From: Zygnema circumcarinatum SAG 698-1b | Taxonomy: Eukaryota; Plantae; Zygnematophyceae | Length of the DNA stretch: 64,000 bases | Reading direction: 5' to 3' | Assembly: GCA_037447605.1 (NCBI GenBank) | Contig: CM074808.1 | Coordinates: forward strand, 3,720,001 to 3,784,000 | Shown: positions 1-64,000 of the stretch, piece after piece | Position numbering within the stretch: position 1 is the first letter of the stretch | Layout: every line of letters begins with the position of its first letter | Program-made: the position numbers and the translations under genes | Notes under the pieces: generated by a model | What the model was told of the DNA's origin: nothing | The model's database searches: none | What the model saw: only the letters and a program-made list of their open reading frames with translations

Positions 1-575
1 TTCGTTCTTCACATGTCCAAACGATCTTGACCGTCAATCTCGTTCAATTGTACCAGTCAACGGCTCAAAAAAGTTGACTCAAGATTTTGTCCAGGCGATG
101 TTTAGGACCCCTACAATACAAAAAAGAGATTCGCAGGTGCGAATACTGACCAATAGCAACATGTCATTGTCGTACGAATTTTTGTCCACACTGGAATTCG
201 AACGAATGGCCTACTGCTATTGGTCAGTTTTCACACCTGCGAATCTATTTTTTGTATTGTAGCGGTCCTTAAGATCGCCTGTGGACGAAGATTTGAGTCA
301 ACTTTTTGGAACCGTCGACTGGTAGGCTTTAATCAGATTGACGGTCAGGATCATTTATACGTGTAAAGGACGAACGCAATTGGTCGAGGGATGGCATAAG
401 GCCAAAGCCGGCAAAACGTTTCAAAAACCGTACGAGTACGTAAAAACGGTACGAACAGCACTTTTTGCAGCGTACGATTTGTCGTTTTTTGCCAAGGCGG
501 CACCATTTCCTTTTGTAGCGGTCCTTAAGGACAAGGACAAGAATTTGGAGTCAACGTTTCTAGACCGTTGACTGG
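1..575. repeat. Imperfect foldback / MITE-like repeat cluster, truncated by the window start
   Basis: Bases ~1-115 are an imperfect reverse complement of ~258-375 (ttgagtcaacttttt...gattgacggtca.gatc). The block ttgtagcggtccttaag...gagtcaac...accgt.gactgg recurs as a direct copy at ~513-575. No terminal inverted repeat or target-site duplication could be fixed. Confidence 0.55.
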
Positions 576-1439
576 ACTGGACCGGCGGCTGAGATCAGTC
601 GCACGTGTAAAAAACAAACGCGATAGGTCGGAGGAATGGTTTAAAAAAAAACGTTCCGTACGGTTTTGGCGGCACTAGGAAGAGTTCTTTCTTGGAGTCG
701 GAAATATAAAAATAAAATGAACATCGCAAAATTGCGCGTTCCATGGTCCAAATTTTGCGAACTGGTTCAAAGCTCCGGAGTCGCAAACTGGGGCGGAAAA
801 GTTTGCAACTTTGAAACCAAGTTTTTTAACTCGCTCCAACTTGTTTGAACGACAACCGTTCACACGTGCAAGATGACGTCGTCCGAGTTGGACTGCGTCA
901 GCAAAAATTGAAGGACTGAGAAATGCATGGGACTGGACACAGTTGAACTGCTAGTTTTACGAACATGTGAACGTTCTGTAACACGGTGGCCTGCACATGC
1001 GTAGGCGCGTCGACGTGACACCAGAGCTTTTGAGAACGCTCTACGGCGCTCTATGCTCTTCGAAACGTACCGGTTCCTTGTCGCCACCTAGAACTAGTTC
1101 AGTTCCCCGTTCGGGCCGTAGCTCCCATTGAAGGGTTACCTCTCTTTCGCTCGCTCTCAGACGGCCTCAACATCGCTAGTATGGCAGCAGAGCACACACT
1201 CATCGACGGCGAGCAAAAGGTGCATTATGCAGGTCTGCATGGCCGGCGGCATGAAGGCCCCAAAAGACAGAGTGCGTCGATGAAAACCACACAACCTTCG
1301 GTAACAGAATCGGCTTGAAAATCACAGCCTTTATCACTAGGAACAACTATGGGTCTATGGCCTATGACATGCGGCACATGCATGCCCATGCCCCCATGCC
1401 TATCCCCCCATGCCAGCACTCAGACCCTCCATGGTATGC

Positions 1440-4408
1440 CTAAATCGTGGCATCGAGGCATGTAGCCGTACCCAGCCCTTGCCGCATCCGCACGACGTCT
1501 TCAGTAAAGCTCGAATTCCTTGATCCAAAGAATGCTGCTCCCAAGGCCAGCACGACTGCGTCTAGACCTTCAACCGCTTGCTCCCGTGTTGCCCATTTTT
1601 TTCTCCTCAGAGCCCAGTTCCATTGCTCGGTGTTCGCAACGTTACGACTTAAGAAGGCGAGCCTCCTTTCCGTTAGAGCCTGTCCCCAATGGATGGCGCC
1701 ACACAGTCAAGGAGAGCTCGATTACTTAGGCTGCAAGTCAAGCGTCTGCGGATGTAAGGAAAGGAGATTTTGTGAAAAATGGGCAGTTCTCTATACAACA
1801 TTCAGTAGCTACTTCAGTGCCTGGTATCAAGAGAAGGAGGGGGAGAGAGGGAGTAGATGTTCCTGTTAAGAAAATAGGTTTCGATCCGATCAGAATGCCA
1901 TAATACATGTGCTGCTTTGGAAGGTCTGGGTGGATAGGACCTTTACCGTAACAAGTTTACGAAAGTTGTCGATCAGTTCCGTTGGCATGTCCGTTGCCAT
2001 GTAAACAGTGCTAACTCTGTTCAGAAACACCCCCAAACCCTTCAATACTTCATTACTTGCTCTAAACTTGCTTCCTGCATAGCTTTTGTACTGTCAAACA
2101 GAGTCGAATTTTTTTCCTATAATTGACATTCTCTACGTGAAGGGAGCTTCACTTCTCCCCAAGAATCAAATAACCTAAGCATTGCTGAAACGCATGAGAA
2201 GAAGGGAAAAGGACGAGAAAGGTAACATGGAGAAGAAGAAGAAGAAGCCGAACAGAGAGGAAGACGGAGGAAGGAAGTAATGAGGGAGAAGGAACAAGGG
2301 GGAAAGCGAAAGGAGGAAGAAAAAAAATAACGGACGTAGAGTTATAGAAATTTTACCCTTCAAAGTTACGCAGCCATGTACTGAGACCCCGTGCAAATTC
2401 CGTACTTCCGTCAGACGAGTTTCCATGCGGCACATATATTCCCACATATCGATCATTTACAAATGCTCTTCTGAAGGTTTCGGCAGTCTCCCAAATCGAT
2501 GGATCTGGCTGACCTATCACCACCACCTCCATCTCCAAACTTTTAGGTTCATAAAACCTCAGAACAGTGTCTTCGAACTCAGCAAGAAACCATTATCTGT
2601 TGTAATTTGGGTTCATAGATCGAAGGGTCCCAGAAATAGCTAATCTCTCTCTTTAAGATGATTCAGAAAGCTCTAAAGGCACCTGAATAACCAACTTGCA
2701 GGAAAGGTCTTTTTGTTTTACTACTCCATTGGCTCCCTTGCCAGAGTCAGGCATTTTCTCATGTTCAAAAAAGGAGAGATCTCCAAAGCTGCAAAATGCA
2801 CCGCAAAACAAAGCCGGTAAGTTTAATATCGGACGATAAAAAACATATCAGTGAGACCGTTTCCAGTTGACAGTAACGGAATCAGTTACAATTAGGCTTG
2901 CTCACCTGATCACAGGGTCCTCCAGGGTCCCATACGCTGCAAGAAGTTGCTCATATGTTGGAAATGTTTGAGTTTTAACCATGTTTGGATGAAATCCCGG
3001 TTCTACGGAGATAAGGGACATGGAATCCTTCCACGAATCCCACGACTTGCAATGTTCAACGCCTTCCAAACTCGTCCAGAAACAATAAATCTGCCTTCCA
3101 ACATGCAAAGTAGACAGTCTTGGTAGTGAGCAAGTCTTGAAAGCTATGTATTCATTCACCGAAACTTGAAACTAACAATGACAAAAAGAATTCTTAAAAA
3201 GGATGACATGAATGAGTTGACAGACTCACTTTGGTCTTCAAAATTTTGTACTTTGTGCGCCTGAAGAAATTATGCATGTCAATCAATACGTCTCCCATGC
3301 ATGCCATGGCATGACGCATGTTAACTGCGATTTCCATATCGAAATCTGCTGCAGGACTTATGTCATAGAACGGAAGAACGAGAGTCCGACTGAGCAGGGC
3401 TGCCAAACTCGAATAGCGCTCAAAGCAGAGGACTCGAGAGCTCATCGATCCTTCGCTGCAGAGCGCAACCAAATACCTGGTTTTGAAAAAAAAAAAAAAA
3501 TTTAAGAAAAACAAAAAAGACATTCAGTTCAAACATTCACTTCCGAGGTTTTCCGTTCAGACCAGGATGCATTGACAAAAGGAAAAACAGTCAAGTTTAG
3601 GCAATTCAGGGAGGATAGATTTTACACCTTCCAGGCACTGCCTTCCACTCCAAACGATATGATGGCTGCAAGTACGGAAGATTCGCTGCATCAGAAGGAC
3701 ATAATTCCGGGAAGCTTCCATCTTTTGTTATCATTGTGTCACCTTCCAATCCCTCAGCACTTTGCTGCATTTTAGCCTTCACATTTGTGATAAGATCTGA
3801 AAGAACTTCAGCTTCCAAGACTCTCTCCCTCCGAAGCTCTGAAATCGCATCCTCGGAATCGTTGGCATTGTTTGAAGAACGTTTGTGTCCCGCTTCAACG
3901 ACGGCTACGATATTTTTGGCATTTTTTGCCAACTGAGCATTCATAGAAACGGCTTGCTTTTCTATCGCATCTCCCAAAGCTCGCCATAGAGAGCTTGCCT
4001 GTTCGAGCTTGTCTTTCTGAACTTCCAAAGATTTATATTCAGATGCATCCTCCTTAATTGATTTTTTGCTTTCTTCCAAAAAGGACATAAGCTCTGACGC
4101 GGCTTCTCGAGCGCTCTTTGTCAGCTGCTCCAAACGGAGGTTGTCTATGGCACCGTTACAGTTAAGGCTGCCGTTTTTGGTTCCAAAGAGACTTCTCGCA
4201 TTTTGCAGAGCTTGTAAAGGCTTAGAACCTCCGACTGTATGCAAAAGTATAAGGAGAAAATGTGAGAAAACAATGGGAAACGATGGATGAAAAGGAGGGA
4301 AAAGGATTGAAGAGAGGGGGAGAGAAGTTCAGTGCTGTGGAAGGACCTTTCAAGCATTTGGAGCAGCAGGCTGAGAGAGAAAAATGGGCGAAAGAGAGAG
4401 AGAGAGAA

Positions 4409-4492
<84 letters not shown>

Positions 4493-4803
4493 CGAGAGAG
4501 AGAGAGAGAGAGAGGCTGCTCTCCGCGCACCTGAAGAACGAGATTCTGATGCAAGAACCTTAATGTTTCCGTCAAGGAGAACAAGGAGGTAAAAAAAAGC
4601 CGTCACTGATCGTGCGTGTAGGGGCATGGCTTTCCTACAAACCCTAGAATCAGAACATAAGAACATGTTTGAAGTTGTATTCCATTCTTATACGCTAATA
4701 TGCACCTCGCAAAGCCAAGCTTTAGTAGAAAAAACAAAGCGCCAAACTATGGAGTCCTTACGGCCCACCTGGTAGCAACCATGGCCTGTGCAGGGGACAC
4801 CAT
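1440..4803 (-). CDS. O-fucosyltransferase family protein, OFUT36-like type II membrane glycosyltransferase (multi-exon)
   Basis: Exons translate to RYLVALCSEGSMSSRVLCFERYSSLAALLSRTLVLP (cf. Arabidopsis OFUT36 FLFAICLSGQMSNHLICLEKHMFFAALLDRVLVIP), QPDPSIWETAETFRRAF, VSTVYMATD, and LDAVVLALGAAFFGSRNSSFTEDVVRMRQGLGTATCLDATI* (cf. SVFIGASGSTFTEDILRLRKDWG). Stop at 1440-1442; ATG at 4803 joins in phase to a short hydrophobic exon and a long coiled-coil stem exon. One acceptor near 1680 is weak. Confidence 0.82.
4393..4513. repeat. (GA)n microsatellite in an OFUT intron
   Basis: About 120 bp of near-perfect GA dinucleotide repeat between the donor at ~4530 and the acceptor at ~4235. Confidence 0.95.
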
Positions 4804-5248
4804 AACAAAGAAACCTGCAAGCCTTCTGTCCAGAAGTTTGCAATCGGTATGACGTCATGTGACTATATATGACGTCATGAATCGCATTTTGGGCCTTCCG
4901 TCAGGCCTTCGGGCAGACAAAATGGATCCGATCTATGGACCAAATTCCGTTCTCAAAATTCACAGAATCCGTTGAGATCTGTTCGACACCAATCAGCCAC
5001 GTCGGATTTCAGAGAGGCCCTGAATCGTAGAATGTTTGAGCCCAAAATCGGCCACGTCGGATTTCAAAGAGATCCCGAAACGTAGAATATTTTGGAGTCT
5101 AAATTTTTTTTCAAATTTGAACCCAAACCAAGCTCTCCCCCGCGTTCAGCGTGACAGCGTGTCACGCTCTCCTCCCTTTTTAGGGTTCGCCTTTTCCCAG
5201 CGGTGCGCGCTCCCTCTCTCGCTGTTCGACCGCCGATGTGAAAGGGGG
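4804..5248. promoter_or_regulatory. Divergent promoter between the OFUT gene and HGH1
   Basis: ATGs face away from each other 445 bp apart. Two TGACGTCA palindromes (4850-4857, 4870-4877), a ~54-bp tandem duplication carrying GCCACGT (~4993-5100), and a telo-box-like TTTAGGGTT at ~5179. Motifs are seen; their function is inferred. Confidence 0.5.
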
Positions 5249-8200
5249 ATGGCGGCGGAGCTGGATGAGCTGGTGGAGTTTTTGGGGGCTGCTAGATTGG
5301 AGGTTTGGAACCCTCTAAAACCTTATTTTTCGTAGCAAATACTAAAATCGTAAGCCAGATTATTGGGTTAATCATTTTAAGCCTGCAATGTTGAAAAAAT
5401 GGCTTAATTTTACGTAATTTTCTCCCTCTCTCGCTCCCTCGCTCCCTCTCTCTCTGTCTCTGTCTCCCTTGCACTTCGGTCCCCACCCTCGCTCTCCCAC
5501 ACTGCAATTCAATCCATGATAGGCCTGACATGAGAGATGAGCTCTTGCAAATAGAGAGTGACCCATCGTTAGCCTTTGTCGTTCCAAAAATTTCAAGTTT
5601 GCATTCAGACACAAATGTTTTATTTTGCCTTTCATGATTTTTTCTGCTGAGACACATTCCATCTTGGCCCTCAGGTCCGCAAAATGGCCGTAGACATTGT
5701 GCTGGGCCTGACGGGAAGTGCGGACGGAATTCAAAGTTTGGCCAAAAAAGCGAGCGATGTTGCGCCCGCCCTGCTTTACCTCCTCAAGGATCAACAGGTG
5801 AGGCCTCTCCCTCTCTCACTCTCGCACTCTCACTCTCACACACACTCTCTTTCGCTATCATTTCTCCCGTCTTTCTCTCTTCCTCCCTCTGCCCACCCTC
5901 TCTTCTCTCTCCTCCCCTCTATCTCCCCTCTCTCAACCCCCCACTCTCCCCTCTCTCTCCCCCACCCTTCCTCCCTTCTCCTCCCCTTCTTCCAACTCTA
6001 TTTAACCCTCTGTCCTCCACCTCTCGCCCGTCTCTCCTCCCCCCTCCCCACGCCGCTCAGGCCCTTCTCGCCCTTCCCCCCTGTCTCACCCTCTCTCCCC
6101 CTCTTCCCCCCTCTCTCTCTTCCCCTCTGTTCCCCGCTCGCCCCTTTCTCTCCTCTGTCCCCCTCTCTCGTCCTTCCTCTCTCCCCCCTCACTCGTCCTC
6201 CCTCCCTCTCTTCGCAGTTCCAAGGGCACAGCCATTCCCTCCCTTCTCTTGTTCTTGAAAAGGAGCTACAAATAACAAGTGCATCATTTTTTAAAGAAAG
6301 GAAAGAAAGGAAATCTACTAGTTTTGAGTTTTGGTTTGTTCCACCTCTGCAGAGCGAAATCGCGAAATCGGCCGCGGAAGCTTTGGTGAATCTTTCTGAA
6401 GAAAAAAGAATTGCGATGGCATTAATATATGGAGGGGCCATTGAGCTATCTATGGAGCTCATCAGCAAAACAAATTATTCACAGAAACGGCCCCTTGTGA
6501 TGCTCTTGGCAAATCTCACAATTCTCGATGAAGGAACCAGTCGGCTTTTGCAGGTACCTGGTTTCCCTTTTCCTTTTATATTTATTCATTTATTAAATAT
6601 TACTTTGGTGACTGAACTGCTGAAATGCTGAAGTGTTTGGAAATCGACCTAAAAACCCTAAACGGAAGCTTTTTTTGGTCAGGAAGGTGACGAGAAGCGG
6701 ATGGGTTCACAAATCAGCAAACTCGTCTACTTCTTTAGTCGGTCGACCGACTCCGACACGGGTCCGACTCTTGCTAACCAACCACTTGAAAGACTTCTTT
6801 CCATTTCAAAAATTTTAAAAACCCACATGTAACGTAGAACATATTCTCTCTTTCCCCCTTCTCTCTTTCACAACGCAATGGTGGGCAGTTTTACCCCAAT
6901 TTTTTTTTTGCCTTTTTTTCTTTATTTTCCTGAAGAGGGAGAAGTGCGGGCTGCAGAGGCGGACGCCTTCGAGCATATCGCCTCCATTCTCGCGAACGTG
7001 ACGCGACAGAGGGAGGGAAGGCGCCTCCTGCTCGAGCCGGAGAGGGGCCTCCTCCGCCAAATGCTGCCGCAGATGGAGGCCGAGAGCGCAGTGCGGCAGA
7101 GAGGGGTGAGAGAGGGAGGGTGAGGGGGCAGGGAGGGGGGGAGGGGGGAGGCATAGGGGGAGGGGTGGTCGAGTGGGGAGAGAGAGGAAGAGGGAGGGAA
7201 GGAGTGGGGAGAGAGGGGGAACTTTGGGGAGGGAGGGAGAGGGAGAGGGTGGGAGTGGGTGGGAGAGGGTGCAGGGAGAGAGGGAGGGAGGGGAAGAAGG
7301 GAGGGAGGGAGGGAGGGAGGGAGGGAGGGAGAGGGAGGAGAGGGAGGGAGGGAAGGAGAGGGAAGAGGTAGGAGGTGGGGAAGGAGAGGGAGGGGGGGAG
7401 GGAGGAAGGGACAGGACGGGACGTGAGGGGGAGAGGCCGTCGGAGAGGGAGGAAGAGGGGACGGGTGAGAGGCGAAGGGGCAGGGGGAGAAGGGGAGGGA
7501 GTTGCGAGAGAGGGTTGAAAGGTGAATCTGACAGCCTCACATGATGAAATAGAGATAGAGTGTGGTGAGAATATCCTCATATTTGAAGCGCTTCTGCAAA
7601 TCCTAAACACTTCAAACCCTCAGAAAACGCTGAAACCCGAAAGGTGCAGAGTCCGCTCAGGAAGATCAGGAGCCAATCAGAGGACTCCTGTGGGATTTGA
7701 GCAAATGGTGACGTGCCAGGTGGCAGGCGCTGTACGGAATTGCTGCTTTGAGGCCCCCACGTCACTACCGGCCCTCCTCCTCGCCTCGCAATTCCTCTGG
7801 CCAGCGCTGCTGCTCCCGCTGGCGGGGCCCAAGGTGGGAGGGAGGGAGGAAGGGGAGGGGGGAGGGGGAGGGGGAGGGGGAGGGGGGAGGGGGAGGGGGA
7901 GGGGGAGGGGGAGGGGGGAGGGGGTGGTGGTGGGGGTTGGGAGGGGGGGGGTGGGGAGGGGGGGGTGGGGAGGGAGGACTAGGGAGGGGGAGCGAGAGGG
8001 GGAGGGGGAGGGAGAGGAGGATGGGGAGGGGGAGAGAGGAGGGGAGGGGGAGGGAGAGGAGGATGGGGAGGGGGAGAGAGAGGGGAGGAGGGATTCAGCT
8101 TACCATGTCCAATCCCACCATGCCTCAATTTGATCTATTTTTTTTCGTCTCCGCCTTACCATTCTCCCTCCTCTTTCTCTCCTCCCCCTCCCGCAGCCGT

Positions 8201-9283
8201 ACAGCCGCGAAGACAGGGCGGCGATGCCCCCCGAGTTGGCGGTGCCTCTAGCGCACGAGCGCCTCAGGGAGGCGGACCCCGCTGTGCGCGTAGCGGCGGC
8301 GGAGGCGCTCTCTCTCATAGCCATGCAGGTCCCACTCTCTCCCCCTACCCCTCTCTCTCTCCTTCTCTCTCACACTCTCCCCCCCCCCCCTCCGTTCCCC
8401 TCCCTCTTTGATTCTCGTTTGAAAGGGGAGAGGGGGGCAAGTGTAAGGACAGCCTCCTCTAGCAAAGTGGAGGGTTCGACGCTTTTCAGGGTTTGTAGGG
8501 TTTAAGGCAGAGGTTTGCGGGGGAAGCGGGGCACTTCCATGCTTAGGTTTGTTCTGGAAGTGGCCTGCAGGCGGTTGAGTTGTGACAAGGGTGACTTTTT
8601 TTTTGCTTTTATGAAAAATATTTCATTCGTGACATCCAAGACGTTCAGGGTTTTCCGGGGCTTTTTTTTTTGGGGGGGGGGTTTTTGCGTTGTTTAGCTT
8701 TTTTAGTGTTTGGGGGCGCAGGAGGCGGGCAGGCGCGCTCTGTGGAGTGTGAACGCTCCGCGGATCTTCCAGGTCGGCTATGAAGAGGAGGAGAACGAGG
8801 AGGTGATAGAGGCGTATGAGCGCCTCGGCTCTCTGGTGAGGGAGGGGGAGAGAGAGAGAGGGGGAGAGGGAGAGGGAGGAGTGGCAATTGCTCCAGTGGG
8901 CTCAAGCTCTAGCAAAGCTTGTCGTGAGCAATGCTCGGGAGGGGGAGGGGTGGGAAAGGAAGGAGGTATTGGGGTGGGGAATGAGGTTGGGAGAGGGAGA
9001 GGGAGGATGGGGAGAGGGCGAAGAAGATGGTGTTGGGGCAGGGAGAGGATGAGGGAGGGCGAGGGAGAGGGAGAGGATGTTGTGTGAGGGTGAGGGAGAG
9101 AGTTGCCGGAGGGAAAGAGAGGGTGAGAGGGGGGGGAGGAGGGAGAAAGGGAGCTTCCGTCACACTTCTGTACTCACATAGACGTTTTACGATGCATTTT
9201 TGTGTTGAAATCTGCAGTTTGTGACTGGAGGGCCACTGGAGGAGCCAGCAGGAGGGCAGCCGCCTGAGGAAGCCGGTTTGTAG
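5249..9283 (+). CDS. HGH1: Protein HGH1 (FAM203) homolog, eEF2 chaperone
   Basis: Exons: MAAELDELVEFL / AVDIVLGLTGSADG / AAEALVNLSEE...LVMLLANLT / FEHIASILANVTRQREGRRLLLEP / VAGAVRNCCFE...FLWPALLLPLAG / MPPELAVPLAHER / EAGRRALWSVNAPRIFQVGYE / FVTGGPLEEP...L*. Collinear with plant HGH1; canonical GT-AG junctions. Confidence 0.93.
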
Positions 9284-9803
9284 GGGGGGAGGGAGAGTCA
9301 GGGAGAGGAGAGGAGTTGAGGGGGGGGGGACAGGGACTTAGAGAGAGGTGTAGGGAGAGAAAAGGTGGGCGATAATTTTTTTAGTCACAGCTCAAAATAA
9401 GGTCCTAACATGGGCCAATTTTCTCTGAGAAAAGCGCCTTTTTTTTTTTTAAATTAGAAAAAAAAAAAAGTTGTGTCAGTTGGTGCGTACTTTTTTGGGT
9501 TTCTTTTTCACAACTGCTGATCCCTCACAATTATTCGAAGGGTTCAGGGTTGTCGGTCCTTTTTCTCTCTCAGTCTCTCTCCCCCAATCCCTCTCCCTCT
9601 CCCCCTTCCGCATAGAAAAAACTCTAAATATGGGAAAAGCTGACCAGCATGGAACTGAGCTGTGACGTGCAACGGAACTGACCCTTCAGATGCCGATAAG
9701 AGACGGCCCAATGATGAAATATGTTCATTGCCCTTTTGAAGTCAAAAAAGTCAGCGGTTTTGTTAATTTTAAACAATGACGTGCCTTGACTTAAATTTCG
9801 CCC

Positions 9804-10825
9804 TTAGCAATCGCACTTCTCTGAGCTACATGTGCAAATTTTGTGGCCCGTTCTGTTCCAGTTCCGGAAGCCCTTCTCCAACACGTAGACGGGCGGGAGG
9901 GCCTCTCCCTCTCCGCCTGCCTCCTCCAGCTTCCTTTGCAGAATTTTCGCACAAGTGGGCCCGCGGACCTGCGACAAATAAACTTAAAATAATTAAAACG
10001 TACTTGAAAATCGCACTTAGAACCAATCACTTGCTCACACAATTCACATCTACACCGTGCCTCCCTTTACTACTTTGGAGTGTGGGTGAGAGGGCGAGAG
10101 AGAGGGGGAGAGAGGAGAGGGGGAGAGCGAGAAAGAGAGAGGGGGAGAGAGGAGAGGGCGAGAGCGAGAAAGAGAGAGGGGGAGAGAGAGAGTCGGAGAG
10201 AGAGAGAGGGAGAGCGAAGGCGAGAGAGGCGGAGAGTGGGGGAGAGGGTGAGGCAGAGCGACAGAGGCGGAGAGAGAGGCGGAGAGAGAGAGAGGGGGCG
10301 AGAGAGGGAGAGAGTGAAAGAGAGGGAGGGTGCACCTGACTGAGGGAGCAGTGCACTACCACCGCCTCCTTTCCCTTGATGTCTTCCAGCAGCCGCGGGA
10401 GAGAGTCGGAAAAGGAGCCGCTCGGGTAGTGCGCGGACCCCGCGATGTGGCCCTCCTCGCTCCTCTCGTCGTCTCTAGGGGTTCAACGAAGTTCAGGGTT
10501 AGGGCTTAGGGTTTAGGGTAAGGGTTTCGGGTTTAAGGTTGAGGGTTAGGTTTAGGGTTAGGGTTAAGAGTTTAAGGTTAGGGTTTAGGGTTAGGGTTCG
10601 GGGTTCAGGGTTTAGGGTAAGGTTTAAGGGTTAAGGGTTAGGGTTAGGGTTTAGGGTCAGGGTTTAGGGCTAGGGTAAGGGGTTAGGGTTAGGGTTTAGG
10701 GTTAGGGATTAGGATTTAGGGTTTAAAGTTAGCCCTCACCTGACGTCCACTATGAGCACACCCCTTCCGCCCGCTTCGGTCAACTTCTCGAGCTCCTCCG
10801 AAGGGATGAACCTCACCTCCGCCAT
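9804..10825 (-). CDS. ACR2: Rhodanese-fold arsenate reductase / CDC25-like dual-specificity phosphatase (3 coding exons)
   Basis: Exons 10740-10825, 10336-10474 and 9804-9968 give MAEVRFIPSEEL...LIVDVRDDERSEEGHIAGSAHYPSGSF...VVHCSLSQVRGPTCA...VYVLEKGFRNWNRTGHKICTC. The HC(X5)R motif is intact and the sequence matches Arabidopsis ACR2/CDC25. An in-frame upstream extension is possible. Confidence 0.92.
10475..10739. repeat. Interstitial degenerate telomeric repeat (TTTAGGG/TTAGGG) filling intron 1 of ACR2
   Basis: About 240 bp of gggtttagggttagggttaagagtttaagg-type units between the splice donor (10739) and acceptor (10475). Confidence 0.88.
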
Positions 10826-12384
10826 TGGCGACACGTGGCGTTGGACGAAACTTGAAAAGAAGTCGTTAAATTTCTGCAAATTATGCAAACAAAGAGAGGA
10901 AAGAGGATCATGATGTCAGCCCAGTTTGTTGAACGCATGGTGAGATGCAGCATCAACATTTTCGGAATGAGAGAGAGAGGGGGCAGGTGGGGCGGGGAGA
11001 CAGTGGGATAGAAAGGGAGAGGAGGGAGAGGGAGAGGGAGAGCGAGAGAGGAGACGAATAAGAGACAGGGCGAGAGAGAGATGGGGGGAGAAAGACAGGG
11101 AGAGGGGGAAAAGGAGAGAGGGGCGGAACATGGACGGATTTGCATCGAAAGAAAGTGAGCATGAGGGAGAGTATCTCCTGCAGTAGGAAAAAAGGCAATC
11201 TCCTCTACCTCTCTCTCCCTCTTCCCCCTCCCCCTCCCCCCTCCCTCCTCCCCCCCTTCCTTCCTCCCCATTCCCCCTCCTCCCTCCCCCCTCCCTCCTC
11301 CACCCCTCCCCACCTCCCCCTTCCCCCCTCCTCCCTCCTCCCCCAATCCCCCCCTCCCCCTTCCCCCTCCCCCCCCTCCCCCCTCCCCCCTCTCCCCCAC
11401 CCCCTGTCCACCCCTCTCCCTCCCCCCTCCCTCCTCCCCCTCTCCCCTTCTCCCCTCCCCCAAACCTTTTACCTTAAACCCGTCCTCCCCACCTTCCCAT
11501 CTCCACTCGGCCAAACGCCACTACCGTAAGCCATTGCCCCTTCCACCCTCAACCCTTCAACCCTACAAACAAACCTTCAACCCTAAATCCTCAACCATAA
11601 ACCCTAAACATAAGGGCCCCCTCCTCACCTCAGCTTGCTCCCCTTCGAAGTCGACCTCCGGGGGGTGCACGAAGCGGCTTTATTCCCCCTACGGTAATGG
11701 CACAGGGGAGGCAGCCAGGTGCACTGCACCTGGCCCGGATTTTGATGCCACGTGTGAGGACGGTGCCTCGAGTACGGCATCAGTAGACGGTACGCCCGGG
11801 ACAGGTGACATCTGCCCAGGGAGGTCGTTTTGGTCGGTGCCGTACAGGGCGTAAGATTCTCTGGACAGTAAGCTAAAGACAGAAATGTACGACGCTTTTA
11901 TAATCGTTCGATCTTATCGTATCTTTAGAATCGTTCCTGAGCTGACACCTGGTTGTGGATCTTAGATCCACTAGATAAGCGATTCGTCTGTACAAATAGA
12001 AGCGCCCCACGTATGTTAGGCTAAAATATTCTGCAACGCAGGTGACGTCATTGTGTCGGTGCTTTTGTCGGGAATAAACTGTTTTTGGACTGACCGATTT
12101 CTTTTCATTTGGTTTCAATTTCAGCTTTTGGAAAGCCACCACAGGCCCTTCTTCTCGATATATCGCGACATGTACATATCGTATCGTGTTGTACCGTCTC
12201 ATGATTCACAGTATCCATGACGTCAGCAGTCGGCCGGCTTTTGCTGTTCGGTTCGAACCCCGGCCCGGTCTTCACTTCTCAAATCGCTTCTGCCCCTAAC
12301 CGACAACACGATGTACGAGAAGTGTACCAGCAAGTACGATTCTCTGGTGTCCTCGCTTGTATGCTCCTTCGGCGTGAAGCCGCA

Positions 12385-12510
12385 GTTGTCGGTGGCCGTG
12401 TCTGTGTCTGTGGCCATGCCGGTAGCCATGTCGGTGACCATGTCGTTGTCTGTGGCCTTGTCGGTGGTCGTGTCGGTGGCCTTGTCGGTGGCTGTGTTGG
12501 TCGTGTCCCC
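12385..12510. repeat. Degenerate 12-bp tandem repeat (ACCGACAAGGCC-like on the minus strand)
   Basis: About 10 units of gtggccttgtcg / gtggtcgtgtcg; reads T-D-x-A repeats on the minus strand. Confidence 0.6.
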
Positions 12511-12585
12511 ATCCTCTGCATGCTCACTGGCTTATTTTTGTCCTTTGACACGACAACGAATATGACCTTTCAGTGTTTTTCCTTG

Positions 12586-13479
12586 GGGTAGTGATATTTC
12601 CACCCCTTTTTTGGATCCAAACACCCCTTCCCGGCCGGGCAGATTTCAAAAGGGATTAAAAACGGAAAATACTATTTTCACACCTTTTTGGAATCGATAC
12701 CCACCTTCTTCCGTCGGCTGATTTTATCTTTGCTAACCAAGGAAAATGATACCCCGTCACCGCATTTTGAATACTGTATCCCGCCTCCCTGAATTTTTTT
12801 TTTGAGGGAAAGAAATATCTGCCTGCCCGAATCCGCTCGGAGCGGAAGATCCGTCCGCCACGAGATCGTTCGCGGGTGTCCGTCCTTCACACGTGCGTGT
12901 CAATCGCATCTGTCGAATTCCCTCGCAGATCGCACCACTGCAGGTCACCGTTCGATCTGCTGCCGGGCTCGATCTTATCGAATGGAAACCGCCCACGAGT
13001 CCCGCCAAAGCCGGATCGCACGCGCGAGTGCGCTGCCACGTGTTAAATTTTTGACGTGAAAAACTTTGATTGGTCCAAGCTCTCAATGTACGAAATATTG
13101 GGTTCCTCAAAGTTGCGACCATACGACATTTGTACGGACAACTTTTTGAGACGACTTTGGCGGGATACGTGGGCACCTGCCATTCGCTGTGACCGAGCCC
13201 TCCTGCAGAGCAAATAGTGATCTGCCATGTTGCGATCTGCGAGGGAATCGACGGCTGCGATTGGCCGCACGCGTGAAAAAAAATTCAGGTAGGCGGGATA
13301 TTCAAAATGGGGTGACGGGTTATTTCCTTGTTTCGCAAAAATAAAATCTGCCGATGGAGGGTGGGTATCGATTCCAAAAAGGTGTGAAAAAAGCATTTTC
13401 CGTTTTTAATCCTTTTTGAAATCTGCCCGGCCGGGAAGGGGTGTTTGGATCCAAAAAAGGGGTGGAAATATCACTACCC
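12586..13479. mobile_element. Non-autonomous Mutator-like (MULE) foldback element, 894 bp
   Basis: Ends GGGTAGTGATATTTCCACCCC...GGGGTGGAAATATCACTACCC. Inverted arms exceed 200 bp and continue imperfectly almost to the centre. Perfect 9-bp target-site duplication TTTTCCTTG at 12577-12585 and 13480-13488; a 9-bp TSD with long TIRs is characteristic of Mutator. Confidence 0.88.
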
Positions 13480-14352
13480 TTTTCCTTGTAGACAGCATGC
13501 CAAAGAGTCCGTACCCTTTTGGACCCACGTGTCCGTGCCGGCCGGCACGGCCGGCAGACGGCGTAGGGCCGTCCTTCCGCGAAATGACCGCGTTTTTGGC
13601 TTTACGTGCCGTTCTATGTAAATGTCCTTGTTCTGTCTATCCCTACATGTGACGGCCAGCATAGAAAGCCATCAGACTTGCTGTCGTTTTGTCGCTTAAT
13701 GCTAACTTGTCGTTTTGTATATCGCGTTGGTCTTTCCGTGAAACCCGGAGGACCGTCGATTCACAATCCCCTTCTCGGCACATGGTCGGTCACGTCCCGC
13801 TGACGCCCGTCCGCCTTTCTGAACTCCGTCGAGCGTCGTCCAATGAGAGTTCGCCACGTAAGTAGTAATGTACACGTGGCATATTTCCATTAGATGATGC
13901 CCACGTGTACTTTGCGTGAAGAAAACTCCCCCTTAGAAAGGCACTGAAGTCCGTTGCGCGGTCTCACCTCCCCCCCTCGCTCTCTCTCTCTCCCCCTCTC
14001 CCTCTCTCGCTTCCTCTCTCTCCCTCTCGCTTCCTCTCTCTCCCTCTCTCCCGCCCCCTCTCCTCCGCTTTCCCTCTCTCCCTCTCCTTCTTCTTTATCT
14101 CCCTCTCTCCCGCCCCCTCTCTCTCCCTTTCTCTCTCTCTCGCTTCCTCTATCTCTCCATCTCTCCCCCCCGCTCTCCTCCTCTTTCCCTCTCTCTATCT
14201 CCCTTTCCTCTTTCTCTCCCTCTACTTTTCCGTTCTCTCGCTTTCCCTATCCCTCCCTCTCCCCTCCCACGCTCTCTCTTCTCCCCTTCCTTTCCCTCTC
14301 TCTCTCTTTCTTTCCCTCTCTCTCTCTCTCTACTGCACCCCCCCCACACCTC

Positions 14353-16160
14353 ATGGATCAAATTCCCAATGTCATGCCCCTGGAAGGCCTCCATGGAGGC
14401 TTCCGTTCCGTTCTGTCCGACTGCCTAGACTTTACGGCGCCCCGTCTCCATGTGGCCGTACAACGGAACCGTGGAACTGCGGACTGGTCGGATTCTTCAT
14501 GTACAAGCGGACGGAGCTTGTTCAACGAAACGGAAACGGAGACGGAAACGGAAACGGGAAGTTCGTCACATGTGAGCAGTCCCCGAGATTCCCGCAGGTT
14601 CATGCGCTTGAATGCCTTCAGAAAACGAATGGCAGAGGGTGCTTTGAAAATTCACGAGGAAAGAATCGCAGAAAATGCTGGTAAAGTTACGGAGGACATA
14701 CTGGGAGTGAATGTGAATGGGGGGGATACTAAGAAAGGTAAAGAGCAGGGGAGGAGAAAGTTGGTTTCTTTACATGAAGGAGAAGGGGTAGGAGGAGTAG
14801 GGGGAGTGGGAGTGGGAGGAGCTGGAAGAGTGGGAGGAGTGGGAGGGAGGAGGTATTTGCACCCTCGAATGATGAAATGGGATAAGAAGAAAATGAGAAG
14901 TCTTGCAAAAGTGGTGCATTACAAACCCCCTGAAGACTTTACTCTCACAGAGGAAGAGCTGAAGGGCTGCTTAGAGAGTGCCCTTAGAGAGGAGGAGAAG
15001 CAGATTTTGGAGGCGATTAAAAAGTTACGTAATTTTTCAAAGGTGTCTCAAGATTCGCGGCAGAAAATGGTGAACTCGGGGGTCATCCCTGTGCTTGTAA
15101 CGCTTCTTAATTCCCGCGATGTGAATGTAGTGGAGAATGCTGCTGCCGCAATCTTTAATCTCGCGTGGGAGATTGACTTTAAGAGGAGTATTGCTGCTTG
15201 TGGGGCGGTCCTGCCCCTCACTAAAGTCATGTTCCATTCTTCAAGTAAGGAAGCGCAGAACAGCGCTTTAGGAGCTCTATGCAATCTTTCCGTTGAGCCT
15301 TCAAATAGGGCGGAAATTAGGGCAGCTGGAGTGGTTCCGCATTTCATAAAAGAGCTGAAGTGCGGAAATGCTCAAGCCCGGAAAGACGCGGCTGTAGGAC
15401 TTGTGAATATGGCTATGGAGCACAGTTGCAGAGAACAAATGGTGGCTTTCGGAACCATAGAACTCGTGCTTCAACTTTTAGAAAAATCCGACAAAGACTT
15501 TGAGGAGGTCTTTACTTTACTTTTGGCGACTTTAGTGAAATCTGCGGAGGGATGTTCGAGAGTTCTGGAAGCGAATGGGGTCGGAATTTTGGGCGATATT
15601 CTTGAAGGTGCTTCAAACAGAGTGCAGGCCAATGCTTTGAGTGTTCTGCTCAGAGTGGGAGAGAGAGGGGAGGTGGCAATTCGCGTACTGAAATCAGACC
15701 TTTTCCTGCCCACGATTTTGAAGATCGCGGAGAGTCCGTACACTCGTGCACGAGAGAAGGTGAGGGGGAGGACAAAGGCATCTTTGGAGTGAGAGTGGGG
15801 GGCGGAGAGGGAAGGGGCGGGAAGGGGAGGGAGGGAGGGANNNNNNNNNNGGAGGGAGGGAGGGAGGGAGGGAGGGAGGGAGGGATTAGTATTGCTATGT
15901 TGGGCCCTCATGGAGATCTTTACGCTATGTCGAACAGCAAACGATACTACGAATTACTTTTAAGTTCAATCGTATGAACCTTCGGGAACTTCGCAAAACT
16001 CGCGCCTGCTTCGTAAAAGAGTCGTTGAATTAGGGTTTGGAGTTTGGGATTTAGCGTTTAGAGTTGATGATTTTGGGCTTACAGAATTTTAATTTGCTCC
16101 TCTGATTTCTTCCCTTCACAGGCCTCTGCTTTGGCGGCGCTGATGAGGAACATGAAGTGA
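14353..16160 (+). CDS. ARM-repeat protein (PUB-type ARM region, no U-box seen), 2 exons
   Basis: Exon 14353-15759 encodes a disordered N-terminus then ARM repeats (SGVIPVLVTLLNS...ENAAAAIFNLA, GAVLPLTKVM...AQNSALGALCNLS, RKDAAVGLVNMA). It splices at RAREK|gt to the acceptor at 16122, giving ASALAALMRNMK*. Confidence 0.8.
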
Positions 16161-16783
16161 CTTCCTAGCGAGGAAAAAGACTCCCTTTTATTGAGCGGAG
16201 GACACTCTCTTGTATTTTTATATTTAAACTGCCATTATTTCCCCAACGGAAATATTTTTCTTCTCAAATAACCATATCCTTTAACCAAAAATCTCTTTGT
16301 TTCTCTCCCGAGGCTTGATTCTTTAAAGAACATTTTATTTTTTAATAAACTGTATTTTAGTTCCCATTCAAACTATGTAGAGGCTTAGGAGAGAGACTTA
16401 GAGGGAGAGGGAGAAGGGGAAGGGGGAGGGGACGTGAAGGAGGGGGGTTCAGGATATTGAGGGTTTATAGAATGCAATGTTTTGAGCGGGCCAATGCCTT
16501 CCATTCGTGGCATTTTCTGTCTATAACAGCCGATCTGCCCGCGAGTATTAGCGATCTATTGGGGATTAGTTTGTTATATGTTGAGAGCTAATTTTGAAGT
16601 GCTGGCTGATTGCACTTGCCTTAAACGTCTACGAAAGGAAGGTCTGCTAAAGACAGAAGAGAAGAATTTTCCACATATGGACTCAGTCCTACGACCAGTT
16701 CTTCCAAGCATCATAACCTTTGTTTGTCTGCCTCAAGGTGGGCCGCATGTTTGAGGACTGAAGTAAAACTATAAATAAATAAA

Positions 16784-17410
16784 GGAAAATGATATTTTCA
16801 CACCTTCTTGGCTAGATATATACCTTTTTTCGCTGGTCAGATTTTATTTAAAAAAAAAAGGGTTAAAAGCCCTAAAAACCCATTTTATGCAAATTAAATT
16901 TGAGTGCGTCTGCCCACTTCCGTGTAAGCAGTACGTGCAACGCAACAAGAGCTGGAGTCACGACACATGAGGTGATCGAAGATCTCAAGAACAGCTATGA
17001 ACAAGAAAGAGTGGTCTTCACCATCAAGAATAGCAAGGAGAAGCAGGTAATCTTGAAGTGTGATCGAGGCAGAGAATATGTCTACATGTTGAACCTAACA
17101 TATGAAACACGCGTCAAAGGGAAACACGCACCAAGCGAACTAACTGTGAGTTTGAGATTGACAGTTCAACGATGAAGGGTGTTTAGGCAGTACTTAAGAT
17201 CTCTGGCAATCACAATTACGAACTGGTTGGCAACTTGGAAAGCCATGCGGTGAAGCGTCGCTTAAGCGAGAGGGGGTGGGCAGACGCACTCAAATTTAAT
17301 TTGCATAGAATGGGTTTTAAGGGTTTTTGACCTTTTTTTTCTAAAATAAAACCTGACCCGCAAAGAAAAGTGTATATCTAGCCAAAAAAGGTGTGAAAAT
17401 ATCGTTTTCC
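16784..17410 (+). mobile_element. Mutator-like deletion derivative carrying a transposase N-terminal fragment
   Basis: Terminal inverted repeats of ~120 bp (GGAAAATGATATTTTCACACC / GGTGTGAAAATATCGTTTTCC), flanked on both sides by TAAATAAATAAA. The interior encodes VILKCDRGREY and, out of frame, GNHNYELVGNLESHAVKRRLS, resembling the FAR1/MULE zinc-finger region. Confidence 0.8.
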
Positions 17411-17899
17411 TAAATAAATAAACTAATTAATTAATTAATCGCTTAGCAACATAAGGTTATCTCAGTACACGGGTCTTCAAAGTTCAGCCTCTACAAGAGC
17501 ACAACAGCAAACAGAACCGATGTTCCCATACTTTCGCTCAGCTCTGCTCCGTTCCATGTGGATTGGTTGTGTTTGCGTTTTATGCCATTCGATTCCATTC
17601 ATGCGGACCCATTTCACGTTTGTTCCATGCTATTCCGTTCTGTTTTGTTCCTCGTCATTCCGTTCTTTTAGTCGCCCCATTCCGTTCCGTCCCATATTGT
17701 TCCCTTTTCTCTCGTTCAGGTCCGTTACAGTTCCTTCCATTCCACCCCGTCCGTACACCGCACCCTTCATCCCATTCCCGCTCTCTCCTGTTCCAAACCA
17801 TCCCATCCCTTCCTCCCCCCTCTGCTTCTTGTTCGCCGTTGCGTCCCGTTCCGCTCCACTCTGCTCAGTTCATTTAACTCTGTTCCATCCCTTCCCTTC

Positions 17900-19015
17900 C
17901 CAGTCCTAGTCCCAATCCCAGTCCCCGTCCCAATCCCAGTCCCAGTCCCAGTCCCAGTCCCAGTCCCAGTCCAGTCCCGGTCAGTCCCAGTCCCAGTCCA
18001 GTCCCAGTCAGTCAGTCCCAGTCCCAGTCCAGTCCCGGTCCCAGTCCCAGTCCCAGTCCCAGTCCAGTCCCAGTCCCAGTCCCAGTCCCAGTCCCAGTCC
18101 AGTCAGTCAGTCCCAGTCCCAGTCCCAGTCCCAGTCCCAGTCCCAGTCCCAGTCCCAGTCCCAGTCCCAGTCCCAGTCCCAGTCCCAGTCAGTCCCAGTC
18201 CCAGTCCCAGTCCCAGTCCCAGTCCCAGTCCCAGTCCCAGTCCCAGTCCCAGTCCCAGTCCCAGTCCCAGTCCCAGTCCCAGTCCCAGTCCCAGTCCCAG
18301 TCCCAGTCCCAGTCCCAGTCCCAGTCCCAGTCCCAGTCCCAGTCCCAGTCCCAGTCCCAGTCCAGTCCCAGTCCCAGTCCAGTCCCAGTCCAGTCCCAGT
18401 CCCAGTCCCAGTCCCAGTCCCAGTCAGTCCCAGTCCCAGTCCCAGTCCCAGTCCCAGTCAGTCCAGTCCCAGTCCCAGTCCCAGTCCCAGTCCCAGTCCC
18501 AGTCCCAGTCCCAGTCCCAGTCCCGGTCAGTCCCAGTCCAGTCCAGTCAGTCCAGTCCCAGTCCCAGTCCAGTCAGTCCAGTCCCAGTCCCAGTCCAGTC
18601 CCAGTCCCGGTCAGTCCAGTCCCAGTCCCAGTCCCAGTCCAGTCAGTCCCAGTCCCAGTCCCAGTCCCAGTCCCAGTCCAGTCCCAGTCCCAGTCCAGTC
18701 CCAGTCAGTCCCAGTCCCAGTCCCAGTCAGTCCAGTCCCAGTCCCAGTCCCAGTCCCAGTCCCAGTCCCAGTCCCAGTCCCAGTCCCAGTCCCAGTCCCA
18801 GTCCCAGTCCCAGTCCCAGTCCCAGTCCCAGTCCCAGTCCCAGTCCCAGTCCCAGTCCCAGTCCCAGTCCCAGTCCCAGTCCCAGTCCCAGTCCCAGTCC
18901 CAGTCCCAGTCCCAGTCCCAGTCCCAGTCCCAGTCCCAGTCCCAGTCCCAGTCCCAGTCCCAGTCCCAGTCCCAATCCCAATCCCCGTCCCAATCCCCGT
19001 CCCAGTTCCAGTTCC
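17900..19015. repeat. (CCCAGT)n hexamer satellite, about 1.1 kb
   Basis: Near-continuous cccagt units with ccagt/cagt variants, starting about 15 bp past the stop codon of the minus-strand kinase. Degenerate TTCC(G/A) repeats continue to ~17560. Confidence 0.97.
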
Positions 19016-19028
19016 AGTTTCCGTTCCG

Positions 19029-22000
19029 TCACCTCGGCGCCAAACTGATGGCGATCCTTGTGACGTCCGAGTCCGCGCTTCTCCCTCCGTCGCTGCCCCA
19101 CTCCGCCGCGCTCCCCCGCGACCGCGAAAACGTCATCGGAATTTGATGGCCCTCCGCGAGGCGGCCGTGGGAGAGGCTGCTCTGCGCCTCGAGGAGGTCC
19201 TCCCCCTGCAGTCGCCGGAGACACTCCGCCATGGCGGGGCGGCCGCGGGGGTCCGCCTCGAGGCAGACGAGGGCGGTCTCTGCCAGTCTCAGGAGCATGT
19301 CGAACTGTTCCGTGTTTCCATGGGAGTCGGCAGTTAGTTGGTCCCGCACTGTGGGGTCGATGATGAGCATCAGGCGCTGAGGATCGGTGAAGTGTGCCTC
19401 TAGCTGCTCCGAGGAGAGAAGGGGAGTAAAAGGAGGGGGGGGGGGGGGGGGGGGGNNNNNNNNNNCCCTTCCCCCTCCCCCTCCCTCTCCCTCTCTCTCT
19501 CTCTTTCTCTCTCTCCCTCCCTCCCTCTCCATCCCCTCCCATTCCTCCCCCTCAACCTCAAGGTGCGGTAGAGCTCTCACCCACTTCATGAGCCCCTGGT
19601 CGGAGGCCTCCCGGGAGAGAGCGGCGGCTCTGCGACCCGTCAAAAGCTCCAACAGGAAAACTCCAAATGCAAATACATCGGTTTTGGGCGAGATAGTTCC
19701 TGAAAGGATATATTCTGCAAAAGAAGAAAGAAAAACGGAAATGTATATAAATCACTTCTTCAAATACGGAGAAAAGGATCATGTGGGGGGTCTTCCCAGA
19801 ATGAAAGAATCTGTTTTCATCTGATTTCTGCGTTATTACAAGCCTGCCTGTTTTTGGAGGGGAAGGGGTTTGGAGCACACCCGGCGCTATATGGCTGAAC
19901 GTTCCACGGACCGTTGTATTGACTCCCGACTGCTCCGCATGGAGCAGTTTGGCGAGTCCGAAGTCAGTGAGGATGGCTTCCATGCTGTCGGAGAGGAGCA
20001 CGTTAGCGGACTGCCAAGGGAGAGAGAGAGTGAGAGAGAGGAGAGCGGGGGGGTGGGAGAGAAAGAGGTGAAAGACGGACCGAGGAAAAGAGGGAAGGAG
20101 CCAGAGAGAGAGGGGGGGGAGTGGGAGAGGCAGGGAGAGAGGAGGAAGAGGTAGAGAGCGAGTGAGTGGGTGGGGGAAAGCGAGGGAGGGAGGGAGGGCG
20201 GGAGCGAGGGAGAGAGCGAGAAAGCAAGAAAAGGAGAGAGGGGAGGAGGGAGAGCGGAAAGGAGAGAGCGAGAGGGAGTGAGAAAGCGAGGGAGAGGGGG
20301 GGTCAGAGAGGGAGAGGGCAAGATGGAGAGCGAGGGAGAACAGGGGAGAGGGAGGGAGAGAAGGAGAGATATAGATGGTCAAATGTGTGAGGTTTGGAGC
20401 CACACATGCCCACACATAGCTTGCGTCTGCTAATACCTTTATCTGCTCTCTAAGTATAAACATAGCACAGTTATGACCCACCCTGAAAGAAGACGACAAG
20501 TACGACAATAACACAATTTTCACGCTTCTTTAGAAATAGCCCAATTTCTACCCTTTCTTGAGAAGCATTGCAAAATATTACAGTTATGACCCCCACCTTG
20601 ACATCGCGATGTATGATCCGCACTTGGCACTCATCATGCAAATAGACCAATCCCCGGGCGGCACCGGCCGCTATCTTGAGGCGGGCGGGGAGGGAGAGGG
20701 AGACACCGCCGGAGAATGGGCCTTCTCATGTGAACAACAACGAAGGAAAAAAAAAAAAAATTAGAGAATTACAACAAAAGAAACCACTCTCTTTTTATAA
20801 GCATTTCCTGTCCTAAAGTATAGGGAGCTGAATTTGGAAGGAAACTTTACAACTCTCTCACTGAAAAGAGATTGAGAGTCCTAAAGGGAAGTGGTGCATC
20901 CCTCATAACGAGAGACAAAAGAGAGAGACAGGAGAGAGAGAGAGGGAAGAGAGGAGGAGAGTGAGAGCGAGAGAGCCGATTCACGTTGAATCTAGCGGTT
21001 AGATGCATATCCACATACATGGTTTGCATGGTTTCCAAATTTGATGCAACAAGGAAGGAAGGAAGAAAGAGTACACCTCGAAGATGTCGGTCGATCGAGC
21101 CATTGGCCATAAATGGGAACACCAAAATCCGCTCTCCAGCTTCAATACAAAAGCCTTTCACACTTATAACATTGCGATGCACCGCTCGGCAAATTATGTC
21201 AATTTCGGAGCAAAATTTCATAATCTGTTCGTGTGAAGCAGGCCGGACCTGCACGATAAAAAAAAAAAAAAAATCACCTCGAAAAAATTGGCAAAATGTG
21301 TAGCTTACTTGCCCAAAACATGAATATAATCGCATAAAGGCTCTAATCAATGCTTAAACACAAACTTCCATTTCTTCCCTTTAATAACTCAGACGAGCAA
21401 ACCCTAGGAATATAAGAAAGAAAGAAAACCTAAAGGTCCCCCTTGGGCTAACACTCTACCTAATATTTTCGTTTTGAAGTTTTACTATACCTTGAAGCGC
21501 TTGACGGCTATGTGCACCTCTCCCGCTCCCGCTCCTTCTCCCTCTCCCTCTCCCTCTCCCTCTCCCTCTCCCTCTCCCTCTCCCACCAGCAGCCCTTTGT
21601 ATACCACAGCGGAAGCTCCCACGCCAATTTCCGTCTGCCAATCGTGCGTCGCAGCACGGAGCTCGGACAGAGAGAAGCGGCGGAGCGCAGAGAGGCTCGT
21701 GCCGGACAGCCCGTCTGCGGGAGAGGGAGAGGGAGGGGGAGAGGGAGGGGGAGAGGGAGAGGGTGAGGGTGAGGGAGAAGGTGAGGGAGAGGGAAGGGGC
21801 GGTGGGGGAGGGGGAGTGGGAGGAAGGGGGCGGGGGAGGGGAAGGCAGCGAGGGGAAGAGGACGAGGGAAGGGGAAGGGGGAAGGGGAGAGTAGTGGAGG
21901 GAGAGAGGAGTGGAGGGAGAGTAAAAGGGGGGAGAGGGAGGGAGGGGGAGGGAGGGGGAGGGGAGGGGGAGGGGAAGGGGAGTGGGAGGGGGGAAGGGAG

Positions 22001-22528
22001 GGGAAGGGTGCTGGGGAGGGAAAGGGGGAAGGGGAGGGTGACAAGGGGAGGCAGAGGGGATAGTGAGCACGGCGAGAGGAGCGATGGGGAGGGAGAGTGG
22101 AAGGAAGGAGAGGCTGGAGGGAAGAGGAAGTGGCGGAGGGGACGGGCGGGGAGTGGGAAAAGGAAGAAGTATGCAGATGGGGAAAGGAAGGGATGGAGAC
22201 AGACCACCAGCAGCGGTAGTGGGAGAAATGCAGAGAAAGAGAGAGAAAAGAGGGGGAAGAAGGACATGCAGTTGGAGGAAGGGACGGAAAGGGTCGAGAG
22301 TGAGAAGGAATGGCGAAAGTAAACGAAAGAATGGGACGGGAGAGGAACAAACTAACCTTCAATTGCTTGAACCTCGAGTTCAAGCTCTACCTTGCTCTCT
22401 CGCAGCCTTCTCCTCCTCCGGCAGCCCCACCAGACCCATCCCACCACTGCTATACAGAGAGCAAAAATTCCGGCAATCACTCCCACTATGAGGCCTACAT
22501 TTGATTGGCTCTTGCTGGGAGGGGGAGG

Positions 22529-22560
<32 letters not shown>

Positions 22561-25500
22561 AAGGAGGAGGAGGAGGAGGAGGAGGAGGAGATAAGTCTGA
22601 AGATTTCCCACCAACAAGCACACAAAACTGCAACGTCAGTTTAAGGTCCACTCTCCCCCTCCCCCTTCTCCCCTCTCCCCTCCCCCCTCCCCTGGGGTTT
22701 TATTTTTTTTGCGTTGTACGGTCAAAGCAGTTAGGGTTAGGCTCTTATGATTAAGGCACATATGAGAATGAGAAGACGAACCGGAGGAGCAGTTTCCCGA
22801 TAATCCCGATACGTCAAGTTGGTTGTTGGCAAACCTGCAAAGAGAGAGACAGAGAGGTCTCGAAGCTGGAGTTTAGGATTCAAGATTGAAGATGAACAGC
22901 TAAATTTTTTAGGGTTCAAAGTGTTAAGTTTTGGTTTTGGATTTTAGTTTGAATGACCTTCAAAGTTTTCCAAGATCTCGACTTCCTACTCAGCTAAACT
23001 AAACCGAACTCGACTTCTCTCTCTCGCTCTCTCTCTCTCCCCCTCTCCCCTAATCCCTGTCTTTCTCACCCTTCTCTCCCTCCCTTCCTCCCCTCCCTCC
23101 CTTCCTTCCCACCCTCCCTCCCTCCCTCCACATCTTGCCCTCCCACCCTCTACCTCTCTCCTCTCTCCCTCCTCCCTCCTCCAGCACTTTCCATCCTTCC
23201 TCACGTCCTCCTCTCTCCATTTCTCTCCGTTCAACACTGCCACTCTCCCACCTCTCTTGGCCTCCCCTCCTCCCTTGTCCCTCCCTCCATTTTTCTCTCC
23301 CCTCTCTCACTTCATATTTCTCCCTCTCCTCACTCCATTCCTCCCTCTCAACCCTCACTCACTCTCCCTCCTCCTTCTCCCCCTTCTCTCTTATACTCTC
23401 TCCCTTCTCTCTCTTTCTCTTCTGCTGTGTCTCCCCTCCCCTCCCCCCCTCTCTCCCCCGCTCTCTGCCTCTCCCTTCCTGCCATTCTAATCATAGGAGC
23501 ACCGTGCAGCGAAAACGCACGAATAATCAGAAAATGGGTATTTTGCGCGTGATTCATTTTCTACCCTGCTTAAAACTCGTGACTAACTTAACGATTCAAG
23601 TATCGGATGCGCGTTCACACATTCGCACATGCGAACGTGCCGGGAGTTAGTGAGCTTTTGCTGTTAAGGTCCACTGACTGCTGACTATGACTAATGACCC
23701 ATGCATTTTACGTATACGAATCTTACACAGTTCCTGGAAGTTCAAGCATAAAACGCATAGGAAACGTGAAAATCGCAAAAAGTGCTTCTTTCAAAGTCTG
23801 AAAGTAGAGCACGGAAAACAAGAGACTTTGACTCACGCGGAGGCGCAGAATTTTGTGGAGAGACTTGGCGGAACGGGGCCGGACAGGTTGTTGGAGGAAA
23901 CGTCTCTGCCAAATCGAGGGGGGGGGGGAGGGGGAGGGTGGAAGGTTGGAATGCAACCACACGGAACAACACTTTAAGGTCCACTAGGAAAAAATGGAAC
24001 GTATAAGGTACGCCAGCTTTTGCAGAGTGTTTGCACAACTTCGGGTATTTGTGCTGTCTCTAGGGATGCACGAGATTCTTACAACGAGGTCAAGTTTGCC
24101 AAATTTTCAAGTGGTGACAACGTTCCGGTTAAGTGGTTATTTCTAAGGTCCAAAGTTTCCAAAGTTGTGAGATTGCTCAGACAGGAAGGCTGCATATAAA
24201 CAGAACGAAAGGTAAAGGATAAAGTCAACCCGACCAAAAAAAAAATCACGCATGCACTGCATAGGCATGCCTTCCTAGAAAGAAAAAGGAAAAGGAGAGG
24301 ACTTAATTCTTAGTTTCGGAGTCACGGATGCTTACCAATTCTCCAGTCAGGTTACTCCCTCGAAAATTTCTAAAACAAAATTGCATTTGAACACCCCTCC
24401 CCGCACCCCGAAGAAAGATTTGAGAGTACAATAAGGAAAGAAAGAACGTCTGCAGAAAATAACATTTTGCTTTTAGCTTCCCTTTCTTTCCTCTCCCCAT
24501 CCTTCCTTTTCCTTTCTCTTCATGTAGACATGTTCCAGCTTAGATACGTTTAACGGAACATCGTTCATAGAAAGGAAAGGAAAAAGGAAAAAAAAAGGAA
24601 AAAACAAAACAAGAAAAGGAAAGAGAAAAGGGGAAAGGACTGAAACCACGAGTACTTACAATTCTCTAAGGGATCTCAAATTAGTTATTTCGCATCCGAT
24701 ATTTCCGCCAACCATACAATCCATAAGGTTTCTGCACAGAAACATTACTTCCATACATAAGAATATCTTATCGTCTTCAAAAATTTCCCAAACATACAAT
24801 CGTCACACAGCGTCCCAACCGAAAGAAAATGGAAATAGAAAGGGAATGCCGATTTCCAGCTCCCTCCCTTGTTCTCAAATCAGTTTAGGGTTAGGTTTAG
24901 GCTCAGCCTCAGGCTTGAGTGTAGGTCTGGGAGTAGGTGTGCTTCAGATTAGTTTATGAAGAGAGGCTCACAAATGTGCCCTTTCTTTTGTTTGATTTTT
25001 TGCTACAGATGTTGTGTCTTTACTCAATGTTGTGTTGGATTTACCTCTGTATGTTGTGATTTTGCTCGAGGAGAGGCAAAGAAGGGGAGCCACTCACAGT
25101 CCTATGACGAATTTGTCATCGGGAGAGCAGCTCACATGCACCCACTTCGCTACGCAGGGGTCTTCTTCTGGGGGGGGCCAAGAACTGAGATGACTCGGCC
25201 AGTTAGTCAGCGAGCTAAAATTCAGGAACGAGCCCTGTAGTTGAAACAGCGCAAAACCTACGACATGCGGAAAACGAAAGGGGAGTCGACTAGTTAAAAT
25301 CATGCATGAATCACTCAATGTCGAAAAAGGTCAGAAATTCATGGAGAAACACATCAATTAGGGGGGTTCCAACTCAAAATTCCGGCATGTACGAAATCGG
25401 CAAGAGGGTGGCTCCATAGCCTTGCATGAAATCGAATGAAATCTTTGAAACTCAGTAGTCAAATTGACGGAGTTGAGCGTAAGAATTTCGGTCGAATTAG

Positions 25501-26003
25501 GCAGTTTCGGGAAAGTTAAATTTATACATTTTTGGAAAGGCAGATTCATAAACTGAATGCGTCCCCTTTAAACAGCAATGAACGGTCCAGATTGTAAAGT
25601 GCGCAGTTCAATCAATGTCACGCCCTGTTTCGATATGCGCGTTCTGTGTGTTTTTATGGTTTTCAAGTTTTAGGGTTTCAGCAAGCATTCAAATGCTCCT
25701 CTTTTTTCAAGCTTGACTAAAAAAATTAAAAGAATCTTTAAAAACGCTTCAGACCTTTACATTTTATCCACCCCTTCAAAATAAAAATGAAAAAATTAGA
25801 CATGGCTGGCATTCATCCCTCCCTTGAGCGCCGCAGGGTGCGCACAGAGCCTCACCCTCATCTGAAGTCGAGTGCGCCAAATGCACAGAATTAAAAAGGA
25901 AGAAAATAAAAAATAAGGGCGCCGACATATGCATGGATAACGCCCTTCTGAATGTGCTTCGCGAGCAGGCCCTCCTCCCTGCAGCCGCCATGGCCATGGC
26001 CAT
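19029..26003 (-). CDS. SERK-like LRR-II receptor-like kinase (about 14 exons)
   Basis: Signal exon ending STSDEG|, LRR N-cap exon ([12 protein letters not shown]), LRR exons of 72, 34+107 and 69 bp, FANNQL, Ser/Pro-rich SPP motif, [25 protein letters not shown], kinase exons ([59 protein letters not shown]), C-terminus ISLAPR* (cf. SERK ELSGPR). Confidence 0.87.
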
Positions 26004-26254
26004 GGCTGCCTCACCTCTGGAGGAGGCGACGAGAGGGCTCCTTCCTGTCTGAAAAGTCGCTAGGATACGATACTATACGATACGATACGATACGATGTAA
26101 TACTACAAGTATTGACCAAGTCAAGATCAAGTCAAGACTAGTGTAAGTCCGACCTGATGGCCAACCATTAATTGTCAACCATTGATTGCCTACGCATTGA
26201 TTGCCAACCATTGGCCAACGGTTGCCGCCAAAAGGGAAGTGGTTGAGGTGACGT

Positions 26255-26815
26255 CCGTACGCATCCCAATGATGGCCCTCATGTACGGCCATCATGACCG
26301 TACAGCCATGCATGTCCATGGCATGAATGCTCCTGTTAGGTGACGGCGTACGGCCCCGTCTACTGGCGAAGGCAATAAAGGTCAAGCGGTACCCTTGTAT
26401 GTGAAACCGGCCGCCAAATAAAGGAATAAAATTTACAGAATCAATTGTTTTTCCACAAAAAAAACTCACGCTGATGTGGCGCCTCTTCATTAGTTGATAT
26501 GAAAACGTTACTCTCAAATGAAAATATAAAATATATTTTTTTACTGCCCGGAAATTAGTTTCAAAAAGTCGGCGATATTCCGGGCACCGTCGGATTCGGC
26601 TCGAAAGACCGCCGGTCCGGCCTGTCCGTATGACGTCAACGCCGCCGCCGGCAGGTCAAGCCGGTCAAACAGGACCGCCGCCAACTTATGCTCGTCCGTA
26701 CATGGCAGTCCACCGGTCCGTCAACTGTACGGCACCGACCGCTGTTTTATACGGTACGGCACAAGTGGATATGGTACGGATCAGCGTCACTTTGTAGGAA
26801 TCGGTCTGTGTACGG
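26255..26815. promoter_or_regulatory. Cluster of CCGTAC/GTACGG (SBP/SPL-type) motifs in the intergenic region shared by two receptor kinases
   Basis: Nine CCGTAC or GTACGG hexamers at about 26257, 26283, 26300, 26348, 26698, 26727, 26754, 26774 and 26810. Roughly 0.3 would be expected in 560 bp at equal base frequencies. Confidence 0.5.
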
Positions 26816-26892
26816 ATCATCCTCCCTTCACCTGAAAGGACAAGACCCCTTTCAGTTGGAAGGCGGCCCATGCCTCCTTCAGTAGGCAGGTC

Positions 26893-29800
26893 ATGGTGGA
26901 GGAGGGGAAGGGGGAGGAGGAGCTTGGAAGGACACGTGTCGCGAAGAGAGGAGTTACCAGACGCCGATCTATGGCGGCATTGATGTTTCCGTACCTCTTA
27001 TTCTGCATACTTCTCTTCTCTGATGCTGTATTTTCATCGGATGCATTGCCAGCTGACAGCGGTCAGCAAGGGCAGCTGCAGAAGCTGAGAGGGAGAAGAG
27101 GCAGCCATGGATCCAAGGTTGAGGCATGGCCTTATGGTGAAGTAGAATCCTATGTCTCTCGGATTCTGCTTTCTTCCTCTCCTATCTCTCCTCCTATCTC
27201 TCCTGCTCCGCCTCCCCCTTCATCTGCGGATATTGGTGCGCTTCTTGCATTCAAGAGCTCCATATCCAACGGTTCTGAGCCTCTTCTTCCTTCTTGGAAC
27301 GTTTCAAACGCCGCAGATATGTGCAAATGGGAAGGCATCGAATGCAATGTAACGACAGGTCGAGTGATTACTCTCGATTTGAGGTCAAAGGGGCTGCACG
27401 GCACCTTGAACGACAGTCTTGGAGCTCTCCAAGACCTGGAAAACCTCTTATTTTCTGATAATTCGTTTTCAGGCGGCATTCCTCCTTCTCTCGGAAACCT
27501 CTCAAACCTCAAAAACCTTGAGTTCCAGCGAAGTGGATTGAGCGGCGGCATTCCGGAGCAGCTGGCATTGCTTCCAAATATATATAAGCTTGATTTAAGT
27601 GCCAATAATCTCTCAGGATCGCTTCCGGAAAGTTTTACTTCCTTCGCCGGAACGTTTCTGTATCTATATGCGAATAATCTCTCTGGCGAAATCCCTCCGC
27701 TGGAAAACATGCCGAAAATTACGGAGCTTTTGTTTGGGCAAAATGCATTTACTGGAAGCCTGCCTTCTCTTCACAAGCTGAATAAGACTCTCTCAACTTT
27801 GTCAATTTCTTCTTCTCAAATTTCAGGCGAAATTCCGAAGGAGTACAGCTACCTTTCAAAACTAAGTGTTCTTGAATTGTCCGAAAATCGCTTAAGTGGG
27901 ACTATACCCCCTGAGCTTGGGAACCTGTCTAGGCTCAAGGAACTGTATTTAGTAAATAATTTCTTAACTGGCCCAATTCCAGCTACATTTGCGAACATTA
28001 GTGGGCTCTATTATATGGATCTTCAAAACAATCAGCTTTCAGGGGAGATTCCCGACAGTTTCCGGCATCTAAATGGGAGCTTCTTTTACTTCTCCAATAA
28101 TAATCTGTCGGGACCTATTCCGCCTTTCCGCTGTGATCAACTTCATGACCTAGAAATTTCTCGTAACTCGTTGAGCGGTTCCATTCCGGCAGAGTTTGGA
28201 GACTGCAAAAATTTATGGAATCTTCTGCTCGACAATAACAACTTAACTGGACCGATTCCGGCTGAGCTTGGAGGGAATATGGGCCTTCAAACCGTAAACT
28301 TTAGCAATAATCGCCTAAGTGGAGCAATTCCTTCTTCCCTGAACGATGATCGGTTGGAGCTTCTTTCTTTGGTGGATCTCAGCAACAACGATCTCTCCGG
28401 ACCCATCCCTCCCCTCTACAACTCGCTTCCCGCTATAAACTACCTCAACTTTTCAAACAACAGATTGAACGGAAGCATTCCGGAAGTCACGAATTCCTCC
28501 GCTCCGCTGACGATTCTGGACTTGAGCAATAACATTTTTTCAGGAGAGATTCCGTCCAGTTTGGCAAACTTTTCGGTCGCCGTACTCGATCTCTCTGGAA
28601 ACCTCCTCTCTGGCGGTGTACCTTCCTTTCTTTTGAACGGATCCTCTCCTTGGAAAGCTCATGAATCGATCCAATACATTTCCCTCTCAAATAATAACTT
28701 GTCGGGACCCATACCCACACTCGCCAGTAACATGACACTTCTGACGACGTTGAAGCTAGCCAATGCCAGTCTGACAGGTGGAATCCCGAAAGGTTTGGAA
28801 AGCCTGACGACACTCCGGGAGTTGGATCTGAGTGGAAATTTTTTCAATGGGTCTATTCCTTCATCTCTTGGTCAACTTAGTCAACTTGTTACCCTATCTC
28901 TAGCTAGTAATGAGATTTCAGGAGACATACCCCTTGAGTTGAGTGAACTCGACGAGCTGGAAACTTTGGACCTTTCAGAGAACAAATTGAGTGGATCTAT
29001 TCCTCCCGTTCTCGCCAACCTCTCTAACTTGGTCCAGCTCAATTTGTCAGACAACGAGTTGGTAGGTCCCATTCCAAGTGGAATCCTATCTCAATTCAAC
29101 GAAACAGCATATGCTGGTAATGCAGACCTCTGCGGATACCCACTTCCAGAATGCAGTCCACCATCTCTTTCACTACTACCACCACCTCTACCGCCTTCAG
29201 GAGTAAGGGAGAGTGGGAGAGGAGATACAAGAGGCATCTCTATTGGGCTGATAGTGGGCATAATCGGAGGTACAGCAGCCATTGTTTTTGGGCTGCTGCT
29301 ACTATATTACTGCTGCTGTAGAGGGAGAGGTAGTGGTAGTGGGCTTGAGGAGGGAGATATGCAGATCTATCAGAAATTGAAGGTGCGAATCACTCTCGCA
29401 GAAATTTTGAAGGCGACAAATAATTTTGACGATTCTTTCAAGCTTGGGAAAGGAGGTTTTGGCTCCGTCTACAGGTATTCCACTGCACATGATTCAACCT
29501 GCTTTTGATGGTTTTTCAACTATGAAGAAAGAGGTTTAGCAGAGGCTTAGCTGCTATCTTTTCCCCCGGCTTTATTTCTGATTTTAGTGTCTTTAAAAAA
29601 CCGTAGACCCATCCCTTCCTCTCTATGCTGTTGATTTGCGAGGTGTTGTTGTTTTCCAGCTTTTTTTCCGTTTCCATTCTGCACTTTTTTGGAGCTAGGC
29701 CCTGTTTTTTTCTCAGCTATCGTTTTGCAGTTTGAGAGGATAGCTTCATCAAATCATACAAAATTTTCGCATCACTGAACTATTGTGGCTCAATACCGTC

Positions 29801-31045
29801 TGTTAATCTTTTGCTATATCGTATGCGTGTCTCCCATATTGCCCATTATCTTATGGAGGTTTGATGGTATCCCTTACTAAATTTAGTATACTTTCAGTCC
29901 TCAAAGTATGGAGTCCCCATTTTCTCGCTCTCCACTGAAGCTATGTAATACCTCTCCCAACTCAACTTCCCTTACCCTCAATCTGAACTTTCCATTTATA
30001 TTTTCTTCCCTTTTCTTTTCTGTATTGCAGGGCATCTCTGGGAAACGGCAAACTTGAAACTGCGGTTAAACGACTGGATGGAGAAAGCAGGCAAGGGGTA
30101 GAGCAGCTCCGTGCAGAAATCGAAACTTTGGGAAAAATCAAGCATAGAAATTTGGTCGTACTTTACGGCAGCTATATCAGCAAGCAGGAGTGCCTTTTGA
30201 TCTACGAATTTCTTCCTTACGGCGATCTCGCGAGCTACATGGAAAGTGGCGAAAATGACTTCAATTTATGGAGGGTCCGCCGTTCGGTTCTAATAGGAGC
30301 TGCCCGCGGCTTGAAATACCTCCACCATGATGCGCCACGTGTCATTATTCATCGAGATATCAAACCTGCCAACATTCTGTTCGACAAAAGCTTTTCTCCT
30401 CGCGTTGCAGATTTCGGACTTGCCAAAGATTTCGGCATCGATACTGACGACACTCACCTCACTACAGGTGTGGCAGGAACAGTGGGATACTTAGCTCCGG
30501 AATATGCACAACAGGGGCGGCTCAGTACTAAGAGTGATGTGTATTCCTTTGGAGTTGTGATGCTGCAGCTTCTCACTGGGAAGAACCTTGGAGAAATTTC
30601 TCTAGCAGATATAGGGTTAGCAGGATGGGTACTGGAAACGTGGAGGTCTAAGGGGCTGCCGGCTGTCCTTGATCCTGAGATGGTGTTCGGAGAGGAGGAG
30701 GAAATGGAGGTAAACGATGCCCTAAGAATAGGGCTTGCATGCACTTCAAGGGTGCCTGGGAATAGGCCCACAATGGATCAAGTTCTGAGCCTGTTAGAGA
30801 ATGTGAGCTCAGTTGCGTATGACGATGAGAACATTATGAACTCAGGGGAGTTGGAGAAAGCCAACTTTGACGAACTTTTTGGAGCAAAGCGAGAGAGATT
30901 TGCCTCGGGCTTGTCTCTTCCAACGACAGAGGATTCGATATTTGAGCTGCATGAGGGGCGCAGCTCGCAGGGGAGCATGGCGTTCAGCACGCCGGCGCTT
31001 TCTATAGAGGAGACCATGAATGCAAGCGCGACCTTCTCGAGGTGA
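26893..31045 (+). CDS. LRR receptor-like kinase, EMS1/BRI1/PSKR (LRR-X)-like; 2 exons (26893-29474, 30031-31045)
   Basis: Signal peptide (alternative ATG at 26971), N-cap MCKWEGIEC, more than 20 plant LxxLxLxxNxLSGxIP repeats, C-cap GNADLCG, TM, juxtamembrane LKVRITLAEILKATNNF, LGKGGFGSVYR|A intron, HRDIKPANIL, DFG and GYLAPEY (RD kinase). Confidence 0.93.
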
Positions 31046-31584
31046 TACATAGGGTTTTTACGGTTTTGGGGAGAGGGGCAGGGGGGTAATTTAAAAGGCT
31101 AGTACTAAATGGATTAAAGGATTAAAAGAGTAAGGATTAATGGAGACAGTGACTGCAACTAGCTTTATACATTATAAATCAGCTGCTATTAGAAGTCTGT
31201 ACCATCAGACTTATTTCCTAATTATCTAATTGTATAACATAGTCTCATGGCTCATATGAGGTAGAAAGCTCCCATGTTCTTGGTGTACCACTGGGTCATG
31301 GGTGCCTGTGATGGGGTGGAGCATGAGTCTGAGCTTACCTCGTCCCTTGTCCTCGAATGCTTTGTTTAACACGATGCCAATCTTGCCATGCTTTTGAAGC
31401 ACACAGTGCGTGAAAGTGGGGATGAACTTGGAAGTCCTGAAGCATTTGTTGCCTAAGAAGCGACCAGTCATAGTCCATAGTAGAAACCAAAGGTAGAAGA
31501 ATTCGTAGGCAAGATCGTCCAGGCGTGATGTAGCGAACTGCAAACGAAAAACGAGAGTGCAAGTGTGTACGTTTCACAGGTCGG

Positions 31585-32140
31585 ACATTGGATCGGCAAC
31601 CGTTGGCCAACCACTGGATGGCAATGGTTGGTCGTCCAATGGTTGGCAACCATTGGACGCAACCAATGATGAATCCAGTGATTGGAAGATATCGCAAATG
31701 GTTGGAACGGCGCGGCTGCTTCTAGGGCTGCGTTGTTGTGCCTAGGCGTAGTTTTCCGCTCCTAGCTTTGTTTTATTGTGTTTCGGTCCTTTGTGACCAG
31801 TCCTTCGTGGTTCCACATTTTGCCTTTATCCATGTACATTTGATGGCCTCGCCATCGCGAGTTCAATGAAAGTTTGCTCCCTTTGGGTTGGAACCAATAC
31901 AAATGAAGTGCAAAATTTACAAAATTTTGCAAAATTTTGGGACTTGCACCCATGTTTCGTATACTGTAGTATGGATGCGACGTAGTTTTAACCAATAAAT
32001 AGCATATTAACTTGGATTTCACTTTAAAAATTCTAAAAAATAAAATAACAAAACTTAACCAATGGCTTCGAACCATTGGCAATGGTTGCCGGGGTCGCGA
32101 ATCAATGGTTGGTATCCATTCCAATGGTTGATCCAACCAA
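31585..32140. repeat. Dispersed palindromic AACCA(A/T)TGG repeat blocks, probably a MITE-like family
   Basis: Arrays of aaccattgg / ccaatggtt at 31585-31705 and 32058-32140. The latter aligns by eye with 49750-49820, and similar units occur at 26160-26225. Confidence 0.5.
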
Positions 32141-33279
32141 TGGTCCACCCTGTGGTGCTTTTTGCCGTGTCTTGCTCCGTCACCACTCTACACGGAACCA
32201 GTCTCGCACAACGCTACCTCCAACTTCTACGTTGACATGTAATCACAGAACAGCGCCATTCCCGTGAAACAGCCCACCGATCGCCTTCCCATGGAAATCT
32301 CGTCACCTACATCTCGCACGTGTGTGAAATCCTAAGGCTGAGATCCTGCCACATGGCAGAAGCGACCGCCAAATGGGCGGCTGCCAGACGTCGGCCAATC
32401 AGCGCCCTCCGCACAATCACGTGGTCGGGCCACCGACATTTGGGCCTGTGGGGCTGTACGAACATACCGTACGAATGTGCATGGACCGTACCGTTTGGGC
32501 CTGCCATGCCGCAGAACGCTCGTTCGTACAATTTTTAAGCCCAATTTTGAACGAAATCAGATCGAGCCACGCTTGCTGCGGAAACCGAACTGGCCTGCCA
32601 GAGAATTTACAAATTAGTACTTTGCAAAAGGTTAATGATATATTTTTAGAAGGGTTAAACTACTTTGCAATGTACGGAGTCGCTACAGCTCTTCTTCTTG
32701 GAGAAGTTTGGAATGTCCTGACCGCTTGTCCGTACCGTCCGCCGTACCGTGGAATGGGAGCTTTTAAATTCCGTAACCGGACGTTTTGCCGTTTCGATTG
32801 TCGCCGTTCCGCGGAACGACTGCTTCCTTCCCCCCTCCGTATATTCTGTCCTTCACACCCCTTCGTCGCACAGCGCATATCCTTTTGCTTTTTAGAGTGT
32901 GAATTATCTACTGAGAGAAAGCATAATTCGCTCAACGGTGATTAAACAAGTGAATAACTAATAAATAATTAGTATATATCTTTTAACATTTGAAGCAAAA
33001 GTCCAGAAAGCGCTTTGGCCTTAGTTTCTGTGCAGGCAGAAGCCGCCTCTGTGCTGTGAATGCGATCAGATCAAACCCATGACTCACACCCCCACTTTGC
33101 TTTTTTAAGTTTTTTTTCTGATTGATGAAGCTTATCTTCGTTTAGGAGAATCTTCGAAGGTCTGACTATTCGCTCGTCCACACTGCCACTCTCTCTCTCT
33201 GTCTCTCTCTCCCTCCTTTTGCCTCCCTCTATCCTTAGATTAGACCAATTTAAGGGTTGTGGTTCTGGGTCTCCTCGCG

Positions 33280-36200
33280 ATGCCAATTTCTCGCAGCGTT
33301 CCGACCACAGCTGCTCTTCCTTCTTTAGAGGTGAGAACTTCCCTTGTTAGATTCTTAACCCTCTCTAAAATAATAAGCGCCCCCCTTTTAGTACTATCTC
33401 TGAATCCCCTACCACTGAGGTGCAGTCTCAGCTTTTAGCTCTCTCCCTCCCACCACCCCTCTCTCTCGCTTTGTCAATTGTTCGTATTTAAACCATTGCT
33501 TCACATCCTTATATTGATGCAGGTGCATGGAGGAATCAGAACTCGATTATGTGCCAGAGAATTGCCGAAACGACCTGTCGTAGTGAGGCCTATGAATGCT
33601 GTTAATTTTAAAATTACAAATTCTCCTGAATTGGGCACTTCCGGTTTCCGGAGAAGTCAGCCGCGGAGGACCTGCAACGCTCAAAACCTCTCTCATGTTG
33701 CTGCCCAGAACCCATCAAAATTATTGCCATCTGGAGGGCTGCGATCTGCTGAAAAGTGGAGATATGTTACCGTTCGGGGTAAAAGTGAGGCGGTCTCCTC
33801 TGCTAGATTTCGCCATAGATGCCGTTCAAATTCTGAGGGGTCGGAGGCAAGGAGTGAGGGAGAGGGAGAGGAAGTAAAGGAGAAGAAGGGAACTATATTT
33901 GGAGCAATGGCCTTAATAATAGGGACGTGTGTAGGCGCCGGAATTTTGGCTCTGCCAGCGGAGACTGCTCCTGCGGTAGGTTCTCATTTCTATCTATTAA
34001 TCTATTTTTTTGACAGAGCCATGCAAGTGCCAGTTCCTGTCATGTCCTGTCGTGACTGCATCCGGCTTTTTGGTGTGCCCCTCTAAAAGGGAGAGAGGTA
34101 GGGAGGGAGAAGGGGAGGGAGAAGGGGAGGGAGAAGGGGAGGGAGGAGGGGGTGAGGGAGGGAGGGAGAGTACTTGTAGTCCGTTTAGCATCATACAATT
34201 TGTGGTGCATGAGCGTTGTTTTGCCGATTTCCTGCGACACTTGGCAGCCATCGACGGCAGTTATGTTAGCCATGTGAAGGTGATGTGATGTGGTGTTGAC
34301 TATGTTGATCTCCCATGTGGATGTCACTGACGACAGCCTCATATGCTGATGCGATCCTTTTTGCCGTCACTGAAAGAGACGCTCTCTCTTTGTTCGCTAG
34401 ACTCTTCCTCACATGCACCTACCTGTTTCACTCTCTCCCTCCTCCCCCACCCCCTCCCTGCCTTCCTCCCTCCGCCTCTCTCGTTGTCTCCTTCCTTCTA
34501 CCTTCCTCTATCACCCCTCTCCCTCACCCCCCTCCCCCTCTTCCTCTTTTTCTCCTCCCTTCTTCCTTGCTCTACCACCCCTCTCCCTCACCCCCCTCTC
34601 CCTCTCCCTCCCCCCTCCGCTTCCTCCCTCCGCCTCCCTCTTTCTCCTCCCTTTTGTTCTCCCTCTCTCTGCCTCCCCTCTCCCTCCTCAACCCCTTCGT
34701 CCTACGCCTTCATCTCTCGCCTCTCTCTCACACGCTCTCTCCCCCTCCCAGGGATTCGTCCCCTCCGCCTCGGCCTTAGGCGCTTGCTGGGCCTTCCTCA
34801 CTCTGGAAGCCTTCCTTCTCGTGGAAGTAAACGTCGCCCTTCTCCGTCGAAGGGAGAAGAATGGAAACCTCCCTCACGCGCACTCTGAAGTGATCTCCCT
34901 CTCTACCATGGCGGAGGAGACTCTGGGATCAGTGGGAGGGGCTCTCGCTACGGTGGCCTACCTCTTCGTCTCCTTCACTCTCTTGGTGGCCTACATTTCC
35001 AAGACAGCGGAAGTCCTCTCTCTCGTGACCTCAGCCCCAGTATGGGCCATGGCTCTCCTCTTCACCTTTGGGTTTGGCGGATTGCTCTTCCGAGGGAGCA
35101 TGGAGACCACCGACAAGATCAGTCAAGTGCTGACGTCAGCGCTTTTGAGTGAGTTCCGTGCTTCAATGAAGGGAAATCATGATGCTTTCTAATTTCATTT
35201 TGGGTGTTTATTATTTTTTGGTTTAGTGTGTCGGTTTTTGAAAGGGAGATGTCGTTTTTGTGTTGGCAAAAGATGGTAACCTTTTTTTCGGGGGGCAGCG
35301 TTGTTTGCAATAATCGTGGTCGGGGGATGCACGATTGCTGATTGGAGTGAGCTGTCGCGCTCTGATTGGTCGAACACTCCCCATGTCCTCCCCATTGTCT
35401 TCCTCTCCCTTGTGTATCACGACCTCGTGCCGGGTAAGTTGACAAGTTGTTGCCCAAATGATGTGACAGAGAGGGAGGGGGAGAGGGGGAGAGGGGGAGG
35501 GGAGGGGGGGAGGGGGGGAGGGGGGGAGGGGAGAAAGGGGAGAAGGAGGAGGGGGGAAGGGGGAGAGGGAGAGGGAGGGGGAGAGGGATTCGTGAATGCG
35601 TATCAGCTTCATTCGGCGTAAGTATGACTAAGCTGTGCTTTGAGATGGACATGACAGTGGTCTGCGCTTACTTGGGAGGAGACATCGACCGCATTCGGAA
35701 ATCGATCATTTTGGGGAGCCTCGTCCCTCTCAGTATGTTCTTGTTATGGGATGCCGTGGCTCTCTCCCTCAGCCACGTGTCAGGCTACGAAGATCCTCTC
35801 CAAATTCTGATGAGGTGAAGCATGCATTGCCGATCCACCACGTCAGTCTATGAGGCATTGACTTTCAACGTTCGTGCATGCATGCGTAATGTCTGGAAGA
35901 TGGTTTGGAGTAGAGAGGCTGAAAGAGAGTGTGTGCGAGAGAGAGGGAGAGAGAGAGATTTGTGCTATACGGCGACGAGATTGTGCTGTTGTATTCGTTG
36001 ATAGGTTTTCAGGGGTTCTAGAGGTTCCAGGTTCTCTAGGGCATTTTTAGTTATCTTGTTTTTTTTTTATCGCTTTTAACAAACATTAAGTCTCCATATG
36101 TGTTTTTTTTTCAGCTCTGGAGGGTCTGTAGAGGCTGCAACAATTCAGTCGTTTGCACTTTTAGCTACTGTGACTTCCTTCCTTGGAACAGCAGTTGGAC

Positions 36201-37972
36201 TGTCTGAGTATGTAACTGAGCAGCTCGGAAACTTTGCGAGTTCAGTAGCCACAGAGTTAAACGGGAAGCCTCAAGCAGGTGCACGTCCAAGGGTCGAATC
36301 AAGTGAAGGAGAGGAGAGAGGAGTGAGTGAGAGCGGGAAGCTGTGGGGAGAAGGAGATGGGAAGTTTGAGAGGCCTGTCCTTATTTCGCAGATGCCGAAG
36401 ATAACGGAGCGTTCGCGACATCACAACTCTCCTATTGGTTTGGAGGAATTAATACATAGAAGGAGGCAGGCGACCGCGAAGACTGTCGCGATTAGAGCGG
36501 GAGAGAGAGGAAGCGGGAGCCAGACCTTGGCAGAATGTGTAGCGGAGGGATTTGCATTGGAAATGAAGAAGTGGAAGGAGGGAGGGGTAGCAAAGGTAGT
36601 GAAGAGTATGCAGCTTTGGTACGCAGAAGCAGTGGATAAGATTTCAGCTGTGGCTGTTGAGAGCTTGGTGGGGAGAGAGGGAGAGTGCAGAGAGGCGAGT
36701 GTGCAGAAAGATCGCTTCAAAACGGTGTCCTTTCTTGTTGTTCTGACTCCTCCGGTCATCATCGCATTGACAACGCCCGATGCCTTTTTTGCAGCCTGCG
36801 ATGCAGCGGTATGACGATTTTTTTTGGGCTTTAAAAGTTTAAATTTGAGCATTACCGGAGTTTAGAAGATGCAAGCAAGAACCTTAGACCTCTCTGCCTC
36901 TCTCTCCGACTGCCTCTCTCTCTCTCTTGCTCTCTCTCCCTCGCCCTCTTTCTCTCTCCCTTACGAGTATGCAACTTCCACCCTGTCCTTTCTCTTTCCA
37001 TTCCGCTTGTTTCTTGGTTATGTTTGGTCTTTTTAGTGAGTGAGAGGGAGAGAATAGACTCAATGTATTGATTAAGAATTTTTAGAACGGAGGAGGACAA
37101 GGAGGAGAAAAGAGTAACGAGGGTTTTATTTTCTGTTTCTTTGACCTTCAGGGCGCCTATGGAATGACTACATTATACGGAGTTTTTCCCCCTGCCATGG
37201 CCTGGGGCTTACATCAATTGCAAGTGAAGAGCTCTCAAGAGGCAACAGATTCCTCTTACAAGGAAAGCATCCTTCGTGTGCCAGGTGGCAATGTGGCATT
37301 GGCTTCCATGGGATTCTGCGCAAGCGCCATCATCTTTAGCCAGGTAGGGAGAGAAGGCCTTGGTGCCTACCATTCCCTTTCCGCCTGCTTTTTCTTCTCT
37401 GATTCACAACCTTTCTTTTGCTAAGAAGAAGGTCAGGATAACTGGAAGCTAGCAGCCTTGGCGTTGACTGTTTTCAGAGTTTCCAAGGAATTCCCAGCTT
37501 ACTGAAGATCAGTCCCAACCTCTTCCTCTTGAATACGTCTGCTATTGACTGATATTGTCATTTTAACCATTTAGAGTTCCAACAGCTTCTAACTTACTGA
37601 CAATGTGCATTCTCCTGTCAATACTCACCCTCTTTCTGTCGAATACGTCTCCTATTGACTGCTATTGCCGTTGCAAATTCTCCTCCTGCTGCATTTAGAG
37701 TTCCAACAACTTTGCAACTTACTGAAGATGTGCATTGTTCAGTCAATACTCACCCTCTTTCTGTCGAATACGTCTCCTATTGACTGCTATTGCCGTTGCG
37801 AATCCTCCTCCTGCTGCATGTGCAGGTCGCGCTGAGCGCTGCAGAGATGGGGCCCCGCGAGGGGGAGCTCGTGGTTCTGGCGGAGGCGGTCGAGGGGGGG
37901 GGGCTGGAGGTCGCCCAATCGCTCGTCAGCTTGGCGCGTGCGACGGACGCAGATCCGCCGTTCATTCTCTGA
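33280..37972 (+). CDS. Tryptophan/tyrosine permease (aromatic amino acid transporter), probably plastid-targeted
   Basis: Ser/Arg-rich N-terminus, then KKGTIFGAMALIIGTCVGAGILALP / GFVPSASALGACWAFLTLEAFLLVEVN / SLVYHDLVP / VVCAYLGGDIDRIRKSIILGSLVPL / FALLATVTSFLGT / GAYGMTTLYGVFPPAMAW / VPGGNVAL. Typical of plant Trp/Tyr permease family members. Confidence 0.9.
37531..37825. repeat. 110-125 bp tandem repeat (about 2.5 copies) in the last permease intron
   Basis: gaatacgtct.ctattgactg recurs at 37531, 37641 and 37766. Confidence 0.8.
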
Positions 37973-39474
37973 TGATGTCGAGATCAGTGCGCGGCTACAT
38001 CACATTATGTGGCGCCTGCTGTACATAACAATTCGTTCTTTGTATATACGGCTATTCTGGCTACAGGTGGTTTGGCCAGAACTGGCATTTGGTTAGCTTG
38101 AATTTTTTATTAGCTTAGTCATTTATGTGGAGAATTGAGAGCGGGATTTCTATTTGGGGTTTAGGGTTAATGGTGGCCAGACATTAGGGCATTTCGGACA
38201 AGACAAGAGAAGATTAGTAATGGCCGGCAGGCCCTCTTTTATTCAAGGGGGAGTGAAGTTGCAAGAGGTGATCCTCCTGAAAAGAGGAAGGTGTACATAC
38301 AGCAATGTAGCTAGAGATAGCTAGGATTAGGGTTTAAGGGTTTAGGGTTCATTATCTCAGCTCAATGACAGTGTCATGTGTGTGCGCACATTATGTACAT
38401 TTGTGAATAGTGAGATTCTATAGGAAGAATGTCGATTTTAATTTAGCATGTTTTGGTGTCCAGTTTGTGGAGATGCCGATTGTCAAATTCTGTACATATT
38501 CGCAAGGCTACGAGTGAACGTTTCAGTTGAAATATATTTCACTCCCAGTTCCATCTCGCACTTCTTTGATGAATGTAGACCACTCGTGCTTTCAATGGCT
38601 ACCCATATTTTGCTACTTCGTTAATTCAGAGCTGAATGTTTGAAGATCCAGGTGGTCTCGCGCAGAAAGTCAAACACTTGTGGTGAAGTCAGTAATTCGC
38701 ATCACAAAGCCACCTGCGTTGGGGATAGGGTACTCGCATCATAGTGAAACGCGTTCTCAAAGACCAAAGTCAGGAACTCCCTCATGATCAGAACGAACGA
38801 CTCAACTATGATAAGTCTGACAAGCTCCAGCCGATTGAGACTGAAACTAAACCTGTGTCTACAAGTACGCACACATACCTCTTGAAATATGGCACTTCGA
38901 TCAGCTCCTATTACTTGCCCAACCTTAATTTCGTTATGCCTCCAAACCTACAACTGCAGGAACAGATAGCCGTCCACAGCCACACTTCTGCAACGAAACT
39001 GAAACCGAAATCGAAACAAAAGTTGTGTACACAAACAAACATACAGACTTCTCTTTTTGAAACACGAAACGAGCAGTGAAATGAAAGAACGCATTTCAAT
39101 TCAGAGATAGGTTTTCAACAGTAGCCAGGAAAATCCCCAAGGAAAAGAACCAGACAACCAAAGTCCCTGTTTGTACAATTAGTCCTTGAGATTACAGTCA
39201 TCACAGCTTCTTGCAAGGGCGCAGCTCACAGAGTACCTAACCATTGACCCGGATACAAAATCGTTCACGGACAGACAATTGGAAAGAGTCGAGGAAATCC
39301 TCCGACAACAGTCTAGGTGAAAACTGAAATTGTTTAGTGAGAAAGGGCAGGCTGATCTGGCGATACTGATTGATCCCACTGCACCTTGAAACCAGCTTTG
39401 ATCTTTAGACGAACAAAAAGTTCCATTAAAGGACATGAACGAAATCAACAAACGACATATTCTGAGGAGATGCT

Positions 39475-41456
39475 TCAACTGTCCAGAAATTCATCATCAT
39501 CATCGGGCAGTGGCTGGTTTGCAGCATCCTGGAGTTCTTGAGCCAACCTGTAACATAAAGCAAAAAGAGCAAAGGAGAGGTCAGCTTAAACAACCCCATT
39601 ACATTTTGTCTTGTTAAAGTGTTACAAAGGTAAGATAATGCAAGAAAAGGCTGTGAAAAAGTCCATACTTCGCCTGTTGCTCGGCGTCGATGAGCACTTC
39701 CGGCGGGGCGAGTGCGGGACTCTCAACGAAGTGCAGGGATGGATCTCTGCAAACAAACAATGAATTTCAAGTTCTGCTGTAAAACCAAAAGCAGTTATCG
39801 AATTTATCTTGCCATCACGACAAATTGAAAAGTGCCTGCAGGTAATTGGGAGACTTACCCAGCAAGTTTCCTTGCCAGGTACAAGAAAGGCTTCTCAAAG
39901 TTGTAGTTCGATTTCGCAGAAATTTCATAATACTGGAGGTTCTTCTTGCGATGGAACGTCACTTGCTTTGCCTTCACCTGCCTGTTCTTTACGTCCACCT
40001 TATTGCCACAAAGGACAATAGGGATGTTCTCACAGACTCTGCACATAAGGACATGCAAACCCTGCTCAATACACAGACTGCGAACTAAGGAACGCTTGTG
40101 GAGAGCCAACTGTCTTACGTCAGCAAAATCTGTAGCAAACTTTCGAAACAGACTAACCTGCAGAGATCGCGATGCCATGTAGGCACATTCTTGTAAGTCA
40201 GCCGAGAAGTGACATCAAACATGATGATGGCGCACTGTCCATGGATACTGCAAAAACAACACCCCCCCGAATTAGACAAGAACTTCGCAACAAGGTCAAG
40301 TATACTTAAAAGGCCATCCAAAGAATGACAGCCACCGTACATGCACCACTTCCTTACGCTGCAGTCCAGCATGCTAAACGCTAGCTGATAACGGTACATA
40401 CCAAAAACAATCAATAAAGAATGGTAAAAGAAAATTGAAGAGTCTACGAGATCAAATGTTAAGCTGGTATATAAAAACTCACTAGTAGCCATCACGCAAT
40501 CCGCCAAACTTCTCCTGCCCAGCGGTATCCCAACAAAAGAATCTGATCTTCCCACAGTTCGTAAAAAAGTCGAGAGGATGTACTTCCACACCAATTGTGG
40601 CTGCATTCAGGCAAACATTCCCAGCAAATTCTAAGTTAGATTCAAAAACAGAAGGCACAATTGAGCACCAAAAAACAAAAAAAAAAAATCCCTTCTGCAA
40701 ACAGAATTCTCACGTTCATATCGCTTCTCAAACTCTCCCGTCACGTGACGTTTCACGAACGTTGTTTTTCCTGCATCCACAAGTTGAGCAACTTTAATAC
40801 GGGTCCAATTCCAACATCATGCCAAACAGACGAAATCAACCCTTGAACACAAGAATTTCCCCTTTCACAAACCATATGGTTACAAATCCTGCGTCAAGAA
40901 AGAAGTATTTGAATTTATAGATTACAGGAAACCAGTCAGTCGTCCAAAAACCAGACTGGTCGACCTACAACCCTGTCTTATTTATTGGTGCAAACAGGAG
41001 ACCTTAGACGACGTCAGTGTCTTCCAAAGGGAACACGTAAGAAACACTAAATACCACAGTTTTGAGTAACAAGGACGCCTTCCTCGTCACTCAAAACTGT
41101 GGTATTTAGGCCATGAAACCAATTTCAACAAAAGTTCCTGTGCAGAAAACAACAGTTATGCATCAATTAAAAACCAGTACGGCCACCATACCGGTTCCGC
41201 CATCGCCGACCAAGATGAGCTTGAAACTTGGATAATCTACAGGGACATGCTGGCCTGGAAGCGCCTGCAAAAATGAAGAGACGCGTACACGTCAACAAGC
41301 AGAAAACTTGCAACAACATAACAAAAAAGATTTCATCTCACGGCCTTCTTAAAAATCAACAAGCTCTGACAGAAAAGCCTTCCACAGGCAAGAGGCAATA
41401 AGAAATGATGTCAGGATGACATGCGGCGCCATACAGGATGCAGAAAACCTCACCAT
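39475..41456 (-). CDS. RAN: Ran GTPase
   Basis: ATG|gt at 41456, then exons [24 protein letters not shown] / [19 protein letters not shown] / [12 protein letters not shown]...[16 protein letters not shown] / [13 protein letters not shown] / [13 protein letters not shown]...[14 protein letters not shown] / PALAPPEV / [11 protein letters not shown]. Confidence 0.97.
41047..41109. other. Near-perfect 63-nt hairpin in a Ran intron
   Basis: 21-bp perfect arms ctaaataccacagttttgagt (41047-41067) and actcaaaactgtggtatttag (41089-41109), with additional partial pairing in the 21-nt loop. Confidence 0.85.
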
Positions 41457-42043
41457 GATTGTCTGTTCCCTTGTTTCAGATGAATCCCTCACTAATATTG
41501 CGCGTACAAATCGCCTGTCAATGGATGAAATACGGTTGATTCTCTCCTCCTGCAGATCCACTTGCCGGACGGCCTCCTGCAAGCCCTAACGTACCACTGA
41601 AGGAGAAGGCAGGCAGCCGACCGTTCCCAAGGTTGGTCCAAATTTTGTTACAAGACAAGACTTTAAGCTGGAATAGGAAATTATATCATTTTTGGTCCGC
41701 CCGCCCACTAGCGAACGATCCCGGGCTGACCCGCTGACCCTCACAAGAAATACTCTCCAAAATCAAATTAGTAATTGTTTGCGGCGACAAATAGATTCTT
41801 TCGGTACGAATTCTATGTTTTAATAAATTCCATTATTCAAGTTTTGCCCGTGAATGTCGGGCAGCCATTCCCTACTAATTGTGTTTTTGTAAAGTCGCAG
41901 AGTTTTGGACCGTCCGATTCCTCATTGGGAACACGTAAGCCGTCCGATGAGACCTCCGGGCCGCCGGGGACGGGGTCGTCGGGACTCGAAAGGAAGGCCA
42001 TGGATGCTTCCAGAAGAAACTGAACTCTTCATCATGGCATCAT

Positions 42044-42235
42044 CACCATCGTGAGACCAATGTCACATCCTCACCTTCATGGGACCCATCTCATGTATGT
42101 ATGTATGTATGCGCATGTGTATGTTACATGCACGTACATTTGATGGCCTCGCCATCGTGAGGTCAATGCCACATCCTCACCCTCATGATGGGACCCATCT
42201 CATGTATGTATGCGCATGTGTACGGTATGTGTAGT
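42044..42235. repeat. About 105-bp tandem duplication with TATG microsatellite
   Basis: ccatcgtgag..caatg.cacatcctcacc...gggacccatctcatgtatgtatg at ~42044 and ~42151. The preceding gtacatttgatggcctcgccatcg also occurs at ~31833. Confidence 0.7.
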
Positions 42236-43030
42236 GTGTATGCATGCGAGCATGTATGTATGCATGCATCTGAATCACATGCACAGACACATGTGCCTAG
42301 GTACTTTTGTAAATTTGTTATTCACCAGTATGGAACTTGCGCGCACATTGTTCTCGTTCAGGAACGTGAAGAATGGCCTTTTTCTCCACAAACACATGGT
42401 TTCGTGCTAGCCTGGCGGTTGCCACGACTTGCATGCTTGCAAAGATGAAAGATTACTTTATTCGTTTTCTACCATGTAACAACTTCTTCCAGGTTGCACA
42501 ACACAATTGCACTCATGGCAGACAGGTTTGTCATGTTTTGCTTCCCAATTGTGAAGGATGTTCAACAAGTTGCAGAGGTACTGCACGATTGCACACAAGC
42601 ACAACACATAGAAGATGTCATACATGTCTCGTAAAGGCAAGCCTGCCTTCCTTCTTTTCTATACAGGTTCCGTTTTGTACAAGTCCTCATACCTACTCAA
42701 TTAACACATCCTACCACCCCCCCCTCCTTACAGACCGATCAAAAAGAAACAATGAAACCCCTCAGCTCTGCTCTCCGTAAGAACTGAAAGCAGATATGAA
42801 CAAAGAACTAAGAAGCCTGGTCAGACCCAAAACAAAAGTTCCCCTTTCTCAATTGCAGACCCTCTTGGATTGCTTTCCTGCTGTTCGACTACTTAGAAAA
42901 AAAAAACAGAGTCGAGTCCAAATCAATGGACTCTCTCAGGGAGCTTTCAGAGCCCTTCTCGTCTCCATTCCTTGAAAGATTTACTTCTCAAACAGAAGTC
43001 ATCCTTTTTAGAGTGTTAGATGTGGAAACC

Positions 43031-44921
43031 TCAGCGCTGCTGAAGCTCGCGCAGGAGACTAAGGATTTGAAGGAAGAGGTTAACAACGTCCAAGTAAAGG
43101 GCAACTGAAGCCCACACATACTCATCATAGCTGTACCGCTTGATCAGATTATCGGTATCGTAAATGATGTAAAAGGCGAAGACCAAAGACGCAATTAAGG
43201 AGTACACAAATCGACCAATATGTCCGGCGGGAAAGAACATCTGCACACAATAAAGCAGACAGATTCAATAAGCGAATGATAACAGCAGTCCATTTGATTA
43301 ACACACAAGGTACAAAGATTCGATAGCGAATAATTCCAACAAAAGGACATGTCGCAATGTAGTCAGTCACCTGAATGAAGCTCCACAGAATGAGTACAAG
43401 GAGGGCGGCAAAGAGCATGGGGCCAAGAAAGTTGAAGTCATAGCCCTGCCTCGCCGCCCAATAGGTGTAGGCTGTCAGGCCTACTACCACTGCTGCAGTG
43501 AGTACGAGAGCCTGCAGCACTATGTCACCTGCATGCATGCAAAACAAGGAAATGAGATGCTCCAAAATGTAGATGGGAGCATGGAAGAGCAAAACATATG
43601 CACAAAATGAACCATTAAGTCCAACAGTTCAAAGGTTTGACATGCAAGGAGTGATGGAAAAGACACTGTAAAGCGCACACGTTGAAATTTCTACAAAGGT
43701 GAGCTGTCCGCAAAAAAGCGAATAAGATTTACAGATGTATTAAGAGATATAAGATGTTCCATGGCGACTTACCGGGAGCAAAGGCGCATGCCAGGCCAAC
43801 TGTAAAGCTCATGGAAACCGTAAAAAGTGCGAGAAGAATCAGGTTGGTAGGATGGCTTTGACGATAAGCGCTCAAAGCACAGAGCACTATGAACCGATTT
43901 CGAGGAAAAAGGGATTTCAAATTTTCAGCCAAAAGCACATTGAACAGCACAAATGAAAAAGGAAAATCAGTACAAAGTTGCAGAATCTTTAGCAAAGAGA
44001 GACAATTTGAATAATAACCGTGCTCTTCTTCAGTACTTACGAGCAATATGTCTGATTGCAGGAAATGCACGTAATGTCAAAAGTACTCACAGACGAGGGG
44101 ACATATCGCCAGTACTATCAATATTCCCGGAGAACTTAAAACGAAGTTACGGATTGAGTCCGTGAAGAAGACGATGCTGCCCATCGCTACAGTGAGCAGA
44201 ACCTGAATGCTCAAAATGCCGTATACCTGCATTCATAAAAAGAAAGGGAGGTCAGAGGAAATGAAAAAAAGATATCCCTTACATCATGAAGGAAAATGGA
44301 AAGTCACATCTTTTATTTGCAGGTTGTTTTATGTCCAATGGGAGTTTTCCCTCATTACCTTTAGCAAGAGCACATCTTCACAAAATTATGCAACTTGAAT
44401 TCTCAGAAATGGATGGATGGCAAACTTGACTTTTGAGGAATGATGAGATGCACGGTAAAAAACTGCATGGAGCTGTACGATTAATTCCAATAATACACCC
44501 TTTTATTATCTCCAAAACGAACAAGTGAACAAATGACCTTCCTTTCCTTCTTAACTCCCACCATTGAATGCCAAAAAAAAACTTCGCCCGAACCGAAAAA
44601 GCTTCAGCACAAGAAAAGGAAAAAGAAAACAAAAACAAAAACCGTCCGCAGCTTCGGAATTTCCCAAAAGCGAGTGCATGCAAGCCGGAAGCTGATGAAC
44701 GTTGAGCTTTACAGCTTGACTTAAAAATTACTCCTGAAAATAACAGTGAGTAAGAAAATAAAAAAGCCCTGAAGGGCCCCCCAAGTGCCCACCTTCTGTA
44801 TGAAGGCCCAGCGGAAGGCGTTCTCCTCTGCGGGCACTCCCGGGTACAGGGAGGGCCCGCCCGCCTCTATGTCGCCATAGCCGCTCTTGGTCCACCCCCG
44901 AGACTCGCCCATGCCGAACAT
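43031..44921 (-). CDS. LFG: Lifeguard / BI1-like (TMBIM) membrane protein
   Basis: MFGMGESRGWTKSGYGDIEAGGPSLYPG...FRWAFIQK|VYGILSIQVLLT / YRQSHPTNLILLALFTVSMSFTVGLACA / GDIVLQALVLTAAVVVGLTAYT...DFNFLGPMLF / YIIYDTDNLIKRYSYDEYVWASVALYLDVVNLF; the TMBIM di-aspartyl motif is present. Confidence 0.93.
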
Positions 44922-46228
44922 GCTGCTGGCGGGGGGAGAGAGAGAGAGAGAGGGGGGGGGGGGAGAGAGACAGCGAGGGAGAGAGAGAGGGGGGGGAAGA
45001 GAGAGAAGTGGAGAGGGAGGGAGAGAGGGGGGGAAAGGGAGAGAGAGAGGCGAGAGAGAGGGAGAGAGAGGCGAGAGAGCGGTAGAGAGGCGATAGAGAG
45101 GGGGGGCGGAGAGAGAGAGAGAAGGTGAGGGAGGGAGAGTAGGGGGGAGAGGGAGAGAGAGGCGAGAGAGGGGGAGAGAGTGCCGAGAGGGAGAGCTAGG
45201 CCTGCTTCTGTTGAGCTCACAGGCTATACACAAGCGACTCCTTCCTCTGCTACACACACATGCAGGGAAAAACCCTCCAAGAAAAAAAATGTTGCTGGGG
45301 ATGTTGGGTAAAGGGTAGAAACTGAAACGAATTTTCTATTTACAAATGTTCTTGAATCCCCGTTTTATTTTATTCTTTATTTCGCCTCTGGAAGCGTGGA
45401 GAGCCTGCTTTACTTGAAAGGGCCTCCACTTCTGGAAGGACCAGGCGTTCCATGCAGGGTAAGTCACATGCTACTGTGCAGTTTCCAGTAGCGTAGCACT
45501 GCACTGTCCTAGAACAATCTCTGCATAGATAGTACCGCACGGAATACTGTAACAGGTGTTTGTATGGCATGAACAAACAAGTCCGTAGAAACGACACATG
45601 TCCTTGTTCAACAACTCGACAAGTCGCATGCAGTGCATGCTTGAGCGCGTTTTCTTGCACAGTTTCACGCGGAATTTTGAGACCCATGAACAGGTTTGTG
45701 GTTCACTTCAAGAATGAAAACCCTAAGCTTGCTACCTCAAAAACCATTGTCGAATGTCAAATGGATTCGACCAGGCTCTAGTGAGTGCCCTGCTTTCCCA
45801 AAGCCGTCAAGGGGTCACACAAACCCATCTTCCCAAGAGCCCCCCTTGAAAGACGGGCGACTTTTCATGCCGTACCACTTCGTGCGATGGAAAATGGGAC
45901 CGACATTTTTGAGGGAGCGAGGGCGGTCCCTGTCGGGCTCAGGTTTCGAACCGCGGTCAGTCAAATCGTACGGCGAACGGGAATCGCCGCCGCTTCAGGG
46001 TTCAAAGGGGCGAAGGCCGCCGGCCCAAAACTTGCATGCAGAGCCTTGCATGAAAGTAGAAGCGTTCATTGCTTCAAGTGCAAAGGAGAGAACGACGATA
46101 CACAGACATCAGACTATATATGTGCGAATATTTCAGTGATTATTGAATTTGAAGCTTGTATACACCATTGAGGATCCCTTTTAGTATTGTCAACAGGGCC
46201 TAGGCGCTTACTGTAGGAGTCACCCATC

Positions 46229-49160
46229 ATGAAGCGATGCACACATGTTCGCATGTTACTCCAGCTGATGCTCTTTAGTTTAGTTCTTCACGTAAGGGGA
46301 GCTCTGGAGACGCCTTTCTGCCTCACATACGTTCGTTCCAACGGTTACCGTTGTGCAGAGTATCAGGTAATTTCATTTGATTAGCTGTTTGCATGCGCTT
46401 GCTGAACCCATTTACAAGTGGGGGGGGGGGGGGGGNNNNNNNNNNGGGGGGGGGGGGGGGGGGCTTAGAAACATGACTAATGTTTATTCAATTGTTTGAA
46501 ATCCGTTTTTGTAGACAACCACTATCGATGGCTATGTGTTAAATATCCAAAACATTGTGCCTTCCCCCAATTCTCCATCATCAAATTCGGGAACACCGAC
46601 TTTCTCCGGCGCAGCAGCAACGGCAGCTCTCCCAAGCACACTCGGATCTGGAAATGGAAATTTCACAGAATCTCTGACAGCATTGATAGCATGCAATTCT
46701 TCAAACATTGTCGAAGCCATCAATGGGGAGACCGGTACACTCAAACTCCATCGCAGAGTATTGAAAGGAAGAGCCCTGTTTCTTCAGATTACTGTACATG
46801 CATGTTTTGACTACTCTTAAGAGGACAACAACCTTCATTCTTCCTTCTGCAAACAAAGTTTACTCAGAAAAGATTGCTCCCAGAGCATTCCATCTTGAAA
46901 TTTGTTCGCTAACTTTTGAAAAGCTTGCAGCAGCTTGTTCGCCATCGCCAGCAACGCCGTCGCCACCTCCCCCACCTCCAGTGTCTGCACCTGTCGTGAC
47001 AAAGAAGCCATCTGTTTTGCTCGACCACGCGATCTTTCTTGGAGGCGAAGTCTGGATCGAGGGGCTCAGTGCAGCCACAAGGCTTCCATTCATATTGACA
47101 GACAATGGCTTTGATGTATGGATCGCAAATCATCGCGGCACGAAATATTCCCCAGATAACATTTTCTACACACGTGACGACTTCGTAAGTTCTCGACGCT
47201 CAAAGCTACCAAAGCAAGATCAATAATTTGCGTAAAGTTTGCAGAAACGCATGTTCAGCCTGAGATGCTCTTGCTTGTACTAATTTACAAACTTGTTGCC
47301 TTGCAGGCTTTTTGGGATTTTAGTTTTGACGAGATTGCTAAGTATGACCTTCCGAACATGCTTGAAGTCATTCAAAAGATCACCGGAAACTCGAAGGTTC
47401 ACTATATAGGCTACAATCAGGTGAGCCAACCGCTTTACATGCTGAAAGGAGTTCATTTTGTTCTTGAAGTGGTACACTTCTCACATTCAAGAAAGGTCTG
47501 ATATCCTTGAACCCTACTTGTGTTTTTTTTAGGGCGCCATGCTTCCCCTTGCAGCGATTTGCTCAATCCCGGAGATTGCGGATAGCTTCGCGTCCATGGT
47601 TCTTATTGGCCCAATTGTATACTTGGCCAACATCACCTCCCCAGTACTCAATGAGTGGGGGAGCGGGTTCACACCTGACCCGGTAAGAGCCTCCCTCTAT
47701 AGCGCCCTTAACGTCATATTAAAGAGGAAAAATGTACAGCTCTTGCTGGAGAAAAAGCTTCAATCCACGCAAGTTTCGGTGTAAATGATTCTATTTTTGG
47801 TCTTCTTTTCTCCACAAACAAACATGTAACTGAGAAACCCGTGGCTTCGTCTCCTCCGCCCCACTTTCCCCCTTATTTTGCAGTTATTTTACGAGTTTGG
47901 TCTTTTGAATGGCGAATACAACATGACTAAGTGAGAACCTCATCCTAATCGCTGCTTACTTGCATTTCAAGGCTGAATCAAGGTTGTCATAGTGTATGCT
48001 TGACACGTACGCTAGGTCAAAACTTAACAATAAGGGGAGTTTATCCACTTAATGCCTGCAGCACAAACGAACTTGAAAGTCTTTTAAGCTTTTTTGGAGT
48101 CAGCATCGTCAACGAATATGGAGGAGGTGATGCCGACGCACTGCTGGGCAACATAACCGGTGATGCTCCCACACCCTGTGACAAGAGCTTCACGTTCCTC
48201 CTTTGATGCTGCTTCTTGACGAGTCTGTCGTCTGAAGGAGAAAGCGCTGAGGCTCACATGTGGTGACGACATTGCAGGGCCCAATTGCTGTGTTTCGGAC
48301 GATACTTTGAAGGTCCTTGGAGCTGAAGTTGATCCGAATTGGGCCGTGGCGAGCTATAGGTAAAGCCGCCGCCTTCCCAGTCCCCACCCCTTCCCTCCCT
48401 CTCCCTCTCCCTCTCCCTCACCCTCTCCCTCTCCNNNNNNNNNNCTCTCCCTCTCCCTCTCCCACTCCCTCTCCCTGTCCCTCTCCATCTCCCTCTCCCT
48501 CTCCCTCTCCCTTTCCCTCTCCCTCTCCCTCTCCCTCTCTCTCAAAACTGCAGTAACGCTTCTTTGAAGTGTCCGGTTTTGAAATATGTTAACTGAATCT
48601 CTGACCATCCCTTTATGTTTTTTCCGTTTGTGTTTGCACGGCACTTGAACCTGGCGCCGAGCTAAAACAGAAATTTGATCCACATACAGCAAGGTCTGAT
48701 ACACCCTCTTCCCTTCTCTCATTCAGTTGGACAATAACCGTCTAAAATTGTCAACCCAAACAAGTCACAATTCAAGATTTTGTCTTAGAATCTATGAGAT
48801 GGTAGACAGACACTCACCCATGTACTCCTTCCTATGCGGCTTCATGCAGAAATACAATCTGGAAACTTCCAATATTGGGACTATTACAACCTCACTATGA
48901 ACCTCGCGAACTACGGCACCCTCACTCCTCCGCCGTACAACCTTGCTAGAATTCCCACAACTCTGCCAACCCTCTTAGTAACCGGCTCACAAGATTGGTT
49001 CGCCGACACCCCCAACATTGAGAGACTTGTTGACTCGCTCGTGTACTCTCCCACACGCTTGAACCTTCCAAATTATGCGCATTTTGATCTCATGTTCAGT
49101 GACAACATCGTGAATGATGTCTACATGCCCATCATTGGTTACCTTCAAGCGCTGGGTTAG
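46229..49160 (+). CDS. Secreted acid-lipase (gastric/LIP1-type alpha/beta hydrolase) homolog with nucleophile Ser replaced by Asn
   Basis: Signal peptide, CLTYVRSNGYRCAEYQ|TTTIDGYVL, LPFILTDNGFDVWIANHRGTKYS, FWDFSFDEIAKYDLP, KVHYIGYNQ|GAM (family GHSQG), GPNCC, FQYWDY...YGTLTPPPYNL, GSQDWFAD and YAHFDL. Some internal junctions are approximate. Confidence 0.85.
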
Positions 49161-49354
49161 ATACATTAACAACAGGGGGGGGGCGATTGGGGGGCGAATG
49201 TGAAATATATAGTATGGGAAGTGTTTGTTAGAGTCTCCATTTGATGCGGTAATGGAAGAATTTTCAACATGTAGGTTAGCGCTGATTCCGTCTGTGAATT
49301 ATCTTCCAGGACGTGTTCCTGATTTTGTGAAATAAGGAGAGCGTTTGGTTTTAT

Positions 49355-49612
49355 GGTTTTTGTAGACAACCACTGTCGATGGCTATGTGTTAAATATCCA
49401 GAACATTGTGCCTTCCCCCAATTCTCCATCATCAAATTCGGGAACACCGACTTTCTCCAGCGCAGCAGCAACGGCAGCTCCCCCAAGCACACTCGGATCT
49501 GGAAATGGAAATTTCACAGAATCTCTGACAGCATTGATGGCATGCATTTCTTCAAACAATGTCGAAGCCATCAATGGGGAGACCAGTACACTCAGACTCC
49601 ATCGCATAGTAT
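49355..49612 (+). pseudogene. Isolated duplicate of lipase exon 2
   Basis: Highly similar copy of ~46505-46760, including its splice acceptor, lying ~200 bp downstream of the lipase stop and ending in an (ATTA)n tract. Confidence 0.85.
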
Positions 49613-50404
49613 TAATTAATTAATTAATTAATTAATCGGATTAATTTACATGCATGCTGTGACGCCCCTAAAGAGAAAAACGTCCATTCTTCCTACTGCA
49701 GTTTCAGAGCGAACAATTTGATCGGCGGAGGCTTTGCTAGTCCTCGATAACCAATGGTTGGGAACCATTGGCAATGGCTGGAAGGCTAACGGACCAATAG
49801 TTGGTAACCAATGGTTGATCCAGCAGTGCGACCTATGCCGTACTGTACGGTTAACCAAAAACTGAACTGTCCTCATACACATGGAAAATAGCGTCGCAAA
49901 TGTTTTGAGTTCTTATGTAAACTACGGAAAGATTCGCCACACGAGTGGTCTCCTTGTCGTTTTGGAAATTGTCCTTTCCTAACGGTCACTCATGTCGTGT
50001 ACATAATGACGCATTATATGACGTCACATAAACGTACGTCCACCGACATTACGTCATTCCGAGTTTCAACTGTCCAGTGTTCGTACACTCCTTGCGGAAA
50101 TTTCTTAAATTATTTTGTCTTTTAGTTCTCCTGCAAAATTGTCATTTTTGCTAGACGCCAAAACATGTCACATCCAAACGTCCAAGAAAGGCAGAGACCA
50201 GGACAGCCGCGAAGTTTTGTGCCTCCTTCGCCGCCGTCCCCCCCACTGGGACCTTCAGAGGCCCGAGCCATGGCCCCGGCCATGGCTGCCGTTCGAGGGT
50301 TTTAGGCGCCACGTGGCGGATGGTAAGCGATACCGCTTCCCTTCCTGCTCCTCCAATGCGCCACGTGTCCCATGTTGGCTGCCCCCCCAGTCATATTCCA
50401 CTCC

Positions 50405-53400
50405 ATGGCGCCCTCTCCGGCCGCCACGTGGCGCCATTTCTCCGCCATGGCTCTCCTCTCCCTCCTTTCCTTAAGCTTTCCGACGATCTCCGAAGCTTCC
50501 AATTTGTCTACTGACGCAAGCGCGCTCCTTAAATTCAAGGAGGGCATCTCCAGCGACCCCTCCTCCCTCCTTGTAAGCTGGAGGGCTTCTCCTTCTTCTT
50601 CCAGTCCCTGCCATTGGCTGGGAGTCACTTGCACTTCTGGCAGAGTGACGGCCCTTAACTTTATCGAGGCAGGGTTTAAGGGGTACTTAGCGCCGGAACT
50701 CGGCGACATGGACGAGCTCACGCAGTTGGGGCTCGGGGGAAGCTCTTTATCGGGGCCGGTCCCTGAACCCTTCGGAAACCTAAAGTCACTACGAGTGCTT
50801 AACCTCTCCCAAAACTCCTTTGAAGGCTCATTTCCGAAGCCCATCCTTCGGCTCACCCTCCTCGAAGAATTGGACTTATCTTTCAACTTTTTTGTGGGGT
50901 CGATTCCGAGTAATATTGGGAATTTGTCCCTTCTAAGAGTGCTGAACCTTGGAGACAATTCTTTTTCCGGGAAAATTCCGAATTCAATGTGGGAGCTCTT
51001 AAACCTTGAGACTCTTCGATTGTCGAACAATGCGCTGACCGGACCCTTGTCTCCGGGAATTGGAAACCTCACAAATGCAACCCATGTTTACTTTTCCATG
51101 AACTATTTGTCGGGCCACATCCCCTCTCATGTTGGAAACATGAAAAGTGTGAAGTCCCTTTGGCTAGACAACAACATTTTCGGCGGCCCCATTCCTCCGG
51201 AAATTGGGAAACTTCCAAACCTTGAGTCTCTGAACTTGAATTTCAATCAACTGAACGGCAGCATTCCTCCCAATCTCTTCGATCCATGTCTGTCACTTTT
51301 TGGAATCGGTATTCACCATAACCTGCTCACTGGACCCCTCCCTTCAACCCTTCAAAACTGCTTCGTTCTCAGCTACTTCTTCGCAAACGACAACCAACTC
51401 AGCGGTAACCTCTCGGCTCAAGTCGACTGGTCTTTTTTTTCTCTCCTTGAAGAAGTGGCCTTGGATCATAATCTCTTTTTTGGCCCCCTCCCTCCCTCTA
51501 TTGGCTTTGAAGGCTCTCTCCTATCGCAGCTCCTCCTCTCCTTCAACAACCTCACGGGACCGATCCCGGAATCGTACGCATTCTTATCTGAACTCACCGT
51601 CTTGGACTTGAGCTCTAATCCCCTCAACTGCACCCTGAACCCTATCTTGTCAAACTGTACAGCTCTCGAAGCCATGTACCTGCAAAATTCATCACTTTAC
51701 GGCCCCATTCCTACCGAATTCGGCAACCTGCTGAACATGACTTTTTTGGGACTTCAAAGTAATTCCCTTTCTGGTCCTATTCCTGGGGAACTCTTCTCAT
51801 GCTGCATTTACAAAAACTTCTCAATTTGGCTCGACGACAACCGGCTCAATGGGTCTCTTCCTCCAAACTTTGCCAATACAAATCTTGAAGAGCTCTCTGT
51901 CCCAAGAAACCGACTTTCAGGACCTCTCCCGGACGTGTTTGGAGGGTGTCGGTCTCTCACTCGCCTGCAAATTCAGAGCAATTTCTTCACAGGGCCTCTC
52001 CCTCCCTCCCTCTCCAATGTCACTACCCTCACATACTTTCATGCGGAGCATAACGCTTTCAATGGGTCAATTCCGCCCAATCTTTTCAACCCCATCCTCT
52101 ATGAGTTAGACCTCTCTGACAACAGCTTTTCAGGGCCCCTGCCATCATTTGGGCCTTCCTTAGTGAGGCTGATATACCTTAACTTATCTCACAATCAGTT
52201 CGAGAATGTGGAGCCACTTGAGCTCTCTCTTCAGAACTCGTTGAATATTTTGGACTTGAGCTCTAACAAGCTGGAAGGCGCCCTCTCTGTTTCGAGTGAT
52301 GAAGTGAAGGACTCCCCCCTCATAACCCTCGCTCTCTCTCACAACCTCCTCAATGGCTCCATTCCAAGCAGTCTTGCAACCCTAAAAGAACTCTCATCTC
52401 TGACTCTCAGCCATAACAATTTCGATGGCACGATTCCCACCGAACTTCGAACCCTAACCCTCCTCCAAAACCTCTCGCTGTCCAATAACAAACTGACAGG
52501 TGGCGTCCCCTTGGAACTCGGAAACTTGTCCCTTCTCGGCATGTTAGAGCTCGACAACAACCTTCTTTCTGGCCCTATTCCTCCCCATATTGCCAATTGC
52601 ACTATTTTAAGCATCCTCCGACTTAGCAATAACGAACTCTCTGGGCGAATTCCAGCGGAACTCGGAAACCTTTCTGCTCTCGTTGAGCTCAATCTTTCCT
52701 CCAATTTTTTGACCGGAAAAATCCCCGATGGTTTGTCGGGCCTCTCACTGCTCAAGATAGTCGATTTCTCCAACAATGAGCTGTCAGGACCTATTCCAGT
52801 GGGAAATCTCAGTAATTTCACTGCCTTAGCTTTTGCAAACAATCGAGGTTTATGCGGGCTGCCTTTGGAGCTCTGTCGAAGCAGCAAAACTCTTTCAGCC
52901 GGAGCAGTTGCAGGCATAGTGATAGGAGCTTTGGTTCTGACTGCAAGTATTGTGTTAGTGGTTCTCTATCTTATGCACCAACATTGGAGGTCAATACTTG
53001 ATAAAGGAACTCTGGAATTGTACCACAAATTGCCCTTCCGGCTCACATATGCGAGCATCTTACAGGCGACAGATAATTGGTCAGACGAGGCTTTACTCGG
53101 CACAGGTGGTTTTGGCTCAGTTTACAGGTATGTGCTTTTTTGCAGGAGGTCTGGGATTAGGCTCAATGGCTGACACGGGGTCCATATTGTGGTGAGAAAA
53201 CGGAAATTTTTAGAATTAAACGGCTTCATATGAGCACTTACATCTCCAAAAAATTGTCATTCAAACCCTAATTGCTTGTTTTTCTCATACCAATCATGCT
53301 GAAATATTATGTTCATATTGTAATTGTAGTTGGAAGTTGCTTGGTGCTGTCTGTGCAGGGCTGTGCTTGCAGATGGGGAAACCATGGTGGCCATCAAGCG

Positions 53401-54160
53401 GCTGGCGGAGGGAAGCAGCCAAGGTCTGAAGGAGCTGCGGACGGAGATCCGTACACTGGGGCAGCTAAAGCACCGAAACCTTGTGAAGCTCATTGGCAGC
53501 TATACAAGTGAGAGTGAAGCCCTCCTGATCTATGAATTTCTCCCTGGTGGAGACCTGGAAAGTCATCTCTACGGCAATAAGTCTGAGTTCGACAATTGGG
53601 TCACAAGGTATAATGTGCTTCTGGGAGCAGCAAATGGGCTCAAATATCTGCACCATAACAACAAACCTGCCATCATTCACCGCGACATTAAGCCCCCCAA
53701 CATCTTACTAGACAATGACTTAGAGGCCCGTGTGGCAGATTTTGGATTAGCGAGGGAGATTAACATAGACAAGCAGACCCATCTATCTACAGCGGTCTCC
53801 GGCACGGTAGGGTACATGCCGGTGGAGTATTTTCAGCTGGGTTTAGTGACCCCAAAAATCGATGTGTATGCTTTTGGGGTTGTCATCCTTCAAGTTCTCA
53901 CTGGGAAGCGACCAACTGATGTGACTCTTGGGGAGGAGGGGCTCCCTCATTGGCTGAGTGAGCTATGGTGTAAGGGCAGGGCGAGAGAGGCACTTGACCC
54001 CAAGATGAGGGTGGAGGAGGGAGAGGTGATGCAAGTGATGGGGACTTTGAAGCTTGGGCTCATGTGCTCTTCGAAGAGGGCTGATTCGCGGCCGACGATG
54101 GAGGAGGTGGTGCTTTTGTTGGAGCATGTCGACATGTTTGGTTTGAAGATCGATGCATAA
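50405..54160 (+). CDS. LRR receptor-like kinase, EMS1/BRI1 (LRR-X)-like; 2 exons (50405-53127, 53359-54160)
   Basis: Signal peptide, N-cap PCHWLGVTC, more than 20 LRRs, C-cap NNRGLCG, TM, LPFRLTYASILQATDNW, LGTGGFGSVYR|A intron at the same position as in the 26893 gene, HRDIKPPNILL, THLSTAVSGTVGYMPVEY. Confidence 0.93.
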
Positions 54161-54801
54161 GTTTTAGGGTTAGGTTTAGGACGTGAATAGGTGTAGGCAT
54201 ATGGTGAAACTTTCTGAATTTTTTGGTCAATTTATCCGACAGGATTACTCAGATAATCTTTGAGTAAAAGAAGTGGATATGTTTATGATTGTAATGTAAT
54301 TGATTGGTGCAAATTGAAGCAGTACATTCAAGAAGCACCTCAAGAGGATTTATAAGGGAGGGGGGAGGGAGGGAGGTTGAGACTGAGAGAACGTTGTAAA
54401 TATGTGCATAGTTTGTGTGACTGAATAAGATTGTCAAAAAATACTTAAGAAATCTAACATTATGATTCCAGACGAGACAAAAACATACGCGGCTCAAGCT
54501 GCGTAGTTAATTCGCTTCCAAAGCCTAATTGAACTTCGAACATAAATAATCTGCTGTCAATCTGTGCACATCCTGAGTGAGAGGGGGAAAGAGAGAGGGA
54601 GGGAAAGACAATGGAGAGACAGAGTGAGTGGGCAGAGAGCGAGAGAGAGAGAGAGGGAAAGCTCGTCCTGAGCGGGAGAGAGAGACAACGGGAAAGGGAA
54701 AGCGGGAAACGCAAATATAGGGACAGAATGAGGGGCAAGAGAGAGGGATTTCGGATAGAGAGAGAGACAGAGAGAGAGAGAGAGAAGTAAACTGCCAATC
54801 T

Positions 54802-57800
54802 CTATCTTGGTATATCCTGACTTGTTCCCGGCGTGCAGGGCCGCGGCCCTGGATACGATGCTCCCGGAGCACATAGAGTCGCACCCTTCGGAATCGACGA
54901 ACTGCTTCTGCACACGCTGCCTCCGTTGAAACACTTCAACACGTTCAAGTCGCAGAAAAAATAGGAATTCGCCATAGAGGGACAAGTGGATGAACCGGAA
55001 CTCAGTTGGACGATCTTTGCGAGCTTTTTGTTAATGTTGGTTTGGGTGCATAGCGGGCAGCCGGTATCGCCGAAGTCTTCAGGGATAGCAGGTCGGATAC
55101 AAACCTGTCATGTTAAGATAGAAAAGAAAGGAAAGTCCCCTCTATGATCAATGTGAAATTTTATAGTGTCCAGAACAGGCAACTTTTTAGGGTTTTGGGT
55201 TACATTTTTGAGAAGCTTCAGTGTTTTCTATGTTTGAGAGATGTGAGTGGAGGGAGAGGACCCACCAACTCTCCTGCGAGAAGATTGTCACAACGAATGC
55301 CGGGATTCAACGAAAAGAAACTCAGAGCCGTTGTTGTTCCGACGTAAAGGAAGCTGCAGCCAATTCCTACTTCAAACTCTGCAATCATGTGGTAATCTCC
55401 GCATCGCGGATTTCGGAAGCGGTTTCCGGGTTGCACACATATCTGCAAACGAAGATGAAATTCTCAGTGAAATTCATAGAATGACTGATCTTAAAAGCTT
55501 ATCAGGTTCAATTGCATACAGCATTTGGTTCGCGAATCAAAATGAAAGTAGAAGACGAGCTCTCTTTCCCTCTCCCTCTCTCGCTCCCTCTCCTTCTCCC
55601 TCTCTCCCTCCCTACCCTCTCCCTCCCTCCCTGGCCAGTCGCTTCCTCCCCCCTTTGCCCTGGCCCCTGTTGTAGCAAAAGATCGACTCTTTTTGTGAGT
55701 TTAATTATTGTTCATACCGGGAGATGTGTGGGCAAAGCAACAAACGGAGAGCAGTCAAGACCAATTCGTGCGTTGATTTCAGCCAATTTCGCCACAGAGA
55801 GCGTGTATGAAGGATCAGAGAATGTTGCAGCAATACTCGAACAGGAGTCTCCCTGCATTCAAACTTCTTCATCTAAGTCGCAAAAATACAGCCTGATAAT
55901 GCATGCAGCATTTGTAAGATATAGACCACTGTCACAATTTCAGAACGATGAACCTTCCAAAGCTTCGTAATGTTCCAACATGATTTTGCCTGCTTCAAAT
56001 TTGAGTGGATGCAGAGTTGTAGTTACATATTCCACTGCTTGGAAGAAGTTACTCACCTTTACTGTTACATACATCACCGCGCATTCGATTCCATCCGTAG
56101 CAATTGGTCCAGCGTTGATCACAGTATTTCCAGGCACAAGTCCTGCTATACAGAACTGTTGAAGATACTGGGAACATGGAACAACAGAAAGTAGCAGATC
56201 ACCCACATCAGGTTGCTGCATTACAGACCTTGAAAAAAAACCGCATGTGCACAGAAAAAATGCGGATATGTGAGGAGTCAAACTTGAATCATGAATAGAG
56301 AGATTTTTTTCAGCAGTGCTAACTTACTGGGTTGATATAATAGAGCTCCTGAATGGTCACATTAGCTAAGATAGCGAGTCGATCACATGATAACCCTCCC
56401 GGAGGTACAACAATTGTGGGGTTCACATTGAACGCATTTGCATCCGCTGCAGAATGCATATACCATGTCAGATCGTATCATCGTAAGTACCAAAGGAAAG
56501 AAACTCCCAAACCAAAACATATGAATAATGAAGAGCAAGGGGTTCATCTCACCCGGAATGCAGATGGGAGTATTATCCAGAGCGCGGTTGCCCACAATGA
56601 ACCCCGGAGGGAATGTGCAGTCACATGTGTACCCCCCAGCGCCGTCATTAACGCACCTACAGTGGCATGGAAATACTGTTCAAAAGGGGGGGGGGGGAGG
56701 GGGCCGGGGGAGGGGGGAGGAGGGGGGGGGGAAGAGGGAGGGGGAGGGGGAAGGGAAGGAGAGGGGAAGAGGGGGGAGAAGGGGAAAGGGGAAAGCTAGG
56801 GAAAGGAGGGGAGTGGCGGGGTGGGGCGAGGGGGGAGGGGGGAGGGAGAGAGGGGGAGGTGGAGAGAGTGGCGGAGGGGGGGGGGTGGAGGAAGAGGGAA
56901 AGGGAGAGCTGAGGGTTGAGAGGGAGCGGGAGGTAGGTGAGGAGGCGGAGGGGGAGGAAGCGGGGAGGATGGAAAGGAGGAGGGAGAGGAAGAGGAAAAG
57001 ATGGAGAGAGGCTCACTTGCCAACACCGCAGGGGTTGAAGGAGTGGGAGTCGCACACGTTAGCTGCACACGGCAATTCCGCTTTTCACTGAGACACTTGA
57101 AAGATTGAAACGAAAGACATAGCATTCTGAGATTGCAGAATATTTCACTTCAGCGATTCAAAGTTTGACACGTTTCTTATACAGGAGGGAAGAATTAGCT
57201 ATGCTTTAATGCTACGCATACATTACCGTGAGAATTATTAATTGTCATTTATATCTTGGAAATTAAAAGAGAACGAAGTCTATCTTACACAATGCACAGA
57301 CTTGATCTTGTCCAGTTGAACTCGGCTGTGGAATAAAGCCCGCGAAGCATCTACAGGTGGCGGTGGTCGCATTCGAAGAAAGGCATCTCCCTCCTCCACA
57401 AGGATTATCATAAATTCCTCCATCGCATGCAGTTACTGCAAGAAGAAAGTATTATTTCATTCAGGAAGATGTCTATGTACATAAAAAAAGCTTATAACTA
57501 CACAAACACATAAACATACAGGCAAGAGAAGGTAGTAGTTATCTAGGCAAGAGAAGCTTGGGCAACTTACAAGTTCGTGATGGAGGGGGCGGAGGATGAA
57601 ATGGAGGTCGAGGAGGAGGATTTCGTGGGGGAGGAACGGAAGAGGGAGGAGGACTCCCTGCCGCACATATCAACATTAATTTTCCTTAGAATTATATCTT
57701 CTTCAGAATGTGCTCGAATCACACCGCTAGGGTTCAAGATGATTCTACTTATAATTTGCAATAAGTGACCTTATATGCACAGAAGTGGATGCAGGAGGCT

Positions 57801-58312
57801 CATTATGCATTGGGGTTGTTGATTAAACTTACAAAGAAGGCGCCTTTTTGCGACAGAGCTGCCCGCCCTGACTGGATAAGGATCGATTACTGGATATGTG
57901 GGAGAAACCATGTACATGTTACAAATTCCTGTTCCGTACATGTCCTGGCGAATGCGCATGTAGCCACTTTCTCCCCATGCAGGGCCCCATGAGTTTTTAG
58001 CAATCCAAAAGGGCACATCTCCTTCCACGCCATACCCAACAACGACCATGTTGTGGTTCGGAGTACCCACACAATCCGGGTCGCTAAAAATACCCTGAGG
58101 ACCATAGGAATTTTTCGAACGAGGATTAATAATTGTTAATCAATTCATTAATTGTTAATTGATAATTTTTTATTAATTTTGAAGCCTCTACTTTGACAGA
58201 TGGAGCAAGAAAGGGAGGGCAGGGAGGGGAGGGGAGAGAGCGCGCAGGAGAGAGCGAGAGCGAGCGAAGGTGAGCAATTGGGGAGAGAGAGGAAGAGGGA
58301 CAGAGAGAGGGA

Positions 58313-58371
<59 letters not shown>

Positions 58372-61300
58372 TTTCTTGCATGAGCAAGCTACAGTGCTGG
58401 ACTTCGAACATCACATCACATGCTTTCGGTTAATAATGATTTTCTCACTCACCCCATTATATTCATAAAATCCTCGAACAGAAGTGGAAAGTGCGATGAT
58501 CGCAGGTTGACTGTCAACAACTTTCATCAAAGCGAATGCGTTCTCGGTCGGAACTTGTTCCCACCCTATCACTCTGCTCCTCGAATTATCATACGAGGAA
58601 TTTTCCTGCAAGTTCAGGCCAAGCAGCACTTGAAGATTCATGTTTCAGAAACAATATGTTCTATGCCTGAAGAACGCTCTTGAAAAAGTCTCACGAACTC
58701 TGGTCCTATTATGGGAATAAGCGGTAGAAACTCGCATGAAGTAGCACAAGAAATAGAAAATACATTTCCAAACTCCATACCAAGAAAGAGAAAAGGTGCG
58801 AGTAGAGTTCACCTTCCTTGCATCGCATGATCCTTCAGTCACATCCAATAAGTTGGGATATCTGAACTCGTCATTCAATCCCCCCCTTTGAGCAATGTAT
58901 TCCAAAGCATCGTTAGGGTCTCCCCCTTTACAAGTTGACCCGAAACGTGGCATGCAGTCAAGCAGCTGCTGCATGGAGAGCTGCGGACCGGACATGATGT
59001 TGTCATTGATGTTGATTGCCATCTGCACTGCTTCCACAGCGCTTGCTGCCCAGCAAGCAACTGCCAAAGAAAAAAATAAATAAATAAATAAGATGAAAAG
59101 AAGGGTTTCGGATGAGATAGGTTTTGTCATAATGCATAGGAAATAACATACTGCCTTGTCGGGATAAACAAGAAGATTCAAGGGACTGAGGATTCGAGGG
59201 ATCCTGGAAAAAAAAATGCTAGTTTTAGGACTAAGAATCCTGAATCAAAAAGCTCTAAAGACGCAAAAAATTAGAACATTCTCACACAACTTGTACAGAA
59301 AGATCGGCGGTAAACTCACAGCAACTTCGCTGGTTGCGAACTTTGGTGCTGAAAGGACGCCAATCCACAAAAGTTTGCGGACTTGTAATGCTGTTGTAGC
59401 GGAAGAAGGGAGAAAAGGAAACCGTTTCTATGGGTTGGCAGTTGGGAGCAACGCAGAGAGCTTGGAGCACAGAGCGGTCGATGTATCCGGTGGTCTGAAA
59501 CAGTCAATTGGAAGGACGGGGGGAGAGAGGAGGAGAGGAGGGGGCAGGGGGAGTGGGAGAGGAGAGGGTAGATGGGAGAAAGAGAAAGAGAAGGAAGTGA
59601 GAGAGAAGGAAAGTGGAAGAGAGGAGGGAGGAGGAACGAAGAGAAAGGAAGAGGAGGAGAGAGAAAGGAAGGAAATGGGAAAGGAGAAGATGGAAGAATT
59701 AGAGAGGGTAAAAGACGTGAGGGAAATGAGCAGAGGAAGTGCGAAAGGTATCACCTGCTGCACGTGCAAACAGAGGTTCACTGGAGAATGCCCGCTCTTG
59801 GCAATAAAATCAACTGACCTCACATCGTTTTTAGATACTGTCTTTTATAACTTGCAGCATTGTAGAGCTTTTGGGTAACTTTCTTACTCTGCCGTTGGGG
59901 GGTGGTTCGTACACAACGTCAGTACAGTTAGTGAAGCGGCATGCCCAGCATATTCCCAACACTTCATTGAAGCAGAGGCCCGAGGAGCAGAGGCCCCCAG
60001 AAACCCAGTTTCCACTCTGATCGCACTTACACCATTTACTGCCACAAACAGGTGCCAAAAAAAAATCTATAAACATATAAATAGACATGTATAAGTTGTA
60101 ATTTTGGGTTTTCAGAGGAGTTCAGCAAAGCATGTATGCATCTGCAGAGACAATGCAGAGTCCCGGAACTGAATTTTTCTGGGAAATTGCTAATTGCGAA
60201 AAAAAGAATTTACAAGAAATCAATATTGGGAGGCGGAGTGGGAGGGAACATTTCCGTAAAGCTCACTTACTTGCATCTTCTTGGTTTTGTGTCTGCATAG
60301 GTTCCGTTTGTGCGATTCTTGCAGCATGTGTCATCCCTCTGCGTCAAACCTCCATAAAGCCAAACTGAATTTCATCCATGAGCTCAGGAAACTCTGGTGG
60401 GTCAAAATTGTGAAAGTCCAGGGAAGCCTACTCGCCTTATAACTGCAATTTATAACCCAAAAAGGTATGGATCTACATACCGCAAAAGGTGGGGGAATCG
60501 TCGCATTCCATATAAGGAAGGGAGGGGGAGGGGGAGGCGGGGGAAGAGGGCGAGGTGGAGACCTTAAAGGGGGAGAGGGAAAAAAACTGCGGAATGGTGG
60601 GGAACGGAAGGAAATTATGAGTGAGTTTGAAGGGGGGGGATTTCTAGGGGGTGGGTTCTGGGGGGGTGGTCTTTGGGGGGGAGGAAGGACTACTCGTTTA
60701 GGTAGTTGTCTACTTACAACAGGACCTAGAATGAGCTTTCGTCTGACCTCTCTGTCCTTCTCCCACTCCCCCTCTCCCTCTCTGGGAGCCTCTCTCCCTC
60801 CCCCCCTCCCTCTCTCTTGCAAGTGTTGATCCCCATTGTTTGTTTCATGGAACACAACACGGGTGTTGGGAGTCAGTGAAAGATGGTCTCGGTGAACCAT
60901 GTCATTCAAGGAGGTCGTTGATGCTCTAGGGACGATGTTGTTATGGGCGTGCGGGAAGCCATCGTGGGGAGTGAGAACATGGGGTTGTTCCCCCGGGCGG
61001 GACTTGGGGCACGTCACAGCGCCAAGGCGGTCGCAGCGGCCGGACTGAGTGTTGAAGGCGAGGCTAGGGGCACATGCGAACCACTCCGCCACGCGGCCGT
61101 CTTTGCATTCGCAGAAAGCGCTGCCACACATTCCGTTGTGTGAGAGAAGTGGGGGAGGGGGAGAGGAAGGGGAAAAGGCAGGGAGTGGGGAAGGGGGAAG
61201 GGGGAGGGGGAAGAGGGAGGGGGGAAGGGTGGAGGGGGAGGGGGGAGAAGGGAGGGGGGACGGGGGAGGGGGGGACGGGGGAGGGGGGAGGGAGGAGGGG

Positions 61301-62498
61301 GGAGGGAGGAGGGGGGAGGGGGAAGGGGAGGGGGGAGAAGGGAGGGGGGAGGGGGAGGGGGGGACGGGGGAGGGGGGAGGGAGGAGGGGGGAGGGGAGAG
61401 GGGGAGGGGGGAGGGGGGAGGGGGAGGGGGGAGGGGGAGTGGGGGAGGGGGAGGGGGGAGGGGGGAGGGGGAGGGGGAGGGGGAGGGGGAGGGGAGAGGG
61501 GGAGGGGGGAGGGGGGAGGGGGAGGGGGGAGGGGGAGGGGGAGGGGGAGGGGGAGGGGGAGGGGGAGGGGGAAGGGGAGGGGGAGGGGGGAGGGGGAGTG
61601 GCGAGGGGGAGGGGGAGGGGGAGGGGGAGGAGGAGGGGGAGGGGAGAGGGGGAGGGGGTGGAGTGGAGGGGATGGACGGGGGAGGGGGGGGAGGAGGTGG
61701 AGGGGGGGAGGTGGGGTGGGGGGGAGGAAGGGAGTGGGGGAGGGGGGATTGGGGGAGGGGTGCAGAGGTGGAGAGGGGGCCGGAGGGGGAGGGGGGAGGG
61801 GGGAGGGGGGAAGGGGGATGTAGGGAGGGGGGGGAGGGGGGAGGGGGAGGGGGTAGGGGAAAGAATGGCTGACAACGAGCACAGGAGGAAAAAAGGGAGA
61901 AAGCGTATACACATAAATCTTTACCAACGTTACCTTCTAAAATTCAGAGACTCCCTTCATATTCTATTTTAGGTATTAAAATTAGGTTACATGCGGTGGC
62001 TGGCAGCACCTGCATGGCGGCCACGCGGACAGGTCCGGATGGCGGCCGTCGGGGCGGGCGTGGCAGCACCTTGGGGCTCCGGCCTGCAGCCGTTCGGTAC
62101 TCCCAGAAACATGCGTTTTTTTCTTATTAAAAATTTTAAGCATTTCGATTTTTAATTTAAAATACTCAGATCAATCAAGCATTCAAGACTCAGGTGAGTC
62201 AAACTTACACTATTTAGACCCCTTTTAAATCCGAACCCGAAATAAACTTAGAGAATTTTACCATATTTTAAAAAGCGTAATAAAAAAACATGCATGCATG
62301 CATGCATGCATTCCACGTGGCTTCTCCAAAATTCCCCACCGTGATGACGCCTGCATTGGCGTCAGCATTTTCCCCTGCGACGTATCGCGCGTTGACACGT
62401 GTCCCCGGAAGCCCAAAAAATCCACCGGAAATTCCAAAATTCACCAAAAATGAAAACAGAAATAGCCTGAATGCCGCATAGCTGGAGGCCCTCTCCAT
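54802..62498 (-). CDS. Secreted multidomain protein: SP - 2x CBM14 (peritrophin-A) - papain C1A protease - 2x EGF-like - 4x LysM; 17 exons, about 1019 aa
   Basis: Exons: 62340-62498, 62010-62083, 60481-61120, 60271-60338, 59888-60038, 59320-59494, 58813-59060, 58453-58605, 57833-58094, 57289-57435, 57017-57062, 56553-56656, 56328-56446, 56057-56155, 55718-55852, 55266-55442, 54802-55104. All GT-AG and phase-compatible, totalling 3060 nt. Catalytic QRSCFACW, NHNM and KNSWG present; LysM example [13 protein letters not shown]. Confidence 0.85.
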
Positions 62499-63240
62499 TT
62501 TTTTTTCCTCCCCTTTTTTGTTTTTTTTTTTTTTTTTTTCTGAGTAAGTATAGAAGGGCGGCAAGGAGCGAGCGGGGGGACAACCTCGAATAAACGACAA
62601 AAAATCGTTCCGTACAAGGTGGCAGCTTACGTCACCGGGGTCGAAATTCGGCGGCAATGTCGGTGCCGTACAAAAGGATCAGTACTGTACTAAACGACAA
62701 AAAGTCTCTGTCCCAACGACCGGGACATACCTCATGGAACGCAGTTTAGCGTAGTCAATAACCAGGAAATACGGGCAGTTTTCTCCCCGCTGATTGGCTC
62801 TCGCCACGTGTATTAAATAAATCCTTCCTTTTTTTTCCAATTGCCGTAAATTCCACGATAGACGACAAAACGGTACGGCATATTGACCGGGCGGCCTGTG
62901 CCGCAACCAATCGGGAGCTGCCGAGTTTCAGAATTAACGGCTTGTGCGAAAGGGCGGCCAGTTTGTCGTTGTGCGTCCGCTGGCGGCATATCGGCAATAT
63001 CGCCAACGTATCGAGTTTGAAAAAGTCCAGACATATTCTGACATGAGACCAAGTTTGGCTCTAGAGAGATGAACAATTGCCCAACAAATCTTGCCTTAGC
63101 GCGTGACTCCCCTTCCAATACCCAACAACACCATGTTCCCTAGGAACAACATGCGTCCCCTAGCCCCATTTGCGCGGTTGTTGTTGTTGACTCTCATGAC
63201 CCATTCATGCCTGCCTACCTACCTGCCTGCTATCGCAACC

Positions 63241-64000
63241 CTAAAATTCCTCCCCCATTGCGAGGGCCATGGCCCGCCTCTTCAGCGGCCCCGAGCGGTG
63301 CACCGCCGCGAGGCCCACATTGCGCGCGAAGGCGAATGGCGAAAATTGAACCGCGAAGACGCGGTGGAGGGCGTCGAGCCCCGCCACCATCGCGAGGTTC
63401 GCCCGCCGCCGCCGCGCCTCGTACTCGCCCAAAAGCGCCGCCTGCCGCACCATGTTCAGACACTTAACAATCGGCAATCAAGGAAGGAGGGCTGCACATC
63501 TACGCTCATGCATAGAGCATCCTCCGTGGAAATCAACAAGACAGGGAAGGTGACGAAGATAAATTTGAATACAAAGGAAAAGACGTTTTCAGGGGTGAGC
63601 GGTGCCTTACATCGCCGACATCACTCCCAAGTGATGCACCATTTTCGAGTATGTCGAGAAGCGCCCCTGCATCAGCCATCCCCAAGTTCGCCCCTTGACC
63701 CGCCAACGGGTGCACGCTGTGGGCGGCATCGCCTATGAGGGCGAGACGTGACGCGACATATGTCGACGCATGCGCCAAGTTCAACGGAAACGACGACCTT
63801 CTTCCGTAGCACGCTACAGCTCGGGGTGGCACATGGAACGCTTCAGTCGTAGAAGGGCTAAGAGAAGAGGGGAAGAAGTTGCCGAATGACGACAGAAAAT
63901 TAGGGTTCGAAGAGGGGAGAGGAGCGTAGCTCTCGACGAGGCTCGAATTCACTTCTTGAACAAAAGCATCATCGGCCATATCTTGCAGTTCCTTTGCATG
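63241..64000 (-). CDS. COQ6: Ubiquinone biosynthesis monooxygenase COQ6, 3' part (5' end beyond the window)
   Basis: RSSFPLNLAHASTYVASRLALIGDAAHSVHPLAGQGANLGMADA, and a last exon ALLGEYEARRRRANLAMVAGLDALHRVF...FARNVGL...AMGEEF*. Confidence 0.88.

What the first reader, a model, noticed from the sequence alone, without database searches (positions are those of the whole stretch)
54802..62498. Hidden 17-exon gene: chitin-targeted papain protease flanked by CBM14 and LysM modules
Joining small exons by splice phase gives one uninterrupted protein of about 1019 aa: signal peptide; CBM14 #1; Pro-rich linker; CBM14 #2; papain domain with intact Gln/Cys/His/Asn; two EGF-like domains ([15 protein letters not shown]...CRC; [14 protein letters not shown]...CDC); four LysM-like repeats. 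It combines two unrelated GlcNAc-polymer-binding families around a cysteine protease, with no TM or kinase. Land-plant papain-like proteases have an I29 prodomain with or without granulin, and I know no characterised protein with this architecture. Hypothesis: a secreted enzyme that docks on chitin or peptidoglycan of fungal/chytrid parasites, grazers or bacteria and digests wall-associated proteins or releases elicitors.
Basis: partly seen in the sequence, partly recalled or inferred. Interest (0 to 1): 0.92.

Follow-up and report, generated by a model that had tools for sequence, protein, structure and literature searches.

The report
Secreted papain protease with chitin-binding modules
A real, expressed 18-exon gene of a green alga close to land plants encodes a secreted papain-type protease with two CBM14 and four LysM sugar-binding modules. 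It belongs to an apparently undescribed algal protease family with swappable binding heads, which may act at chitin- or peptidoglycan-bearing surfaces.

Summary
RNA-derived contigs from four public runs of the same organism show canonical GT-AG splice joints that link the 5' UTR, signal peptide, CBM14 #1, a Pro-rich linker, CBM14 #2, the papain domain and both EGF modules, and they continue into the first LysM exon. The start and stop are exactly at 62498 and 54802 on the minus strand.

The protein has 1052 aa. The 720-nt polypurine tract is intronic.

Gln/Cys/His/Asn are intact. There is no I29 prodomain, no TM segment and no kinase.

One full-length transcript ortholog (P0042) has signal peptide, CBM14, papain, EGF x2 and LysM x4. 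Closterium and Spirogloea (Zygnematophyceae) keep the papain-EGF2-LysM4 core with other add-ons: legume lectin or LRR heads, or a Kazal-like tail. Earlier unchecked notes of this scan report paralogues with NIDO, ricin-B and LRR heads in this genome, so the scan met this chassis before on other DNA.

The combination C1 + LysM was already catalogued in Chlamydomonas. The full architecture and the family appear undescribed.

Function is inferred from architecture only: a glycan-docked extracellular protease, with defence the leading guess. I rate it a new variant of a known kind, of moderate to high interest.

The parts
62340..62498 (-). Exon 1: ATG at 62498. Signal-peptide-like N-terminus with its hydrophobic core at aa 10-30. 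53 codons, ends in phase 0.
   Evidence: RNA joint 62083|62340. This is the only hydrophobic 19-aa window above 1.6 in the protein. Contigs run on at least 12-23 nt past 62494 into a masked T-run, so the ATG lies within the transcript.
62010..62083 (-). Exon 2: first third of CBM14 #1 (CC-x16-C). Ends in phase 2, one codon after the third Cys.
   Evidence: Joints 62083|62340 and 61120|62010 in all four runs.
60481..61120 (-). Exon 3: rest of CBM14 #1 (to about 61009), a charged spacer, and Pro-rich linker 1 (about 60687-60517).
   Evidence: Joints 61120|62010 and 60338|60481. Overlapping contigs cover all of it. Pfam CBM_14 scores 17.1 bits on the exon alone. phmmer against the CBM14 of P0042 gives 5.6e-10.
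60271..60338 (-). Exon 4: first third of CBM14 #2 (CC-x14-C). Ends in phase 2, one codon after the third Cys, at the same position as in CBM14 #1.
   Evidence: Joints 60338|60481 and 60038|60271.
59888..60038 (-). Exon 5: rest of CBM14 #2, with the GLxFN motif.
   Evidence: Joints 60038|60271 and 59494|59888. phmmer against the CBM14 of P0042 gives 4.5e-6. It aligns with P0042 residues 174 onward.
59320..59494 (-). Exon 6: a short pre-region of about 50 aa with two Cys and a conserved aromatic F-R-Y motif, no I29 domain, then the start of the mature papain domain. The oxyanion Gln419 is at 59332-59330.
   Evidence: Contig pieces 59320-59494. No Pfam family was found on this exon. The motif is conserved in the family alignment.
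58813..59060 (-). Exon 7: papain domain, with catalytic Cys425 at 59055-59053 in the motif C-W-A.
   Evidence: Pfam Peptidase_C1 7.4e-15. Contig piece and joint 58605|58813.
58453..58605 (-). Exon 8: central part of the papain domain.
   Evidence: Joints 58605|58813 and 58094|58453.
57833..58094 (-). Exon 9: C-terminal part of the papain domain. His570 is at 58055-58053. Asn590 is at 57995-57993, within N-S-W-G.
   Evidence: Pfam Peptidase_C1 2.4e-17. Joints 58094|58453 and 57657|57833.
57571..57657 (-). Exon 10: 87-nt Pro-rich linker 2 (29 aa).
   Evidence: Joints 57657|57833 and 57435|57571 in all four runs. P0042 has a longer Pro-rich linker at the same place.
57289..57435 (-). Exon 11: EGF-like domain 1, with six Cys.
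   Evidence: Pfam EGF 6.2e-4. Joints 57435|57571 and 57062|57289.
57017..57062 (-). Exon 12: first part of EGF-like domain 2.
   Evidence: The acceptor is shown by joint 57062|57289. The donor at 57017 was chosen by GT-AG, frame and indel-free fit to orthologs. This joint lies in a masked repeat and was not listed.
56553..56656 (-). Exon 13: rest of EGF-like domain 2.
   Evidence: The donor at 56553 is shown by a loose end that continues with 56417-56446. The acceptor at 56656 is inferred.
56328..56446 (-). Exon 14: LysM 1 (degenerate).
   Evidence: The loose end of the 2561-nt contig enters it at 56446. It aligns to LysM 1 of P0042 and Closterium.
56057..56167 (-). Exon 15: inter-LysM spacer and first strand of LysM 2.
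   Evidence: Best splice pair. The spacing matches the orthologs. There is no direct RNA joint.
55718..55852 (-). Exon 16: core of LysM 2.
   Evidence: Pfam LysM 4.9e-4, 20.4 bits on the exon alone.
55266..55442 (-). Exon 17: LysM 3. An eight-residue motif ending in N-P-G-I is shared with P0042.
   Evidence: 46% identity to P0042 in alignment A1.
54802..55104 (-). Exon 18: LysM 4 (degenerate), Cys-rich tail and stop codon. There is no hydrophobic C-terminus.
   Evidence: Translation, alignment and hydropathy. The contig length fits about 44 nt of 3' UTR.

Best explanation
This is a genuine, well-expressed 18-exon gene. Its product is a 1052-aa secreted, soluble, modular papain-family (C1A, cathepsin-L/bromelain-like) cysteine endopeptidase.

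The domain order is: signal peptide; CBM14; charged and Pro-rich linker; CBM14; a short pre-region without an I29 prodomain; catalytic domain with Gln, Cys, His and Asn intact; Pro-rich linker; two EGF-like domains; four LysM domains.

It is one member of a zygnematophyte-wide family. That family keeps a constant papain-EGF2-LysM4 core and exchanges the N-terminal binding head: CBM14 here, legume lectin or LRR in Closterium.

Inferred mechanism:
- The LysM array, and here also the CBM14 pair, hold the enzyme on GlcNAc-containing polymers (chitin, chito-oligomers or peptidoglycan) outside the cell.
- The Pro-rich stretches, probably glycosylated, act as extended spacers.
- The protease cuts proteins near the docking site.
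- The most likely setting is defence or surveillance against chitin-walled parasites or bacteria on the algal surface.

Shown: gene structure, expression, domain identities, catalytic residues and conservation of the core. Inferred: secretion, glycan specificity, activity and biological role.
For: - Splicing and expression. GT-AG joints appear in four runs, with depth about 40-145, and a 2561-nt contig runs from the linker after CBM14 #1 into the LysM exons. The joined exons give one open frame.
- Domains. Pfam hits on single exons. The CBM14 segments match a Pfam-verified CBM14 far better than shuffles.
- Ortholog P0042 is colinear at 39% and 33% identity. It has CBM_14 at 3.6e-7 and four LysM stretches at 4.3e-13.
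- LysM fold. An AlphaFold model of the P0042 LysM region (pLDDT 74.6) shows four beta-alpha-alpha-beta units. Foldseek returns only LysM proteins as significant hits, led by chitin-bound Ecp6 and CEBiP. Single units fit the fern chitinase LysM at rmsd 1.0 A and TM 0.92.
- By sequence, the best solved matches of the family's LysMs are the chitin-binding LysMs of fern, horsetail and Volvox chitinases.
- The protease domain is closest to bromelain, ananain, ficin and cathepsin L.
- Only the N-terminus is hydrophobic. The protein has 57 Cys, so the number is even once the catalytic Cys is set aside.
- The core is conserved in Closterium and Spirogloea with other heads.
Against: - No binding, activity, localisation or induction data exist.
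- The runs used appear to be ordinary cultures with high expression, so the gene is not obviously infection-induced.
- LysM 1 and LysM 4 of this protein are degenerate, and only one exon reaches near-threshold Pfam LysM on its own.
- Papain-like enzymes normally need a prodomain to fold and stay latent. None is recognisable here, so activity is not certain.
- One Closterium homologue has Ser in place of the catalytic Cys.
- The heads in relatives (LRR, legume lectin) do not bind chitin, so chitin targeting by the head cannot be the family's common theme.
- The papain-domain tree clusters the family but does not prove a single origin.
Confidence: 0.6

Rival explanations
1. Self-directed wall or matrix protease. 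The lectin modules and Pro-rich stalks anchor the enzyme in the alga's own extracellular matrix. There it processes wall proteins during growth, cell division or conjugation, not during defence.
For: - Expression is strong in all four runs, with no sign of infection.
- Extensin-like Pro-rich linkers are typical of green-algal matrix glycoproteins (established knowledge).
- The heads in relatives are general protein- or glycan-binding modules, LRR and legume lectin.
- The only algal C1A protease with a reported physiology responds to the Volvox sex pheromone (PMC2474614).
Against: - CBM14 and LysM are both GlcNAc-polymer binders, and streptophyte algal walls are not known to contain chitin (established knowledge).
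- The nearest solved LysMs are chitin-binding ones from chitinases.
Confidence: 0.22
2. Ligand-gated sensor protease. The N-terminal head and pre-region keep the prodomain-less protease latent. Binding of a microbial ligand by the head or the LysM array releases activity, which then generates a signal. This would resemble pattern-recognition protease zymogens such as horseshoe-crab factor C (comparison from memory).
For: - The constant catalytic and LysM chassis carries diversified heads, both across species and, according to earlier unchecked notes, within this genome.
- The usual I29 prodomain is missing.
- A short conserved pre-region with two Cys and an F-R-Y motif lies just before the mature domain.
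Against: There is no evidence for latency, for activation or for a downstream substrate. The structure tools return no contacts, so occlusion of the active site could not be examined. The idea rests on architecture alone.
Confidence: 0.13
3. Artefact: neighbouring genes (a CBM14 protein, a protease and a LysM protein) joined only by reading frames, or a pseudogene.
For: No single read or long-read cDNA spans the whole gene. The last four junctions have no direct RNA joint here.
Against: - Spliced contigs bridge every module boundary up to LysM 1, in four runs.
- The frame stays open over 1052 codons.
- A complete transcript ortholog has the same order in one ORF.
- Genome-annotated homologues in Closterium and Spirogloea keep papain-EGF-LysM together.
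Confidence: 0.03

Closest known systems
Chlorophyte peptidase_C1 + LysM proteins: the Chlamydomonas entry in the LysM architecture catalogue of Zhang et al. 2009 (PMC2728734), and the Volvox pheromone/wound-induced cysteine protease of Amon et al. 1998
   Same: A papain-family protease is combined with LysM modules in a green alga. In Volvox the linkers are Pro-rich and extensin-like and a defence-like induction was proposed; the module details are from my memory of a paper I could not open.
   Different: These proteins have no CBM14 and no EGF pair. As I recall, the binding repeats are N-terminal in Volvox, whereas here the LysMs are C-terminal. In the quick tree the chlorophyte papain domains sit near the family but not inside it. 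Homology of the whole architecture was not tested.
Uncharacterised zygnematophyte homologues: Closterium CAI5502628.1 and GJP30740.1, the lectin-headed Closterium proteins P0155, P0163 and P0164, Spirogloea SM000013S26461, and transcript protein P0042 (SRR8128902-08)
   Same: They share the colinear core: a pre-region with the F-R-Y motif, papain, EGF x2, LysM x4 and a conserved Cys-rich C-terminus. P0042 also has a signal peptide, Pro-rich linkers and one CBM14.
   Different: The window protein has two CBM14 units, a tandem duplication with the same intron position. The relatives carry a legume lectin, an LRR or no head, and Spirogloea adds a Kazal-like tail. Identity is only 26-39%.
Land-plant papain-like cysteine proteases with a granulin domain (RD21/C14 type)
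   Same: Both are secreted C1A enzymes of the cathepsin-L type, with a Pro-rich linker followed by a C-terminal Cys-rich module. The plant enzymes have roles in the apoplast and in immunity (established knowledge). The nearest solved structures are plant PLCPs.
   Different: The plant enzymes have an I29 prodomain and a granulin module. This protein has neither. It carries EGF, LysM and CBM14 modules instead.
LysM-bearing chitinases of ferns, horsetails and Volvox (PDB 4PXV/5YLG, 5BUM, 5K2L)
   Same: These are the best solved sequence matches of the family's LysM units, and single-unit fits reach rmsd 1.0-1.2 A. In both cases LysM units are tethered to a hydrolase by linkers.
   Different: The catalytic domain there is a chitinase, not a protease, and there are one or two LysMs rather than four.
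Bacterial LysM + NlpC/P60 endopeptidase (Thermus thermophilus, PDB 4XCM/4UZ2)
   Same: LysM modules are joined to a papain-fold cysteine peptidase that works on a GlcNAc-containing polymer. It is among the top fold matches for the LysM part.
   Different: The peptidase family is NlpC/P60, not C1A. The substrate is the peptidoglycan peptide stem. The protein is bacterial and lacks CBM14 and EGF.

Membership tests
Peptidase C1A (papain family, PF00112) | Significant match to the family profile over the catalytic domain | tested here: met
   Exons 7 and 9 alone score 56 and 64 bits against a cut-off of 20.7. Ortholog P0042 scores 162 bits.
Peptidase C1A (papain family, PF00112) | Catalytic Cys25 and His159, with Gln19 and Asn175 (papain numbering) | tested here: met
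   The motifs N-Q-R-S-C, A-C-W-A, N-H-N-M and K-N-S-W-G are at the aligned positions. They correspond to Gln419, Cys425, His570 and Asn590 of the model.
Land-plant PLCP subfamilies (RD21, SAG12, XCP and others) | I29 inhibitor prodomain (ERFNIN type) before the mature domain | tested here: not met
   No Inhibitor_I29 hit on exon 6, on exon 3 or on P0042 residues 1-300. Only about 50 aa separate CBM14 #2 from the mature N-terminus. I29 was found in other hits of the same search.
CBM14 / peritrophin-A (PF01607) | Profile match at or above the gathering score | tested here: inconclusive
   The correct exon-3 part of unit 1 alone scores 17.1 bits against a cut-off of 22.1. A 22.8-bit hit included six intronic codons. 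Exon 5 alone gives no hit. Spliced domains could not be handed to Pfam. The ortholog's unit scores 30.6 bits over the full length of the profile.
CBM14 / peritrophin-A (PF01607) | Homology of both units to a verified CBM14, with the conserved Cys framework and the G-L-x-F-N/D motif | tested here: met
   phmmer of the P0042 CBM14 against the spliced units gives 5.6e-10 and 4.5e-6, with 0.18 for the best of 2000 shuffles. The Cys pattern CC...C-x3-C-x-C...C...C...C is shared.
CBM14 / peritrophin-A (PF01607) | Chitin binding | not testable with these tools
   This needs a pull-down with recombinant modules. The AlphaFold model of the unit was too poor to use, with pLDDT 46.
LysM (PF01476) | Profile match and beta-alpha-alpha-beta fold, four units | tested here: met
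   - Window exon 16 alone scores 20.4 bits against a cut-off of 20.9.
- The window's LysM region matches P0042 at 7e-30.
- P0042 has four LysM stretches at 4.3e-13.
- The model shows four beta-alpha-alpha-beta units, and fold hits are LysM proteins only.
- Units 1 and 4 of the window protein are degenerate.
EGF-like domain (PF00008) | Six-Cys EGF framework and profile match | tested here: inconclusive
   Exon 11 scores 20.4 bits against a cut-off of 21.5. Both units have the six-Cys spacing. Closterium homologues score 28 bits for EGF and 26.5 bits for cEGF at the same position.
Plant LysM receptor kinases / LYP receptors | Three packed LysMs followed by a TM segment and kinase, or by a GPI anchor | tested here: not met
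   There is no hydrophobic segment after the signal peptide and no kinase. The overall fit of the modelled LysM array to CERK1, CEBiP or NFP ectodomains is poor, with TM about 0.2. Closterium units just reach the LysM_RLK cut-off, 27.2-27.5 bits against 27.

The most novel reading that the evidence does not exclude
The gene belongs to an expanded zygnematophyte family of extracellular 'recognition proteases'. These would have a constant papain-EGF2-LysM4 body that lacks the usual prodomain, and diversified ligand-binding heads (CBM14, ricin-B, legume lectin, LRR, NIDO). In this reading the head, the LysM array or both sense microbial surfaces and gate proteolysis. That would be a soluble surveillance system in the sister lineage of land plants, working beside receptor kinases.
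Probability: 0.15. Interest if true: 0.85.

Novelty: new variant of a known kind. Interest (0 to 1): 0.6.

Why it matters
Papain-like proteases and LysM chitin receptors are two pillars of land-plant extracellular immunity, and in land plants they are separate proteins. Here, in the algal lineage closest to land plants, both are fused in one secreted protein. It also carries CBM14, a chitin-binding module best known from animals and fungi.

The same core recurs with different binding heads in several species. If the modules bind chitin or peptidoglycan and the enzyme is active, this gives a concrete, testable molecule for asking how streptophyte algae deal with chytrids and bacteria. It also bears on how modular recognition evolved before land plants.

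The gene is also a clean example of exon-unit duplication: two CBM14 units share the same phase-2 intron. It further shows Pro-rich linkers encoded by the same polypyrimidine tracts that elsewhere in the gene are intronic.

Tried and rejected
1. My first splice model was refuted by RNA. It read exon 2 in another frame, took the whole polypyrimidine tract as a 1143-nt exon 3, started exon 4 at 60364 and missed the 87-nt exon.
2. The CBM_14 hit of 22.8 bits partly rested on six intronic codons. The correct exon gives 17.1 bits.
3. Looking for the window's own protein or relatives of the CBM14 #1 region found nothing. The protein is not in the searched collections in the allowed length range, so no annotated model could be compared.
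4. The representative search with the papain C-terminal exon gave mostly ordinary I29-bearing proteases. Only P0004, P0042 and P0069 had the architecture.
5. The Protein Atlas search with P0042 returned generic C1 clusters only.
6. The AlphaFold model of the CBM14 unit had pLDDT 46 and was not used.
7. The papain-domain tree was a quick tree only, because the careful search did not finish. The family clusters (0 of 500 shuffles as low), but a single clade is neither shown nor excluded. P0028, placed next to the window and P0042, is a partial protease without the other modules.
8. Literature. No held paper combines LysM, papain and streptophyte algae or Zygnematophyceae. The run accessions of P0042 are in no held paper. 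Amon et al. 1998 (PMC144025) is not held. One search was badly framed and useless.
9. No paralogue lies elsewhere in the window.

Full report
**The sequence and a first model**

The region is eukaryotic, with short exons on the minus strand separated by introns of 100-900 nt. Many introns contain purine-rich tracts on the + strand. Stop-free segments on the minus strand contain recognisable papain, EGF-like, LysM-like and Cys-rich pieces. A splice-site scan gave a provisional model that was later corrected.

**Domains on single exons**

- Peptidase_C1 matched exon 7 (7.4e-15) and exon 9 (2.4e-17).
- EGF matched exon 11 at 6.2e-4.
- CBM_14 matched the exon-3 region.
- LysM matched exon 16 at 4.9e-4, with 20.4 bits against a cut-off of 20.9.

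No I29 prodomain, kinase or other family was found on the pieces scanned.

**RNA evidence**

Two look-ups of public runs found DNA runs holding about 0.8 of the sampled words. They also found a set of runs of the same organism holding 0.4-0.57, the share expected for exons only.

I laid four of these runs on 56540-62539. They gave spliced contigs with depth zero in the long intron, so they are RNA.

Eleven GT-AG joints, each seen in all four runs (ten listed joints plus 59060|59320, which appears only as contig pieces in three of the runs), define exons 1-12. A loose end at 56553 continues with the letters of 56417-56446, the start of exon 14 (the first LysM exon) and so marks the end of exon 13.

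One contig of 2561-2562 nt, found in three runs, starts at 60711 in exon 3. It passes CBM14 #2, the whole protease and the EGF exons, and extends about 870 nt beyond 56553. My model needs 2517 nt from 60711 to the stop.

The contig break points in exon 3 differ between runs and are bridged by contigs of the other runs. Exon 3 is therefore continuous, and it is joined to exon 2 (61120|62010) and exon 1 (62083|62340).

Contig alignments stop at 62494 with 12-23 further letters. The tool reports that it masks repeats and that reads seem cut there. The T-run that begins at 62499 is probably such a place, so I take the ATG at 62498 to lie within the transcript.

**What the RNA corrected**

- Exon 2 is 62083-62010, and its reading frame gives the first third of CBM14 #1 (CC-x16-C).
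- The 720-nt polypurine tract is intronic.
- Exon 3 runs from 61120 to 60481 and includes the first Pro-rich linker.
- Exon 4 starts at 60338.
- An 87-nt exon (57657-57571) adds a second Pro-rich linker between the protease and EGF 1.

**The final model**

With these exons the frame is open and every junction is GT-AG. Adding the 3' exons gives 18 exons and 1052 aa, with the start at 62498 and the stop at 54802.

The junction of exons 12 to 13 lies in a masked repeat. Of two possible splice pairs, only 57017|56656 gives a regular six-Cys EGF that aligns without an indel to every homologue.

The four junctions after exon 14 were outside the laid stretch. They rest on the best GT-AG pairs, on gap-free colinearity with orthologs, on contig length, and on a word share of 0.40-0.44 over 55000-60400, against 0.38 expected if all exons are expressed.

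**The protein**

Only the N-terminus is hydrophobic (aa 10-30), and no later 19-residue window exceeds 1.6. There are 57 Cys and seven N-x-S/T sites.

The catalytic residues are in place: Gln419, Cys425, His570 and Asn590. About 50 aa lie between CBM14 #2 and the mature N-terminus. This stretch has two Cys and an aromatic F-R-Y motif that is conserved across the family, but no I29 domain.

Both CBM14 units are interrupted by a phase-2 intron in the codon after the third Cys.

I could not submit spliced domains to Pfam. I therefore compared them with the CBM14 of the ortholog, which Pfam recognises over its full length at 30.6 bits. The E-values were 5.6e-10 and 4.5e-6, against 0.18 for the best of 2000 shuffles.

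**Relatives**

A search of 1.84 billion representatives with exon 9 gave 13,783 hits. Most of those I scanned were ordinary I29-bearing proteases. Three had the unusual architecture.
- P0042 is a complete 976-aa ORF on transcript contigs of runs SRR8128902-08; the organism is not identified. It has a signal peptide, Pro-rich repeats, one CBM14, papain, Pro-rich repeats, EGF x2 and LysM x4. It is colinear with the window protein from CBM14 #2 to the C-terminus at 39% and 33% identity.
- P0004 (Closterium sp. Naga37s-1, CAI5502628.1) is a tandem fusion model of two units, each LRR / Cys-rich / papain / EGF x2 / LysM.
- P0069 (Closterium sp. NIES-68, GJP30740.1) has LRR, papain, EGF and LysM, with Ser in place of the catalytic Cys.

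Searches with P0042 added further members.
- Several Closterium proteins of 919-1005 aa have a signal peptide, an extensin-like stretch, a legume-lectin domain (1.7e-30), papain, EGF x2 and LysM x4.
- Spirogloea muscicola SM000013S26461 has papain, EGF x2, LysM and a Kazal-like tail.

The family alignment shows a constant core from the F-R-Y pre-region to a conserved Cys-rich C-terminus, with variable heads.

A quick tree of papain domains clusters the family members (0 of 500 shuffles as low). It neither proves nor excludes one clade, and the window protein and P0042 are sisters.

Earlier notes of this scan, which I did not check, describe paralogues in the same genome with NIDO, ricin-B and LRR heads on the same chassis, and call the organism a probable zygnematophyte. 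This fits what I saw in Closterium.

**What kind of LysM and protease**

By sequence, the family's LysM units are closest to the chitin-binding LysMs of Pteris, Equisetum and Volvox chitinases.

An AlphaFold model of the P0042 LysM region (mean pLDDT 74.6) has four beta-alpha-alpha-beta units.

Foldseek returns only LysM proteins as significant hits: Ecp6 with a chitin tetramer, CEBiP, the LysM-NlpC/P60 endopeptidase of Thermus, NFP and CERK1. Single units fit the fern chitinase LysM at 1.0 A. The overall arrangement fits none of them, with TM about 0.2.

The protease domain is closest to bromelain-type, ficin and cathepsin-L enzymes.

**Literature**

Zhang et al. 2009 list peptidase + LysM among green-algal architectures and state that the Chlamydomonas peptidase is peptidase_C1 (PMC2728734). 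Martinez and Diaz 2008 note that many algal C1A proteases fall outside the cathepsin B/F/H/L groups. They add that the only one with known physiology, a Volvox enzyme, is induced by the sex pheromone, citing Amon et al. 1998 (PMC2474614).

I recall that Amon et al. describe chitin-binding repeats and an extensin-like spacer on that protease and on a chitinase. The paper is not held, so this remains a lead.

No held paper combines LysM and papain with streptophyte algae or Zygnematophyceae.

**Interpretation**

The gene, its expression and its architecture are solid. Function is inferred.

The simplest reading is an extracellular cysteine protease held on GlcNAc polymers by LysM and CBM14 modules. 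Defence against chitin-walled parasites or bacteria is the leading setting. A role in the alga's own matrix is a serious rival, given the strong expression in ordinary cultures and the non-chitin heads in relatives. The missing prodomain and the diversified heads leave room for a ligand-gated 'recognition protease', which is the most novel reading.

**Verdict**

- Observation: confirmed.
- Interpretation: partly supported.
- Novelty: a new variant of a known kind, namely a modular C1A protease with carbohydrate-binding modules. C1 + LysM is already catalogued in chlorophytes.
- Interest: 0.6.

Noticed in passing
window 61121-62009 (intron 2), tract 61140-61860: A 720-nt polypurine (+) / polypyrimidine (-) tract is open in all three frames on the coding strand and would read as Pro/Ser-rich protein, yet RNA depth there is zero. 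Very similar tracts at about 60490-60700 (in exon 3) and 57571-57657 (exon 10) are exonic and encode the two Pro-rich linkers. Such tracts may be raw material for linkers.
   Followed up: partly
window 62055-62368: An unspliced 314-nt contig spans intron 1 in three runs, at depth 11-15 against 75-145 for spliced contigs in the deepest run. This looks like intron-1 retention or pre-mRNA.
   Followed up: no
window 50372-54160 (+): The convergent neighbour is a large LRR receptor kinase, with a 933-aa first ORF holding many LRRs and a TM segment, and kinase exons ending at 54160. In Closterium, LRR modules sit on the same polypeptide as the papain-EGF-LysM core. Here they are a separate gene on the other strand.
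   Followed up: no
window 46496-46820 and 49353-49623: Two near-identical repeat copies of about 300 nt, sharing ORFs on both strands, flank an acid-lipase-like gene at about 46800-49160. An N-run in the assembly lies near 48440.
   Followed up: no
window 63241-63979 (-): The upstream neighbour on the same strand has exons with the G-D-A-A-H...G-Q-G motif of UbiH/COQ6-type FAD monooxygenases. I recognised it by motif only.
   Followed up: no
P0069 (Closterium sp. NIES-68, GJP30740.1), residues about 230-240: This family member has Ser where the catalytic Cys should be (G-I-S-W-A instead of x-x-C-W-A). It is either a pseudo-protease or a nucleophile switch within the family.
   Followed up: no
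P0166 (Spirogloea muscicola SM000013S26461), residues about 740-862: This member has a Cys-rich C-terminal extension with a Kazal-like motif after the LysM array. An inhibitor-type module on a protease would be odd.
   Followed up: no
window 56734-56765, 59552-59772 and 60516-60792: Many contigs with loose ends unlike the window pile up on the purine-rich tracts, with depths up to about 500. They probably come from transcripts of other loci that share the same low-complexity repeats.
   Followed up: no
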